From an uncultured delta proteobacterium (GTDB lineage Bacteria; Desulfobacterota; Desulfuromonadia; Geobacterales; DSM-12255), in assembly GCA_963787125.1 (NCBI GenBank), contig CAWBBV010000002.1, positions 32,001 to 96,000 of the forward strand: 64,000 nt of DNA. The letters run 5' to 3'. Numbering within the stretch: position 1 is the first letter of the stretch; every line of letters starts with the position of its first letter. The translations under genes were made by a program, and so were the position numbers. Of this stretch, positions 1-64,000 are shown one piece after another. The notes beneath the pieces were generated by a model. It ran no database searches and had not been told where the DNA came from. It was given only the letters and a program-made list of their open reading frames with translations.

Positions 1-1576
1 GAGCCCTGGTCATCGGCGGCGGCATTGCCGGCATCCAGGCAGCCCTGGATATTGCCGACTGCGGCCACCAGGTCGTACTGGTCGAGCGGGACCCCTCCAT
101 CGGCGGCCATATGGCCCAGCTCTCCGAGACCTTCCCGACCCTGGACTGCTCCCAGTGCATCATGACCCCGAAGATGGTCGATGCGGCCAATCACCCCAAC
201 ATCACCCTCCACACCTACTAGTGAAGTGGAGAATGTCGACGGCTATATCGGCAACTTCCAGGTGACCATCAAAAAGAAGGCCCGCTCGGTCGACATGGAC
301 AAATGCACCGGCTGCGGCGTCTGCATGGCCAAATGCCCTCAGAAGAAAGATCCCCAACGCCTTTGACAAGAACCTCGGGATGCGTACGGCGATCTACGTC
401 CCCTTCCCCCAGGCAGTCCCCAACACCCCGGTCATCGACCGGGAGAACTGCACCTACTTTAAGATCGGCAAGTGCGGCGTCTGCCAGAAGGTCTGCGGTC
501 CCGGCGCAGTTGACTTCACCCAGGAAGACCAGCTGATCGTCGAGAACATCGGCGCCATCGTCGTTGCCACCGGCTTCGAGCTTTACTCCATCAGTGAAAA
601 GCCGAAAGGCTCCCCCATCAAGGGCTACGGCGAATTCGGCCACGGCAAGATTCCCGACGTCATCGACGGCATGACCTTCGAGCGGCTCGCCTCAGCATCC
701 GGCCCGACCGGTGGCAAGATCGTCCGCCCCTCCGACGGCAAGGAGCCGAAACAGATTGTCTTTGTCCAGTGCGTCGGCTCCAGAGCGCGAGAGAAAGGGA
801 TCTCCTACTGCTCCAAGATCTGCTGCATGTACACCGCCAAACATACCATGCTCTACCACCACAAGGTCCACGACGGTCAGGCCTACGTCTTCTTCATGGA
901 CGCCAGAACTCCGGGCAAGGGGTATGACGAATTCTGGCGCCGCTCCATCGAAGAAGAGAATGCCGTCTACATCCGCGGCGCCGTCTCCCGCCTTTACGAG
1001 AAAGGTGACAAGATCGTCGTCATGGGGAGTGATATCTCGCTGGGCATCCAGGTGGAGATCGAAGCCGACATGGTTGTCCTGGCTACCGCCGTTCAGCCCA
1101 GATCCGGAGCAGAACTCCTCGCCCAGAAGCTCGGCATCTCCTACGACGGCTACAACTTCTACTCCGAAGCCCACGCCAAGCTGCGGCCGGTTGAGTGCGC
1201 CACCGCCGGTGTCTATCTGGCCGGCGCCTGCCAGGGCCCCAAAGACATCCCCGACACGGTCAGCCAGGCATCAGCCGCCGCAGCCAAGGTGATGACCCTT
1301 TTCTCCAAGGATGAACTGCAGCGGGAGCCGATCGTGGCCAAGGTGCGCGAAGCCGGCTGTGTCGCCTGCTTCTACTGCAAGAAGGTCTGCCCCTACGGCG
1401 CAGTTGAAGAGAAAGAGATCCGTGATCGCCAGGGTAACCTTGTCAAGGTGGTCGCCTACGTCAACCCCGGCGTCTGCGGCGGCTGCGGCACCTGCCAGGC
1501 CACCTGCCCGTCCAAGTCGGTGGAGCTGGATGGTTATACGGATGAGCAGATTATTGCCCAGATAGAAGCTTTATAA
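1..1576 (+). CDS. hdrA: Heterodisulfide reductase subunit A (5'-partial; two +1 frameshifts at ~219 and ~348)
   Basis: Frame 3 from nt 3 reads [19 protein letters not shown]...[11 protein letters not shown]; frame 1 continues [13 protein letters not shown]...[12 protein letters not shown]; frame 2 continues [16 protein letters not shown]...CSKICCMY...[10 protein letters not shown] plus a C-terminal 2x[4Fe-4S] domain. Confidence 0.92.
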
Positions 1577-1590
1577 ACAAGATCAAAGGC

Positions 1591-1704
1591 AATAGAACGC
1601 GGATCAAATCTGATTTAAGCGGATTTACACGGATTTTATAAAATCGAATTTTTTGTTATGTCATCTGCGAAAATCCGCTCAATCCGCGTCATCCGCGTTC
1701 TATT
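1591..1704. repeat. Intergenic palindromic repeat family A, copy 1
   Basis: Perfect 14-bp terminal IR AATAGAACGCGGAT/ATCCGCGTTCTATT with internal CGGAT/ATCCG units; four copies in the window. Confidence 0.9.
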
Positions 1705-1716
1705 AAAAGGTTTATT

Positions 1717-2217
1717 ATGCATCCTGAAAAACAGAAACACGACTTCGAACCGAAAATCATCGCCTTTGTCTGCACCTGGTGCACCTACGCCGGGGCGGAT
1801 CTGGCCGGCACCAGCCGGATGCAGTATCCGAGCAATGTGCGGGTGCTGAAGTTCCCCTGTACCGGCAGGATTGATCCGGTCTTTATCCTCAAAGCCTTTC
1901 AGCAGGGGGCTGACGGCGTGCTGGTTTCCGGTTGCCACCCCGGCGACTGCCACTACATTGCCGGTAACTTCCATGCCAGACGCCGCTTTGCTACCTTCCG
2001 CAAGCTGCTGGAGTTTGTCGGCGTGGATCTGAACCGTCTCCAGTTCTCCTGGGTTTCGGCCGCCGAAGGGGGCAAATGGGTGGAGATGGTGACCGGTCTG
2101 ACCGAGCGGGTCAGGGACATGGGACCGATGGTGGAGTTCAAGGAACTGGCCATGGAAGAGCAGTGGTCAGGAGCTATCAATACAGCGGAGCTGCAAGAAG
2201 CTTACAAGCAGATATAA
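1717..2217 (+). CDS. mvhD: MvhD/FlxD-type [2Fe-2S] hydrogenase delta-like subunit
   Basis: FVCTWCTYAGADLAG, PCTGRIDP and GCHPGDCHY motifs; follows hdrA. Confidence 0.9.
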   Translation: MHPEKQKHDFEPKIIAFVCTWCTYAGADLAGTSRMQYPSNVRVLKFPCTGRIDPVFILKAFQQGADGVLVSGCHPGDCHYIAGNFHARRRFATFRKLLEFVGVDLNRLQFSWVSAAEGGKWVEMVTGLTERVRDMGPMVEFKELAMEEQWSGAINTAELQEAYKQI

Positions 2218-2221
2218 AGGC

Positions 2222-2347
2222 AATAGAACGCGGATCGGGCGGATTACCGCGGATCAGAGTCAAAAACAAAAGCCAAAAAGTTTAGGTTTAAAACCGATCT
2301 AAAAAATCCGCGCGAATCCGCTAAATCCGCGTCATCCGCGTTCCATT
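2222..2347. repeat. Palindromic repeat family A, copy 2
   Basis: AATAGAACGCGGAT...ATCCGCGTTCCATT. Confidence 0.9.
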
Positions 2348-2367
2348 AAAGGTTTAAAGGTTTCTAC

Positions 2368-3288
2368 ATGACCAAAGCAATCGATACATCCATCTACACC
2401 GCCGTAAGCGCCGCTATCCGCAGCGAGGCAAAACGGATTCTCAACGAAGGGCTCGTCACTGCGGTGGTCGGCTATACCGCTGCCCGCCGCAAGGGCTCCG
2501 TCCAGCCGATCGTCATCACCAGCCCTGAAGATGCGGACAAGCTCCTCTTCAGCAAGGGTGCGGTCAACAATCTGGCGGTCTATCTGACCAAGGCAAAGAA
2601 AGAGATCCCCAAGACAGGCCGCATCGGTATTGTCGTCAAGGGGTGCGACTTGAAAGCCCTCGTCGGTCTGATGGGCGAATCCCAGCTGAAGCGGGAGAAT
2701 CTCTACCTGATCGGTGTCCCCTGCGCCGGGGTGCTCGGCTCTGTCATCCAGCCGGACAGTGAGCTGACCGCAGCGACTATCGCCCCCAAATGCCTGGAGT
2801 GCGATGCCCATCTGCCAAAGGGGTGCGACTTTGTCCCCCAGGGCGAGCCGGTAACTCCTGTTCTTGAGAAGCAGTACGCCGCCGAGATTGCCCGTCTGGA
2901 GTCGCTGACTCCGGCCGAGCGCTGGAGCTTCTGGAAAGAGCAGTTCTCCAAATGCATCAAGTGCTACGCCTGCCGCCAGGTCTGCCCGTTCTGCTTTTGC
3001 GAGCAGTGCCTCTGCGACCGCAACAAGCCGCAGATGGTGGAGACCACGCCAAGGCCTGCCGGCAATTTTGCCTGGCATGTGGTGCGGGCGATGCATCTGG
3101 CCGGCCGCTGCGCCGGCTGTGCCGAGTGCGAACGGGTCTGCCCGATGGATATTCCACTCAACCTCTTAAACCGCAAGATGGCCAAAGAGCTGAAAGAGCT
3201 CTATGACCATGAAGCCGGCTTTGAGGTGAATGACAAGGGGCCGCTGGCCATGTATAACGAGAAAGATGATCAGAGCTTTATAAAATAA
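2368..3288 (+). CDS. FlxC-like 4Fe-4S dicluster protein
   Basis: KGCD, CIKCYACRQVCPFCFC and HLAGRCAGCAECERVCP motifs; hdr-flx context. Confidence 0.85.
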   Translation: MTKAIDTSIYTAVSAAIRSEAKRILNEGLVTAVVGYTAARRKGSVQPIVITSPEDADKLLFSKGAVNNLAVYLTKAKKEIPKTGRIGIVVKGCDLKALVGLMGESQLKRENLYLIGVPCAGVLGSVIQPDSELTAATIAPKCLECDAHLPKGCDFVPQGEPVTPVLEKQYAAEIARLESLTPAERWSFWKEQFSKCIKCYACRQVCPFCFCEQCLCDRNKPQMVETTPRPAGNFAWHVVRAMHLAGRCAGCAECERVCPMDIPLNLLNRKMAKELKELYDHEAGFEVNDKGPLAMYNEKDDQSFIK

Positions 3289-3291
3289 AAC

Positions 3292-3364
3292 AGGCTAAAG
3301 GTTGAAGGCTGGAGACTGAAGGAAAATCAAAACCTTCAGTCTTCAGTCTTCAGCCTATTAACCT
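3292..3364. repeat. Hairpin built from heptamer repeats (RGGCTGA/TCTTCAG type)
   Basis: aggctaaaggttgaaggctggagactgaagg...ccttcagtcttcagtcttcagcct. Confidence 0.7.
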
Positions 3365-3374
3365 CGAGATCCAG

Positions 3375-4379
3375 ATGCAAAAATTTATCTCCGAAATTAA
3401 TTTCAACACCCTCATCGACCGGTTGATAGGCGCAGGCAAGCGGGTGGTCGCGCCGAAGCTGAATGCCGGGACGCTTCTTTATGAACCGCTTACAACTGCC
3501 GCCGAGATGGTCATGAATCAGTTGCCGCGCCGCTCGGGCAAGGAGGCGTTCTTTCCGCTCTGCGAAGATATTGTCTCTTACAAAAAAGAGGGGCAGAAGG
3601 TTACGCTGACGGATGTTGATCCGGCTAACTTCCCGGAGACGTTCCTGGTGGGGGTGCGGCCGTGCGATGCTGCGGCCATTCCGGTGCTGGATGCGGTCTT
3701 CTCCTGGGACTACAAGGATCAGTTCTTCTTAGAGCGGCGCAAGAAGACTACGGTGATCGGTCTGGCCTGTACAACGGCCGATGACGCCTGTTTCTGCACA
3801 GCTGTCGGCATTTCACCCGATGAAAGGCGTGGTTCGGATCTCTTTATGACTCAACTGGAGGGTGGCGGCTATCTCTGCGAGACCCATTCCGAAAAGGGTG
3901 AAGCTCTGCTGACTGACTATGCCGAGCTGTTTGCCGCGCCAAACAGCCAGCAGCCAGTGCCTTTGGCAAGGCCGGAAGTGGAGAAGGTTGACCTGCAGAA
4001 GGTGAAAGCCTGGCTGGAAAGCAATTTTGAAGATCCGGCCTGGGACTCCATCGCCACCCGCTGCGTCGGCTGCGGCGCCTGCGCCTTTGTCTGCCCGGCC
4101 TGCCACTGTTTCGATATAGTGGATGAAGGGACAGAGAAGGGTGGCAAGCGGCGCAAGAACTGGGATGCCTGCGGTTTCTGGAAGTTCACCCACCACGCTT
4201 CCGGACATAATCCCCGGGACGGCCAGCCGAAACGCTACCGCAACCGGATCATGCACAAGTTCAAGTATTACGATGACAAGTTCGGCCAGACCCTCTGCAC
4301 CGGCTGCGGCAGATGTATCAGGCTCTGCCCGGTGGGGATCGATATTGCGGCAATCGTTGAAGACATCAGCAAAAAATAA
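3375..4379 (+). CDS. FlxB/AsrA-like 4Fe-4S protein
   Basis: GVRPCD, CFC, CVGCGACAFVCPACHCF and CTGCGRCIRLCP motifs. Confidence 0.85.
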   Translation: MQKFISEINFNTLIDRLIGAGKRVVAPKLNAGTLLYEPLTTAAEMVMNQLPRRSGKEAFFPLCEDIVSYKKEGQKVTLTDVDPANFPETFLVGVRPCDAAAIPVLDAVFSWDYKDQFFLERRKKTTVIGLACTTADDACFCTAVGISPDERRGSDLFMTQLEGGGYLCETHSEKGEALLTDYAELFAAPNSQQPVPLARPEVEKVDLQKVKAWLESNFEDPAWDSIATRCVGCGACAFVCPACHCFDIVDEGTEKGGKRRKNWDACGFWKFTHHASGHNPRDGQPKRYRNRIMHKFKYYDDKFGQTLCTGCGRCIRLCPVGIDIAAIVEDISKK

Positions 4380-4386
4380 AGACGGG

Positions 4387-4504
4387 CAATAGAACACGGA
4401 TCAAATCTGATTCCAGCGGATTTACACGGATTAAACAATAAAAAAGTTCAAATCCGCGAAAATCCGCGAAAATCCGCTCAATCCGCGTTATCCGCGTTCT
4501 ATTG
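4387..4504. repeat. Palindromic repeat family A, copy 3
   Basis: CAATAGAACACGGAT...ATCCGCGTTCTATTG. Confidence 0.9.
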
Positions 4505-4521
4505 AATTGGACTTAAAAATC

Positions 4522-5370
4522 ATGTGTGATAATAACAAAAACAACATTTATCTCCCCTACCTGGCAACAGTCGAGCAGGTCATCGACGAAACTCCGGATG
4601 TGCGGACACTACGGCTGGTGTTCCAGGATGAGGCGGTCCGGGAGAGTTTCACTTTCCGTTCCGGTCAGTTTGCCGAGTACTCGGCCTTCGGTGCCGGCGA
4701 GTCAACTTTCTGCATCGCTTCTTCGCCGACGAGAAAAGGGTATATCGAGTGCTGCTTCCGTTCAGTCGGCCGGGTGACGGAGTCGCTCAGGCGGCTGGAG
4801 GTCGGTGACAGCATCGGTGTGCGCGGGCCCTACGGCAATTCGTTTCCGATTGAGGATTTTTACGGCAAAAACCTGGTGTTTGTAGCAGGCGGTATCGCCC
4901 TCCCCCCGCTGCGCACCATGATCTGCAATGCTCTTGATCAGCGGGATAAGTTTGGTGACATCACTATTGTCTACGGTGCCCGGACTGAGAGCGATCTGGT
5001 CTACAAGCGGGAGATAAAGGAGTGGCAGGAGCGCAGCGATGTGCGCCTGGTGAAGACGGTCGATCCGGGGGGCAATGGTCCTGAATGGGATGGCCAGGTC
5101 GGTTTCGTGCCGACGATTCTGGGGGAAGCGGCGCCAAGTGCGGAGAACACCATTGCTCTGGTCTGCGGACCGCCGATCATGATCAAGTTCACTCTGCCGG
5201 TGCTGGAGAAACTCGGCTTCAGTGACGAGCAGGTTTACACTACGCTGGAGAACCGGATGAAGTGCGGCCTGGGGAAATGCGGCCGCTGCAATGTGGGCAA
5301 TATCTACGTCTGCAAGGACGGGCCGGTCTTTACCGCCGGGCAGGTCAAGGCTATGCCTCAGGAGTTCTAG
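4522..5370 (+). CDS. FlxA/AsrB-like FAD/NAD(P)-binding oxidoreductase with [2Fe-2S]
   Basis: RGPYGN, AGGIALPP, CGPPIM and MKCGLGKCGRC...VCKDGPVF motifs. Confidence 0.9.
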   Translation: MCDNNKNNIYLPYLATVEQVIDETPDVRTLRLVFQDEAVRESFTFRSGQFAEYSAFGAGESTFCIASSPTRKGYIECCFRSVGRVTESLRRLEVGDSIGVRGPYGNSFPIEDFYGKNLVFVAGGIALPPLRTMICNALDQRDKFGDITIVYGARTESDLVYKREIKEWQERSDVRLVKTVDPGGNGPEWDGQVGFVPTILGEAAPSAENTIALVCGPPIMIKFTLPVLEKLGFSDEQVYTTLENRMKCGLGKCGRCNVGNIYVCKDGPVFTAGQVKAMPQEF

Positions 5371-5406
5371 AAAAGCCGTCATGACATTATATAGCAATCT
5401 TCAAGC

Positions 5407-5436
5407 AAAAAGCCCGGTCCTGACCGGGCTTTTTTT
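5407..5436. terminator. Bidirectional intrinsic terminator
   Basis: AAAAAGCCCGGTC-ct-GACCGGGCTTTTTTT between convergent genes. Confidence 0.85.
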
Positions 5437-5437
5437 G

Positions 5438-5566
5438 TTACTCCGTTTCTAAATCAAAGATGAAATCAAGGCGGCGAGGATTGAGGCAACGAAGCAGTTC
5501 ATCAGTTCGCTGATGTGTCGAAGACGAGCCAACGAAGATAGCGCTTTGATTTAGAATCGGAAGTAG
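5438..5566. repeat. Structured repeat family B, copy 1
   Basis: Self-complementary ends; core shared with 55041-55166. Confidence 0.8.
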
Positions 5567-5600
5567 TTATTTCCCTGCTGCATTCATCTATCAAGCATCT

Positions 5601-7592
5601 CTATTTGCGCAGGGATGTGTAAACACCATCCCAGTCTTTTGGGGGCGGTTTGGCGATGAAGTCGGCGCAACGCTGGTGAAAAAGGCGCGATGGTGGATCG
5701 TTATAGCGCTCCACCAGTTCCGCGAAGATCGCATCGGCCTCTACGAACCGGCACTGGCGGAAATGATCGAGAGCTTCTTCGTAAGGGGCGAAGACCGGGC
5801 TCTCCTGCACTGAAACCTCGTAGAGTTCAGTAGGTAGTTCCTTCCCCTTGAGGCGCACCGCATCGACGCGGCGCAGATAATACTTCCCCCGGGGGAGGAG
5901 CGAACGGGTCCCTTCGCTGATCAACAGCCGGGTACCGTAGAGTTTATTGATACTCTCCAGGCGCGAGGCGAGATTAACATTGTCGCCGATGGCGGTGTAC
6001 TCCATCTTTTTGCCGGTGACGCCGATGTTGCCGACAATCACCTCGCCTGTATTGATGCCGATGCGCAGCGACAGGGGGGCCTGCCCTGAAGCCTGCCAAC
6101 GGCTGCGCAACTCCTCCATTTTGACTCTCATGCGCAAGGCGCAATCGACCGCCAGCTCGGCGTGGTTGTCCTGCGGCAACGGCGCTCCCCAGAAAACCAT
6201 GATGCCGTCGCCAATGAACTTGTCCAGGGTCCCTTCGTGCTCCATGACCAGATTGGTCATCTCCGCCAGGTATTCGTTGAGAATACGCAAAACTTCCTGG
6301 GGCGGGAGTTTTTCACTGAAACCGGTATAGTTTTCCACATCGGAGAAAAGGATGGTGAGAACCCGGCTGTCACCGCCTACCCGTGCCTGGCTGGGATCCT
6401 TTATGAGCCGGTCGACGACATGCTTGGAAACGTAGCTGGAGAACATCTCCTTGACCTCTCGCGCCTTGCGATCGAGGAGGGCAAAGCGAAGATAGACGGT
6501 AGTAAAAAAGGAGAGTGCCAGCGACATTTCCGGATAGACGACGCTTATCCACATCCCCTGCAGGAAGAGGAAGTAAGCACCGCCGAAGTAGCCGAAAAAG
6601 AGTGCCGCGATCAGCGTCAGGGAGAGCGAATAGCTCAAGTAAAGGGTGATGATTGCCGCCAGGGCGCCGAGGACGACAATGGCTGTCAGGTCGATCAGCG
6701 ACTCGACGCCGCTGCGCTTCATGTAGGCGCCGCGGGACATGGCGTCAATGGCATTGGCGTGGACTTCCACCCCCGGTGAATTGTTGGAAAAGGGGGTAAC
6801 TCGCATGTCATAGATGCCGAGGGAGGTCGCCCCTACGAGAACTATCTTCCCTTTCAACTCGGCGGCGCCAACCCGCCCGGCAACGACATCGCTGAAGGAG
6901 AAGCGCTGGTAGGTTCCCGGCGGACCGATATAATTAATGTAGTGGTAAAACTCACTGTCAGTCGGGATGTCATGGTCGCCAAGGGAGATGTGAAGATTGC
7001 CGGGTTGAATGCCCGTGGCGCCAAGCAGCGCCTTGGTGGCACTTAAGGACATTGATGCGACCTGACCCTGTTCGTCGTTCAGAAGAAGGCGGATCGAACG
7101 GACCACGCCGTCGTTGTCGGGGAACATGTTGATGTGCGGCTCGGAACGCGCCGCCTGGGAGAGCAGGGGGATGCTGCGCGTTACGCCGGCGACCGTGCCG
7201 TCGCGGTTGAACTCAAAGGCTACCGCCAGAGACGTTATTCCTGAACGTTTAAGGGCGTCGGCAAAAGCCTGATCGGCGACTTCACTCTCTTTCTCCGGGA
7301 AGAAGGCATCCAGGTAGATCGCTTTCGCTCCGGCAGCGGTCGCCCGGTCAATGAATTCGGCAAAACGGGTTCGGGTCCAGGGAAAACGCCCCAGCTCCTT
7401 GACGCTCTTGTCGTCGATGGCGACGATGACGATGGCGGGGTTGGGCTTTAGCGGACCGCGGAGGTGGTAACGAAAGTCATAGCTTTTGGCTTCGAAGCTT
7501 TCGACAAGCGGGTTTTGCCCATAATAGAGAAGGACGCAGACCACCGTGACCATAAAGGTGAGAGTCAGAATAATCAGTTTTTGCCGTTTCAT
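5601..7592 (-). CDS. CHASE2-domain class III adenylate/guanylate cyclase
   Basis: IVIVAIDDKS...FPWTR (CHASE2), PGVEVHAN, TM helices, ILFSDV, DKFIGDG, YTAIGDNVNLASRLE. Confidence 0.92.
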   Translation of the reverse strand: MKRQKLIILTLTFMVTVVCVLLYYGQNPLVESFEAKSYDFRYHLRGPLKPNPAIVIVAIDDKSVKELGRFPWTRTRFAEFIDRATAAGAKAIYLDAFFPEKESEVADQAFADALKRSGITSLAVAFEFNRDGTVAGVTRSIPLLSQAARSEPHINMFPDNDGVVRSIRLLLNDEQGQVASMSLSATKALLGATGIQPGNLHISLGDHDIPTDSEFYHYINYIGPPGTYQRFSFSDVVAGRVGAAELKGKIVLVGATSLGIYDMRVTPFSNNSPGVEVHANAIDAMSRGAYMKRSGVESLIDLTAIVVLGALAAIITLYLSYSLSLTLIAALFFGYFGGAYFLFLQGMWISVVYPEMSLALSFFTTVYLRFALLDRKAREVKEMFSSYVSKHVVDRLIKDPSQARVGGDSRVLTILFSDVENYTGFSEKLPPQEVLRILNEYLAEMTNLVMEHEGTLDKFIGDGIMVFWGAPLPQDNHAELAVDCALRMRVKMEELRSRWQASGQAPLSLRIGINTGEVIVGNIGVTGKKMEYTAIGDNVNLASRLESINKLYGTRLLISEGTRSLLPRGKYYLRRVDAVRLKGKELPTELYEVSVQESPVFAPYEEALDHFRQCRFVEADAIFAELVERYNDPPSRLFHQRCADFIAKPPPKDWDGVYTSLRK

Positions 7593-7722
7593 GGAAGACT
7601 CCGCCGCATTTAGTGGGGATTGATGGCAGCCATTTTAGTGGAGGGGATGGCGAATGTAAATAAATGTGATCAGTAATTTGCAAACAGGTCCTCAAACGGA
7701 CCTGTACAATCGTTTGTGTAAA

Positions 7723-9396
7723 CCCCAATCCGCAAAACTATTGGGTTAATATAGTGTAACATGCTATAATCCTTCACATAATTGTAGTGAAGGAGCTCAC
7801 CCGAATGGTGAAAGACAATCTCGGTTTTCAGTATGTAGCAGCCCGACAGACGCTAACTTCCGTAGCAGGATTGGAGCTGCTCACCACCCTCATACGCCGT
7901 CTCGATCTGATTCGAGCCATCAGAAACGAAGTGCGGGTCAAGAAGATCGACTACGGCTTCCGGGAAGAGGAACATCTAATCCCGCTGTTACTAAACATTT
8001 CCTTACGCCGGACCAGCTACACTGATCTTGCCTGGCTGGCACGGGAAGAGAAACTGCTCAAGAAATCGCTCGGCTTTGGCAAACTCCCCAAAGAGCGAGC
8101 TGTTGCCATGCATCTGGAGAAATATGGCAAAGAGGAAATAACCGGTCTCAAGCGGGTCGGCGCAAAGATTGTTTCCCAAGCAAGCATCACAGCTGAACCG
8201 GGGGCTGAAGGCTATATTCCCTGCGACATTGACCCGAGTATCTTCGAGCAATTTGCTCCCAAACGGGAAGGGGTTCAAACCACTTACAACGGTAAACTTT
8301 GCTACACCCCTGTATTTGCAGTTCTCGGGCGCGAACGGTTCTGCATCAATCACTGGCTGTTGCCAGGCAGAGAGAAAGCTGTTGAACGGATTGACGAATT
8401 CATCAGGGAAACGGCAGAGCTGCTCCCCGAGAAAATAGATCGGAACAAGCTCCTGTTTCGCTACGATGCCGGGCTTTACAGCATCAAAACTGTTCAAGCC
8501 AGCGAAGATGCTAAAGCATACTATCTGGTCAAGGCCCGAGCCAGCGGCGCATTGGATCGAGTGGTAAACGAGAATCTCGATGTCGATGTTATGAGCCTCA
8601 AAGTCACTGACTTCGGCGGCGAGTTTTACGGAGAATTCGAGTACACCCCAAGCGGCTGGAAAACTCCCCGCCGTTTCGTCTTCTGTGTTCAGATCAAGTC
8701 CGTAGACGAGAAAGGACAGCCACTGCTGCTCAATGACGTCCGCTACCACATACTGGCCACCAATCTACCCAAAGAAGTCACCCCGCAGCGGGCATTCGAA
8801 CTCTATCGGGGGCGTGGAGCTGCAGAAGAAGCGAACAAGGAACTCAAGCACGACCTGGATCTGGAGCGACTCCCCTCCCAGACCTTCAGTGTCAACGAAG
8901 TATTCCTTACCTTGGGGACCATGGCCTACAACCTGCTTATCCTGCTGGGTCAGCAGTGGCGGGATGAAGCTGGTGACGGAGAGATGGACAGTCACTTAAC
9001 ACCGGTACGGCGGCGGATCAAGACCATTCAGGATTATCTGCTGCGTAGTGCGGCAATCGTGGTCAATCATGCCCGCAAGAGCCTGCTGAAAGTCAACGGC
9101 TGGTGGCTGGAGAAACTTCGCCCTGACAGGATTCAGGCAAGAATCGGCAGGCTTCAGCCGGTAACCTGCTAAAGAAAAGCTGAAAACGAGATTGTCAAAG
9201 AACAAAAAAGCAAGAACAAGGGGGCAGTTCGTCTTCAGTCCGGCAAAAAACATCGTCTGAAGAGGCAAATAGCGCGTCACTTTTTGAATTTTAGAGAAAA
9301 TATGTGTTTTCGACTCCCATCAAAGGGAGCTCACTGAAAAAATACCCCCGAACTCACGCTGCCTGAATGTGTCCGGCAGAGATTTGCGGATTCGGG
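7723..9396 (+). mobile_element. IS1380-family insertion sequence (1674 bp)
   Basis: TIRs CCCCAATCCGCAAA and TTTGCGGATTCGGG (13/14 match); 5-bp target duplication GTAAA at 7718-7722 and 9397-9401. Confidence 0.88.
7805..9172 (+). CDS. IS1380-family transposase
   Basis: LTSVAGL N-terminus, DIDPS, RYDAG, YRGRGAAEEANKELK motifs; RBS AAGGAG before ATG 7805. Confidence 0.88.
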   Translation: MVKDNLGFQYVAARQTLTSVAGLELLTTLIRRLDLIRAIRNEVRVKKIDYGFREEEHLIPLLLNISLRRTSYTDLAWLAREEKLLKKSLGFGKLPKERAVAMHLEKYGKEEITGLKRVGAKIVSQASITAEPGAEGYIPCDIDPSIFEQFAPKREGVQTTYNGKLCYTPVFAVLGRERFCINHWLLPGREKAVERIDEFIRETAELLPEKIDRNKLLFRYDAGLYSIKTVQASEDAKAYYLVKARASGALDRVVNENLDVDVMSLKVTDFGGEFYGEFEYTPSGWKTPRRFVFCVQIKSVDEKGQPLLLNDVRYHILATNLPKEVTPQRAFELYRGRGAAEEANKELKHDLDLERLPSQTFSVNEVFLTLGTMAYNLLILLGQQWRDEAGDGEMDSHLTPVRRRIKTIQDYLLRSAAIVVNHARKSLLKVNGWWLEKLRPDRIQARIGRLQPVTC

Positions 9397-9442
9397 GTAA
9401 ATGCTGAAATTCGGTAAAACAACCCACAGGAGGGATATACCG

Positions 9443-10656
9443 ATGGCAACCACAGACGAACTGCTCGACATTTTGATGAAGAACTACAAGAAGCCCGAAG
9501 ATTTGATTGGAGAGAACGGGCTTCTGAAGCAACTAACCAAAAGGTTGTTAGAACGGGCAATGCAAGCCGAGCTGACTGAGCACCTTAGTTATGAGAAACA
9601 TGCTCCCAGCGGCAAGAACAGTGGCAATTCCCGTAACGGTGGTTATAATAAAACCATCACTGGTGATTTTGGCAACCTCGATATTACTACACCTCGTGAC
9701 CGCAATTCAACGTTTGAACCGGTCATCCTACCCAAAGGTGAAACCCGCTTTACTGGCTTTGATGACAAGATCATTTCCATGTACGCCCGAGGCATGACCA
9801 CTCGTGACATTCAAGGGCATCTGCAAGAGATTTACGGGATAGATGTATCACCCGCCCTGATTTCCCAAGTTACCGACGCAATCAGTGAGGAAGTAATCCT
9901 TTGGCAGAACCGACCACTGGACGATGTCTACCCTATCGTCTATCTTGATGCTGTCCGGATCAAGGTGCGCCACGATAGCAGGGTCATCAACAAGGCGGTA
10001 TATCTTGCTATCGGTGTCAACATGGACGGCATCAAAGAAGTTCTCGGCATGTGGACAGCCGAAAACGAGGGGGCCAAGTTCTGGCTTCAGGTTGTTACCG
10101 AACTGAAGAACCGTGGAGTCAAAGACATCTTCATCGCCTGCGTGGATGGCCTCAAGGGATTCCCTGAGGCAATAGAGGCAATCTTTTCCAAAACCCAGAT
10201 TCAGCTTTGCATCGTTCATATGGTGCGCCACAGCCTGAACTACGTCTCTTGGAAACAACGCAAAGAAGTGGCAGATGACCTCAAGACGATTTACCAAGCC
10301 TCAACAGTCGAACTGGCAGAGAGAAATCTTGAAGCTATTACCGCCAAATGGGATGTCAGCCATCCGTCAATTTCAAAATCATGGCGGAACAACTGGGAGC
10401 GGATCATACCGCTGTTTGCATATCCAGCAGATATTCGCAAGGCGATTTATACGACCAACGCCATCGAATCCATGAACATGTCACTCCGCAAGGTTACCAA
10501 AAACCGAGGTCACTTTCCAGTGACGAAGCCATGTTCAAGCTGTTGTACCTGGCTCTGAGGAACATTGCCAAAAAATGGACAATGCCTATCAAGGACTGGA
10601 AATCAGCATTGAACCAATTCAGCATTCTGTTTGAAGATAGAATGCCACACCATTAG
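9443..10656 (+). pseudogene. IS256-family transposase, frameshifted near 10515
   Basis: NSRNG, PRDR..FEP, MYARGMTTRDI, YLDA, VDGLKG, QLCIVH, IYTTNAIE; C-terminus SDEAMFKLLYLA...FEDR is in another frame. Confidence 0.88.
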
Positions 10657-10773
10657 AGTTTTTGGCGTTCAACAGATTATTTAGGGATTTTTGGTTGTAA
10701 TTTACCGGAATAACGATATTGTTTTCTTCAACAGTACTGTTTCAGGAGAGGTCCCAAGTGGCAATACTATTGC

Positions 10774-10842
<69 letters not shown>

Positions 10843-11035
10843 AAAAATCTCTTCCTGACAAATACTGCTGTCAACAATTATTCTGATTGATGCCAATATA
10901 AACCGGCGTTGCGGTCTTTTCCGTGCGCCGGTTTTCGTTTAAATGTAGTGACTCTGGTTTTAAAAAGGACTGCCATGAATAAAGGTACGCTGATAAAAAT
11001 CCTGGCGGTTATACGCGGGGTAGTGTGATTAGGGG

Positions 11036-14000
11036 GTGACCATGTTTTCCACACTTGAAAGGAGTTGCTCATCTACTCCAATTATTTGGCGGGGGTTCAG
11101 TAGAGCCTTGCCGGTATTCTTTATTGCCCTTTTTCTTTCGCTATTTGCAAGCATGGCTACACAAACTTCGGCATCTGCCAATCAATCTCCTCCCAACAGT
11201 ACAAAACCTGTTACCTCCAATCAAGAACAAAAAGACACGCTGATCGTCGGAAGTGAACAGGACTATCCCCCTTTTGCTTCAGGTATGACCGATGACACCG
11301 CAGGTGGTTTTACCGTTGATCTGTGGAAGGCCGTTGCCGCTGAAGCAGGCTTGAACTATTCAATCCGTGTACACCCTTTTAATCAGGTACTGCAGGGATT
11401 CAAAGAGGGCACAATCAATGTCCTGATCAATCTCGCAATTTCTGATGCGCGCCGTCAATTCGCCGATTTCAGCGTTCCCCATGTCACCGTCCATGGTGCG
11501 ATCTTTGTACGCAAAGGCGAGTCAGGCATCCACACAGAAGAAGACCTTGCCGGGAAATCCATTATCGTACTCAAAGCCGATCTGGCACACGACTACGCTG
11601 TATCCAAAGGGTGGGAGAAACAACTGGTTCTGGTGGACACTGCCGCTGAAGGCTTGCGGCTCTTGGCGTCGGGCAAGCACGACGCTATGCTGCTGGCTAA
11701 ACTGGCCGGAATACTGACGTTGAATGAAACGAAACTGACCAATATTAAAGCGCTGAAAACCAAGGCAGGGTTCTCACAAAAGTTTGCCTTTGCTGTACCG
11801 CATGGACAGGCTGAGTTGTTGGGCAAGCTCAACGAGGGATTGGCGCTCACCAAGTCCAATGGAACGTATGACGCACTGTACGAAAAATGGTTCGGTATTT
11901 ATGAGGTAAAAGAAGTCGGTCTGCGCGATATACTGAAGTACATCATTCCTTTAGTCGTGCTCTTCCTCGGTTTCGCGGGGTATTTCCTCTATCGACGATA
12001 CGTTGAACGCAAAGAGGCAGAAAGGAAATATCGCGATCTTTATGACAATGCGCCAGACATGTTTTTGTCGATCGAAGCGAGGGGTGCCGCTATCACCGAT
12101 TGCAATCAGACTTTGCTGAACGTCACGGGTTTGTCCAGGGAAGAAGTAGTAGGTAGTTCTATGTACGAACTTTTCCACTCAGATTGTGCCGACCAGGCCA
12201 GGGATGCGTTTCAGGCTTTCATAGTCAGCAAAGAAACACTTGATGTGGAGCTCACATTGCGGTGCAAGAACGGTAATAAAATCTATGTGAGCATGAATGC
12301 TTCGGCAGTATGCGATGAACGCGGCATCACACTACACAGTCGCACGACATTGCGCGATATCACCGAGCGCAAGCTGGCGGAAGAGGAGCTCCACCGGATA
12401 AGCAAGCTCTTGGAAATGATTTTCGAGAATATCCCGAACATGATCTTCCTCAAGGAGGCCAGAGAACTCCGGTTCGTTCGCTTCAACCAAGCTGGAGAGG
12501 AACTGTTGGGCTATTCCAGAGAAAACCTGATGGGGAAGAACGACTACGACTTCTTCCCGGAGGAGCAGGCCGACTTCTTTACAAAGAAGGACCGGGAGGT
12601 ACTGCATCTGGGGGGGATTCTGGATATCCCTGAAGAAGCACTGCAGACCCTCAACAGGGGAACCCGAACTCTTCACACCAAAAAAGTACCGATCTTGGAT
12701 TTCGATGGAAAACCGGAGTTCCTGCTTGGTATCTCTGAAGACATCACTGAGCGAAAGTTAAGGGAATCATATCGAGAAATGGGACGGGAAATCCTACTGA
12801 TACTTAACGAGCCTGGAGATATCCAGGATTCAGTCAAGCGCGTTCTTACCGTATTGAAGACATATACAGGGTTTGATGCGATCGGCATTCGTCTTCAAGA
12901 GGGGGATGACTTTCCGTATGTTACCCAAGAAGGTTTTTCCAAAGAGTTTCTGCGGACGGAAAACAAATTAGTCGAATGTGACGCTGATGGCAAAGTGTGT
13001 CGAGACAATGACTGTAACGTCAGGCTAGAATGTACCTGCGGTCTGGTTATTTCTGGTAAGACAGACTCGACTAATCCGCTATTCACTGATGGTGGAAGCT
13101 TCTGGACGAACAATTCCATAGCATTGCTCGACCTGCCGACTGAGCGGGATCCTCGGTATCATCCACGTAACAAGTGTATGCACGACGGCTATACCTCCTT
13201 AGCTCTGATACCAATTCGGGATAACGACAGGATCGTAGGCCTTATCCACCTCAATGATCGGCGCACAGGATGTTTCACTCTCGAAACGATTGAATTCGTG
13301 GAAGGAATAGCATCGCAAATCGGAGTAGCACTGATGCGCAAGCGCGTAGAAGAAGAAAATTTGGCACTTGAACAGCAACTCCAGCGGTCACGGAAGCTAG
13401 AGAGCCTCGGTGTCCTGGCCGGCGGCATCGCCCATAACTTCAATAACCTTCTGCAGGTCATAATTGGAAATTGTGCTCTGGCAAAGATGACACCGGAAAC
13501 CTCAAAAAAATGTATCCCGAATATAGAACTGGCCGCAGAGAGTGCTGCTGAACTATGTCGGCAGATGATGGACTACGCTAAAAATGGCGAAGCTATCCAG
13601 ACACAGGTCAATATGCGTGCTCTGGTGGATGATCAAATCAATATATTGAACTCTTCCCAACGCCAGAATCTGGTGATCAGAGCAACTCTTCCTGCAGAAA
13701 TTACATTCATCAAGGGCGATGCCAGCCAGTTAAAACAGATCGTCATGAATCTAATCATCAATGCATGCGAAGCCATCGGTGAAGAGCAGGGTTTGATTAC
13801 AGTATCGCTTGTCGAGTTGGAGGTAAAAGCCGGTAAAACTGAGAGGGACTATCTGGGTCAAGTCATACCACCTGGATGGTATGTTTATCTGGAAGTAACC
13901 GACAGTGGTTGCGGCATGGACGAGGAGACAAAACGTCACATATTCGAACCATTCTACACTACCAAATTCACAGGACGCGGTCTGGGGATGTCGGCAACCC

Positions 14001-14533
14001 TCGGCATCATCACCGCGCATAAGGGGGCATTGCAACTGACCAGTCAACAGGGACAGGGAACAACCGTCAAAGTTTATCTACCTGTTGCGGCACGTGACGC
14101 CAGCGGAGACGAAGTTTGTGAGCAGACAGCCTCTGGTCCGTGGCAGGGAAGCGGCACGATACTGTTGGTAGAAGATGAAGAGCAGGTCAAAGCTGTTGCA
14201 AAAGAGATGTTGGAGGCACTTGGTTTCACGGTTCTTGAAGCAACAAACGGCAAGGAAGCGTTGGAGTTGTACAAGAAAGCTGCTGAAGAAATCACCCTTG
14301 TTGTAACAGACATTGGCATGCCGGTCATGGACGGCTATGCGTTATTCAGGGATCTGAAAAAGCTTGACCCATCACTGCCGATCATCATTTCCAGCGGTTT
14401 TGGGGATGACGAAGTTACCTCCAGGATCCCTCGCAAGGCTATAGCCGGCCTGATCAGCAAGCCGTACCGGTTTGACCAGTTGCGTGATGTGCTGAAGGTG
14501 GGTTGTGGAGGGAGTACAGTAAGCCCGGTTTAA
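11036..14533 (+). CDS. Hybrid sensor histidine kinase (solute-binding domain, 2 PAS, GAF-like, HisKA/HATPase, receiver); start uncertain
   Basis: VGSEQDYPPF, TM, PAS DITERK, GGIAHNFNN H-box, FEPFYTTK..GRGLG, ILLVEDE...TDIGMP. Confidence 0.92.
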   Translation: MTMFSTLERSCSSTPIIWRGFSRALPVFFIALFLSLFASMATQTSASANQSPPNSTKPVTSNQEQKDTLIVGSEQDYPPFASGMTDDTAGGFTVDLWKAVAAEAGLNYSIRVHPFNQVLQGFKEGTINVLINLAISDARRQFADFSVPHVTVHGAIFVRKGESGIHTEEDLAGKSIIVLKADLAHDYAVSKGWEKQLVLVDTAAEGLRLLASGKHDAMLLAKLAGILTLNETKLTNIKALKTKAGFSQKFAFAVPHGQAELLGKLNEGLALTKSNGTYDALYEKWFGIYEVKEVGLRDILKYIIPLVVLFLGFAGYFLYRRYVERKEAERKYRDLYDNAPDMFLSIEARGAAITDCNQTLLNVTGLSREEVVGSSMYELFHSDCADQARDAFQAFIVSKETLDVELTLRCKNGNKIYVSMNASAVCDERGITLHSRTTLRDITERKLAEEELHRISKLLEMIFENIPNMIFLKEARELRFVRFNQAGEELLGYSRENLMGKNDYDFFPEEQADFFTKKDREVLHLGGILDIPEEALQTLNRGTRTLHTKKVPILDFDGKPEFLLGISEDITERKLRESYREMGREILLILNEPGDIQDSVKRVLTVLKTYTGFDAIGIRLQEGDDFPYVTQEGFSKEFLRTENKLVECDADGKVCRDNDCNVRLECTCGLVISGKTDSTNPLFTDGGSFWTNNSIALLDLPTERDPRYHPRNKCMHDGYTSLALIPIRDNDRIVGLIHLNDRRTGCFTLETIEFVEGIASQIGVALMRKRVEEENLALEQQLQRSRKLESLGVLAGGIAHNFNNLLQVIIGNCALAKMTPETSKKCIPNIELAAESAAELCRQMMDYAKNGEAIQTQVNMRALVDDQINILNSSQRQNLVIRATLPAEITFIKGDASQLKQIVMNLIINACEAIGEEQGLITVSLVELEVKAGKTERDYLGQVIPPGWYVYLEVTDSGCGMDEETKRHIFEPFYTTKFTGRGLGMSATLGIITAHKGALQLTSQQGQGTTVKVYLPVAARDASGDEVCEQTASGPWQGSGTILLVEDEEQVKAVAKEMLEALGFTVLEATNGKEALELYKKAAEEITLVVTDIGMPVMDGYALFRDLKKLDPSLPIIISSGFGDDEVTSRIPRKAIAGLISKPYRFDQLRDVLKVGCGGSTVSPV

Positions 14534-14651
14534 GGGGAAAATTTACTAATTTGCAGGATAAAAACCAGCTTCAACTATTACCGAAAAGTTGTTTACACAA
14601 ATAGATTGACAGGTCCATTCAAACGCCCGATTGGCTGACAATGCCGGTATC

Positions 14652-15056
14652 TCAAAGGTCTCCAGTCAATCGCTGCAATTCATACAACTTGGGATTGACA
14701 CTCCTGACGCATTCGATCATCTCCTTGAGCTGCTCTTCATCCAGCCCGAGTTCTTCATCTTTCTCCTGAAAATACGGATACCCTTTTGGTAGCGGCGAAT
14801 AAGTTCCGTCTTTGAGTAAAGATGCATCCACATGGTCATTAACCCTACCGATTGCTTCCCACGGATCACGATAGGTAAACTGGCGGGCGACAATGTGAAG
14901 CTCAAGGCCGTTGGGGAAGACGCTGCGGACTTCAAAAGAAAACTCCCGGGGAGCGCTGTAATGTTCGCTCCGCCCGGAACGGGCCATGACACTTGCCCCG
15001 GCAACCTCCAGCAGTTCCCGCACCGAATCTACTGTCATCGTTTTCCTGTCTTCCAT
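14652..15056 (-). CDS. Hypothetical protein
   Basis: Clean ORF with GGAG RBS, co-oriented with the upstream operon. Confidence 0.65.
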   Translation of the reverse strand: MEDRKTMTVDSVRELLEVAGASVMARSGRSEHYSAPREFSFEVRSVFPNGLELHIVARQFTYRDPWEAIGRVNDHVDASLLKDGTYSPLPKGYPYFQEKDEELGLDEEQLKEMIECVRSVNPKLYELQRLTGDL

Positions 15057-15071
15057 CCTTAACTCCACAAA

Positions 15072-15860
15072 CTACTTTTTTTTGAATGGCAACACCAGCA
15101 ATGCAACAAAGGAAAGTGCTGTTGTTGCCCTGAACTCCCTGAGTCCAATGGTCATTCCGGGATGACCATCCTGAGGCTGCGCCCTGTAGGTGCCAAAAAG
15201 CCGGTCCCAAACCGGGATATTAAACCCGAAATTACTGTTGGTTTCACGCACAATGACAGAATGATGCACCCGGTGCATGTCAGGAGTCACTATGACAAGG
15301 CGCAACCACCGATCAATCTGCGGCTGAATCCTTATGTTACCATGATTGAACTGGGCCGCAGCATTGAGAATTGTCTCAAAAATGATGACTGCAGTAGCAG
15401 GTGCTCCGCATATCGCAACAGCAGCCAGCTTTATCAACAGGGAGATGATGATTTCCAGCGGGTGGAAACGATTGCCGGTGGTAACATCGATATCAAGGTC
15501 AGTATGGTGAACCCGGTGCAGCCGCCAGAGGAGGGGCTGATAATGAAAAACCAGATGCTGCAGATAGATAATCAGATCGAGAAAAATCAGGGCGGCTGCA
15601 ACCTTCACCCAACCGGGAAGTGACATGTTGTTCAGAAGCCCCCAACCGTTCACGTGCGCCATAACGGCCATACTGGCCGGAAGTATCGGCACAAGGAATC
15701 TTGGAACTACGGCATTGATTGCCACCAGGGAGAGATTTATCCGCCAACGTCTGCCTTTGCTGTCGCATAACTGACGGCACGGCGCCAGCCGCTCCCAAAG
15801 CGCAACCAGCAGAAAAGTTCCGCAAAAAAATGAGAGTCTGATGCTTTCCTCCGCGTGCAT
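15072..15860 (-). CDS. Sterol desaturase/fatty acid hydroxylase family membrane protein
   Basis: His boxes QHLVFH, LHRVHH, FNH, HRVHH; WDRLFGT. Confidence 0.9.
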   Translation of the reverse strand: MHAEESIRLSFFCGTFLLVALWERLAPCRQLCDSKGRRWRINLSLVAINAVVPRFLVPILPASMAVMAHVNGWGLLNNMSLPGWVKVAAALIFLDLIIYLQHLVFHYQPLLWRLHRVHHTDLDIDVTTGNRFHPLEIIISLLIKLAAVAICGAPATAVIIFETILNAAAQFNHGNIRIQPQIDRWLRLVIVTPDMHRVHHSVIVRETNSNFGFNIPVWDRLFGTYRAQPQDGHPGMTIGLREFRATTALSFVALLVLPFKKK

Positions 15861-15891
15861 ATACTCACCAGTCTCCACAAAATTGAACGTT

Positions 15892-16929
15892 TCACCATCT
15901 ACGCTGAAACCGTAAAGCCACATTTACCAGGCCTATCATCACCGGAACCTCCACCAGCGGGCCGATGACCGCGGCAAAGGCTGCTCCGGAGTTAAGACCG
16001 AAAACCGCAACTGACACTGCTATTGCCAGCTCGAAATTGTTGCTTGCCGCCGTAAAGGCAAGGGTCGTGGTCTTGCTGTAGTCAGCACCGAGCCGTTTAC
16101 CCATCCAGAACGATACCAGAAACATAACTACAAAGTAAATCAGCATCGGGATGGCGATCCGCAGGACATCCAACGGCAGTTGCACAATCAGATTCCCTTT
16201 AAGACTAAACATGACAACAATCGTAAAGAGCAGGGCTATCAGGGTCAACGGACTGATCTTCGGCACCACTTCCCTGTGATAACGCTCTTTACCCATGATC
16301 TTCACACCGATGAAGCGGGTCAAGGCACCGGCCATGCACGGTACCCCCAGGTAGATGAAAACACTTTCGGCAATCTGCCGTATGCTGACATCAACAGCCA
16401 TCCCTTTGAGACCGACCATGGGCGGCAGAATTGTTATGAAAAACCAGGCGTAGATGCTGTAAAACAGCACCTGAAAAACGCTGTTAAAAGCTACCAGTCC
16501 GGCAGCGTACTCGGTGTTCCCTTCAGCCAACTCGTTCCAGACAATAACCATGGCTATGCAGCGCGCCAGTCCGATCATGATCAACCCGACCATGTACTCA
16601 GGCTTGTCCGGCAGCAGCAGCGCAGCCAGCACAAACATGAGCACCGGCCCGATCAGCCAGTTCTGCACCAAAGAGATACCAAGTATCCGCTTGTTCTTGA
16701 AGACCTCCGGCATATCCTCGTACTTCACCTTGGCAAAGGGTGGATACATCATCACAATCAGACCGGCAGCAATCGGAATATTGGTTGTCCCGACCTGAAA
16801 TCGGTTAATGAACTGCTCTACACCCGGCATAAAATATCCCAGACCGATTCCGGCTGCCATGGCGGCGAAGATCCAGAGCGTCAGCCAGCGATCAAGGAAA
16901 GACAATTTTCGGGAAAGATGTTCACTCAC
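15892..16929 (-). CDS. acr3: ACR3-family arsenite efflux transporter
   Basis: [36 protein letters not shown]. Confidence 0.96.
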
Positions 16930-17345
16930 GATTGTTCTCCTGTCAGATATTTGGTCAATTTCTGGCGCAAGTCATCCCGGACCCGCCGGAACTCAGGCAA
17001 CAGCTCCTCGGCTTCCCCTGATATCTGTGAAGGGTCATCGAAGCCGATGTGCACTCGCTTGACCCCTCCGAAGAACAGGGGGCACTGTTCGTTGGCAGCG
17101 CCGCAGAGAGTGATAACATGGTCAAACTTTAGACCTTCAAACTCAGCGATAGTTTTGGAGTAGTGGTGCGAAATATCTATACCCAGTTCAAGCATCACCC
17201 GACTGGCCAGAGGGTTGACCCGCGTAGCCTCGGTTCCTGCGGATAAAGCCTGAAAACCGTCGCTCAGGAAATGGTTCACCAGACCTTCAGCCATCTGGGA
17301 ACGGCAGGAATTGTGAGTACAAAGAAAAAGTATGCGCTGTTTCAT
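16926..17345 (-). CDS. arsC: Arsenate reductase (thioredoxin/LMW-PTP type)
   Basis: [20 protein letters not shown]...CP, FDDP. Confidence 0.93.
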
Positions 17346-17482
17346 TGGGTCAATGACCTCCTTGCACGGGATGCGTCAAGAGTATATCTGCTCATACGGA
17401 TTTATCAAGAGCTTTATATCCGGCTATGCAGATACAAGCGACTTCTTGACCATAGCCGCCATCTGCATTATAAATATCTGCC

Positions 17483-17830
17483 ATGAAACATCTTGCCCAA
17501 ACCATCAAAGCCCTGTCTGATCCGATCCGCCTGCGGATCGTCCTCCTGCTGCAAGCCGAAGGGGAGCTTTGTGTCTGCGACCTGATGGCAGTGCTCAAAC
17601 TGCCCCAGTCCACGGTATCGCGCCACCTTGCCTACCTGAAACGGAGCTGTTGGGTCGATACCCGTCGCCAGGGGCTCTGGATGTACTACACGCTCAGCAG
17701 GGAGAGCTGCTCAATCTGCACGGAAATATTGACGACACTCAGGCAGCATGCCGGCGACCTCCCTGAAGCAAGCGCCGATCGCAAGGCTCTTGCCGATTTT
17801 CTGAATATCAAACCCACGCTCTGCACTTGA
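17483..17830 (+). CDS. arsR: ArsR/SmtB transcriptional repressor
   Basis: KALSDPIRLRI, ELCVCDL, QSTVSRHL; divergent from arsC-acr3. Confidence 0.92.
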   Translation: MKHLAQTIKALSDPIRLRIVLLLQAEGELCVCDLMAVLKLPQSTVSRHLAYLKRSCWVDTRRQGLWMYYTLSRESCSICTEILTTLRQHAGDLPEASADRKALADFLNIKPTLCT

Positions 17831-17833
17831 ACA

Positions 17834-17867
17834 AAGAAAGGCCGGTCAAAAATGACCGGCCTTTCTT
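17834..17867. terminator. Bidirectional terminator
   Basis: AAGAAAGGCCGGTCA-aaaa-TGACCGGCCTTTCTT. Confidence 0.85.
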
Positions 17868-17916
17868 AACGTCAAACCTGTTGTGCATGAACGCATAATG
17901 CTCAAAACGAGGAGAA

Positions 17917-18609
17917 TTACTGCGGCTGCAGCTTCAGGATAACGGCAACCTCCTGCTGCATGTTTTTAGGGTCAATCATGGCCATCTGGAGTAATGAGCC
18001 CCAGCTCTTCAGCCCTTTTTTCACCTCAAAATAGATCTGTCTGGCCGACTGTTTCATCTTGACGGCAATCACAGTGGCAATAATCAGTTCCTGATTGGAA
18101 GCCCCCGCTTTTCGTAATGCTACCAGCTCGGCGTCAGTCAGCAAGCGCTGCTGGAGGAACAGTTCATCAACCACGGCGTCGGCCAGACGGGAAGTTGACG
18201 ACCTGGTGTTCAGGGCGCTTGCGAAGCGGCCGCCAACGGTTTTTGGGGGAATCCGCAGTGGGGCAAGGACATCCGGCCACGCTTCCTGAGTCTTTTTTGC
18301 CTGAAGCAGAGACTCCGCAGAAGTATTCCCTTTAGACGCGACCCAATAGGCAATCCAGAGATCATCAGAAGATGTTCCTTGCTGCTTTTTCATGACGATG
18401 GTTTTCTTGTCAACATTGAACATATTCGCAAAAAAGGAGTTCTGGGTTGTGGCCAGAAAGTATGGGTCGGCCAGCGCCGGCTGGGCCGGATTGAAGGAGC
18501 GATCGGTAAAGCAGTGACAGGTAATGGCAGGGATGGCCAGCACCGGCAGCGGCAGGGCGAGGAGAGCGGCAAGGCTGAGCAGACAGATTGTAGTGCTGAT
18601 ATGGCGCAT
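17917..18609 (-). CDS. Exported hypothetical protein with N-terminal CHC motif
   Basis: Signal-peptide-like N-terminus followed by ITCHCF. Confidence 0.7.
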   Translation of the reverse strand: MRHISTTICLLSLAALLALPLPVLAIPAITCHCFTDRSFNPAQPALADPYFLATTQNSFFANMFNVDKKTIVMKKQQGTSSDDLWIAYWVASKGNTSAESLLQAKKTQEAWPDVLAPLRIPPKTVGGRFASALNTRSSTSRLADAVVDELFLQQRLLTDAELVALRKAGASNQELIIATVIAVKMKQSARQIYFEVKKGLKSWGSLLQMAMIDPKNMQQEVAVILKLQPQ

Positions 18610-18704
18610 AAGGCGGCCTCCGGGCAGACAGGTCTCTACAGGAAGTAATTTCCCATAGACTCGAGGCGGCAGCCTTGATGCAAATCAAAGTATTAAAAAT
18701 AGTA

Positions 18705-19415
18705 CTACTGTAGCCAGCGTCCCACGCTCCCCACCCCCTGCCATACAAACCAACCACCCACCAGGGCCACCACCAGTCCGCTGATCCGTTTGGCCCAGAG
18801 GGAGAAGTTGGCAACCCCGCGGGCCTTGACAAAGCCTTCAACAAAACCGGTGAAAGTCCCGGCCAGCAGCATCAGCAGGCAGTGACCGATGGCATAGGTG
18901 AAGAGCAGGGCAATACTGTACAGGACCTGCCCCTTACCGGCAACGACGGTCAGCAGCACCACCAGTACCGGAGTGGCACAGGGAGAGGAGACAACCCCGA
19001 AGAAAAGCCCCAAAAGAAATGAACCAAAGAGACCGCCACGCTTCGGCTTGAAATCCCGCTTTATGGGGATGTGGATCTCGTAGAGCCCCATTAACTGGCC
19101 ACCCATGAGCAGTGCTACACCTCCGGCAAACAGATACCACTTGCCGCCAAGGGTGCCGAACATGGTCCCCAGGAGGCCGGCAGCTGCACCGAAACCGGTA
19201 AAGGTCAGCGACAGACCGGTAATAAACGTCAGGGAATAACGAAAAGCTTTCCAGCGGTCACCATCGCTGTAGCCGCCGACAAAGCCGACCACCAGCGGGA
19301 TGGTCGCCAGCACACAGGGGGAGGCAGACGAAAGTACTCCGGCCAGGAAAACTGCGCCAAAGGCCAACAGCGGGTAGGCAGCAACGAGTTGCTCGAAGTT
19401 GTCGAGAAAGGTCAT
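18705..19415 (-). CDS. ccdA: CcdA/DsbD-type membrane electron transporter
   Basis: SASPCVL and SSPCATP motifs; multiple TM helices. Confidence 0.88.
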   Translation of the reverse strand: MTFLDNFEQLVAAYPLLAFGAVFLAGVLSSASPCVLATIPLVVGFVGGYSDGDRWKAFRYSLTFITGLSLTFTGFGAAAGLLGTMFGTLGGKWYLFAGGVALLMGGQLMGLYEIHIPIKRDFKPKRGGLFGSFLLGLFFGVVSSPCATPVLVVLLTVVAGKGQVLYSIALLFTYAIGHCLLMLLAGTFTGFVEGFVKARGVANFSLWAKRISGLVVALVGGWFVWQGVGSVGRWLQ

Positions 19416-19789
19416 TGCAGCCCCGCCGCCTTTAACTCCTTGAGGATGTCGGTTTTATCCATGAAGCCGATATGGCGCTTGACCTCTTTCCCTTTAGCGT
19501 CAAAGAATACCTGGGTCGGGATCATCCGGATCTTGAATCTATCGGCAGCGGCGTTGTCTTCATGCACGTCGATGAACAGGACGTTGGCTTTACCCCTGTA
19601 TTCCCGGGAGAGTTTTTCCAGAATCGGTGCCATTTTCTTGCAGGGTATACAGGTTCGCGCTCCCAGGTCGATAACCGTCGGCTTGCCGGAAACCATGGCC
19701 TGATTGATCATTGCGGTTGCCGCTGAGGGGAGTTCGGCATGAGCTGTGGTCGAAGTCAGAAGCAGCAGGAAAATGATCACCGTTTTCAT
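19412..19789 (-). CDS. Exported thioredoxin-family protein
   Basis: Signal peptide, CIPC, IPT cis-Pro loop. Confidence 0.88.
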   Translation of the reverse strand: MKTVIIFLLLLTSTTAHAELPSAATAMINQAMVSGKPTVIDLGARTCIPCKKMAPILEKLSREYRGKANVLFIDVHEDNAAADRFKIRMIPTQVFFDAKGKEVKRHIGFMDKTDILKELKAAGLQ

Positions 19790-20016
19790 GGCAGCAATCC
19801 CTTGATTTCTGCTGCCGAAGCGACCTTGCCGGAGAATTTCACCTGACCATCGATCACCAGGGCCGGGGTGCTCATAACACCATATTTCATGATGGAGGGG
19901 ATGTCCTCCACTTTGATAACCTCTGCTGACTTGCCGCTCTCTGCCAGGGCCTTTTTGGTGTTTTCATAAAGCGTCTTACATTTTGCACAACCGCTGCCGA
20001 GGACTTCGATCTTCAT
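19786..20016 (-). CDS. Small redox-active disulfide protein (thioredoxin-like)
   Basis: MKIEVLGSGCAKC...YGVMSTPALVIDG. Confidence 0.9.
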   Translation of the reverse strand: MKIEVLGSGCAKCKTLYENTKKALAESGKSAEVIKVEDIPSIMKYGVMSTPALVIDGQVKFSGKVASAAEIKGLLP

Positions 20017-20035
20017 GGCTACGTCTCCTTATCTG

Positions 20036-20686
20036 TTAGTTTTCATTGCTACAGTTGCAAGAACAGCTGAGTCCTTGTGCTTTCAGGAAAGCTTCACGCC
20101 CCTCCCTGAAACTCAGCCATGAGATCAGAATAGCACCAAGAGCATCCAAGCTGCCGATGCCGGTTAATTCATAGCCGATACTGGTGCTCATAAGCACGAC
20201 AGAGAGATAGACGCACGCTCTGGAACATGCGGCGTCAGCAAGTATCGCCTGAGAATTGAGCGCTGTCCCGACGACTGTCTTCTGCCGTATCAGAAACCAC
20301 ATGAAGGCAATGGATATGGTAGAGATGACTAAACCCCACAGGGTCGTCTCCGGCTTGTGATGCTGATAGAGATTCATTCCCGCCATCAGCAACAGTCCGG
20401 CAGTCAGAAGATAAAAGGCTCCACCGGTAATCCGCAGTGCCCGTTGTTCAAAGTCGTCGCGGGTTTCGCCTTCGTTCGACCTGATCCTGCGGAGCATATG
20501 CCAGACGCCGACTGCCGAAATCACCTCGATGAAGGAATCCACGCCGAAACCGAACAGAGCCAAAGTCTCATCAGCGGCGCCCAGCCAGACGGAGACAAGA
20601 CCTTCCAGCAGGTTATAGACGATGGTGAACAGCGCCAGATAATTGGCACGGGCGTAGAGATTCTCTTTCACGATAATTTTCTCCAT
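20036..20686 (-). CDS. Cation-efflux-like membrane protein with Cys-rich tail
   Basis: YNLLEG, FGFGVDSFIE, LADA; C-terminal SCSCNC. Confidence 0.8.
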   Translation of the reverse strand: MEKIIVKENLYARANYLALFTIVYNLLEGLVSVWLGAADETLALFGFGVDSFIEVISAVGVWHMLRRIRSNEGETRDDFEQRALRITGGAFYLLTAGLLLMAGMNLYQHHKPETTLWGLVISTISIAFMWFLIRQKTVVGTALNSQAILADAACSRACVYLSVVLMSTSIGYELTGIGSLDALGAILISWLSFREGREAFLKAQGLSCSCNCSNEN

Positions 20687-20743
20687 TTAGCGTCCAACAT
20701 CGCTACAGCAGCGTTTTTTAGTGGACAAATCAGGTGAATCACG

Positions 20744-20789
20744 CTTCGGCTCCGCTCAGCGCGCGCCTGTTCCCTGAGCGGAGCCGAAG
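20744..20789. repeat. REP-like GC-rich hairpin
   Basis: CTTCGGCTCCGCTCAG...CTGAGCGGAGCCGAAG, perfect 16-bp stem. Confidence 0.8.
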
Positions 20790-20798
20790 GAAACTACC

Positions 20799-21746
20799 TC
20801 ACAAAATGGCGTTGAACAGATAGCCGACAATGACAATCGCCGTGGCAACAATGCCAAAAAAAGTCGCCAGCAGCGGTCTCTTCAGCACGTTGCTGAGGAT
20901 GATCGCCTCCGGAAAAGAGAGCGCGGTGACCGCCATCATGAAAGCCAGCACCGTGCCGATTGCCATCCCCTTTTCCATCAGGGCGTGCACAATGGGGATC
21001 ACCCCGGCGGCGTTACTGTAAAGCGGCACGCCCAGAGCCACTGCCAATGGCACGGCAAAGAAATTGTCCCGCCCGGCCCAGCGTGCCAGAAAGTCTGTCG
21101 GCACGTAGCCATGGATGAAGGCGCCCAGGCCGACACCGACGACCACATAGGGCCAGATCTTTTTCAAAAGACCCAGAGTGTATTCACGGGCATAATCCAG
21201 TTTCTCCCGCCAGGTCATGGTCTTGATCTCACTGCTGCCGACCTGCATCTCCCAGACATAGTCCTGAACATATTTTTCCATTTTCAGCTTGCCGATGATA
21301 ATGCCGGCAATAATCGCCACCAAGAGGCCGGAGCCAATGTAGATCAGGGCAATCTTCCAGCCGAACAGCCCCCAGAGCATGATCAGCGCCACCTCGTTCA
21401 CCATTGGCGAGGAGATCAGGAAGGAGAAGGTGACCCCAAGAGGAACGCCGGACTCGACAAAGCCGATGAACAGCGGCACCGCCGAACAGGAGCAAAAAGG
21501 GGTAACAATGCCGAGCAGGGCGGCCAGGACGTTGCCAACATATTCCCGCTTGCGTGAAAGCAAGCGCTTGGTCTTTTCGGGAGGAAAGGACGACCGGATG
21601 ATTGCCACTGCGAAGATAATGGTAGTGAGCAATAGGAAAATCTTGAGCGTATCGTAGATGAAGAAATTAAGCGCTTCACCGCCGCGACTGCCGGGGGCAA
21701 GTCCCCCAAGAGTGAAGACAAGATAATCTGCCAGTGACTTCAGCAT
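20799..21746 (-). CDS. ArsP/DUF318-family permease
   Basis: TPFCSCSAVP, LISSPMVN, GVPLY, SFPE. Confidence 0.88.
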   Translation of the reverse strand: MLKSLADYLVFTLGGLAPGSRGGEALNFFIYDTLKIFLLLTTIIFAVAIIRSSFPPEKTKRLLSRKREYVGNVLAALLGIVTPFCSCSAVPLFIGFVESGVPLGVTFSFLISSPMVNEVALIMLWGLFGWKIALIYIGSGLLVAIIAGIIIGKLKMEKYVQDYVWEMQVGSSEIKTMTWREKLDYAREYTLGLLKKIWPYVVVGVGLGAFIHGYVPTDFLARWAGRDNFFAVPLAVALGVPLYSNAAGVIPIVHALMEKGMAIGTVLAFMMAVTALSFPEAIILSNVLKRPLLATFFGIVATAIVIVGYLFNAIL

Positions 21747-21747
21747 G

Positions 21748-22071
21748 TCAGACCCTCTTCGCCGAATTGATTATGCCGGTTCTAACCGTTAGCTCGCACT
21801 TAACGATCTCTTCAGCCCGATCAATAATTTCAAACACTTCAGAATGCTTGACCTCATAATAGATTTTTACCCCCTCCTTGCGCCGGGCAAGGATGCCGTG
21901 GGTCTGCATGTAGGAAAGATGGCGGGAAGTATTGGACTGTTCCTCGTCAATAGCGGGAAAAATCTCGCAGACGCAGCGCTCGCCGTTGCGGAGGAAATCG
22001 ATTATTTTAAGGCGGGTTGGCTGGGCCAGGGATTTCAGAACATCGGCAAGAAAATTGGCTGCTGAACTCAT
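21748..22071 (-). CDS. ArsR/SmtB regulator
   Basis: KSLAQPTRLKI, ERCVCEI, QSNTSRHL. Confidence 0.9.
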   Translation of the reverse strand: MSSAANFLADVLKSLAQPTRLKIIDFLRNGERCVCEIFPAIDEEQSNTSRHLSYMQTHGILARRKEGVKIYYEVKHSEVFEIIDRAEEIVKCELTVRTGIINSAKRV

Positions 22072-22077
22072 GGGACA

Positions 22078-22131
22078 CTCCATTGATATATGACTATATA
22101 ATCATATATCAATGGAGACGGGGATTGTCAA
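22078..22131 (-). promoter_or_regulatory. Sigma70-type promoter overlapped by a perfect 16-bp inverted repeat (probable ArsR operator)
   Basis: CTCCATTGATATATGA-N8-TCATATATCAATGGAG (22078-22117); TTGACA at 22131-22126 on the minus strand. Confidence 0.75.
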
Positions 22132-22145
22132 TGGGTAGATGGTTT

Positions 22146-23036
22146 TTAGTCTGAGATCGGCAGCAGGAAGCGACCGATATAGTTCTTGGCAAACTGGTAA
22201 GCAGTCCGGCCACAGCGTTTGCTTTTGTCGTGGGACCACTTGATTGCCTCACTCTCCAGCTCACTGGTGATAGGAATCTCCACCCCGCGCTCACGCGCTT
22301 CCCTGGTTATGGAGAGGCGCACCGCGTCCATATAGCGGTCCTGGGAAAAGGCGTAAAAGGCTACCCAGAGACCAAAACGGTCGGAGAGGGAAACCTTCTC
22401 TTCCATGGCTTCGCTCTGCTGCATTTCGCCGTTGACGAATTTCCCCCCCAAATGGTCAGTTTCATACTCGGGGAGCAGATGGCGGCGGTTGGAGGTGACG
22501 TATATCAGCACGTTTTCCGGTGGTGAGTAGACCGAACCGTCCAGGGCGCTCTTCAGCATCTTGTAGGATAGTTCCCCGACTTCAAAAGTCAGATCGTCGC
22601 AGAGAAGGATAAAGCGGTAGGGCTGGTCTTCGACGGAGTTGAAGATCTCCGACAGATAGATCAGATCCTCTTTCTCAATCTGGATAATCCTCAAGCCTTT
22701 TTTGGCATAGGTGTTCAGGAGAGCTTTTACTATAGAAGACTTGCCGGAACCACGGGAGCCCCAGAGAAGAGCATTGTTTGCCGGCAGTCCGGCCAGGAAC
22801 TGGCGGGTGTTATGAATCATCACCTTTTTTTGTTCTTCCACTCCCAGAAGCTCATCCATGGTGGTGGTATCGGTCACCTTGACCGGCTCCAGATAACCGG
22901 AGAAGGAGTGACGCCGCCAGTTGGCAGCGTAACAGCTGGACCAGTCAACCGGTTTGACAAGTTTGGGGAGGAGCATCTCTACGGAACTTAAGACACGCTC
23001 CAGACGAGCAACAACATCGGGCTTCAGGTTGAACAT
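22146..23036 (-). CDS. DUF815-type AAA+ ATPase
   Basis: NNALLWGSRGSGKSS, LCDDLTF, TSNRRHL, EEKVSLSDRFGL. Confidence 0.9.
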   Translation of the reverse strand: MFNLKPDVVARLERVLSSVEMLLPKLVKPVDWSSCYAANWRRHSFSGYLEPVKVTDTTTMDELLGVEEQKKVMIHNTRQFLAGLPANNALLWGSRGSGKSSIVKALLNTYAKKGLRIIQIEKEDLIYLSEIFNSVEDQPYRFILLCDDLTFEVGELSYKMLKSALDGSVYSPPENVLIYVTSNRRHLLPEYETDHLGGKFVNGEMQQSEAMEEKVSLSDRFGLWVAFYAFSQDRYMDAVRLSITREARERGVEIPITSELESEAIKWSHDKSKRCGRTAYQFAKNYIGRFLLPISD

Positions 23037-23311
23037 TGAATTTTCTCTCTTTAATTTAGAATTATGGCTTGGGAAAGGGAGGTCGCGAGGGTATTCCGGA
23101 TGAGCCGCTACAAGTTTGCAGAAGTGAATATATACGCTATTCGGCAACAGCTTGTCAAACTGGAAAGCGTTTGAATCCGGCAGGTTAAACAATCATCATC
23201 TTGTGATGGCCTGGATGCTGGCTGGCTGCTTGCCCGAAAAATCCTTCATAATGACGTAATGTATTGCATGTCATTATAGTCTGGCATAAAATATATGGCA
23301 GGAGGTGTGCC

Positions 23312-23581
23312 ATGAAAACTGCTGTAGCGCATAATTTCCACGTCCCCTTGCCCGCCGGTGTATACAGTCGCCTGAGGTCAGAGGCAGAACGTCAACACAA
23401 ACCTGCCACGCAAATAGTGAAGCAGGTCGTTGAAGACTGGCTTGATGAGCAGGAAAAACTGATCCTGCATGAAGAGATTGCACGTTATGCCGCGGAAGAG
23501 GCTGGAACCGGCGATGATCTGGACGAACAGCTGGAAGCTACAGGCCTGGAACATGTTAATATCAGCGAGAAGCAGCCATGA
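23312..23581 (+). CDS. Putative antitoxin (RHH-like N-terminus, acidic tail)
   Basis: GGAGG RBS; ATGA overlap with the toxin; upstream IR ATAATGAC...GTCATTAT. Confidence 0.75.
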   Translation: MKTAVAHNFHVPLPAGVYSRLRSEAERQHKPATQIVKQVVEDWLDEQEKLILHEEIARYAAEEAGTGDDLDEQLEATGLEHVNISEKQP

Positions 23582-23934
23582 AGCGGGGTGACATCTATTG
23601 GGCCATGCTTTCACCCCGTTCCGGTTCAGAGCAGAGTGGCCGCAGACCTGTCATAATCCTTTCCCACGATGCATTCAATCAGGCACCTGCCTGGCGTTCC
23701 ATTATAGTTGTGCCTCTTTCGACCTCGGCTACACAGGCGCGGCGCGGTCCGACCGTGGTTGCACTAGCTGCCGGTACGGGCGGACTGCCCGGCGAAAGCA
23801 GTGCGCTCTGCCACCAGATCACTACCGTTGACAGGGCAAAGTTGACAGAGAAAATAGGCGCACTTTCAGCGGACATAATGGCCATGGTAGAGCAGGCGCT
23901 ACTTGCAGCAGTGGATATTAGAAAAGGTGGCTGA
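23578..23934 (+). CDS. PemK/MazF-family toxin
   Basis: MKRGDIYW...GSEQSGRRPVIILS, VVPLST, QITTVD. Confidence 0.92.
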   Translation: MKRGDIYWAMLSPRSGSEQSGRRPVIILSHDAFNQAPAWRSIIVVPLSTSATQARRGPTVVALAAGTGGLPGESSALCHQITTVDRAKLTEKIGALSADIMAMVEQALLAAVDIRKGG

Positions 23935-23984
23935 AGATATCTGGAGTCAGCCGTAATACCCGATAATATGTACCCGATTAAATG

Positions 23985-24021
23985 AAAAGCCCTGTCAGAT
24001 AAGTTCTGGCGGGGCTTTTTT
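23985..24021. terminator. Bidirectional terminator
   Basis: AAAAGCCCTGTCAGA...TCTGGCGGGGCTTTTTT. Confidence 0.75.
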
Positions 24022-24039
24022 GTTCTATTTATTCGATTT

Positions 24040-24381
24040 TCAATCGTTATGCCGGGTGGCATTGGTGGTTATCTTTAGGATGCTTTCCTGAATTTCCTTG
24101 TTGGGGATGGCACGGTAGGAGTCGAGGAGTAGTTTTTCGGAAGTATTCAGTGGCAACACTTCTTCACCAGTCATAAAGAATTCCTGGACTGGCACGGAGA
24201 GGGCGTTTGCCAGCAGTTGCAGTTTTTCCGTGTCTATTCCATCTATCCCGTATTCGTACTTCTGCAGCTGATTTCTTGATACTCCGATGACTTCAGCAAG
24301 GCTTTCTTGCGTGAAACCTGCCTGTTTTCGCAGGTTCTTAAGCTTTTCACCAATTTCAATATTTGAAAGGATCTTTACCAT
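24040..24381 (-). CDS. XRE-family HTH regulator
   Basis: IGEKLKNLRKQAGFTQESLAEVIGVSRNQLQKYE. Confidence 0.88.
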   Translation of the reverse strand: MVKILSNIEIGEKLKNLRKQAGFTQESLAEVIGVSRNQLQKYEYGIDGIDTEKLQLLANALSVPVQEFFMTGEEVLPLNTSEKLLLDSYRAIPNKEIQESILKITTNATRHND

Positions 24382-24529
24382 GTGCGCCTCTTTTCGGGTG
24401 GAGCATACCCCGAGGCGCTTGCGGGCTAAACACACTAGTAAATGGCAGTATAAGCAAACTTGTAGTGTGCAATAATGGCATATCTGTGGTATCTGTTAGC
24501 GACTTACAATCCGCTGGAGATACCTCTTT

Positions 24530-27070
24530 ATGTCTGCCAAAGAAGCCACAGCCAGGATCAAGATAAACAAACTGCTGGAAGCGGCCGGCTGGCGGTTCTT
24601 TGCCGAGGGCACAGCACCGGCAAACATCCGCCTTGAGCCCGGCGTCACCCTAAAAAAGACCGATATTGACGCCCTCGGCGAGAATTTCGAGAAAGCGGCG
24701 AAGGGATTTATCGACTTCCTGCTGCTCAACGAAAAAGGCTTCCCCTTTATCGTTCTCGAAGCCAAGGCCGAAGACAAGAGCCCGCTGGTGGGCAAGGAAC
24801 AGGCGCGCAAATACGCCCGTTCCCAGAACTGCCGCTTCGTCATCCTTTCCAATGGCAACCTCCATTACTTCTGGGATCTGGAGCGGGGCAATCCCTACAT
24901 CATCACCTCCTTCCCGACACCGGAGTCCGTCACGGGGTATCAGAAAACCGTTCCCGATGCCAAGCGCCTTGTAGCTGAACTCGTTGCCGACGACTACGTC
25001 GTGCTCACCCAGCGCCCCGGTTATGCCGCCGAAGCCGCCTGGAAGAGCGAGGCCGAGCGCCCCGGCTTCATCGACGCTAACGGCCTCCGTTTCCTCCGCC
25101 CCTATCAGCTGAAAGCCATCTTCGCCCTGCAAACCGCTGTCAAGGAAGGCAAGGACCGTTTTCTCTTCGAGATGGCCACCGGCACCGGCAAGACGCTCAC
25201 TGCGGCGGCGGTTATCAAACTCTTTCTGCGCACCGGCAATTCCCGGCGGGTGCTCTTCCTTGTAGACCGGCTGGAGCTGGAAGACCAGGCCAAGAAAGCG
25301 TTCGTCAAGGTCCTTGCCAACGATTACCAGGCCGTCATCTACAAGGAAAACCGCGATGAGTGGCACCGGGCGGAAATTGTCGTCACCACCGTGCAGTCGC
25401 TCCTGTTCAACAACAAGTACCGACAGCTCTTCTCCCCCACCGACTTCGATCTGGTGATCTCCGATGAAGCGCACCGCTCCATCGGCGGCAATGCCCGCGC
25501 AGTGTTCGACTACTTCATCGGCTACAAACTGGGGCTGACCGCCACACCGCGGGATTACCTGAAGAAGTTCGACAAGGCTAAAACTACCAGTAGAGACCCG
25601 CGCGAGCTGGAACGCCGGTTGCTGCTCGACACCTACCGCACCTTCGGCTGCGATGACGGCCAGCCCACCTACCGTTACTCCCTGCTGGACGGGGTGAGGG
25701 ACGGTTTTCTCGTCAATCCAACGGTGGTGGACGCCCGCAGCGATATCACCACCCAGCTGCTGTCGGAAAATGGTTTCATCGTCGAATTCACCGACGATCA
25801 GGGAGACGATCAAAAAGAAACCTTCAAGCAGCGGGAGTTCGAGAAACGGTTCTTTGCCGAAGCAACCAACCAGCTCTTCTGCAAGACCTTTCTGGAAAAC
25901 GCCCTGCGCGATCCGGTCAGCGGTGAAATCGGCAAATCAATCGTCTTTGCAGTCAGTCAGCATCATGCCGCCAAGCTGGCGCAGATTCTCAATCAGATGG
26001 CCGACCGGATGTTTCCCGGCAGATACCAGTCCGATTTTGCCGTGCAGGTCACCTCCCAGGTGGACGGGGCGCAGCAGCACACCATCAACTTCACCAACAA
26101 CAAGCTGCTCGGCTCGGCCAACTTCCTCACTGCCTACCGGACCAGCAAGGCCCGCGTCTGCGTCACCGTCGGTATGATGACAACCGGCTACGACTGCCCC
26201 GACCTGCTCAACCTGGGGCTGTTCCGGCCGATCTTTTCCCCCACCGACTTCATCCAGATCAAGGGACGCGGCACCCGCAAACACAACTTTCTCGAAGAAC
26301 TCTTTGACGACGATGTGAAAGAGACCGTCAGGGAGCCGCGCAAAACCTCATTTAAACTGTTCGATTTCTTCGCCAACTGTGAATACTTCGAAGAAGAGTA
26401 CAACTACGACGAAGTGCTCAAGCTGCCAAAGCCGCAAGGAAAGTGGGCTGACACGGGTGGCGGCACCGGTCCGGGCGTTTCGGCCGGAACCTACGAGCAC
26501 CTCGGCGCGGATATTCTCGCCACCATCAAGGAAGCGGCCATCGGCTACGAGGGGATGAAGATCGACCGGATGTTCTACGAGAAATTCGAGGAAACCGTGC
26601 GCGAGAACCCTGTCATCGTCGAGGCTGTCGAGGCGGGCCAGTGGGACCGGGTCATCGACTATGTCAACCGGGAGGTGTTCGACAAGCCGCAGGAATATTA
26701 CACCCTGGACAAGCTCCGCCGGGCCGCTGCCGTGGACCGTCGCCTCGGCCTGCGGGAAATTCTCGAAAAGATCTTCGGGCTCATTCCCCGTTTCAAGTCC
26801 AAGGATGAACTGCTGGAAGAGGAGTTTGCCAAGTTCATCGCCGACTACAAACCGGCGGAAGCAGAGGCGATTCCGGCGCTGAAGAACTACTTCAAAGCCT
26901 ACGTCACCAATGGCAGGATCCGCTACATCATCGACAGCGGTGAGCTGACCGACCTTGCCACCAACGCCTTCTTCTCCACCCGCGATCTGCGGGCCGTGCC
27001 GCCGAAATACCGCACGCTGATCCCCGATTACATCAAGGACTATGTGCCTCTGAACCAATTCACTGCCTAA
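24530..27070 (+). CDS. hsdR: Type I restriction endonuclease R subunit
   Basis: ID..LEAK..QARKYA nuclease motif, LRPYQ, MATGTGKT, DEAHRS, LTATP, QIKGRGTR. Confidence 0.9.
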   Translation: MSAKEATARIKINKLLEAAGWRFFAEGTAPANIRLEPGVTLKKTDIDALGENFEKAAKGFIDFLLLNEKGFPFIVLEAKAEDKSPLVGKEQARKYARSQNCRFVILSNGNLHYFWDLERGNPYIITSFPTPESVTGYQKTVPDAKRLVAELVADDYVVLTQRPGYAAEAAWKSEAERPGFIDANGLRFLRPYQLKAIFALQTAVKEGKDRFLFEMATGTGKTLTAAAVIKLFLRTGNSRRVLFLVDRLELEDQAKKAFVKVLANDYQAVIYKENRDEWHRAEIVVTTVQSLLFNNKYRQLFSPTDFDLVISDEAHRSIGGNARAVFDYFIGYKLGLTATPRDYLKKFDKAKTTSRDPRELERRLLLDTYRTFGCDDGQPTYRYSLLDGVRDGFLVNPTVVDARSDITTQLLSENGFIVEFTDDQGDDQKETFKQREFEKRFFAEATNQLFCKTFLENALRDPVSGEIGKSIVFAVSQHHAAKLAQILNQMADRMFPGRYQSDFAVQVTSQVDGAQQHTINFTNNKLLGSANFLTAYRTSKARVCVTVGMMTTGYDCPDLLNLGLFRPIFSPTDFIQIKGRGTRKHNFLEELFDDDVKETVREPRKTSFKLFDFFANCEYFEEEYNYDEVLKLPKPQGKWADTGGGTGPGVSAGTYEHLGADILATIKEAAIGYEGMKIDRMFYEKFEETVRENPVIVEAVEAGQWDRVIDYVNREVFDKPQEYYTLDKLRRAAAVDRRLGLREILEKIFGLIPRFKSKDELLEEEFAKFIADYKPAEAEAIPALKNYFKAYVTNGRIRYIIDSGELTDLATNAFFSTRDLRAVPPKYRTLIPDYIKDYVPLNQFTA

Positions 27071-27079
27071 AGGAACCAG

Positions 27080-29596
27080 ATGCTCGACACCGCAACCAAA
27101 CGCCGCATCGATACCGCCCGCGACATCCTGGTCGGTAAAGTGCCCGACCCGAAATCACAAGTGGAACAGATCACCATCGCCCTCATTTACAAGTTCATGG
27201 ACGACATGGACGCCGAAGCCGAAGAGCTGGGGGGGAAGCGTAAATTCTTCACCGGCGACTTTGCCCGCTTCGGCTGGGCCAAGCTGATGAGCCCCGGCAT
27301 CGGCGGCCATGAACTGATCGGTCTCTACGGCGAGGGTATCGCCACCATGCCGCAGAATCCTGGCATCCCCGCCCTGTTTCGCGACATCTTCAAGAACGCC
27401 TATCTCCCCTATCGCGACCCGGAGACCCTGAAGAGCTTTCTCAAGATCATCAACGAATTCGAGTATGACCACTCCGAGCGCCTCGGCGACGCCTTCGAAT
27501 ACCTGCTCTCCGTCCTCGGCTCCCAGGGTGATGCCGGCCAGTTCCGCACCCCGCGCCACATCATCGACTTCATGGTGGAGATCATCGCCCCACAGAAAGG
27601 CGAGGTGATTCTCGACCCTGCCTGTGGCACCGCCGGGTTTCTCATCTCTGCCTACAAGCACATCCTCCGGACTAACAGCGATGCCAAGGGGCACAGCACC
27701 TTGACGCCTGACGAAAAGGGGCGCCTTGCCACCAGTTTCAAGGGGTATGACATCTCGCCGGACATGGTGCGCCTCTCCCTGGTGAACCTCTATCTGCATG
27801 GCTTCACCGAACCGCACATCTACGAATACGACACCCTCACCAGCCAGGATCGCTGGAACGAATACGCCGACGTCATCCTCGCCAATCCGCCCTTCATGTC
27901 GCCGAAAGGGGGGATCAAACCGCATAAGCGCTTCTCTATCCAGGCCAAGCGGAGCGAAGTGCTCTTCGTGGACTACATGGCCGAGCACCTCACCCCCACT
28001 GGCCGCGCCGCCATCATCGTGCCTGAGGGGATTATCTTCCAGAGCCAGTCCTCCTATACCGAGCTGCGCAGGATGCTGGTGGAGAATAGTCTGGTGGCCG
28101 TGGTCTCCCTGCCCGCCGGGGTGTTTCAGCCCTACTCCGGCGTAAAGACCTCCATCCTCATACTCGACAGATTCCTCGCCAGGCAGGCGCAGACTGTCGC
28201 TTTCTTCAAGGTGGAGAACGACGGTTTTGGTCTTGGCGCGCAGCGGCGGGCCTTCGACAAGAACGACCTGCCGCAAGTGCAGATCGAGCTAAACGCTTAC
28301 CTACTGGCTCTGCGCAACTGGCAGCCCGTTGATGAACTGCAACTGAACTGCGGCCTGATCGTGGCGAAAGAGAAGGTTGCGGCGAATGGGGATTATAACC
28401 TGAGTGGGGAGCGGTATCGGGAGGTGAAATCTCAAACTTCGAATTATGCGACAGTTCCAATTGGCGACATTTGCGAACTCTTCAATGGTCGTGCGTTCAA
28501 GCCAGAAAATTGGGAAGACTCAGGTAGCGGAGGAGTTCCGATTGTCCGAATCCAGAACCTTAACAATCCTGATAGTACCTTCAATTACTACACTGGCGAA
28601 GTAAGCGAGAGAAACACGATTAATAACGGGGAACTTCTTTTCTCGTGGTCAGGATCGCGTGGTACTTCTTTTGGCGCGCATATTTGGCGAGGTGCTAAGG
28701 CGGTTCTGAACCAGCACATCTTCAAAGTAGGTTTCGATGATAGCCGGGCAACCAAGATGTATTTGCTTCACGCTCTCAACAAGGCTGTGACCGAGGTTGA
28801 AGAGAATTTGCATGGCGGAGTGGGCCTCGTTCACATTACGAAGGGGAACCTTGAAAAGATTGAAATTCCCCTGCCGCCGCTGGATGTGCAGAAGGAGATC
28901 GTGGCGGAGATCGAGGGCTACCAGAAAGTCATTGACGGCGCCCGCTCCGTCCTCGACAACTACCGCCCTCACATCCCCATTCATTCTGATTGGCCGGTGG
29001 TGGAGTTGAGACAAGTCATTGAGGACAAGCCGAAGAACGGATACTCTGGCAAGCCAGTTGATCGTATCACGGGTTTAAAGGTTCTGTCTCTCAGTGCAAC
29101 AACATCAGGAACGCTTGACCTCACCAAGTTCAAATACCTAGACGAGGATATTGCGCTGAACTCTCCTTGCCGATGCCGAAAAGGAGATATCTATCTGCAA
29201 CGCGGGAATACTGCTGAATTGGTGGGCACAGCTGCTTTGTTCGATGTGGACGAGACAAACTTTATTTACCCCGATCTCATGATTCGGGTACGTGCTAACG
29301 AGTCTAAGCTACTGAGCAGATATCTACTGCATGTTCTTCAGAGTGATACAATCAGAGGTTTTTTGACTCGAAACGCTGTCGGTGCTGCCGGGAGTATGCC
29401 CAAGATCAATCAGGGCATTGTTGAACGTGTTCCAATCCCCCTCCCACCCCTCGCCACCCAGCAACGGATCGTCGCCGAGATTGAAGCCGAGCAGGCGCTT
29501 GTACGGGCTAACCGGGAGTTGATCGCCCGCTTCGAGAAGAAGATTCAAACCACCCTGGCGCGCGTTTGGGGCGAAGAAGAACCTGCCACAAAATGA
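27080..29596 (+). CDS. Fused type I m6A methyltransferase-specificity protein (HsdM-HsdS)
   Basis: GQFRTPR, DPACGTAGF and NPPF, followed by two TRDs each ending IPLPPL..Q..IVAEIE. Confidence 0.9.
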   Translation: MLDTATKRRIDTARDILVGKVPDPKSQVEQITIALIYKFMDDMDAEAEELGGKRKFFTGDFARFGWAKLMSPGIGGHELIGLYGEGIATMPQNPGIPALFRDIFKNAYLPYRDPETLKSFLKIINEFEYDHSERLGDAFEYLLSVLGSQGDAGQFRTPRHIIDFMVEIIAPQKGEVILDPACGTAGFLISAYKHILRTNSDAKGHSTLTPDEKGRLATSFKGYDISPDMVRLSLVNLYLHGFTEPHIYEYDTLTSQDRWNEYADVILANPPFMSPKGGIKPHKRFSIQAKRSEVLFVDYMAEHLTPTGRAAIIVPEGIIFQSQSSYTELRRMLVENSLVAVVSLPAGVFQPYSGVKTSILILDRFLARQAQTVAFFKVENDGFGLGAQRRAFDKNDLPQVQIELNAYLLALRNWQPVDELQLNCGLIVAKEKVAANGDYNLSGERYREVKSQTSNYATVPIGDICELFNGRAFKPENWEDSGSGGVPIVRIQNLNNPDSTFNYYTGEVSERNTINNGELLFSWSGSRGTSFGAHIWRGAKAVLNQHIFKVGFDDSRATKMYLLHALNKAVTEVEENLHGGVGLVHITKGNLEKIEIPLPPLDVQKEIVAEIEGYQKVIDGARSVLDNYRPHIPIHSDWPVVELRQVIEDKPKNGYSGKPVDRITGLKVLSLSATTSGTLDLTKFKYLDEDIALNSPCRCRKGDIYLQRGNTAELVGTAALFDVDETNFIYPDLMIRVRANESKLLSRYLLHVLQSDTIRGFLTRNAVGAAGSMPKINQGIVERVPIPLPPLATQQRIVAEIEAEQALVRANRELIARFEKKIQTTLARVWGEEEPATK

Positions 29597-29597
29597 T

Positions 29598-29622
29598 AAG
29601 GGGGACGATCATCGTCCCCCTT
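29598..29622. terminator. Hairpin between convergent genes
   Basis: AAGGGGGACGAT-c-ATCGTCCCCCTT. Confidence 0.7.
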
Positions 29623-29661
29623 TAGTTACCGCCCGTTAATTTCACTGAACTTCGCCCCTTT

Positions 29662-29829
29662 CTAGTCCTTCTTGCGCACGCCCTTGAACGGCGTTCCGTC
29701 CTGCTTCACATCCATGAAGAGGTTAGTGTTGTCATTGATCTTTACCCATTGCTCAGTTTTGGGATTAAAGACCTGATGACGGTCTATCACGGCTCCTTGA
29801 CGGAAACCTTCACCGGTGTTCTTGGCCAT
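29662..29829 (-). CDS. Small 55-aa protein missed by the ORF track
   Basis: MAKNTGEGFRQGAVIDRHQVFNPKTEQWVKINDNTNLFMDVKQDGTPFKGVRKKD*; strong RBS AGGAGGTGA; hairpin downstream. Confidence 0.8.
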   Translation of the reverse strand: MAKNTGEGFRQGAVIDRHQVFNPKTEQWVKINDNTNLFMDVKQDGTPFKGVRKKD

Positions 29830-29867
29830 TTTTTATCACCTCCTTGTGTAAAAAAAATGTTATCCTC

Positions 29868-29906
29868 AGTTGACAAATATAATTATTATTGTATTGTTTG
29901 TCAACT
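29868..29906. promoter_or_regulatory. Inverted repeat giving TTGACA on both strands (divergent promoters/operator)
   Basis: AGTTGACAAA-N19-TTTGTCAACT. Confidence 0.65.
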
Positions 29907-29940
29907 TTGATGACTCATAGAAACAAGAAAGGAAAAAACA

Positions 29941-31107
29941 ATGCTGGCACAGAGACTGAAACAGTTACGTCTTGCCCGTGGCTGGTCGCTCGATGAACTT
30001 TCGGATTTTCTCGGCGGACTGGTAACGAAACAGGCGCTGTCTAAATACGAAAAAGGGCTTTCCCAGCCTTCCATGAAAGTGGTGGTAAAGATCGCCGAAA
30101 TCTTCAGCGTCAAGACGGCGCATCTGTTTGCCGAACCGGAGGTTCAGGTGCAGCTGCTGGCCTACCGCAAGTGTGCCACCCTGCCGAAGCGTGATGAAAA
30201 CATGGTCGAGGGGTTGGTGTCGCAGGCACTTGAGGAGCGGATTGCCTTGCAGGAAAAGGTCGGCGAACCATTCCCGCTGAATCTGCCTGCTCAAAAATAC
30301 TCGGTAGCATCTCTGGATGATGCCGAAAAGGCAGCTGAAGAGCTGCGCAAATTCTGGAACATCGGCAGTAGCCCTGTTGCCAGTGTTGTCGGTTTACTGG
30401 AAAGCCAGTTCATCCATGTGTTCAGCATTGCGACGGCGAGCGAGAAATTTGACGGAATTTCTGCTCTGGCTACTAATGACAATGGCAAAGTGATAGCCGC
30501 TGCCGTTGTAACGCGCGAGGGAGTTCCCGGTGAGCGGCAGCGCTTCAGTCTGCTGCATGAGGTCGGGCATCTGGTGCTTGAAGTTAGCGACGGCGTTGAC
30601 GAAGAAAAGGCTGCCCACCGGTTTGCCGGCGCTTTCCTTGCTCCTGCCGAGCTGTTGAGGCTGGAAATAGGCGCCCACCGTACTACGGTGCAGCTAAAAG
30701 AGCTTTTCATGCTAAAACGCAGCTTCGGGGTCAGCGCTCAGGCTCTGGCCTTCCGCCTGCGCGATCTCGGCATAATCAACGATTCAAGCTACAAGTGGCT
30801 TTGCATCCAGTTCAACCATAACCGGATGCGCAAGAACGAACCGGAACCGCTCCCGCAGGAAGAACCACAATGGCTGAGAAGAACAGTACTAAGGGCCTTC
30901 TCCGAAGGATTTATTACTGCTGATGAAGCGAATCGCCTGACCGGAGAATCGTATGATTCAGCACATAAAGAGATCATCGACCGGCGCGCTTTCATGAAGC
31001 TTTCAGCAGTAGAGCGGAGCAAAGTGCTGCAAGATCAGGCGGAACATTTGCAAGAGCACTATGGCAAGATGAAAGGGCTCGGCGGAGGTGACTTTCTTGA
31101 CTACTAA
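29941..31107 (+). CDS. XRE HTH + ImmA/IrrE (M78) metallopeptidase with C-terminal extension
   Basis: RLKQLRLARGWSLDEL..KQALSKYE; RQRFSLLHEVGH; EKAAHRFAGAFL. Confidence 0.9.
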   Translation: MLAQRLKQLRLARGWSLDELSDFLGGLVTKQALSKYEKGLSQPSMKVVVKIAEIFSVKTAHLFAEPEVQVQLLAYRKCATLPKRDENMVEGLVSQALEERIALQEKVGEPFPLNLPAQKYSVASLDDAEKAAEELRKFWNIGSSPVASVVGLLESQFIHVFSIATASEKFDGISALATNDNGKVIAAAVVTREGVPGERQRFSLLHEVGHLVLEVSDGVDEEKAAHRFAGAFLAPAELLRLEIGAHRTTVQLKELFMLKRSFGVSAQALAFRLRDLGIINDSSYKWLCIQFNHNRMRKNEPEPLPQEEPQWLRRTVLRAFSEGFITADEANRLTGESYDSAHKEIIDRRAFMKLSAVERSKVLQDQAEHLQEHYGKMKGLGGGDFLDY

Positions 31108-31456
31108 ACCAAGCCCGAAACGTGGTGAAATCTGGCAGATTGACCTTGATCCTACGGTTGGCGTCGAGATACAGAAGGTACGCCCCGTGGTGGTCATAAG
31201 CAGCGATGCAGCCGGAAGACTACCAATCAAGCTGATTGCACCTATAACTGGTTGGGACAACCGCTATAGTGGTAACTTTTGGCACGTAAAGATCAGTCCC
31301 AATGCTGCGAATGGATTATCTAAAGCATCTGCTGTAGATGTACTGCAGTCAAGGGGTGTTGATCTCTCTCGTTTTGTTAAAAGACTCGGCAGACTTGATG
31401 CGGCTCTAATGGAAGAGATAGCTGCTGCGATGGCTGCATTGGTCGAGCATGTTTAG
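31088..31456 (+). CDS. PemK/MazF-family toxin (start may be TTG 31097)
   Basis: PKRGEIWQIDLDPTVGVEIQKVRPVVVIS, IAPIT, NGLSKAS. Confidence 0.92.
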   Translation: MTFLTTKPSPKRGEIWQIDLDPTVGVEIQKVRPVVVISSDAAGRLPIKLIAPITGWDNRYSGNFWHVKISPNAANGLSKASAVDVLQSRGVDLSRFVKRLGRLDAALMEEIAAAMAALVEHV

Positions 31457-31518
31457 CGACAACTAGCGGAGATGTATGCCTGTCATAAAAGACAAAAGCT
31501 CCATGCCATGAACGCGTG

Positions 31519-31555
31519 GCAGGTTGAAGAGGCTATCAAGGAGTCAAAGGGATGA
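31519..31555 (+). pseudogene. Possible 3' remnant of hicA
   Basis: QVEEAIKESKG* whose TGA overlaps the hicB ATG. Confidence 0.4.
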
Positions 31556-31893
31556 AACCTACCGATCGTTATCTCAAAATAGTCGAATGGTCTGAAGAAG
31601 ATAGCTGCTACATTGGAACCTGCCCCGGAGTTATTTACGGCGGGGTGCATGGAGATGATGAGGCGAAGGTTTATGTAGCACTTTGCAGTGCGGTTGCCGA
31701 GGCGGTAGAGTTGTACAGTGCCGACAACAGGCCGCTGCCGCCGGAGACAGCTAACAAGCAGTTTTCAGGTCGCTTTATTCTGCGGATAGGAAAAGATCTG
31801 CATCGCCAGATTGCCATAAAAGCACTCCGCTCCGGCGAGAGCCTGAACAACTACTGCCAGAAGATTCTCCAGCAAGCGGTTACGGTGAAATGA
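31552..31893 (+). CDS. hicB: HicB-family antitoxin
   Basis: YLKIVEWSEEDSCYIGTCP...HGDD; FSGRFILRI..LHRQIA..ESLN. Confidence 0.85.
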   Translation: MKPTDRYLKIVEWSEEDSCYIGTCPGVIYGGVHGDDEAKVYVALCSAVAEAVELYSADNRPLPPETANKQFSGRFILRIGKDLHRQIAIKALRSGESLNNYCQKILQQAVTVK

Positions 31894-31970
31894 TTTGGAG
31901 TTATCAGCCACGAAGATCTGCTGAAAAGGTTTGCCGCTGAGGATGAAGCGTTACCTGGAGGGTGTTTTAG

Positions 31971-32870
31971 TTACTGACTGCTAAACTGCTGGCTTTTGGC
32001 CACCAGGAAATAGACTATGCCGAGAATCAGCAGGGTTCCGGCCAGAAAAATCTGGGTATCAAGAGCGTCGTGGCGCAGGGTCGAGATGAGTATTTCCCGG
32101 ATCAGGGCGACAATGATAACGCCAATGAACACCAGAATATTAAACTTGCCACCTTTGAGAGTTTTGATCTCGTTATCCATTAGTTCGATCATCATCCAGA
32201 TAATCAGCAGCGTGCCGAGGGCACCGAGAATCCCTTTTTCCATATCCCCGTGAAAAATATGGCTGATGTCCCAGATAAAAAGCCCGACGACGCCCAAAGA
32301 GACGCCAGCAAGAGCGAGGACCAGCACCAGATTGAGGCCGTAGGTAAACCGTTCGGTCGCATGGATCAGCTTGGATTCGAGCCGGTGGGAAAGAAAAACC
32401 TTATTCAGCTCCTCTTGTTGGAAGGAAGTGCTCATGATATCCAGGTTGATATCAATGATTTTTTCGACAGCGTTGCGGAATTTACGCCGCTTGGATACGT
32501 CCGGAAAGTTTTCCTGAAGGACTTCGATGAGAAAGTGGCGGATCACGTTCATGGCCGCGTTGACAAAGTGGGCATTGAGGCCGATCCGGACATGAGCCTG
32601 ACCGATCCGCTGGAGGGTATGGTGGTAAAGGTTGTCATAGGTGCCGGAGAAGAGGTTGACAAACCACTCCTGATGAGTGTTCCTGAGCCGATTGCGGAGT
32701 TGGTCGTCTTTGAGAAAAGCTGCTGTTTCCGGAATGCCGAGCAGATAGTCGTAGAATTCATCGGCCATCCGCTCTTTTGACGCCTCAGCCAGAGGATGCA
32801 GCGACTTCAGCAACTCAGCATCCGCCTCCGTGAAAAAATAGTGGCTTTTGATTTCAGTGATAGTGACCAT
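31971..32870 (-). CDS. Globin-coupled sensor (protoglobin-like domain + PsiE-like TM domain)
   Basis: FYDYL, RIGQAHVRIGL globin motif, four C-terminal TM helices with IVALIREIL. Confidence 0.85.
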   Translation of the reverse strand: MVTITEIKSHYFFTEADAELLKSLHPLAEASKERMADEFYDYLLGIPETAAFLKDDQLRNRLRNTHQEWFVNLFSGTYDNLYHHTLQRIGQAHVRIGLNAHFVNAAMNVIRHFLIEVLQENFPDVSKRRKFRNAVEKIIDINLDIMSTSFQQEELNKVFLSHRLESKLIHATERFTYGLNLVLVLALAGVSLGVVGLFIWDISHIFHGDMEKGILGALGTLLIIWMMIELMDNEIKTLKGGKFNILVFIGVIIVALIREILISTLRHDALDTQIFLAGTLLILGIVYFLVAKSQQFSSQ

Positions 32871-32875
32871 AGCAG

Positions 32876-33538
32876 CTAGCCTTTACCCATCTGCAGCAAA
32901 CATTCGTCACCGCTCACCGAATCAAGCCGGTTCAGCCGCTCGCTGTCGCGCAGTTCAAAATAGTCGCCAGGTGTATTGATATTGATGAAGGAGACAAAGG
33001 CCGGGTCGAAAAAAGCCACCTGCTCCTGGTTCATCCGGCTGACATTGGTCCGGTCGAAAAACGAGACAATCCGCCGTTGCCCGCTTAAAAGCGTAGCCTC
33101 AATAGCAGCCAGGCACCCCTTGCCATAAACGGCATGGAGCGGTTCAAGCCCACCGGGACTCTCGGGAATCAGAACACCGCCGGCATCGGCGCGACTGGCA
33201 AGATGACGAATCAGATCATCCACCAGATACGGCATGTCACAGGCAACAGCAAAGATAGCAGGACTATTGCTGTGATAAAGCCCGGAATGAATCCCGGCCA
33301 GTACCCCCATCCCTGCGTGCAGGTCAGGCACCTTGCGACAGGGGAGAAATTCGTACTGCTCCGGGTTGTTGGTGACCATGATGACTTCGGCAAAAATCTC
33401 TGCCAGTTGACGATGGATCGCTTCGACGAAACGCCCCCCCCGATACGGCAGCAGCGCCTTGTTGCTCCCCATGCGGGTCGACTTCCCCCCTGCCAGGATA
33501 ACCCCGGTAACTCCGGTAATGCGCATATCAGACTCCAT
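32876..33538 (-). CDS. mobA: Molybdenum cofactor guanylyltransferase
   Basis: ILAGGKSTRMGSNKA, ACDMP, EPLHAVY, NINTP. Confidence 0.92.
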   Translation of the reverse strand: MESDMRITGVTGVILAGGKSTRMGSNKALLPYRGGRFVEAIHRQLAEIFAEVIMVTNNPEQYEFLPCRKVPDLHAGMGVLAGIHSGLYHSNSPAIFAVACDMPYLVDDLIRHLASRADAGGVLIPESPGGLEPLHAVYGKGCLAAIEATLLSGQRRIVSFFDRTNVSRMNQEQVAFFDPAFVSFININTPGDYFELRDSERLNRLDSVSGDECLLQMGKG

Positions 33539-33549
33539 AAATAATAACG

Positions 33550-34185
33550 CTAACGTGTAATGGTTTTCTGCCCCGGTTTCCAGTTGAGCGGGCAGAGACC
33601 GGCACTCTGAAGCCCTTCCAGCACTCTCAGCACCTCTTCAACACTGCGGCCGACAGAAAGATTATGGACCACCTGATACTGGACGACCCCTTCCGGATCT
33701 ACGATAAAAAGACCACGCAAGGCAACCCCTTCCTTGTTGTCCAGAACACCGTAACGTTGGGCCATCTCTTTTTTAATGTCAGAAAACAGCGGATATTTCA
33801 GATCGCCCAAATCACCCCGTTTGAGCCAGGCCAGATGGGCAAATTTGCCGTCCACCGAGCCACCAAGGACGGCAGCATTCAATTTGGTGAACCGTTCCAG
33901 CTCCTTGTTAAAGCCGGTAATTTCAGTCGGACAGATAAAAGAAAAATCAGCCGGATAAAAAAACAGCACCAGCCATTTGCCCCGGTAATCATCCAGACTG
34001 ACTGTTTTGACCGTCGCTCCGTCAATAGCCTCTACCTTGAAAGGTGGGGCGGGTTCCCCCACTTTGGCAAAGGACCTGGCGGATGCGGGGGCAGTGTCAT
34101 CGGCCCGGCTGGTGTCAATACAGCCGAATATGAGCACCACCAGGAACCATGTTAAAGTAAATGGCAGTTTACTGTACCCTTTCAT
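33550..34185 (-). CDS. AhpC-type 2-Cys peroxiredoxin with signal-like N-terminus
   Basis: FFYPADFSFICPTE, RGLFIVDP, GRSVEE, LCPLNW. Confidence 0.9.
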   Translation of the reverse strand: MKGYSKLPFTLTWFLVVLIFGCIDTSRADDTAPASARSFAKVGEPAPPFKVEAIDGATVKTVSLDDYRGKWLVLFFYPADFSFICPTEITGFNKELERFTKLNAAVLGGSVDGKFAHLAWLKRGDLGDLKYPLFSDIKKEMAQRYGVLDNKEGVALRGLFIVDPEGVVQYQVVHNLSVGRSVEEVLRVLEGLQSAGLCPLNWKPGQKTITR

Positions 34186-34210
34186 AGTCTGCACCCCTTC
34201 ATTTGAAACG

Positions 34211-34600
34211 CTATTTAGTGCTACCGGCGCGTACTTTTGCCACCGCGATTTCAAACTGTTCAGCCGTAAAACCTTTCAGGATCTCCTGATCCTTGCCGAT
34301 AATAACTACCGGCACCCCATAGGTTTTGTATTTCTGCACCAGCTCCTCCATGGCCGCCGGTTCCAGCTCCACATCCCTGTTGATGAACGGGATGTTTCTG
34401 GAAGTCAGGTATTCTTTCAGCTCGCGGCAATGGGGACACCAGGAGACCGTATAGATGACAATCCTGGGATAGGTTGATTTTTTGGGTGCTGCCGGGTTGA
34501 GTATGGTCTGAGCATGTGGAGCGGCGGCAGCCCGGTAAGGTGCGACGAAAACGACCACCAGAGCAGACACGATAAGCAGTGCTAGTTTTACCAGGTACAT
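34211..34600 (-). CDS. Exported glutaredoxin-like protein
   Basis: Signal peptide, YTVSWCPHC, GVPV. Confidence 0.88.
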   Translation of the reverse strand: MYLVKLALLIVSALVVVFVAPYRAAAAPHAQTILNPAAPKKSTYPRIVIYTVSWCPHCRELKEYLTSRNIPFINRDVELEPAAMEELVQKYKTYGVPVVIIGKDQEILKGFTAEQFEIAVAKVRAGSTK

Positions 34601-34623
34601 AAAGCAAACTCCTTGCGCCGACG

Positions 34624-35466
34624 TTACTTTCCCCGTTCAAAACCCTCACGCGAGGCAAGCAGATCGAGATGAATGGTCAGCAGATCCTCTATTTCAAGCG
34701 GCACATCGCTTCCCCCTTTGCGGGAATCACGGGTCTTGATATAGCGACTGCACCCCTTGCAGCTGTCCACGCGGATAGCCCCCCCTTCGGCAGTAAAGTA
34801 GGAGAGTTTTTCCACATCTTCGGTAGCGCAGTACGGGCACTTGAGCCGTTTGAACTGCCAACGGGTGTTACAGGTGGCACAACAGAGGTGACGTCGCCCC
34901 TCTTCACCGACCAGTTCGGCCATCCCGGCCCGCGAACCGCAAAAAGGACAGTTCCCACCCTCCCAGTTGTCATAGCTGCCTGCTGCGATGCTGGCGGCCG
35001 CCAGCTCAAGAGCCGTGCGGAGCGGAATTTCAAACAGATACTCGATCAAGGGGGGCGGGACATCGGCAGTAGCGGCAGCCTCGTCCAGCGCCGGCCTTCG
35101 GCGCTCCAGAATAGCCGCAAACAGCGCCCCTGGATCAAGCAAACCACCCTCCAATGACGCACCGATACGGGCCAGCTCCGGCTGCCCCTCCCGACCGGCG
35201 GCGGTCAGCACCTGGATAATCCCGGCCATAAATGCAACGGTCTGCTCCCGGTCAACAGCCAGATTCAGGGCTGAGACAAGGGGAAAACCATTACTGATTT
35301 TTACGGCAGGAGCGACTTCATCGAACTTGATCGTGATCCCTGTTTTATCTTCACGGCCGGAGATATATTCATACAGCCCGGCAAAGAGCGGGACAATCTC
35401 GGCATATTCCGGAGAATTTGCGGCAGCAGCCCGCAGAGCGGTCAGTTTGTCGGCAGTACTGGTCAT
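34624..35466 (-). CDS. fdhE: Formate dehydrogenase accessory protein FdhE
   Basis: CPFCGS, CATC, CPYC, CKGC..YIK. Confidence 0.92.
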   Translation of the reverse strand: MTSTADKLTALRAAAANSPEYAEIVPLFAGLYEYISGREDKTGITIKFDEVAPAVKISNGFPLVSALNLAVDREQTVAFMAGIIQVLTAAGREGQPELARIGASLEGGLLDPGALFAAILERRRPALDEAAATADVPPPLIEYLFEIPLRTALELAAASIAAGSYDNWEGGNCPFCGSRAGMAELVGEEGRRHLCCATCNTRWQFKRLKCPYCATEDVEKLSYFTAEGGAIRVDSCKGCSRYIKTRDSRKGGSDVPLEIEDLLTIHLDLLASREGFERGK

Positions 35467-35528
35467 TTTTTTCTCCGTTATAAGGGGATTAGGCTATAAG
35501 GCTGAAGAGCAAAAGAAAACATCAAGGG

Positions 35529-35637
35529 CAATAGAACACGGATCAAATCTGATTGAACGGATTCCCACGGATTAAACAAGAAATAAGGTTTTAGATCTGC
35601 GTAAATCCGTTAAATCCGCGTCATCCGTGTTCTATTG
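35529..35637. repeat. Palindromic repeat family A, copy 4
   Basis: CAATAGAACACGGAT...ATCCGTGTTCTATTG, perfect 15-bp IR. Confidence 0.9.
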
Positions 35638-35666
35638 CAGTTGAAGTTCTAAAGTTAAATACTCCC

Positions 35667-36278
35667 TTACTCTCCGGAAACTTCCTTATACCATTTCGGA
35701 TGATGCTTTTTGGCCCAGCGTTTGCCCACATCACCATAAAGCATCGCCTCGATGGTGCCCGGATTGCCGATGGTCGCCAGATAAACATGCACAACGACAA
35801 ACATGATCGAGCCGACAAACATCAGCCCATGAAGCATCAGCGACAGCTGGACAATCCAGCGGGGAAAGCTGGTCGGCATCCAGATGAAGACGCCGGTAAC
35901 GCCGAGAATCAGGGTCGCCAAGCCGATGAAGATGGCAAAGATCTTCTGCCCCGGATTGTATTTGCCGATATTGAAGTGAGACTCGCTGCGTGAGAGGTAA
36001 CCACCTTGTGTCTTGAACCACTCCTTGTCGTCTTCGTCAAAAGTTGAAATGTCCTTCTTGTGATTTAGGTACATGTAGATGGAGGAGAAGAAAAACAGCA
36101 CCCCGGCAACTTTATGCACCAGGATAGCGTTGACCCCACCGCCGAACAGATTAAAATAACCGTTGAAGAGCCGCGAATAGAGCCCAAGCCCGGACAGCAG
36201 CAGGGTAAAGAAGCTGACAGTAACTATCCAGTGAAGAACACGCTCGCTGGTTTTGAATCTTTCGATGCTGTTACTCAT
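35667..36278 (-). CDS. fdnI: Formate dehydrogenase cytochrome b subunit
   Basis: ERVLHW, VHK, KYNPGQK, LHG..HVYL, WAKKHHPKW. Confidence 0.93.
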   Translation of the reverse strand: MSNSIERFKTSERVLHWIVTVSFFTLLLSGLGLYSRLFNGYFNLFGGGVNAILVHKVAGVLFFFSSIYMYLNHKKDISTFDEDDKEWFKTQGGYLSRSESHFNIGKYNPGQKIFAIFIGLATLILGVTGVFIWMPTSFPRWIVQLSLMLHGLMFVGSIMFVVVHVYLATIGNPGTIEAMLYGDVGKRWAKKHHPKWYKEVSGE

Positions 36279-37062
36279 GGTCGCCCCCCTTGCCATCTTC
36301 CTCATGCTCAATCTTTTTAGGCCCGATCGTCACGTAATGCAGCAGCATTGCCCCGATACTCCCCCAGAAACCGAGGATGCCGAGCGGCTTAATCACATCC
36401 TTCCAAAGGAAAATAGAGAACGGGATGCTGGGGCTGGCAGGAAGACCGTACTGCTCCGGCGGACCTTCCAGTGCGTAGACCACCCCCAGACCATTGAGGT
36501 CATCGACGCCGTAAAGAGTTTTTTTAGCGGCGGTTGCCTTGGCAATCAGATCACTCCGCTTGCCATACTTGAGGGTCTCTGTCGGACAGGCCTTGGCGCA
36601 GGCCGGGATCATGCCGCCACCGATCCGGTCCAGACAAAGGTGGCATTTGCTGACCTTGTCATCGCTGTCGTAGCGCGGAATATTGAACGGACAGGCAGAG
36701 ACGCAGTACTTGCAGGAGATACACTTCTCCTTATTGTAAGCAACAATGCCGTCTTTGGTTCGATAAAGCGCCCCCGGCGAAGGGCAGACTTTCATACAAC
36801 CTGCCTCTCCGCAGTGCATGCAGCGCTCATTGAAAAAAAGCCAGGAGACCTCCCCCGAATTCTCTTTTTCAATAAATTTTATGCGGTTGTAAAGGGCCGG
36901 TGTCAGGTCACGGGGGTTTTCGAAGGTCCCCTTGTTGGCGGTTTTGTCGGCATCGAGTTTATTCCACTGCTTGCAGGCAACCTGACAGGAGCGGCAACCG
37001 ATGCAACGAGAGGTATCGACGAGAAAACCCTTACGGGCAGCTTGGTTGATGTTATCGGCCAT
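36271..37062 (-). CDS. fdnH: Formate dehydrogenase Fe-S subunit
   Basis: CIGCRSCQVACK, CMHC..CMKVCP, CISCKYCVSACP, KCHLC..PACAKACP; C-terminal TM. Confidence 0.93.
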   Translation of the reverse strand: MADNINQAARKGFLVDTSRCIGCRSCQVACKQWNKLDADKTANKGTFENPRDLTPALYNRIKFIEKENSGEVSWLFFNERCMHCGEAGCMKVCPSPGALYRTKDGIVAYNKEKCISCKYCVSACPFNIPRYDSDDKVSKCHLCLDRIGGGMIPACAKACPTETLKYGKRSDLIAKATAAKKTLYGVDDLNGLGVVYALEGPPEQYGLPASPSIPFSIFLWKDVIKPLGILGFWGSIGAMLLHYVTIGPKKIEHEEDGKGGDHE

Positions 37063-37065
37063 GAC

Positions 37066-40000
37066 TTACCCCTTTCTCGCGATCCCGACCATGAATGCCT
37101 TGGTTTCGGGAATCATCGTGTTGGCATCACCCGCAGTCGGGGTCAGCAGATTAGCGGAGTCGCCCACACCGGGGGTGTGCCAGCCAAAGCACCAGGGAAG
37201 ACCGATTTGATGGACAATCCGGTCGCCGATTTTGAACGGTTTTATCCGCGGAGTGACCATGGCAACGGCATCGATCTTGCCGCGGGCCGAGGAGACCTCA
37301 ATTATATCACCATTATTGATATTTTTCTCCTTGGCCAGTTCGACACTGAGCTCGCAGAACTGCCGCGGCTGCAACTCCAAAAGCCAAGGGGTGTTACGGG
37401 TCATGACCCCGGTCTGCCAGTGTTCTGTGACCCGGTAGGTGGTGGCCACAAGCGGAAAGCGCACATCACAGGAAGCAAGCACATCTTCTTTGATGTTGGC
37501 ATCGCTGAACACTTTGCTGGCCGGATTGGTCATCTGCTTGGAGAAGAAGTTTTCCGGCACTGGACACTCCACCGGCTCGTAATGCTCGGGGAAAGGTCCG
37601 TCTTTCAGGCCCGGGCCAAAAATGGCGGCAACGCCGTCAGCCCGCATGATGAAAGGTTTTCTCCCTTCTTTTTCGTCCGCCATCGGCGGCCAGGGGCCAT
37701 CCGGTACATCACCGACCCAGGCCCCCAGGGCTCCGGTCGGCAGGACAGCAGTCGGATTCCAGTAGACGACTGCTTTTTTAAGATTGTACGGCTTACCGGT
37801 CGGATCGCAGGAAGCGCGGTTGTAAATGATGCGGCGGTTGACCGGCCAGCACCAGGTCCACTCCGGGAACATCCCCAGGCCGGTCGGGTCCTTTTTGACC
37901 CGGCGGGCCATCATATTCCCCTTTTCGTTATAGCTCTGACTATAAATCCACGAACCGCAGGAGGTGGTGCCATCGGCCTGCAGCTGGGCAAAGCCGCCGG
38001 TCAGTTCACCTTTCTTGCCAAGCATCTTTTTCGGTGCCCAGGCTGGCGGTGGCGGCGGCGCTTTTTCGCCCGGTTTGAGCGGTTTCGGCTTCTCCTCCAC
38101 ATCTTCGAGGAAATAACCGTTGATCTCTTTGGCGACCGCATGGGTGTCAATGCTCTTGATGGTGCCGTCAGCCCTTTTGAAGCCGTAGTTCCAGGTAAGA
38201 TTCGTCAGCTGTTCCGGCAGTGCGCCCCCCTCCTTGGCGTAAAGCGCTTTAACTTTCTGGAACAGTTCATGAATAATTTCCGCGTCCGGCTTGCTCTGCC
38301 CCAGCGGCTTGACTGCGGCAGTGCGCCACTGGGCCCAGCGACCGGAGTTGGTGACGGATCCCTCTTTTTCAAAAGAGGCTGCGGCCGGGAGAAAGAACAC
38401 TTCGGTTTTTATCTTGGCGGAATCCACCCCCGGTCCTTTCCAGAAGGAAGCGGTTTCGTTGTCAAACAGGTTGGTTGTCACCATCCAGTCCAGTTTGGCA
38501 AGTGCCCCTCGCACCTTGTTGGAGTTGGAACCGGAACAGGCCGGATTCTGGCCCCAGGCAAAAAAGCCCTTGAACTTCCCTTTGATCATATTGTCAAAGA
38601 TCATCAGCCACGAACCGTTCATCCCCGGATCAAGCTTGGGCAGCCAGGCGTAACCGAAATCGTTCTCCTTGGTGGCTTTTGCCCCGTAAATAGCCTTCAG
38701 ATAGCTGATCAGGTACTTGTTGCGATTTCCCCACCAGTTGGCGCTCTGGGGATCTTTTGACTTGGGAGTATGCTTCTCAATGTAGGCCGCCGTATCCTTC
38801 AGCTCGGCCGACGGTACCGGCATGTAACCGGGGAGGATATGGAACAAAAGGCCGTGATCAGTGGATCCCTGAACATTGGATTCGCCGCGCAGGGCGTTGA
38901 TACCACCGCCAGCTATCCCCATATTGCCGAGGAGCAGCTGGATAATACACATGGCCCGGATGTTCTGGGTCCCGACCGTGTGCTGAGTCCACCCCATGGC
39001 ATACAGTTCGGTGCCGGCCTTGTCCGGTTTACCGGTTGATGCGTACAGTTTGTAAACCTCCAGCAGTTTTTCCTTCGGTGTGCCGGTAGTTTTTGAAACC
39101 AGTTCCGGGGTGTAACGGCTGTAATGCTTTTTCAGCAGTTGAAAGACACAATTTGGATCCTTCAGGGTCGGATCTTTCATGACGCTGTCATCGGCGTTTT
39201 TCTGAAAGGACCAGGATTTGACGTCATAACTCCGTTTTTTGGGATCGTAGCCGGAAAAGAGCCCGGCCAGTTCCCCCGGCAGCTTGAAATCGCCACTGAC
39301 CAGATAGGCCGAGTTGGTGTAGTCGCGCACGTACTGCTCGAAATGGAGATTGTTCTGGAGGATGTAGTTAATCATGCCGCCAAGAAAGGCTATGTCCGTG
39401 CCTGAACGCAATGGTGCGTACAGGTCGGCCTTGGCGGCGCTGCGAGTAAAACGGGGATCGACACAGATTACTTTTGCCCCGGCATCTTTGGCTTTCAGAA
39501 TCCAGCGAAAGGAAACCGGGTGGTTTTCAGCGGGGTTCGCCCCCATGATGAGGATTACATCGGAATTCTTGAAATCTATCCAGTGGTTCGTCATTGCACC
39601 GCGTCCGAACGACTCTGCCAGAGCCGCAACTGTTGCGCTGTGTCAAATGCGGGCCTGATGTTCAATATACACCAGGCCTAACCCCCTTAAGAATTTCTGG
39701 TACAGATAACACTCTTCATTATCCAGGGCGGCGCTACCGACCGAGGCCATCCCCATGGTGCGGTTGACCACAGCTTCGATCTCCTTCTCGACCTCAACAG
39801 TGCCGACCTTTTCCTTGATCTTGATCTTGCTGGTAGCCAGAAACGTGGTATCACGGGCCGTCTTGACCTTTTTGGCAATCTCGTCCAGCGCCCAGTCCCA
39901 GGTAACCTCCTGCCAGTCGCTGGCACCGGCGGGACGGTACATCGGCTTCGTAACACGGGCCTTGTTGTCGCGCAGTTGGTAGACGGAGGAGCCTTTCGGG

Positions 40001-40245
40001 CAGAGCGAACCCTCGTTGATCGGATGGTCCGGGTCGCCCTCGACGTTGATGATATTGCCACCCTGGGTGTGGACGATCATGCCGCAGCCGACCGAGCAGT
40101 AAGGGCAGATGGTGGTGCTCTCCTTGGCGTGCTGGATGGCAAGGCCTTCCGCCTTGGCCTCCAGCGGGGCAAGACTGAGGCCGAAGGTGGATACCGCTAT
40201 CCCCGCTCCTGAAAACTTCAAAAAATCTCTTCTTGATACTCCCAT
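37066..40245 (-). CDS. fdnG: Formate dehydrogenase-N alpha subunit, selenoprotein (Sec UGA at 39645-39643)
   Basis: Tat motif SRRDFLK, CPYCSVGCG; ORFs 39643-40251 and 37066-39594 are in frame across EHQARI-U-HSATVAALAESFGRGAMTNHW. Confidence 0.96.
39609..39645 (-). promoter_or_regulatory. Bacterial SECIS element of fdnG
   Basis: UGA-N16-CGGCTCT-GGC-AGAGTCG hairpin. Confidence 0.85.
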
Positions 40246-40679
40246 AGGCATTCCTCCAGGGTGTTTTTATGTGTTACAACGGATGGCGCAGCGCTAAAAT
40301 GATGGTGTCGCTTTACAAATAAACCAATGTGTCATATCTATACAGGAGTGGCCTGGCAGGCAAGCCCAACTAATATCTGGCCAATTCATTGATATTCAAG
40401 ATAAAAGCGTTCGGCAGCAGAATACATAGAAACGCTTAACCCAGATAACTTACAATATGTATGCCGCTGTCAAAGTATAATAGAACAAATGTTTAATCAG
40501 CATAACCGGGCGAAATCCCTGGTTTTTTCATTAACAAAAAGCCGCTGGCCGTCTTGTAAGACCGGTTTTGGGTAGATATTTCCGACAATGTATCTTTTTG
40601 ATACATTCTGAGACAGAAGCGGCGGCCACCGCTGGCCGCTTGCGGTAGGCAGTTCGAAACGGTAATTGCTGGAGAAACT

Positions 40680-42065
40680 ATGCGCGAAAAAAAAATCATC
40701 ATCTGCGACGACGAAAAGGAGATTCTCCGGTACCTGAAAAAAATCCTCACGTCGCTGGGATTTAGTGTCGACACCTACAGCGACAGCAAAACCATGCTCG
40801 ATCGACTGGAAGCAGACAGCCTCTACACTCCGGACTTTCTGGTCCAGGATATCTGCATGCCCGGCATTGATGGCATCAAGGTCCTGAAGAAAGTGCGCCT
40901 GCTGCGCCCCGACTTGCCGGTGGTAATCATGACAGCTTTTGGCACCATCGACTCTGCCGTGGAAGCGATCAAGCACGGCGCCTACGATTACATTACCAAG
41001 CCGTTTCCCAAGGAAAAGCTGATCGACGTACTGGAAAAGGCGTTGGAAAGAGAGTCGTTGCTGCAGGAAAACCAGATCCTCAAGGAGGAGTTGACCCGCA
41101 AAACCTTCCCCACAGAGATTGTCTTTGTCAGCAGCAAATTCCGCGAACTTTACGAAATGACGCTCCAGGTTGCGGCCAGTGAAGCCAACATCCTGATACA
41201 GGGGGAGTCGGGAACAGGTAAGGAGCTCATCGCCCGGGCGATTCACTTCAACAGCGCTCGCCGGGAACAGCGCTACCTGACCATTAACTGTGCCGCTCTT
41301 ACCGACTCACTGTTGGAGAGTCAGCTGTTCGGCCACATCAAAGGGGCTTTTACCGGTGCCACGTCAACCCAGAAAGGACTCCTGGAAGCGGCTGACGGCG
41401 GCACCCTCTTTCTTGACGAAATCGGCGACATGACTCTCACTCTCCAGGCAAAAATACTGCGCGTCATTCAGGAGCGGGAATTTACCCCCGTCGGTTCCAC
41501 TGCCCCCAGACGCACCGATATCAGGATTGTCGCTGCAACCAACAAGGATCTTGAGCGGGAAGTTGCGGAGGGGCGCTTCAGGGAAGACCTTTACTACCGG
41601 CTTAACGTGATCACCCTCCAGCCGCCCCCCTTAAGGGAGCGTATCGAAGACCTTGAGCCGCTGGTGAAACATTTTCTCGAAAAATATTCGTGGCGGATGA
41701 AAAAGCAGGTTGACTCCATCTCCGGAGATGCCCTGAAACTCCTGGCCTCCTATCACTGGCCCGGTAATATCCGGGAACTGGAAAACATCATCGAACGGGG
41801 GATTATTCTCGCCAAAGGGCACCGGCTGACTGCCGACCTCCTGCCGATCCTTAAAGGGACCGGCTTGACTCAGTCCATGGGTAACGACGCAAAAGATTCC
41901 CTGGCAAGTGCGGAACGCAACCACATCGTCTGGGTTCTGAAGAAAAACTCTTACCACAAGAGCCGGACTGCTGAAATCCTCGGCATAACCCGTAAAACCC
42001 TGGATCGTAAAATTGCCGAATACGGCGTCATCACCCCCAGAAACAGTCAGGAGGCGGAGTCATAA
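40680..42065 (+). CDS. NtrC-family sigma54-dependent response regulator
   Basis: REC domain, [31 protein letters not shown]. Confidence 0.95.
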
Positions 42066-44060
42066 ATGTCTGCGCCCCGCCTCTCCATCAGGCTGAAACT
42101 CACCGTCGGCTCACTCCTGCCCCTGTTTGTCGCCATCCTCTTCTGTTCCCTGACCGGCATCTACATCATCAACTCCCGGATCAATGTCATGGCCCAGGAC
42201 AAAGTCCGCACCGACCTCAATGCGGCCAGGGAGGTCTATGGCAACGAAATCAGCCATATCCGCGACGTGGTCCGGTTCTCGGCAAACATACCTTCAGCCG
42301 TAAAGGCCGTTGCCTCCGGCGACCGCAAAGGGCTAGGGGCGTTGCTTGCGCCTCTTTTGCGCAGTGAACAGCTGGATATCCTGACGGTTGTGGATCTTAG
42401 CGGACGGGTCATCTACCGGGCCGGCAATCCGGGAGTCTTCGGCGACTACCTGCCTGAAGACCCGCTAGTGCGCCAGTCCCTGGGAGGCGGCATTACGGCC
42501 GGGAGTCTGATTTTATCTCCTGGCAGGCTTGCTCTGGAGGGCGTTGGTCTGGCGGACCGGGCATTCATCGCGGTTATCCACACTGAGCGCGCCAAACCGG
42601 AACCAAAAGTTAGTGAGCGCTCCGGCATGAGCATGGTTGCTTCCGCACCGATGCTGAACGACCAGGGGGAGATTGTCGGCGCCCTGTATGGCGGGGTGCT
42701 GCTGAACGGCAATAACGCCGTAGTCGACAAGATCAAGCGGATTGTTTTTGAAGGAGTCCAGTTTCAAGGCAAGGATGTGGGGACGGCGACCATCTTTCTT
42801 GACGATGTCAGAATCACAACCAACGTCCAAACAGTTGACGCTAAACGGGCTATCGGAACCAGAATGTCTGCCGAGGTTTACAGCCGGGTGATCCAGAAGC
42901 GGGAAAAGTGGGTTGATCGGGCCTTTGTTGTCAATGATTGGTATTTCTCTGCCTACGAACCGATCCTGGATCTGAAAGGAAGCGTAATCGGCTCTCTTTA
43001 CGTCGGCATGAGAGAAGAGCCGAATACGGCCCTCAAAAAAAAGATCAACTTTCTCTTTGCCGGGGTGCTGCTGGCCGGCTCCCTTTTCGGACTGGTTGTA
43101 TCCGGAGTTATCGGCAGCCGGCTGTCGCGGCCTATCAGGGAGCTGAAAAAGGCAGTACAGCGGTTTTCAGTCGGGGAGCGAGAGTTGCAAATCGAAGTCA
43201 CAAGCGGCGACGAGATCGGCGAATTGGCCCTGGAATTCAAGAACATGACCGTTGCACTCATGCAGCGCGAGACTGCCATCAACGAGCTGAACCGGGATCT
43301 GGAACAAAAAGTACATGAGCGGACTGCCGAGCTTGAGGAGAAAAACCTCCTCCTCATGAAGACCCAGTCCGAGCTGGTAAGAGCTGAGAAACTGGCGGCG
43401 GTGGGAGAACTGGCCGCCGGGGTCGCCCACGAAATCAACAACCCCATGGCTATTATTCGCGGCAATGCTGAAGTGTTACTGATGGAGTTGCCGCCGGATC
43501 ACCCCAGCCGCGAGGAAGCAGAGATCATAGCCCGGCAGGTAGGGAGGGTCAAGAGGATCGTCGCCAATCTCCTCTCCTTTGCCCGCAAGCAGCCGAGAAG
43601 TATCAACCAGGTGCTGATCGTCCCACTTCTGGAAGAGATTGTGGAGCAGCTGAAACATCATGTTTCGCTGGCGAATATCCGGATAAACTGGGAATTGCCG
43701 CTTGATGAAATCGCTCTTGACGGGGATGAGGAACAGCTGCGGCAGGTGTTCACCAACCTGGTCATAAATGCAGTCCAATCGATGGAGAACGGTGGAACCA
43801 TTACTATCCGGGCTCTTTTAGACGATGAAAAGGATTGTTGCTGCATAGAGATTGAAGACCGGGGCAACGGCATTCCCCCGGAACAGCTCAAGGATATTTT
43901 CACTCCGTTCTTCACCACCAAAACGAGCGGCACAGGCCTAGGGCTGTCAGTCTCCTACGGCATCATAAGGGAGCATGGCGGGATGATTGCGGCCAGAAGC
44001 GAGGCGGGTTCAGGCGCCATTTTCATCGTTACCCTGCCATTGGCCCGGCAAACCTGTTGA
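42066..44060 (+). CDS. Cache/HAMP sensor histidine kinase
   Basis: Two TMs, VGTATIF..RAIGT, HAMP DEIGEL, AHEINNP, FFTTK..GTGLGL. Confidence 0.93.
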   Translation: MSAPRLSIRLKLTVGSLLPLFVAILFCSLTGIYIINSRINVMAQDKVRTDLNAAREVYGNEISHIRDVVRFSANIPSAVKAVASGDRKGLGALLAPLLRSEQLDILTVVDLSGRVIYRAGNPGVFGDYLPEDPLVRQSLGGGITAGSLILSPGRLALEGVGLADRAFIAVIHTERAKPEPKVSERSGMSMVASAPMLNDQGEIVGALYGGVLLNGNNAVVDKIKRIVFEGVQFQGKDVGTATIFLDDVRITTNVQTVDAKRAIGTRMSAEVYSRVIQKREKWVDRAFVVNDWYFSAYEPILDLKGSVIGSLYVGMREEPNTALKKKINFLFAGVLLAGSLFGLVVSGVIGSRLSRPIRELKKAVQRFSVGERELQIEVTSGDEIGELALEFKNMTVALMQRETAINELNRDLEQKVHERTAELEEKNLLLMKTQSELVRAEKLAAVGELAAGVAHEINNPMAIIRGNAEVLLMELPPDHPSREEAEIIARQVGRVKRIVANLLSFARKQPRSINQVLIVPLLEEIVEQLKHHVSLANIRINWELPLDEIALDGDEEQLRQVFTNLVINAVQSMENGGTITIRALLDDEKDCCCIEIEDRGNGIPPEQLKDIFTPFFTTKTSGTGLGLSVSYGIIREHGGMIAARSEAGSGAIFIVTLPLARQTC

Positions 44061-44186
44061 CAGGAGATCGTCCGGGCTGCCACCCTGCAAATGTCCTGTT
44101 CGCAGCCGATGGCAACAGCTGGCCATTTCCGGCTTGTAATGTCAGGGCAAAATGAGTATAAGGTCTGAAATATCGGCTTAATCAAT

Positions 44187-44284
44187 GGAAGCACTTCGGT
44201 CTCTGGTGGGCCGCCCGGTCTTCAAAACCGGTGGGGGGGATGAGAAATCTCCCCGGTGGGTTCGATTCCCATGTGCTTCCGCCA
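44187..44284 (+). tRNA. selC: tRNA-Sec (anticodon UCA)
   Basis: 8-bp acceptor stem GGAAGCAC/GTGCTTCC-GCCA, anticodon arm CCGGT-CTTCAAA-ACCGG, long variable arm, GTTCGATTC. Confidence 0.96.
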
Positions 44285-44347
44285 ATATTTGAGCCCTTGC
44301 AAACAGAGGCTTTTTTAAACACGCAGGCAGCAAAGGAAGACAAATAA

Positions 44348-44755
44348 ATGCCTGAAGACATTCGCTGGAAACAACGCTTTGACAACTACAGCCGCGCACT
44401 TCATCAATTGACCCTTGCAGTGCAACTGATGCACCAACGGCCGCTATCAAATCTTGAACTGCAGGGATTGATTCAGGGGTTTGAGTTTACCCATGAACTT
44501 GCCTGGAATGTCCTGAAAGATTATCTGGAGTTTGAGGGGATTCAAGGATTGATAGGCTCAAGAAGCACGGTGCGTGAGGCATTCAAGAGGGGTCTGGTTA
44601 TGGATGGCGAAGCCTGGATGGATATGATTGAAAAACGAAACCTCTCCAGTCATACCTATAACCAGGACGTTGCTGAAACTCTGGTGGCAGCTATCGACGA
44701 AAGTTATTATCCTGCATTCATGGCACTCCAGGAGCGTTTTGAGAAAGAGATTTAG
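44348..44755 (+). CDS. HEPN / nucleotidyltransferase substrate-binding protein (HI0074-like)
   Basis: RWKQRF, GLIQGFEFTHELAW, RNLSSHTY (Rx4H). Confidence 0.9.
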   Translation: MPEDIRWKQRFDNYSRALHQLTLAVQLMHQRPLSNLELQGLIQGFEFTHELAWNVLKDYLEFEGIQGLIGSRSTVREAFKRGLVMDGEAWMDMIEKRNLSSHTYNQDVAETLVAAIDESYYPAFMALQERFEKEI

Positions 44756-44757
44756 TC

Positions 44758-45072
44758 ATGCCTGAATTCGGTCTTCCTGATAAAACCATAACTACCATTC
44801 GGAAGATATTTGTTGAGTTCCCCGCGGTGGAAAAAGCTATCCTGTACGGTTCGCGTGCTAAAGGGAATTATAAGCATGGTTCTGACATTGACCTGACCCT
44901 TGTTGGGGATATGCTTGACAGCAACACTCTGGGCAAGGTTGCAGACAGGCTCGATGAATCGTCGATTCCCTATCAGGTTGATCTCTCGATTTTCGAACAA
45001 CTCAGGCACGCCGGACTGCGGGAACATATCGAAAGGGTCGGAGTGGTGTTTTATGAGCGGCAAGGCACTTAG
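44758..45072 (+). CDS. Minimal nucleotidyltransferase (MNT)
   Basis: LYGSRAKGNYKHGSDIDL. Confidence 0.9.
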   Translation: MPEFGLPDKTITTIRKIFVEFPAVEKAILYGSRAKGNYKHGSDIDLTLVGDMLDSNTLGKVADRLDESSIPYQVDLSIFEQLRHAGLREHIERVGVVFYERQGT

Positions 45073-45074
45073 TT

Positions 45075-45104
45075 CTCTGGTGGGCTAGATTCCCATGTGC
45101 GCCA
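45075..45104 (+). repeat. Degenerate duplicate of the selC 3' end (att-like)
   Basis: ctctggtgggctagattcccatgtgc----gcca versus tRNA ccccggtgggttcgattcccatgtgcttccgcca. Confidence 0.75.
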
Positions 45105-45119
45105 TTCACGCAAATCCTG

Positions 45120-47504
45120 CTACACCCCAACCTGCTGCTGATACAGATATTTCTGAAACCCCGCAAACACCCTGCCGATTTCAGCAGCTTTCCCAAGATC
45201 GGCCTCGGCATCTCTCAACGAGTCATGATATTTGAGTTTGAGCAGCGGCGATAGTTTCGCCATGTCCAGCTCATCCACGCCTACCTCCACATAATGGGCC
45301 AGCACGAAGTCAAGAAAGGTCTGCTGTTTGCTGGTGAAGTGCTGGGTGATGAGCGTTCGTGCCTTTGCTGCCCGCTCTTCACGGGTGAGGGTTGGCAGGG
45401 CATAGGCGACATGGGCCAGCACGTCGAAGAGGTCGCTCTTCTCCGCATCAACGATCTTCTGCATTTCGCCAAGTTGCTCTTTGCCGAAACCCTTCTCTCC
45501 AAGCCCCGCCAGCAGCTTCCGGCGGGTATCAGGCCGACTCCATAAGGTACGCAGTTCGTCTTCGTTCTTGAAGAACTCGGGGAGCTTGCCGAACAGCATT
45601 TCCATGAACTGCTGGGCTGTTACCGGTATGCCACCAGGATGCCAGTAGCTGGACACGATCGTATGCTTAATGTTGCGTTCCTTACCATCGGCAAGCTGCA
45701 CCTTGACCTTGACCCGCCGGATACATTCACACGGCAATTGGCCGCAAAACGTGCAGGGTTCCGGCTCCGGCCTCTCACAGACACACGGACGCTGGCCGCA
45801 GGCCTTGCAGAGCGGCTTGACACATTCGCAAGGGAAACCGCCGCATATCTCGCATGCCTCCGGCTCAAGCGGTTCGCCATCCCATTCCGGGTCGCGGAAA
45901 TGTTCGTGCGCCTTCACAAAGTCGTAGATCGTGAAGTAGTCCTTGCCATCGAAGAGCCGGGTGCCGCGGCCGATGATCTGCTTGAACTCGATGATTTGCC
46001 TGATCGGGCGCATCAGCACGATGTTGCGGATATTACGGGCATCGACACCGGTTGACAGCTTTTGCGAGGTGGTGAGAATGGTCGGAATGGTCTTCTCGTT
46101 GTCCTGAAAGTCGCGCAGGAACTGATTGCCGATCTCCCCTTCGTCGGCAGTGACCCGCACACAATAATTCGGTTCCGTGCTGCTTTTCATCCGGTTGATT
46201 AAATCACGCACTACCAAGGCATGAGCCTGATTCGCACAGAACACCAGCGTCTTTTCCCGCTGATCAATCTGGTTCATGAAGATTTCAACGCGCTTCTTCT
46301 CCCGCTCGTAAATGACGATTTTCCGGTTAAAGTCCGCCTCTTCGTAAACCCTGCCCGCCTCTATCTCCCCCTCGACGACCATATCATCAGGGGTGTAGAC
46401 GTATTCATCCAGCGTGGTGGTGATCTGTTTGATCTTGAATGGGGTAAGAAAACCGTCGTTGATTCCTTCTTTCAGTGAGTAGACATAGACCGGTTCGCCG
46501 AAATAGTCGTAGGTATCCACGTTGTCGTCACGCTTGGGGGTGGCTGTCAAGCCAAGCTGCACGGCGGGTTTGAAGTATTCCATGATCTCGCGCCAACTGC
46601 TCTCATCATTGGCTCCGCCGCGGTGGCATTCGTCGATGATAATACAATCGAAGAAGTCTTTCGGGTAGTCACCGAAATAAGGGGTCTCGCCCAGGCCGCT
46701 CATAAAGGTCTGAAAGATGGTGAAAAAGACGCTGCCGTTGGTCGGCACTCTCCCCTTCTTGCGGATGGAGTCGGGATCGATGCGCACCAGCGCGTCTTCC
46801 TTGAAGGCGGCGAAGGAGGAAAAATCGTTGTAGGCCTGATCGGCCAGATTAACCCGGTCGGCCAGGAAGAGGATACGCGGCAGCCGTGACGTTTCACGGC
46901 TCAGACTCCAGCGGGACTGGAACAGTTTCCAGGCGATCTGGAAGGCGATTGAGGTCTTGCCGGTGCCGGTAGCCAGGGTCAGGAGGATGCGGTCGTTTCC
47001 CTCGGCAATCCGCTCCAGCACCCGCTCCATGGCGATCTGCTGATAAAAGCGGATCTGCCAGCTGCCGCTCTTGTCGGCAACCGGCACAGCGGCGAAGCGG
47101 TCGCGCCAGCCGTTCGCGGCGCTAAAGGTCAGGTCCCAGAGTTCGGCAGGGGTGGGATAGCGGGCAACATCCCCTTCTATCCCGGTTGCCATGTCGATGC
47201 CGTAAATCTTCTGGCCGTTGGTGGCGTAGGTGTAGCGCACGGCCAGCTTCCCGGCGTAGATCTTCGCCTGGGCCGCCCCTTCGGTGTAGGGCCGGCCCCA
47301 TGCCTTGGCCTCGATCACCGCCAGCTTGTGGTTGCGGTAGATCAGCACGTAATCGGCCACCTGCGGCTCGCCGCGCACCCCCTTGCCCAGGATGCGGCCG
47401 GGGGTGATTACCTCCCGGCGGATGCGGCTCCCTTCAACCACTCCCCAGCCGGCAGCTTTCAGGGCGGGGTCGATATGTTCGGCTCTGGTTTCGGCTTCGT
47501 TCAT
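45120..47504 (-). CDS. hsdR: Type I restriction endonuclease R subunit (EcoAI/EcoEI-like)
   Basis: MNEAETR..IDP.L, ADY..IEAK, LATGTGKT, DECHRG, LTATP, QIIGRGTR. Confidence 0.93.
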   Translation of the reverse strand: MNEAETRAEHIDPALKAAGWGVVEGSRIRREVITPGRILGKGVRGEPQVADYVLIYRNHKLAVIEAKAWGRPYTEGAAQAKIYAGKLAVRYTYATNGQKIYGIDMATGIEGDVARYPTPAELWDLTFSAANGWRDRFAAVPVADKSGSWQIRFYQQIAMERVLERIAEGNDRILLTLATGTGKTSIAFQIAWKLFQSRWSLSRETSRLPRILFLADRVNLADQAYNDFSSFAAFKEDALVRIDPDSIRKKGRVPTNGSVFFTIFQTFMSGLGETPYFGDYPKDFFDCIIIDECHRGGANDESSWREIMEYFKPAVQLGLTATPKRDDNVDTYDYFGEPVYVYSLKEGINDGFLTPFKIKQITTTLDEYVYTPDDMVVEGEIEAGRVYEEADFNRKIVIYEREKKRVEIFMNQIDQREKTLVFCANQAHALVVRDLINRMKSSTEPNYCVRVTADEGEIGNQFLRDFQDNEKTIPTILTTSQKLSTGVDARNIRNIVLMRPIRQIIEFKQIIGRGTRLFDGKDYFTIYDFVKAHEHFRDPEWDGEPLEPEACEICGGFPCECVKPLCKACGQRPCVCERPEPEPCTFCGQLPCECIRRVKVKVQLADGKERNIKHTIVSSYWHPGGIPVTAQQFMEMLFGKLPEFFKNEDELRTLWSRPDTRRKLLAGLGEKGFGKEQLGEMQKIVDAEKSDLFDVLAHVAYALPTLTREERAAKARTLITQHFTSKQQTFLDFVLAHYVEVGVDELDMAKLSPLLKLKYHDSLRDAEADLGKAAEIGRVFAGFQKYLYQQQVGV

Positions 47505-47514
47505 GGGCGGCTTC

Positions 47515-48645
47515 CTAGAGTTGACCGGTGAAGGCTTGGTCGAGGAGTGATTTTTTCAGGGCGTCGAGGGCGGCAAGTTTCTGCTGGTAGATGGATTCGA
47601 GGTCATCTGTTTGTTCTCGAAGAGAATCCATCGTCGTAACAATCCTCTCCTGACTTGCAAGGCTCGGTAGTGCAATCTCCATGTCCTTGATCATTCCAAG
47701 TTTTAGAAACTTCGTCCCTGCACCAACTGACTGTTCTTTGAATTTCTTTAGGCTCTTCAACATCTGGAAATACAAAAATCGATATAACACACGCTTTTGT
47801 TCATTCACCGTGATCACATAAGTGCGCTGGTAAGCATTAAATTTCCCTTTGTAGTGCTTCACATTGAAGTCACCTACTGCATTGTTGCCTGCCAAGAGAA
47901 TCGCTTCAAAGTCAAAAGCAAAATTATCGATAGCGTAAATTTCTCTTGAGCAAGTGAAAAAGGGATACTGTCCATCTTCAACTGCCGCATTAGCATCTAA
48001 TTTACCCGTGGTTATCTTAACCAAATCTCCAAGCGGAACCTTATCCGCATCTATGTTGTTCAGGTGGCTTTCAAAGATAGCACGGGCACTCCTGAGGTTC
48101 TTTTCGGCGTTGGCTTTGGCGGTGGTGATACCGTCAAATGCTTTGTCGAGGATGGTGACAATGCGCTGCTGTTCGGTTGGCGTGGGGAAATGAACTTGAA
48201 GCTCTTTTAGCTTTGCCTTGTTCAGCGTCATTCCCTTCAGCTTCACATCGTTTTCAGCAGCCTTTTTCCAATCAAAAAAGTGTAGGAAGTAGAAAAGGAA
48301 TTCCTTTGAAAGCTCTTTCTCATTGAAAATGGTGAGTGCCACAATCGCCTCATTCGTGAACAGGTCGCGACCTGCAAAAGCTAATCGTCCAAGCGTGAGC
48401 TTGAAACTCGCAAGCAGTGTACCTTTGCGAACGTTCTTAGAAATGGCTGCGCCTTTGTCCGAGAGGTATTCTTTACTATCAACGACAACATTGTCCTCGG
48501 CATTTAGAAGGTCAGCGATTGATAACCAGACGTTGTCAGTTTCACGCTTCTCATCCCAAAACGCCTTATGTGCTCTCGCTGGTGTTTTACCCAGTTCGAT
48601 CTTGCACAAATCTCCAAGCTTCTTTTTCTGCCACCCTACCTTCAT
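47515..48645 (-). CDS. hsdS: Type I specificity subunit
   Basis: GW..KKLGD, two AT-richer TRDs, P..EQQRIV, LKKSLLDQAFTGQL. Confidence 0.93.
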   Translation of the reverse strand: MKVGWQKKKLGDLCKIELGKTPARAHKAFWDEKRETDNVWLSIADLLNAEDNVVVDSKEYLSDKGAAISKNVRKGTLLASFKLTLGRLAFAGRDLFTNEAIVALTIFNEKELSKEFLFYFLHFFDWKKAAENDVKLKGMTLNKAKLKELQVHFPTPTEQQRIVTILDKAFDGITTAKANAEKNLRSARAIFESHLNNIDADKVPLGDLVKITTGKLDANAAVEDGQYPFFTCSREIYAIDNFAFDFEAILLAGNNAVGDFNVKHYKGKFNAYQRTYVITVNEQKRVLYRFLYFQMLKSLKKFKEQSVGAGTKFLKLGMIKDMEIALPSLASQERIVTTMDSLREQTDDLESIYQQKLAALDALKKSLLDQAFTGQL

Positions 48646-50099
48646 AGCAACGCCCTGATATTCGCCAGCACTGCCGCACTCTCGGCATCCAGCGCCGCAA
48701 TCTCATCCATGATCACCTGCGGGCTGCGATGGACAATCTCTTCACCGCCATCGGGGTTCTTCACCGAAAGATCATACCCTTCGGCTCCGCTCAGGGCGCT
48801 GATATCCACGCTCCAGCTCTTGGGCGAATCGGCAAAGGTACGCTGCAGTTGGATGAACTCCTGCAGATCGTCATCATTGAGCGGGTTGGTCTTCCCCATG
48901 TTGCGGCCAACGTCGAGCGAGTAGTACCAGACTGTGCGGGTCTTGGTTCCCTTCTCGAAGAACAGCACTACGGTCTTCACTCCCGCCCCCTGGAAGGTGC
49001 CGCCGGGACAGTCGAGCACCGTGTGCAGGTTGCAGCTTTCCAGCAGCAGCTTGCGCAGACTCACTGAGGCGTTGTCGGTATTGGAGAGAAAGGTGTTCTT
49101 GATGACCACTCCTGCCTTGCCGCCTGCTCTAAGCATCTTGATGAAGTGCTGCAGGAAGAGGAAGGCGGTTTCGCCAGTGCGGATCGGGAAGTTCTGCTGC
49201 ACCTCCTTGCGCTCTTTGCCGCCGAAGGGAGGGTTGGCCAGGATCACGTCGTAGCGGTCTTTCTCCTGAATGCCGGCAAGGTTCTCGGCCAGGGTGTTGG
49301 TGTGGATGATGTTGGGCGCTTCGATGCCATGGAGGATCATGTTCATGATGGCGATGACATAGGCGAGCGACTTCTTTTCCTTGCCGTAGAAGGTGGACTC
49401 CTGCAACAGCTTCATGTCGTCGGTGGTGAGGCCGGGCCGGGCCTTGAGGTAGTCGAAAGCTTCGCACAAAAAGCCTGCCGAACCGACCGCGCCGTCATAG
49501 ATCCGTTTGCCAACCTCCGGATTCACCACCTGCACAATGGCGCGGATCAGGGGGCGCGGGGTGTAATACTCGCCGCCGTTCCTGCCGGCGTTCCCCATGT
49601 TCTTGATCTTGGCTTCGTAGAGGTGGGACAGCTCGTGCTTCTCGGTCTGGGAGCGGAAGCGCAGCTCGTCGATATGGTCGATGATGTCGCGGAGGATATA
49701 GCCGCTGTGGATCTTGTTCTTGATCTCGCCGAATATCTGGCCGATCTTGTATTCGATGGTATTCGGCCCGCTGGCCTTCTGCTTGAAGCCGTGCAGGTAG
49801 GGGAACAGCTTAGCGTCAACGAAGCTCCGCAGGTCGTCGCCAGCCAGAGCCTTGCTGTGGTCGAGCTTGCCGTCGGCGGTCTTGGGTGCTGCCCAGCTTT
49901 CCCAGCGGTATTGTTCATCAAGGATGAAGGAGTACGCCTTTCCCTCCAGTTCCGCCTCCATGGCCTTGTCTTGCTCCAGCCCGTCCAGATATTTCAGAAA
50001 CAGCAGCCAGGAAGTCTGCTCTGCATAGTCCAGTTCACTGGCACAACCAGCTTCTTTCCGGAGTGCGTCGTCGATATTCTTGAAGGCCTGTTCAAACAT
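48642..50099 (-). CDS. hsdM: Type I m6A methyltransferase
   Basis: GEYYTPRP, YDGAVGSAGFL, NPPF. Confidence 0.94.
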   Translation of the reverse strand: MFEQAFKNIDDALRKEAGCASELDYAEQTSWLLFLKYLDGLEQDKAMEAELEGKAYSFILDEQYRWESWAAPKTADGKLDHSKALAGDDLRSFVDAKLFPYLHGFKQKASGPNTIEYKIGQIFGEIKNKIHSGYILRDIIDHIDELRFRSQTEKHELSHLYEAKIKNMGNAGRNGGEYYTPRPLIRAIVQVVNPEVGKRIYDGAVGSAGFLCEAFDYLKARPGLTTDDMKLLQESTFYGKEKKSLAYVIAIMNMILHGIEAPNIIHTNTLAENLAGIQEKDRYDVILANPPFGGKERKEVQQNFPIRTGETAFLFLQHFIKMLRAGGKAGVVIKNTFLSNTDNASVSLRKLLLESCNLHTVLDCPGGTFQGAGVKTVVLFFEKGTKTRTVWYYSLDVGRNMGKTNPLNDDDLQEFIQLQRTFADSPKSWSVDISALSGAEGYDLSVKNPDGGEEIVHRSPQVIMDEIAALDAESAAVLANIRALL

Positions 50100-50220
50100 G
50101 GTGCTCCTCTGAAACGCAGTAAGTCGCCAGAGAGTACAACATATTTTGCTATATAAACAACACTAATTGATAGCTGTTCATTACGTGTTTGCTGCAAAGA
50201 CGGTTTGTTATAGTGGCGAC

Positions 50221-50580
50221 ATGTCACAGAAAATCATCAAAACCGGAGAAATTGGGGTGGCTATCAGGAAGCGCCGCAAGGAGCTGGGCTGGTCGCAGGA
50301 ACAGTTGGCCGAAAAGGCGGGAGTTACCTTTCAGCAGATGCAGCGCTATGAGAACGGCAGCACCATGCTGAACGTGGAAAATGTCCAGCGGATCGCCGAC
50401 ATTCTTGGACTGCCGGTTACCGACTTCTTTGTAGCGGGTAGGTCTGTCACCGTAGCGGAACCGGTCGAATCCTATTTCGCTGCCGACGAAAAGGCACTAC
50501 TGCGGCATTATCGATCCATTACCGTAATTGCCGACCGGAGACTGGCTGCAAATGTAGTCAAGCGGTTGGCTAAGAAGTAA
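50221..50580 (+). CDS. XRE-family HTH regulator
   Basis: IGVAIRKRRKELGWSQEQLAEKAGVTFQQMQRYENG. Confidence 0.88.
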   Translation: MSQKIIKTGEIGVAIRKRRKELGWSQEQLAEKAGVTFQQMQRYENGSTMLNVENVQRIADILGLPVTDFFVAGRSVTVAEPVESYFAADEKALLRHYRSITVIADRRLAANVVKRLAKK

Positions 50581-50620
50581 TCGGCAACTGTAGCGCCCTG
50601 TTAAAAGCTCGCCTGAATAA

Positions 50621-50655
50621 TAAAGGCCCCATGCTCTGAAGCTTGGGGCCTTTAT
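50621..50655. terminator. Terminator-like hairpin
   Basis: TAAAGGCCCCA...TGGGGCCTTTA. Confidence 0.65.
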
Positions 50656-50735
50656 GCGTTATAGTGGGCCATACGGGAAGGGCGAATCAGAAGTGGTAAT
50701 TTTTAGTTTGCTCTTTATGCCATTTCTGGCATTAT

Positions 50736-51110
50736 ATGACTATGCATAAAAAGCTGAAGTTAAAGCCAGTTGAGTGGGTTGGCAGCGCCTTGAAGGATAT
50801 GCGAGCAATGCCGGAAGATGTTCAGGACGTCTTCGGTTTTGCCCTCTTTATGGCGCAAAGTGGCGGCAAACATCCGGACGCCAAGCCGATGAAGGGGTTT
50901 ACCGGCGCTGGAGTTCTGGAGGTTGTGGAAGATTACAACAGCGATACGTATCGGGCTGTTTATACCGTGCGCTTTGCAGATGCTGTTTATGTCCTTCATG
51001 TTTTCCAGAAGAAATCAAAAAAAGGTATCGCAACGCCGAAAGAAGAGATCGACAAGATCAAGACGCGTTTGAGGATGGCGGAAGAGTTGCACAGCGTTAA
51101 AGGGAGGTAG
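50736..51110 (+). CDS. RelE/HigB-like toxin (Gp49-like)
   Basis: KPVEWVGSA..D, KPMKG, TYRAVY, YVLHVFQKKS. Confidence 0.9.
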   Translation: MTMHKKLKLKPVEWVGSALKDMRAMPEDVQDVFGFALFMAQSGGKHPDAKPMKGFTGAGVLEVVEDYNSDTYRAVYTVRFADAVYVLHVFQKKSKKGIATPKEEIDKIKTRLRMAEELHSVKGR

Positions 51111-51445
51111 TGGCGATGGAAGAAGAGATTGAAGTATATCACGGCAGCGGCAATGTCTTTGCCGATATGGGGTTGCCGGATGCAGAAGAACGATTGGCAA
51201 AAGCGAATCTTTCCATGCAGATTCAAGATATTATCAAGAAGCAAAAGCTGACCCAGGCAAAGGCTGCTGAACTTCTGGGGATAGATCAGCCAAAGGTGTC
51301 AGCTTTAATGCGTGGTAAGCTGTCCGGCTTTTCAATGGAGAGACTTTTTCACTTTCTCAATATTCTGGGGCGTGATATTCAGATTATCGTCAAGCCGAAA
51401 TCACGGTCAAAATTGCAGGGTGGATTGAAAGTTTTGGCTGTTTAA
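51110..51445 (+). CDS. HigA-like XRE antitoxin
   Basis: GSGNVFADMG, LTQAKAAELLGIDQPKVS..GK..FSMERL. Confidence 0.9.
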   Translation: MAMEEEIEVYHGSGNVFADMGLPDAEERLAKANLSMQIQDIIKKQKLTQAKAAELLGIDQPKVSALMRGKLSGFSMERLFHFLNILGRDIQIIVKPKSRSKLQGGLKVLAV

Positions 51446-51522
51446 TCTAAACATTTTCTATTTCCATGGACCCGTTAAATCCTCTTTCAAACAAGGCTTA
51501 GAGCCAAAAAGTTCCAGATCCC

Positions 51523-53439
51523 ATGAAAAATCTCATTCTCGGCACTGCCGGCCACATAGATCACGGCAAGACGTCACTCGTCAAGACACTGACCGGCGTC
51601 GACACCGATCGTCTCCCCGAGGAGAAATCCCGCGGCATTACCATCGAGCTCGGCTTTGCTGACCTGGAACTCCCCGGCGGGATTCATTTCGGGATTGTCG
51701 ATGTGCCGGGGCACGAGCGCTTTCTGCGCACCATGGTTTCCGGTGTCGTGGGGATGGACCTGGTGATGCTGGTGATTGCCGCCGATGAAGGGGTGATGCC
51801 CCAGACCCGTGAGCATCTTGATGTCTGCCAGTTGCTCGGCTTGAAAAAAGGGCTGGTGGTGCTGACCAAGAGCGACCTGGTGGAGCCTGACTGGCTGGAG
51901 CTGGTCGTGGAGGAGGTGCGGGAGTTTCTGACAGGAAGTTTTTTGGAAGGGGCTGCTGTCATCCCGGTCTCCTCCCGCAGCGGCGTCGGCTTTGACCAGT
52001 TGAAAGTCGAACTGGGGCGAATAGCTCTGGGGCTGGAGCAGAAGCGGAGCGAAGGCCATTTTCGCCTGCCGGTGGACCGGGTGTTTACCCTACCCGGCTT
52101 CGGGACGGTGGTAACCGGCACGCTTTTATCCGGCAAGGTCGCGGTGGGGGACGAGGCGGAGATTCTCCCGGCAGCCCTCCCCTGCAGGATTCGCGGCATC
52201 CAGACCCATGGCGCCAGGATGGAAGCGGGAGAAGCGGGCTCAAGACTGGCTCTGAATCTCCAGGGGGTTGACCATTACCAGGTGAAGCGCGGCGATGTGG
52301 TTGTCCCCAAGGGGATCTACCGGACGACGCGGCGGGTAGATGTTCAGCTGGAACATCTGCCATCAGCAGCGCACAACCTGAAACATCGCACTACCCTGCG
52401 GCTCCACGCGGCGACCTACGAGGTTTCAGCCCAGGTAATTCTTTTTGACAGGGAGTTCCTGGAACCGGGCGAAAGCGCCTTTGCCCAGCTGCGATTATCC
52501 CGACCGGTCCTGCTCCTTAATGGCGACCCGTTCGTGCTCCGCTCGTCATCACCCTCGGCTACCGTTGCCGGCGGCACGGTGCTTGACCCCTCCCCCCCCG
52601 GTCGCCGCCGCCGCTCCCTGGAGGCAGTGGCACTGCTGGAATACCTGGCGAGCGGCGCTGATCCTGAGGCTATCGCCGGAATGATTACGGAGAGCCTGCT
52701 CTCGGGGATAACCCATACCGATATCGCTGCCAGAAGCGGGATTCCGGCCAGACGTCTCGAAGCAGCCCTGGCGCAGCTGCTGGCGAGCGGCGCAGTAGTC
52801 CAGGTAGTGCGTGAACCAAAAAGATATCTCAGCCGCCAGGCATTCGCCTCCCTTTGCAGCCTGCTGTTAGCCGAGATGAACAGCTATTTTGCCAGTAATC
52901 CGCTTAAAGAGGGGATCGGCAAAGAGGAGTTAAAGACCAGGCTGCCGGCAAGAAGTGACCAGCGTTTTTTCACCCCCTGCCTTGCCGCCCTGGAAAAGGA
53001 TGGGAAAGTCATGGCCGAGCGTGAGCAGGTGAAACTGGTCGGACGCAAGGCAGGAGCGGAGACTGCCCAGGCGGATATCCACCGACTGATCGAGCTTGAG
53101 TTGGAAATGGGGGGGAGCGAGCCACCGTTTCTCAAGGATATCTGCAGCACGCTCCGAATAACGGAAAAACTGGTGGTTGAACACTTGAGCCTGCTGGTGA
53201 GAGAAGGGCTGGCTGTAAAGGTGAAGAGTGACGTCTTCTACCGCCCGGAGCCGCTTGCCCGTATTGAGGAAAAACTGATCGCTCATCTGCGGGAAAAGGG
53301 TGAAGTCACCCCGACCGAATTCCGGGAGATGACCGGCCTGTCACGCAAGTTCATGATTCCGCTCCTGGAGTATTTCGATGCGCAGAAGTTGACCTTAAGA
53401 GTCGGGGACAGGCGGCTGTTGCGGAAGAAACTAGGCTGA
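51523..53439 (+). CDS. selB: Selenocysteine-specific elongation factor
   Basis: [27 protein letters not shown]-terminal winged helices [13 protein letters not shown]. Confidence 0.97.
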
Positions 53440-53504
53440 GTCAAGCATTGAACTCTTCATCGAAGAGGGTGAAGATGCAGCGATTCAATTTCTGGAGGGA
53501 TAAC

Positions 53505-54323
53505 ATGAGCGCGATCAGACTTTTCGAATCAAAGAAAATCCGTTCAGCATGGGATGCACTTGAAGAGAAGTGGTATTTTTCAATTGTAGATGTTGTCGGG
53601 GCGCTGACAGATAGCCCGGACCCCAAGGATTACTGGTATCGGATCAAGAAACGCGAGAAGGTTTCGGGACTTGAGTTATCGACAATTTGTCGACAACTGA
53701 AACTGGAGTCCGCCGATGGCAAAAAATACCTGACCGACTGCGCCAATACCGAAGGGCTGTTGCGTATCATCCAGGCGATTCCTTCACCAAAAGCCGAACC
53801 GTTCAAACTCTGGCTGGCAAAGGTCGGTTATCAGCGGCTGGAAGAGATCGAAAACCCCGAACTGGCCATGGGGCGGATGCAGGAGCTGTACGAAAAGAAA
53901 GGGTATCCCAAGGAGTGGATTGACAAGCGATTACGAGGGATTGCCGTTCGCCAGGACCTGACTGACGAGTGGAAAAACCGCGGCGCGGGTAACAATCTGG
54001 CATACGCCATTCTGACCAACGAGATCATGCAGGGTGCTTTTGATCTGAAGGTTGATGACTATAAAGCGGTCAAGGGGCTGAAGCGGGAAAACTTGCGTGA
54101 TCACATGACCGACATGGAACTGATCCTGACAATGCTGGCAGAAGCGACCACCACCAAGTTGCACCGTGACCGGGATTCGCAAGGTTTTGAACCATTGCAG
54201 AAGGATGCAAAGGACGGCGGCGCAGTTGCCGGCAGAACTCGCAAGGACATCGAGGCTCAGACGGGAAAACCGGTGATAACCAGTGACAACTTCAAGAAGT
54301 TGACCTCAAGCAGGCTCACATGA
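53505..54323 (+). CDS. Bro-N domain protein
   Basis: IRSAWD..EKWYFSIVDV, PSPKAEPFKLWLA, NLRDHM. Confidence 0.85.
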   Translation: MSAIRLFESKKIRSAWDALEEKWYFSIVDVVGALTDSPDPKDYWYRIKKREKVSGLELSTICRQLKLESADGKKYLTDCANTEGLLRIIQAIPSPKAEPFKLWLAKVGYQRLEEIENPELAMGRMQELYEKKGYPKEWIDKRLRGIAVRQDLTDEWKNRGAGNNLAYAILTNEIMQGAFDLKVDDYKAVKGLKRENLRDHMTDMELILTMLAEATTTKLHRDRDSQGFEPLQKDAKDGGAVAGRTRKDIEAQTGKPVITSDNFKKLTSSRLT

Positions 54324-54697
54324 AAACAGCGGCAACTATTGCAATTTTCTGCGCCGGAGGCGGTCTGACCCGCTACTATCTGTCCGGCTGGGTTTACAGC
54401 CTGCTGGGGCGGGCATTCCCCTACGGTACCTTTGTCGTCAACATCATTGGTGCCTATTTCATCGGCCTGATCATGGAGCTCGGCCTGCGCAGCACCGCCA
54501 TTTCCGACACCCTGCGACTCGGCCTGACAGTCGGCTTCATGGGGGGGTTGACAACTTTTTCCACCTTCAGTTATGAAACGTTCGCGCTTCTGGAGGATGG
54601 TCAGTTGCTGCCGGCATTTGTCAACATCCTCGCCAGTGTCCTGGTCTGTCTGATATTCACCTGGCTCGGGATTATCACGATTCGTTCAATGTCATAG
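54320..54697 (+). CDS. crcB: Fluoride channel Fluc/CrcB
   Basis: GGLTRY, FPYGTFVVN, GFMGGLTTFSTF. Confidence 0.95.
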   Translation: MKTAATIAIFCAGGGLTRYYLSGWVYSLLGRAFPYGTFVVNIIGAYFIGLIMELGLRSTAISDTLRLGLTVGFMGGLTTFSTFSYETFALLEDGQLLPAFVNILASVLVCLIFTWLGIITIRSMS

Positions 54698-54708
54698 GAG
54701 GGAGCTTC

Positions 54709-55038
54709 ATGCCGAAACTTGTTGGCGAAAACCTTTTAATGAGGATCTATCTGGCCGAAAGCGACCGCTACGAACACAGGCCGCTGTATGAGGCGTTGGT
54801 GGAGATGCTGCGCACTGCCGGGTTTGCCGGTGCTACGGTGCTCAGGGGTGTGGGCGGTTTCGGCAGCCACCGGGTCTATCATTCGCAAAAGCTGCTCGAT
54901 CTTTCCGCCGACCTGCCGCTGATCATTGAGGCGGTGGAAAGCCAGGAGATGATCAATGCTATCATGCCACGCCTGGACGAGATGATGACCGGTGGCACGG
55001 TCACGCTGGAAAAGGTTAGCGTGATCCGCTACAGTTAG
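54709..55038 (+). CDS. DUF190 (PII-like) protein
   Basis: MRIYLAESD, GATVLRG..GFG, LSADLP. Confidence 0.9.
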   Translation: MPKLVGENLLMRIYLAESDRYEHRPLYEALVEMLRTAGFAGATVLRGVGGFGSHRVYHSQKLLDLSADLPLIIEAVESQEMINAIMPRLDEMMTGGTVTLEKVSVIRYS

Positions 55039-55040
55039 CC

Positions 55041-55166
55041 TTTCCAATTCCAGATCAAGAGTGATATCTAGGCGGTGAGGATTGAGGCGACGAAAGCGTA
55101 CAGACAGTACCTTTTAGGAGCCGAAGACGAGCCAACGAAGATAGCGCCTTGATGTGGAATTGGAAT
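55041..55166. repeat. Structured repeat family B, copy 2
   Basis: TTCCAATTCCAGATCAAG...CTTGATGTGGAATTGGAA; core shared with copy 1. Confidence 0.8.
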
Positions 55167-55173
55167 CACCTTC

Positions 55174-55467
55174 TCACGAACAGCAGTTGCCCCCGGCTAT
55201 CTTGCCTAGCTTATGTTCCTGCAGCCACTCATTAATCATGCCGCTGGCGCAGCCGACCCCTGAATCAACCTTGATTGCCTTGACCGGACAGTTGAGCGCA
55301 CAGGCGCCACACTCCATGCAGGCATCACGATCAAGCAGCCGCGCCCTGTTATCCCGAAGGGCAAAAACCTGGTGAGGACAGACCTCCAGGCAACGACCGC
55401 AGCCGACGCAGGCCGGTTGGTCAAGTTCAAGAGTAGCTACGTTCTGCAGATATCTGAAGCCTTGCAT
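55174..55467 (-). CDS. hgcB: Mercury methylation ferredoxin HgcB
   Basis: CVGCGRCLEVCPH, CMECGACALNCP, GVGCA, C-terminal CC; directly after hgcA. Confidence 0.95.
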   Translation of the reverse strand: MQGFRYLQNVATLELDQPACVGCGRCLEVCPHQVFALRDNRARLLDRDACMECGACALNCPVKAIKVDSGVGCASGMINEWLQEHKLGKIAGGNCCS

Positions 55468-55477
55468 AACTCCCCCT

Positions 55478-56665
55478 TCAAATAAATTTCCCTGCCAGCA
55501 GCAGCATGATTCCCAGAATAATCGCTCCTGCCATAATCGGCAGGCTGAGGCGCATCTCCTTTTTTACCCCGGAACGGGATGTATAGGGGGTGCAGCCGGT
55601 GAAGTTGAGAGTGTAAAAAGCGCTGACCGCAGGTAAGGCAATAAAAGCGGCGACGGTGATAATGCTGCTCCAGTCAATACTGCTGACAATAGAACGGCAG
55701 GCAGCAACCCAGAGGATGCCAACCAGCCACCCCTTGACAGCAAAACTTGACCCCGGCAGCCATGGCAGAAGCAGCGGCCCGAGGATAATTCCGCTCAGCA
55801 CGGCCCCGGCGTATACCAGCATAGCAACAATTCCGGCATTCATTCCACCGGCCAGAGCAAAGAAGAGCAGGATGATCCCTCCGGCAACAAGCAGAGATTT
55901 CATCGCCAGAACGAGCTCCACCGGCAGAAGAACCAACCGCTCGTAAAAAGTGAAGGTCAGATGCTGCATCTCCGGCGTGCTAACCATGCCGTTATCGAGA
56001 TAAGCTGGGATATCAGCCGCCTGCACCGCCCCAAAGCTGACCGTAAAGCCGGAGCGTTTGGCCACCTGGTGCGCCGCTACCCCCGGGGCACCGAGAAGCG
56101 GCAGAATAAGGCGCCTGTGGGTGACAACCTGAGACAGACCGGTTGCCGCAATGCGGCGGACCAGTTCACCGGTGCCAAAAGTCCCTTTGCCGGCAGCACA
56201 CCAGACGTTGATGCCGTAGGTTTCAAGCACCAGCAGCCAGACGTTCCGCCCCGCAAGGGAGCGGCGCACAGCGTCGTAGCTCATCTTGTAGTTGGCCGTC
56301 ACCAGCACCGGAGCGTCCGGCATCGGGGTGCCGACCGCATAGAGCCCCGGCGGGACCATGTAGGTCATCCGGCCAAGACCCCAGCGCGCCTTCCAGGCTC
56401 CCAGCCGGTCACTCCAATCATAAGCTGAAGAAATCCTGGCAACACGGCCGGCCGGTGTCTCCAGCCAGCTCATGAAACCCGGTACTTGCTCGGTTATCTC
56501 TCCACCGCCGGCGGAGGTAGGGGGGCCTCAGCAGGGAGGTTTATCACTGCCGTTGCCAGCCTCAATTGAACAGACTGCAGCAGGCAAAACGCTCGTGGCC
56601 GCTGTGGCTTTTCTACTGTTTTTGATCTTGAAGGCAACGCCGGGCTCTTTATTTACTTGCAACAT
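55478..56665 (-). CDS. hgcA: Mercury methylation corrinoid protein HgcA, with probable Sec-containing N-terminal extension (UGA 56530-56528)
   Basis: Cap helix GINVWCAAGKGTF, TANYKMS, TM domain, NFTGCTPYTS.SGV; frame stays open upstream of 56473 to ATG 56665 except for one TGA in PPC-U-GPP. Confidence 0.92.
56500..56530 (-). promoter_or_regulatory. Candidate SECIS element of hgcA
   Basis: UGA-N11-CTCCGCC-GGC-GGTGGAG hairpin. Confidence 0.7.
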
Positions 56666-57123
56666 GCAATCGTTCCCCCCTGAGATATCGTTTCCTGTCG
56701 CTCCTGGATAAGGACGCCATTGAGCAACTCCAGAGACCTGACCACGGTATCGCGCTCAAACGGGCTCAGCTGTCCGAAAATCCTCACAAGCCGCGCTGAC
56801 ATGTAGGTGTCAATCTTGCCGACGGTTTCCAGACCGGCAGCTGTGAGGCCCAGCAGCGTCACCCGGCGGTCATCCTGTGACACCCGCCTGGAGACAAGCC
56901 CCTTAATCTCCAGCGTTTTGACCTGGCGACTGAAGGTGGTGATATCCATACCCAACTCTTCGGCAACCTGCTGCATTGACGGGCTCCCCGTCCGGCGGAT
57001 CTCCATGAGAATATGGCTCTGGACCATGGAAATCTGTTCGCCGCAGCAGTCGTCGCAGCAGGCCGCGTTCAATAATCCGAAGCGGCGGGTAAAAATCTGC
57101 AGCTGTTCCCTGACTGTTTTCAT
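56653..57123 (-). CDS. Cys-rich MarR-family regulator
   Basis: QSHILMEI, MQQVAEELGMDITTFSRQVKTLE..GLV, DRRVTLLGLT..G; ACCDDCCG and terminal ACCK. Confidence 0.9.
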   Translation of the reverse strand: MKTVREQLQIFTRRFGLLNAACCDDCCGEQISMVQSHILMEIRRTGSPSMQQVAEELGMDITTFSRQVKTLEIKGLVSRRVSQDDRRVTLLGLTAAGLETVGKIDTYMSARLVRIFGQLSPFERDTVVRSLELLNGVLIQERQETISQGGTIACCK

Positions 57124-57155
57124 TGAAGGCACTCCTGCAGATAAAACTAGCTTTA

Positions 57156-57176
57156 TTATTTGCAAAATGCAACTAA
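57156..57176. promoter_or_regulatory. Palindromic candidate operator upstream of marR-hgcAB
   Basis: TTATTTGCA-aaa-TGCAACTAA (8/9 IR). Confidence 0.6.
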
Positions 57177-57277
57177 AATTTGTCGGGTTTATTACAAATC
57201 AGTATAGTGGAAATGGTGCGAGAGAGAGAAAATGAGGAATGGTATACTGGCTGAAGCAATAGATCTGATCTGGGCGG

Positions 57278-58534
57278 TCAGCTGCAGACCTGATTCCTTC
57301 CTTTGCTTTTAGCCCTGTAAAGCGCCTTGTCAGCAGCCTTCATGATTTCAGCGGCCCCGCCCTGGCCTTCCCCTGACTCCGCCACGCCAATACTTATGGT
57401 CACGGAAACCTCTGTGGAGCTGCTCTTGCTGCCGCGTTTGCCTTCGCCCTGCTTTGGGTCTTTGGGCCGGTCATCACTGCGGATTGAGAGGCGATATGCT
57501 TCGATACTCTTTCTGACCCCTTCCAGATGCGGAATCACCTCAGCAGCCTTTTTACCGGGGAAAAGCACCGTAAACTCTTCACCGCCATAACGGTACGCCT
57601 TCCCCCCGCCGCTGACTGAGTCGATCCTCTTTGCCACCATCTTCAAAACCTGATCACCCACATCATGACCATAGGTGTCATTGAACCGTTTGAAATGATC
57701 CACATCCAGCATGGCAACCGCGTAGCGCCTGCCAAGACCGTGAAGACTTTCATTCAACGCCCGCCGCGACGGAATGCCGGTCAGATCATCCCTGAACGCC
57801 ATATTATAGGAGTCCTGGAGGATGCTGAGAGTGATGATGATCCCGGCAGCAGTGCAGAAAAGCGCCGGCAGGTCCGGAGAAGTTATCTTTGCCAGACTGA
57901 TGACAATTGCCAGGAGCGCCCCGAGCAGGCCGCTTTCAATGGGAGCCTGACGCTTTATTGCCAGAAAAACGATAAATGACATGGAGACCAGCGCCAGTGC
58001 TAGCAGCGGTTGCGGCAGGAGCAGAGTGTCGAAAAGCGGCTGGGAGGAAAATTGGCGGGTCAAGAGCGGCTGGACATCTTCAAAGTGATGCCTGAAAAGG
58101 AGCCAGACAATCGCCGCCTGCATAACAATAAAACCGAAGCGGAGTCTTCCGGCTATGGAGAAGACCCCCCTCTCACGCATCAGCGCCAGAAGAGCAAAGT
58201 TCAAGGGCAAAAGCAGTGCAAGGCCAAGATACACACCTTGTTGAACATAACCGCTGACGCCTGTTTCCAGGTAAGAACGGTAGAAATAGTAGAAAATGCT
58301 GATCAGGAAAAGTGCTGTGAACGGACGACCACGATGGAAATGAACCGACAGAAACATCCCGGCAACGGCAGCAAGATAAGGTGAGATCAGGAGCAGCTCT
58401 TTGTGGGCCGGAGCGAGAGTCGCAATTTTGGGTAAAAGGAAAACTGCGGCAGCAAGTAGTGCCAATGGTACCAGGAAAATAAGAGTTTTTTTGGCTGTGG
58501 CTGTACTCACTAAGCTTTTGCGCCTCTCAATCAC
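57278..58534 (-). CDS. Membrane-bound diguanylate cyclase
   Basis: Multiple TMs, DDLTG, DVDHFKRFNDTYGHDVGD, RYGGEEF. Confidence 0.93.
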   Translation of the reverse strand: MIERRKSLVSTATAKKTLIFLVPLALLAAAVFLLPKIATLAPAHKELLLISPYLAAVAGMFLSVHFHRGRPFTALFLISIFYYFYRSYLETGVSGYVQQGVYLGLALLLPLNFALLALMRERGVFSIAGRLRFGFIVMQAAIVWLLFRHHFEDVQPLLTRQFSSQPLFDTLLLPQPLLALALVSMSFIVFLAIKRQAPIESGLLGALLAIVISLAKITSPDLPALFCTAAGIIITLSILQDSYNMAFRDDLTGIPSRRALNESLHGLGRRYAVAMLDVDHFKRFNDTYGHDVGDQVLKMVAKRIDSVSGGGKAYRYGGEEFTVLFPGKKAAEVIPHLEGVRKSIEAYRLSIRSDDRPKDPKQGEGKRGSKSSSTEVSVTISIGVAESGEGQGGAAEIMKAADKALYRAKSKGRNQVCS

Positions 58535-59151
58535 CGCACGGACAGTGCCAGCTTTAGCCCCATTGCTGCAAATACCCCGGCAGTGAGCCGGTCAAAATAT
58601 TTCGAAACATGCGGCTTTGCTAACAGCTGCCTGCCGATGCTGCCGGAAAACCAGCCGATCAGCGAAAAGATGACAATCGCCTGAGTCATGAAAACCGTGC
58701 CGAGCAGAATCATCTGCAGGGGAACATTACCGGCGGCAGGGTATACGAACTGGGGCAAAAACGCCAGAAAGAAGAGCGCCACCTTGGGGTTGAGGACGTT
58801 CATGATAAAGCCGCGCCGAAAGAGTGCTGCCGCCGGGAGGCTCTCATCGGCAGCAAGCTTCAGCACAGCTGAGCTTCGTAGCGTTTTCCAGGCAAGGTAA
58901 AGCAGATAACCGGCGCCGGCGAACTTGACCAGATTGAACGCCAGCGCCGATGAGTAGAAGATGGCGGAGATGCCGAATGCTGCAGCTGTTGTGTGGATGC
59001 TGACGCCGCTGCACATGCCGAGAGCAGTGACAATGGCCGCTTTGCGACCACGGGTGATCCCCTGGGTGATAACGAAAATATTATCAGGTCCTGGCGAGAC
59101 GGTAAGCGCCATGGAAGCGCAGAGAAAACCGAAAAAAGTGTATAAGGTCAT
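58531..59151 (-). CDS. LysE/RhtB-family translocator
   Basis: SPGPD, GAGYLLYL, NVLNPK..FFLAFLPQF. Confidence 0.92.
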   Translation of the reverse strand: MTLYTFFGFLCASMALTVSPGPDNIFVITQGITRGRKAAIVTALGMCSGVSIHTTAAAFGISAIFYSSALAFNLVKFAGAGYLLYLAWKTLRSSAVLKLAADESLPAAALFRRGFIMNVLNPKVALFFLAFLPQFVYPAAGNVPLQMILLGTVFMTQAIVIFSLIGWFSGSIGRQLLAKPHVSKYFDRLTAGVFAAMGLKLALSVR

Positions 59152-59221
59152 GATTGCACCCGTATGTTGACATTAGAGACGTAGTCGCTGCCCGGTTCTA
59201 ACTTAGTTTTTCAGTAGCAAC

Positions 59222-59250
59222 AAAAAAACCCCGTTTTGGCGGGGTTTTCT
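59222..59250 (-). terminator. Terminator of the HU gene
   Basis: AAAAAAACCCCG-tttgg-CGGGGTTTT type hairpin. Confidence 0.75.
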
Positions 59251-59275
59251 TGAATCATGCTGGGTCAGGACAGGG

Positions 59276-59560
59276 TTACTTCTTCTTGGCAGCGACAGCA
59301 TCCTTGAGAGCCTTGCCAGGACGGAACTTGGGAACCTTGGCAGCAGCAATCTTGATCTCTTTGCCGGTCTGAGGATTACGACCGGTACGAGCCTTGCGGG
59401 TCGAGACTTCAAAGCTGCCGAAGCCGACCAGAGTTACCCGGTCATCTTTTTTGAGCGCGTCGGTAACTGCTGTAATGAAGCCGCTTACAGCCTTCTCTGC
59501 TGAAGCTTTGGTAAGAGCTGCCGATTTGGCTACTGCATCAATAAGTTCTGCCTTGGTCAT
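59276..59560 (-). CDS. hup: DNA-binding protein HU
   Basis: [30 protein letters not shown]. Confidence 0.96.
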
Positions 59561-59677
59561 TTTAGCCCTCCTGCTGAAAAGTTAAATTTTGGGTAACTAT
59601 AAACTCATTTTTAGGCTTTGCAAGATAATATTTCACCAATACAGAAAAATTTAGCGCTGTGAACCCGCTCTTTAAGC

Positions 59678-62089
59678 CTATTCGCCATAACTCGTCGGCT
59701 CAGTGCCGCTAATAAAGCACTCTTGCAGGCTCCCTTCGCTCCCGTCCCGCGCCAGTCGGCCTGTTCTGGGGTTTATAGTGGCAAAAGTCAGATTGGCCGG
59801 CGCTAAGAAATTCTGAGCCGGCAGCCCCGCAACTGCCCGCTGCATAAACTCTACCCAGATGGGCGCCGCTGCCTGTCCACCAGAACCACCAGCACCCAGG
59901 GAACGCTCCTGATCGAAACCGACCCAGACACCTGCCACAAGCTGCGGAATGAAGCCGACAAACCAGGCATCTTTCATGTCGTTGGTTGTCCCGGTCTTCC
60001 CCGCAACCGGCCTGCCAAGAGCCTTTGCCCGCTGGCCAGTACCGCTGTTGACAACGCTCTGCATTAGATTGGTAATAATGTAGGAAACTTCCGGTGAAAC
60101 TACCTGCACCGGTGGCGGGAGCGTTGAGATACTGGCCGGTTTCGTCTCTGGCACTATGACTTGTGGCGCCTGACTGCTACCGGCATCGTCGCCGCTACCG
60201 GCCAGAGTGACTTTGACCGCCGAAGTATTGTTGCTGAAGGTTACCGGCGTCGGCGTGGGGGTCTCTTCCAGCACCTTGCCGTCCCGGTCGGTAACCTTGG
60301 TAATGAAATACGGTGTGACGCGGTAGCCGCCGGCAGCATAGACACCATAGGCAGCGGTCAACTCCTGGGGGGTAACGCTGGAGGCGCCGAGAGCAAGGGT
60401 CAGATTCGGCTCAAGGGTGGAAGTTATCCCCAGCTTCTTGGCAAACTCAATCGCTGTGCCGACGCCGATGGTCTCCAGAATCTTGATGCTGACGATATTG
60501 ATGGAGTTGGTCAGTGCGTCGCGCATGGTGACATTGCCGCGGTAGATATTGTCGTAGTTTTTCGGTTTCCAGGCCTTATCGCCGCCGCTATTATATTCAA
60601 CGGGCGAATCGTCGATGATGGAGGCGGCAGTCATCCCTTTCTCCAGGGCAGCGCCGTAGATGATCGGCTTGAAAGCCGAGCCGGGGTTTCGTTTCGCCTG
60701 CGTCGCCCGGTTAAATTGACTTTTCTTGAAATCATAGCCGCCGACCATCGCCTTGACGCCACCGGTGCGGGGATCCATGGCATAGATAGCCGCCTGAGCT
60801 TCCGGGGTCTGATCGAGGGCAAAGACCGCCCCCTTTTTATGCTCGTCGGGAGTGATGACCTGAACTTCGATTACACTGCCGAGAGAGAGCCCCTTGACCT
60901 TTTCCGGCAGCTTGCCGTAACTGTTCTGCAGGGTCAGCTTGCCTGCCCATGCCATCTGCTTCTTCGGCAGGATACCGACTCGCTCACCGACACTGACCGT
61001 CACCTCCCCCTTGACAGGGTCAACAGCGGTGACGACCCCCTGATGACTGCTCCCCTGCTTCAGAGAGGCAAGGTCGATGCCGTCTTCAAGTTTTTTACAG
61101 AACGCCTCGACTTCCGCCTCTTTGAGGAACTTCAGCGGCCCCCGGAAACCCTGACGCTTGTCAACAGCCTTGAGGCCGTTGACGACCGCATCGTAGGCCC
61201 CTTTCTGCATCTCGGCATTCATGGTCGTGTAAATATTCAGCCCTTCCTTGTAGAGCCGCTCTTCGCCATACTTCTCTTCCAGCTGCAGGCGGATCTGCTC
61301 GAGGAAATAGGCAGACTGGTCGTTGTTCACTTTTTTCAGCGAACGGATGACGATGGGGGTGGTTTTAGCATGGTCAGCCTCGGCCTGGGTAATGTAACCG
61401 TCCTTGACCATCCGCTCCAGAACATACCCCTGGCGCTCCTTGGCCTTCTCCATGTTTTTTATGGGCGAATAGGTGTTGGGCGCTTTCGGCAGACCGGCCA
61501 TCATAGCCATCTCGGCAAGATTCAGCTGTTCGACGTTCTTGGCAAAATAGGTTTCAGCGGCAAGCTGCACTCCGTAGGCACCGGCCCCCATGTAGATCTG
61601 GTTCAGGTAGATGTAGAGGATTTCATCCTTGGAGAGTTTTTTCTCCATTCGTGTTGCCAGGATCGCCTCTTTAAGTTTGCGGGAAAACTTCTTCTCAGGG
61701 GTCAGGAGCATCGACTTGGCGACCTGCTGGGTGATTGTCGAAGCACCCTCTTTTTTGCGCAGATGGATGACATTTTTGACCATGGCTCTGGCAATACCGA
61801 GATAATCAAGCCCTTTATGCTGGTAAAAATTGGAGTCCTCTGCGGCGACAAAAGCCTGAATAAGCCGACGCGGGATCTTGTTGACTTCAATGACCTTCCG
61901 TCGCTCAAGGTAGAATTCACCGACGAGACTGCCGTCGTCACCGAAAACCTGGGATACGATCGGCGGCTTGTAGTCTGCCAATCGGTCCACCTTTGGCAGT
62001 GAAACCATCAGAAAACCGAAGTAAACAGCAAAAGCTACCAGCAGCAGGACTGCCACTCCGGCTAGAACGAAAAGGATCCTGCGGCGCAT
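59678..62089 (-). CDS. mrcA: Penicillin-binding protein 1A
   Basis: AED..FY.H.G, GASTITQQ, SAFK, SIN, KTG motifs. Confidence 0.94.
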   Translation of the reverse strand: MRRRILFVLAGVAVLLLVAFAVYFGFLMVSLPKVDRLADYKPPIVSQVFGDDGSLVGEFYLERRKVIEVNKIPRRLIQAFVAAEDSNFYQHKGLDYLGIARAMVKNVIHLRKKEGASTITQQVAKSMLLTPEKKFSRKLKEAILATRMEKKLSKDEILYIYLNQIYMGAGAYGVQLAAETYFAKNVEQLNLAEMAMMAGLPKAPNTYSPIKNMEKAKERQGYVLERMVKDGYITQAEADHAKTTPIVIRSLKKVNNDQSAYFLEQIRLQLEEKYGEERLYKEGLNIYTTMNAEMQKGAYDAVVNGLKAVDKRQGFRGPLKFLKEAEVEAFCKKLEDGIDLASLKQGSSHQGVVTAVDPVKGEVTVSVGERVGILPKKQMAWAGKLTLQNSYGKLPEKVKGLSLGSVIEVQVITPDEHKKGAVFALDQTPEAQAAIYAMDPRTGGVKAMVGGYDFKKSQFNRATQAKRNPGSAFKPIIYGAALEKGMTAASIIDDSPVEYNSGGDKAWKPKNYDNIYRGNVTMRDALTNSINIVSIKILETIGVGTAIEFAKKLGITSTLEPNLTLALGASSVTPQELTAAYGVYAAGGYRVTPYFITKVTDRDGKVLEETPTPTPVTFSNNTSAVKVTLAGSGDDAGSSQAPQVIVPETKPASISTLPPPVQVVSPEVSYIITNLMQSVVNSGTGQRAKALGRPVAGKTGTTNDMKDAWFVGFIPQLVAGVWVGFDQERSLGAGGSGGQAAAPIWVEFMQRAVAGLPAQNFLAPANLTFATINPRTGRLARDGSEGSLQECFISGTEPTSYGE

Positions 62090-62266
62090 ATTGCCTTCAT
62101 GACGATCGGGAAGACGCCTGTCCACCGACTCTTTACCTTGATAAAGCTGCATTTGTTAGCCCCTTCGGAAAATGTCGCCTATTATGTCAGATTGCCGTTT
62201 GAATACAAGCGTAAACAGGGCAGGAATTAGTTGTTTGTGCTCCGTTGTAATGGTAGATATAGCTAT

Positions 62267-63649
62267 ATGAAAACCCTCACTTTCCGCGCTTTTATTGAGC
62301 TCCTCCCAGCCTGCGGAGAACTTCACACAGTTACGGCCACGGTAGATCCGCTGTTGGAGATTGCTGCGATCACGACAAAAGCCTGTCAAACCCGGCAGAA
62401 CAAGGCGTTGCTTTTCGAAGCTGTCAAAGGTTGCGATTTCAGGGTTTTGACCAACGGCTTTGGCTCTGAGCGCAGGATCTGCCTGGCGCTGGGAGTTGCA
62501 AGGCTTGCAGAGCTGACCGACTGGTTTGACAGACGCCTTGAAAACCTTGCGGGGACAGACAGCGCCGCAAAGCTGCAGGCATTAACGACATCTCCGGCCT
62601 GGCGCGCCGCTGCGCCAGAACTCTGCGAGCCCCCGTCTTATCTGCGTGCAGCGGCGCTTGATCTAGGCTCACTGCCGCTTATCAAGAATCAGCCGCTTGA
62701 TGGTCAGCCGGATCATGACGGCAAATTCATGACTCTGCCGCTGGTTATCACCGCAAATCATGACTTGAAAGAAATAAACTGCGGCATGTACCGGGCGGCG
62801 CTCATCGCCCCCGACACGCTTGCCATAAAGTGGAGCAGCACCAGCGGCGCCGCTCTGCACGCCGCTTCATGGGCATTGCACAGCAGGCGGATGCCGATGG
62901 TAATCGCCCTTGGCTGCTCGGCAGCAGTTACACTGGCAGCAACGCTGCCCCTCCCGGCCGAAATGGACGAACTCACTTTTGCCGGACTCCTTCAGGGAGA
63001 GCCGCTCAGGACCTTCCGCTGCGCCAACGGACTCAGCGCCCCTTCAGATGCCGAAATCATCATCGAGGGTTATCTGGAGGATGACCCCGTCCCTTGCGGA
63101 GCATTCGCCAATCACACCGGTTTTTATTCCCCGTCCGAACCGGCTGCGGCCATGAAAGTCACCTCATTGAAAATCCGGGAAAAGATGATCTTTCCGGCGG
63201 CTGTTGTCGGCAAACCGCCGACAGAAAGCTGCTGGCTTGCCCGCGCCGGCGGCTTTCTGCTCCTTTCCCTGTTGAAGCTTGACGTTCCGCAGGTTACCTC
63301 CCTGCATCAGCCTTTTGCCGGAATTTTCCACGGCGCGGTCTTCATCTCCGTAAAAAACAGCGCCGGCAATGGCCTTGAACTCATAACCGCCATCCGCAGA
63401 ACCCCCTGGTTTGCCGGCTCCAGACTGCTTGTCATCGTGACAGAAAAGCAGGATCCGGCCGATGAGGCCGGCGTTCTCTGGCGGATCATGAACTGTGTCA
63501 ATTGGGAAGAAGATATGCTAATTACAGATGGCAAACTCTCCATCAACGCCACCGGGAACGCGGCTGAAACCAGAGCTGTCGTCGAACCCGCTGCTGCTGT
63601 CACTGAAATGGTGGAGCGTCGCTGGAAGGAGTACGGTTTTGATGAATGA
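62267..63649 (+). CDS. UbiD-family decarboxylase-like protein (divergent active site)
   Basis: VDPLLEI, ALLFE, N.FGS, NCGMYR, AEIIIEG, HTGFY, VVGKPP.E. Confidence 0.8.
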   Translation: MKTLTFRAFIELLPACGELHTVTATVDPLLEIAAITTKACQTRQNKALLFEAVKGCDFRVLTNGFGSERRICLALGVARLAELTDWFDRRLENLAGTDSAAKLQALTTSPAWRAAAPELCEPPSYLRAAALDLGSLPLIKNQPLDGQPDHDGKFMTLPLVITANHDLKEINCGMYRAALIAPDTLAIKWSSTSGAALHAASWALHSRRMPMVIALGCSAAVTLAATLPLPAEMDELTFAGLLQGEPLRTFRCANGLSAPSDAEIIIEGYLEDDPVPCGAFANHTGFYSPSEPAAAMKVTSLKIREKMIFPAAVVGKPPTESCWLARAGGFLLLSLLKLDVPQVTSLHQPFAGIFHGAVFISVKNSAGNGLELITAIRRTPWFAGSRLLVIVTEKQDPADEAGVLWRIMNCVNWEEDMLITDGKLSINATGNAAETRAVVEPAAAVTEMVERRWKEYGFDE

Positions 63650-64000
63650 AGCGACCAAGAGCGGCGTTTTTGCGCGGCTGGCAATTTTTCTGGAGATGAT
63701 CAAATTCTCCCATACCCTTTTTGCGCTCCCCTTCGCCCTGACCGGCGCGATTCTGGCCGCCCGTGGGCTCCCGTCGGCCGGGCAGATTTTCTGGATACTG
63801 GTGGCCATGGTCGGCGCCCGCACTGCTGCCATGGGACTTAACCGGCTGATAGATGCCGACATTGACGCGAAAAATCCCCGCACCGCCACCAGGGCAATTC
63901 CCGCCGGACTCTTAAGCAAGGGGAGCGTTGCGCTCTTCATTGTGATTTCGATTCTGCTGCTGCTTTACGCCGCTTACCGCCTCAATCCCCTCTGCCTGAA
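63642..64000 (+). CDS. UbiA-family prenyltransferase (3'-partial)
   Basis: MNEATK...EMIKFSHTLFALPF...ARTAAMGLNRLIDADIDAKNPRT. Confidence 0.9.
   Translation, partial: MNEATKSGVFARLAIFLEMIKFSHTLFALPFALTGAILAARGLPSAGQIFWILVAMVGARTAAMGLNRLIDADIDAKNPRTATRAIPAGLLSKGSVALFIVISILLLLYAAYRLNPLCL

Follow-up and report, generated by a model that had tools for sequence, protein, structure and literature searches.

Where does the HgcA protein begin, and does the UGA codon upstream of its annotated start terminate translation or specify selenocysteine (Sec)? The question is raised by an hgcA locus of an uncultured delta proteobacterium, located within a window of 64,000 nucleotides (contig CAWBBV010000002.1 of assembly GCA_963787125.1, positions 32,001 to 96,000; all positions given below for this genome are those of the window, unless a contig is named). 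The formation of methylmercury poses a problem for environmental health, and both biochemical work and the design of constructs depend on knowing where HgcA truly begins. An earlier note, made from the letters of this DNA alone, proposed that HgcA is a selenoprotein with a hidden 64-codon N-terminal extension that carries a Cys-Sec pair, and with a SECIS-like hairpin behind the UGA. This core reading is supported by conservation among relatives and by the Sec machinery of the genome, as laid out below.

The hgcA gene and its product

Ordinary ORF calling splits hgcA into two minus-strand ORFs in one frame, a 331-codon ORF at 55478-56473, which begins at ATG 56473, and a 45-codon ORF at 56528-56665. 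Read from ATG 56665 to the stop at 55478, the frame is interrupted by a single TGA at 56530-56528 and is otherwise open, so that the full-length gene (55478..56665, minus strand) comprises 395 codons plus the stop. With TGA translated as U, the product has 395 residues, with Cys45 followed by U46 and residues 44-48 reading P-C-U-G-P; the putative Sec codon (56528..56530, minus strand) is thus codon 46, an assignment that draws on the reading of the frame and on the relatives. The 64-codon extension (56474..56665, minus strand) is overlooked by stop-to-stop ORF calling. ATG 56665 is the earliest ATG, GTG or TTG downstream of the preceding in-frame stop, and direct reading of the sequence places a Shine-Dalgarno-like AGGGGGGA (56674..56681, minus strand) 8 nt upstream of it. 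The gene in front encodes a MarR-family regulator (56653..57165, minus strand; Pfam MarR, 48.7 bits), the start codon of which is uncertain and the stop of which overlaps the hgcA start by 13 nt. When the sequence was reread, all coordinates that the earlier note had given for the 395-residue frame and its one TGA proved correct, and both the ribosome-binding site and the overlap with the 3' end of marR were where it had put them. Its expectation that standard annotation would truncate the gene was borne out as well, the NCBI/ENA record for the source genome being the 331-residue form. The full-length protein, queried with Cys at the Sec codon, was absent from the protein collection, a query that is blind to U-bearing records. 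A promoter and terminator scan of 55000-57500 returned no promoter-like site on the minus strand, a result that says little.

The identity of the product is clear from several features. The long form matches NCBIfam NF040863 across residues 75-394 with 445.9 bits (cut-off 275) and contains the cap-helix motif NVWCAAGK at residues 153-160, in columns that are invariant in an alignment of 48 sequences. Parks et al. in 2013 are said to have defined HgcA by this motif, N(V/I)WCA(A/G)GK, with the Cys that serves as the corrinoid ligand. Immediately downstream lies the gene for the ferredoxin partner HgcB (55174..55467, minus strand; NCBIfam NF040864, 134.4 bits, cut-off 99), in which residue 73 is Cys, not Sec, and the C-terminus reads CCS. 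The C-terminal domain of HgcA consists of five transmembrane helices, according to the pertinent part of PMC11588087, and an AlphaFold2 model of the window's protein contains such a five-helix domain (helices 240-273, 275-299, 308-326, 334-357 and 367-394).

Conservation of the UGA codon and the extension

Relatives were sought by scanning one genome per species; 248 were found and the best 80 loci were kept. Among these best 80 of 248, the codon at the Sec site is TGA in 65, TGC in 10, TGT in 4 and unreadable in 1, a locus (L028) where the contig begins inside the gene, hence 79 readable loci. The earlier note had pointed to upstream conservation of Cys-TGA, as CU or CC, as a check on its reading, and the tally of 65 TGA and 14 Cys codons among the best 80 of 248 relatives speaks in its favor. 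The flanking peptide, DKPPC-U/C-GPPTSAGGGEI.E.VPGF..WL.TP.G, is conserved, with third codon positions that vary, and in the 48-sequence alignment C45, U/C46, G47, P48, G55, G63, F64 and W67 are invariant, the conservation around the Sec site being on a par with that of the enzyme core. The starts downstream of the site are far less uniform: in the 66 TGA forms (the 65 relative loci plus the window), the next in-frame ATG, GTG or TTG lies 10 to 54 codons on, and a start at +19, as in the window, occurs in only 3 of the 66. The annotated start is therefore not conserved, and since the peptide GPPTSAGGGEI.E.VPGF is highly conserved and no conserved downstream start accompanies it, translation, to judge from the alignments, includes the codons that lie from the TGA to the annotated ATG. 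In 11 database proteins, all of them with CC and beginning MLQV... or MKIK..., the extension is borne as a continuous ORF.

These observations bear on the simplest alternative, namely, that the TGA is a true stop, that HgcA has only 331 residues, and that the 45-codon upstream ORF, which ends in PPC, is translated separately or is nothing at all. Stop-to-stop ORF calling yields exactly this outcome, and public sources give the 331-residue form for the source genome. Yet the 18 codons that separate the TGA from the ATG show conservation as protein, with third positions free to vary; a Cys codon at the same place makes one continuous ORF of the gene in 14 relatives; and, among the best 80 of 248 relatives, the supposed stop is always TGA and never TAA or TAG (0 cases). 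We therefore give hardly any credence to a true stop, and turn to the RNA signal that decoding of the UGA as Sec would require.

A candidate SECIS hairpin

The hairpin CTCCGCC-GGC-GGTGGAG reported by the earlier note was found at 56500..56516 on the minus strand, as a 7-bp stem (CUCCGCC/GGUGGAG) closed by a GGC loop at 56509-56507, and is kept, with compensatory changes, in relatives. It begins 12 nt after the UGA, that is, at nt 15 counted from the U of the UGA, with the stem at nt 15-31 and the loop at nt 22-24. The distance from UGA to loop given for bSECISearch is reportedly 16-37 nt, roughly, and the element shows the SECIS form, a stem-loop shortly 3' of the UGA with a G in the apical loop; at the alignment level, loop position G28 is invariant and G29 is present in at least 90% of sequences.

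The window contains a second element with which the hairpin can be compared. An fdnG-like selenoprotein gene (37066..40251, minus strand; formate-dehydrogenase-like, 1061 residues, U203 at 39645-39643) has an 8-bp hairpin with a GGC loop behind its Sec codon. The two hairpins share the location inside the coding sequence just 3' of the UGA and the GGC apical loop, a likeness that had been noticed from the sequence before, and differ in stem length and loop position, the fdnG-like stem having 8 bp with the loop from nt 27 and the hgcA stem 7 bp with the loop from nt 22, counted from the U of the UGA.

Across 65 distinct TGA-type sequences, 97.1% of the cells of the 7-bp stem are paired, and double-sided changes occur at three of the seven pairs: C-G to U-A (n=8), G-C to A-U (n=3) or to C-G (n=1), and U-A to G-C (n=1). 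The covariation score of the whole tested structure is 0.155, against a shuffled mean of 0.125, with none of 500 shuffles scoring as high, and registers of the hairpin slid along the alignment score 0.033-0.102. A further, long-range lower stem, suggested by a minimum-energy fold in which the UGA pairs with CCGGGUUUCA, was dropped at 77.3% paired and with no double-sided change, its pair 14/57 being unpaired in 50 of the 65 sequences.

The TGA and Cys forms differ in this element. All seven pairs are kept in 53 of the 66 TGA forms and six of seven in the other 13, whereas the 14 Cys forms keep 3-6 of 7 and none keeps all 7, a raw contrast that is to be read with relatedness in mind because the tree-corrected sign test of hairpin against TGA (median p 0.25) rests on only 3 independent pairs with well-supported branches, too few for it to reach significance. 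The test used a tree of the part of the protein that follows the hairpin; the Sec/Cys label changes 10 times on the best tree, 3 of these changes being forced by well-supported branches. Mean local folding energy is -11.5 kcal/mol in TGA forms versus -6.8 in Cys forms. The restriction of full pairing (7/7) to TGA forms is another point that does not fit a TGA acting as an ordinary stop.

The hairpin overlaps the codons of the conserved S-A-G-G-G, and part of its conservation could therefore be protein constraint. Taken to the limit, this consideration would make the hairpin a by-product of S-A-G-G-G coding, with Sec inserted by way of some other element or not at all: the stem is built of Ser, Ala and Gly codons, three Gly codons give the G-rich 3' arm, and no SECIS family of Rfam matches. 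The synonymous positions of the stem tell a different story, being limited in the TGA-type alignment to bases that pair. Of 65 sequences, 64 have C or U in column 24, the third position of the Ser codon; column 33, a Gly third position, is C or U opposite G, and U in 3 of the 4 sequences in which the partner is A; and in 8 sequences an amino-acid change turns pair 21/37 from C-G into U-A. The Cys forms, moreover, retain the Gly-Gly and yet alter the 5' arm, losing the pairing. A hairpin that merely follows from the protein is thus very unlikely in our estimation, and the element is probably a SECIS, on the strength of its position, form and pairing pattern.

Two results stand against the element. 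As a single sequence, the hgcA stretch folds no better than its shuffles do (z -0.06 and +0.70), nor does the fdnG stretch (z -0.48), so that folding energy is uninformative here. Rfam returned no curated family: at the gathering score it gave no SECIS match, and up to an E-value of 10 only three chance-level hits (E 0.74 to 3). The fdnG element of the window was likewise missed at the gathering score, and the Rfam library seems, therefore, to be short of a suitable SECIS model.

Selenocysteine machinery of the genome

The means of decoding UGA as Sec are encoded close by. A tRNA-Sec gene lies at 44187..44280 on the plus strand (Rfam RF01852, 78.8 bits, gathering score 47), and selB follows on the same strand, with a matched range of 51535..53424 (TIGR00475, 362.6 bits, cut-off 242.25; G000:C2:83535-85424 in contig coordinates), while selA and selD were found elsewhere in the source genome, outside the window. 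The selD gene (G000:C7:238403-239323, locus L010) has one in-frame TGA of its own and probably encodes a Sec-containing selenophosphate synthetase.

Because the frame, the codon and the hairpin are conserved and the genome contains the complete Sec machinery, we infer that the UGA is decoded as Sec and that hgcA very probably encodes a selenoprotein of 395 residues.

The N-terminal tail and a possible short form

The AlphaFold2 model, built from the 48-sequence alignment (mean pLDDT 74.6, pTM 0.67), gives an idea of how the extension relates to the enzyme. The pLDDT is below 50 for residues 1-52 and 93-94 over residues 61-80, a part of the chain for which strands are modelled at 64-70 and 73-78. 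Given these low values, the N-terminal tail is probably flexible, and the model does not provide its docking place; about 15 residues would separate the Cys-Sec pair, which probably sits on a floppy arm, from the strand that opens the folded domain. As the modelled strand spans 64-70, the annotated Met65 falls inside a folded strand.

This placement of Met65 has to be considered along with the idea that both forms are made, a long Sec form and a short form that arises by termination at the UGA and internal initiation at ATG 56473, the tail then being an accessory that tunes activity without being needed for it. The source genome does have an ATG at +19, and Cys takes the place of Sec in 14 of 79 readable relatives, which makes Sec itself dispensable in evolution. 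Biochemistry lends the idea some weight, too: as described in the relevant passages of PMC11588087, an N-terminally His-tagged HgcA of ND132, which in purified form runs at the "expected 37 kDa", methylates Hg in E. coli lysates, and, by arithmetic, a protein of that size corresponds to the short form without the Sec tail. Other data point the other way. A +19 start is confined to 3 of 66 TGA forms; elsewhere, with the next start up to 54 codons on, conserved folded residues would be lost; no Shine-Dalgarno motif is seen in the 20 nt before ATG 56473; and Met65 lies within a confidently modelled strand. Production of both forms accordingly strikes us as improbable, and the 395-residue Sec form remains the preferred product.

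The same facts delimit what can be claimed for Sec in mercury methylation. The earlier note held that methylation in this organism uses or depends on Sec, of which the first part appears likely, whereas strict dependence is unsupported, because 14 of the 79 readable relatives use Cys and the 37 kDa ND132 HgcA methylates.

Genes upstream of hgcA

The MarR ORF (56653-57165, minus strand) is rich in Cys, bearing CCDDCCGEQ close to its N-terminus and ending in ...IACCK. At least 700 nt of sequence upstream of hgcA are available in 74 related loci; a same-strand upstream ORF with CCxxCCG was seen in 30 of these 74, one ending in CC[K/N] in 25, and one with both features in 24, and the ORFs of two such relatives that were checked (L016:1025-1510 and L066:979-1494) are both MarR by Pfam. 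These sequence features make the Cys-rich MarR protein a candidate for a thiolate-based sensor of Hg or As. PMC10349881, in the passage concerned, places a MarR regulator upstream of hgcA in Geobacter daltonii and adds nothing further about it.

A different neighbor is found in six Syntrophus-like relatives (L043:440-1495, L058:379-1437, L056, L064, L081 and L088), where a carrier of about 350 residues, ending ...NVAFWF..., is encoded directly upstream of a Sec-type hgcA. Two of these carriers were checked and belong to Pfam SBF (PF01758, about 200 bits), a family that includes the Acr3 arsenite carriers. An SBF carrier beside hgcA fits the link between hgcAB and ars genes reported in the part of PMC10349881 that deals with it. 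In one other relative (L015:844-2181), the hgcA frame read with TGA as U runs about 50 codons beyond the usual C-terminus into hgcB-like territory, probably an artefact of reading the usual TGA stop as U and not a fusion.

A possible course of events and its implications

We envisage that translation would start at ATG 56665, coupled to translation of the overlapping marR-type gene upstream, and that the UGA at 56530-56528 would be decoded as Sec by SelB and Sec-tRNA(Sec), with SelB recruited via the predicted 7-bp, GGC-looped hairpin at 56516-56500. In the product, a flexible tail that bears the vicinal Cys45-Sec46 would precede an HgcA of the usual build, in which the corrinoid-binding domain, with its NVWCAAGK cap helix, leads into five transmembrane helices. 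The Cys-Sec pair could serve as a ligand for soft metals, capturing Hg(II) and offering it to the methyl-corrinoid, perhaps jointly with the Cys-Cys at the C-terminus of HgcB. Should the Cys-Sec tail bind Hg(II), work on the short form would overlook a part of the mechanism, and methylation could be affected by how much selenium is available.

A more ambitious proposal can be assembled from the same elements, in which the flexible Cys-Sec arm would be the high-affinity Hg(II) acceptor of the methylation machinery and, with the CC tail of HgcB, would pass the metal on to the methyl-corrinoid, S-A-G-G-G would be dictated by the RNA hairpin and not by protein function, and the Cys-rich, translationally coupled MarR would be the thiolate sensor of the operon. 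It is, in our view, rather unlikely to hold. If the Cys-Sec arm were indeed the Hg(II) acceptor, the amount of methylmercury that most methylators produce at environmental Hg levels would be gated by their selenium supply and by the activity of SelB.

Relation to known forms of HgcA

Sec-containing HgcA is already known, having been published in 2022-2023, and the gene in the window is a further example of a known feature. A journal version of the work by Haft and Gwadz reportedly appeared in J Bacteriol in 2023. The main text of their preprint (bioRxiv 10.1101/2022.07.06.499078) describes most HgcA proteins as selenoproteins whose CU motif precedes the formerly annotated start. PCUGP was invariant there, being encoded by 20 of the 20 HgcA genes that were examined (GSU1440 and DND132_1056 among them), and the extended proteins are 363-400 residues long. 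The statement of the earlier note that a CU dipeptide had been reported in some HgcA proteins is thus correct and, going by that text, extends beyond "some" to most of them. Reference data, it is stated there, have entered NCBI's annotation pipeline. The argument of the preprint proceeds from CU and CC motifs in organometallic systems, and the idea of Hg(II) binding by Cys-Sec follows it (10.1101/2022.07.06.499078); the points made here about the N-terminus, the tail and selenium had already been raised in the same text. Among later sources, a table in a 2026 review gives HgcA (NF040863) with the motif CU (PMC13188914, in the portion bearing on HgcA), and the passage on the subject in PMC11588087 goes no further than saying that some HgcA and HgcB homologues "may be selenoproteins".

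The Cys-Cys forms of HgcA (for example, the database proteins P0004-P0013 and the loci L021, L044 and L079) resemble the protein in the window in having the extension, in the context PC-C-GP, and in starting with MLQV... or MKIK.... They differ in having Cys for Sec and STGGG, TTRGG or VITGG in place of SAGGG, with the pairing of the hairpin lost. Often they have extra upstream CC pairs, as Haft and Gwadz remark in the preprint text with the words "packing with extra Cys" (10.1101/2022.07.06.499078).

Compared with the Sec-type HgcA as described in that main text, the protein in the window shows no essential difference: the two share one UGA upstream of the old start, PCUGP, a length of 395 residues that falls within 363-400, and Sec machinery, and the extension of the window's HgcA is closely alignable with the one that the preprint gives for GSU1440. 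For hgcA itself the preprint main text describes no SECIS, its mentions of SECIS or hairpin being in the methods and for SaoC only. Judged against this main text, as distinct from the journal version and supplements, the sole addition made here to the known Sec-type HgcA is comparative support for the SECIS hairpin.
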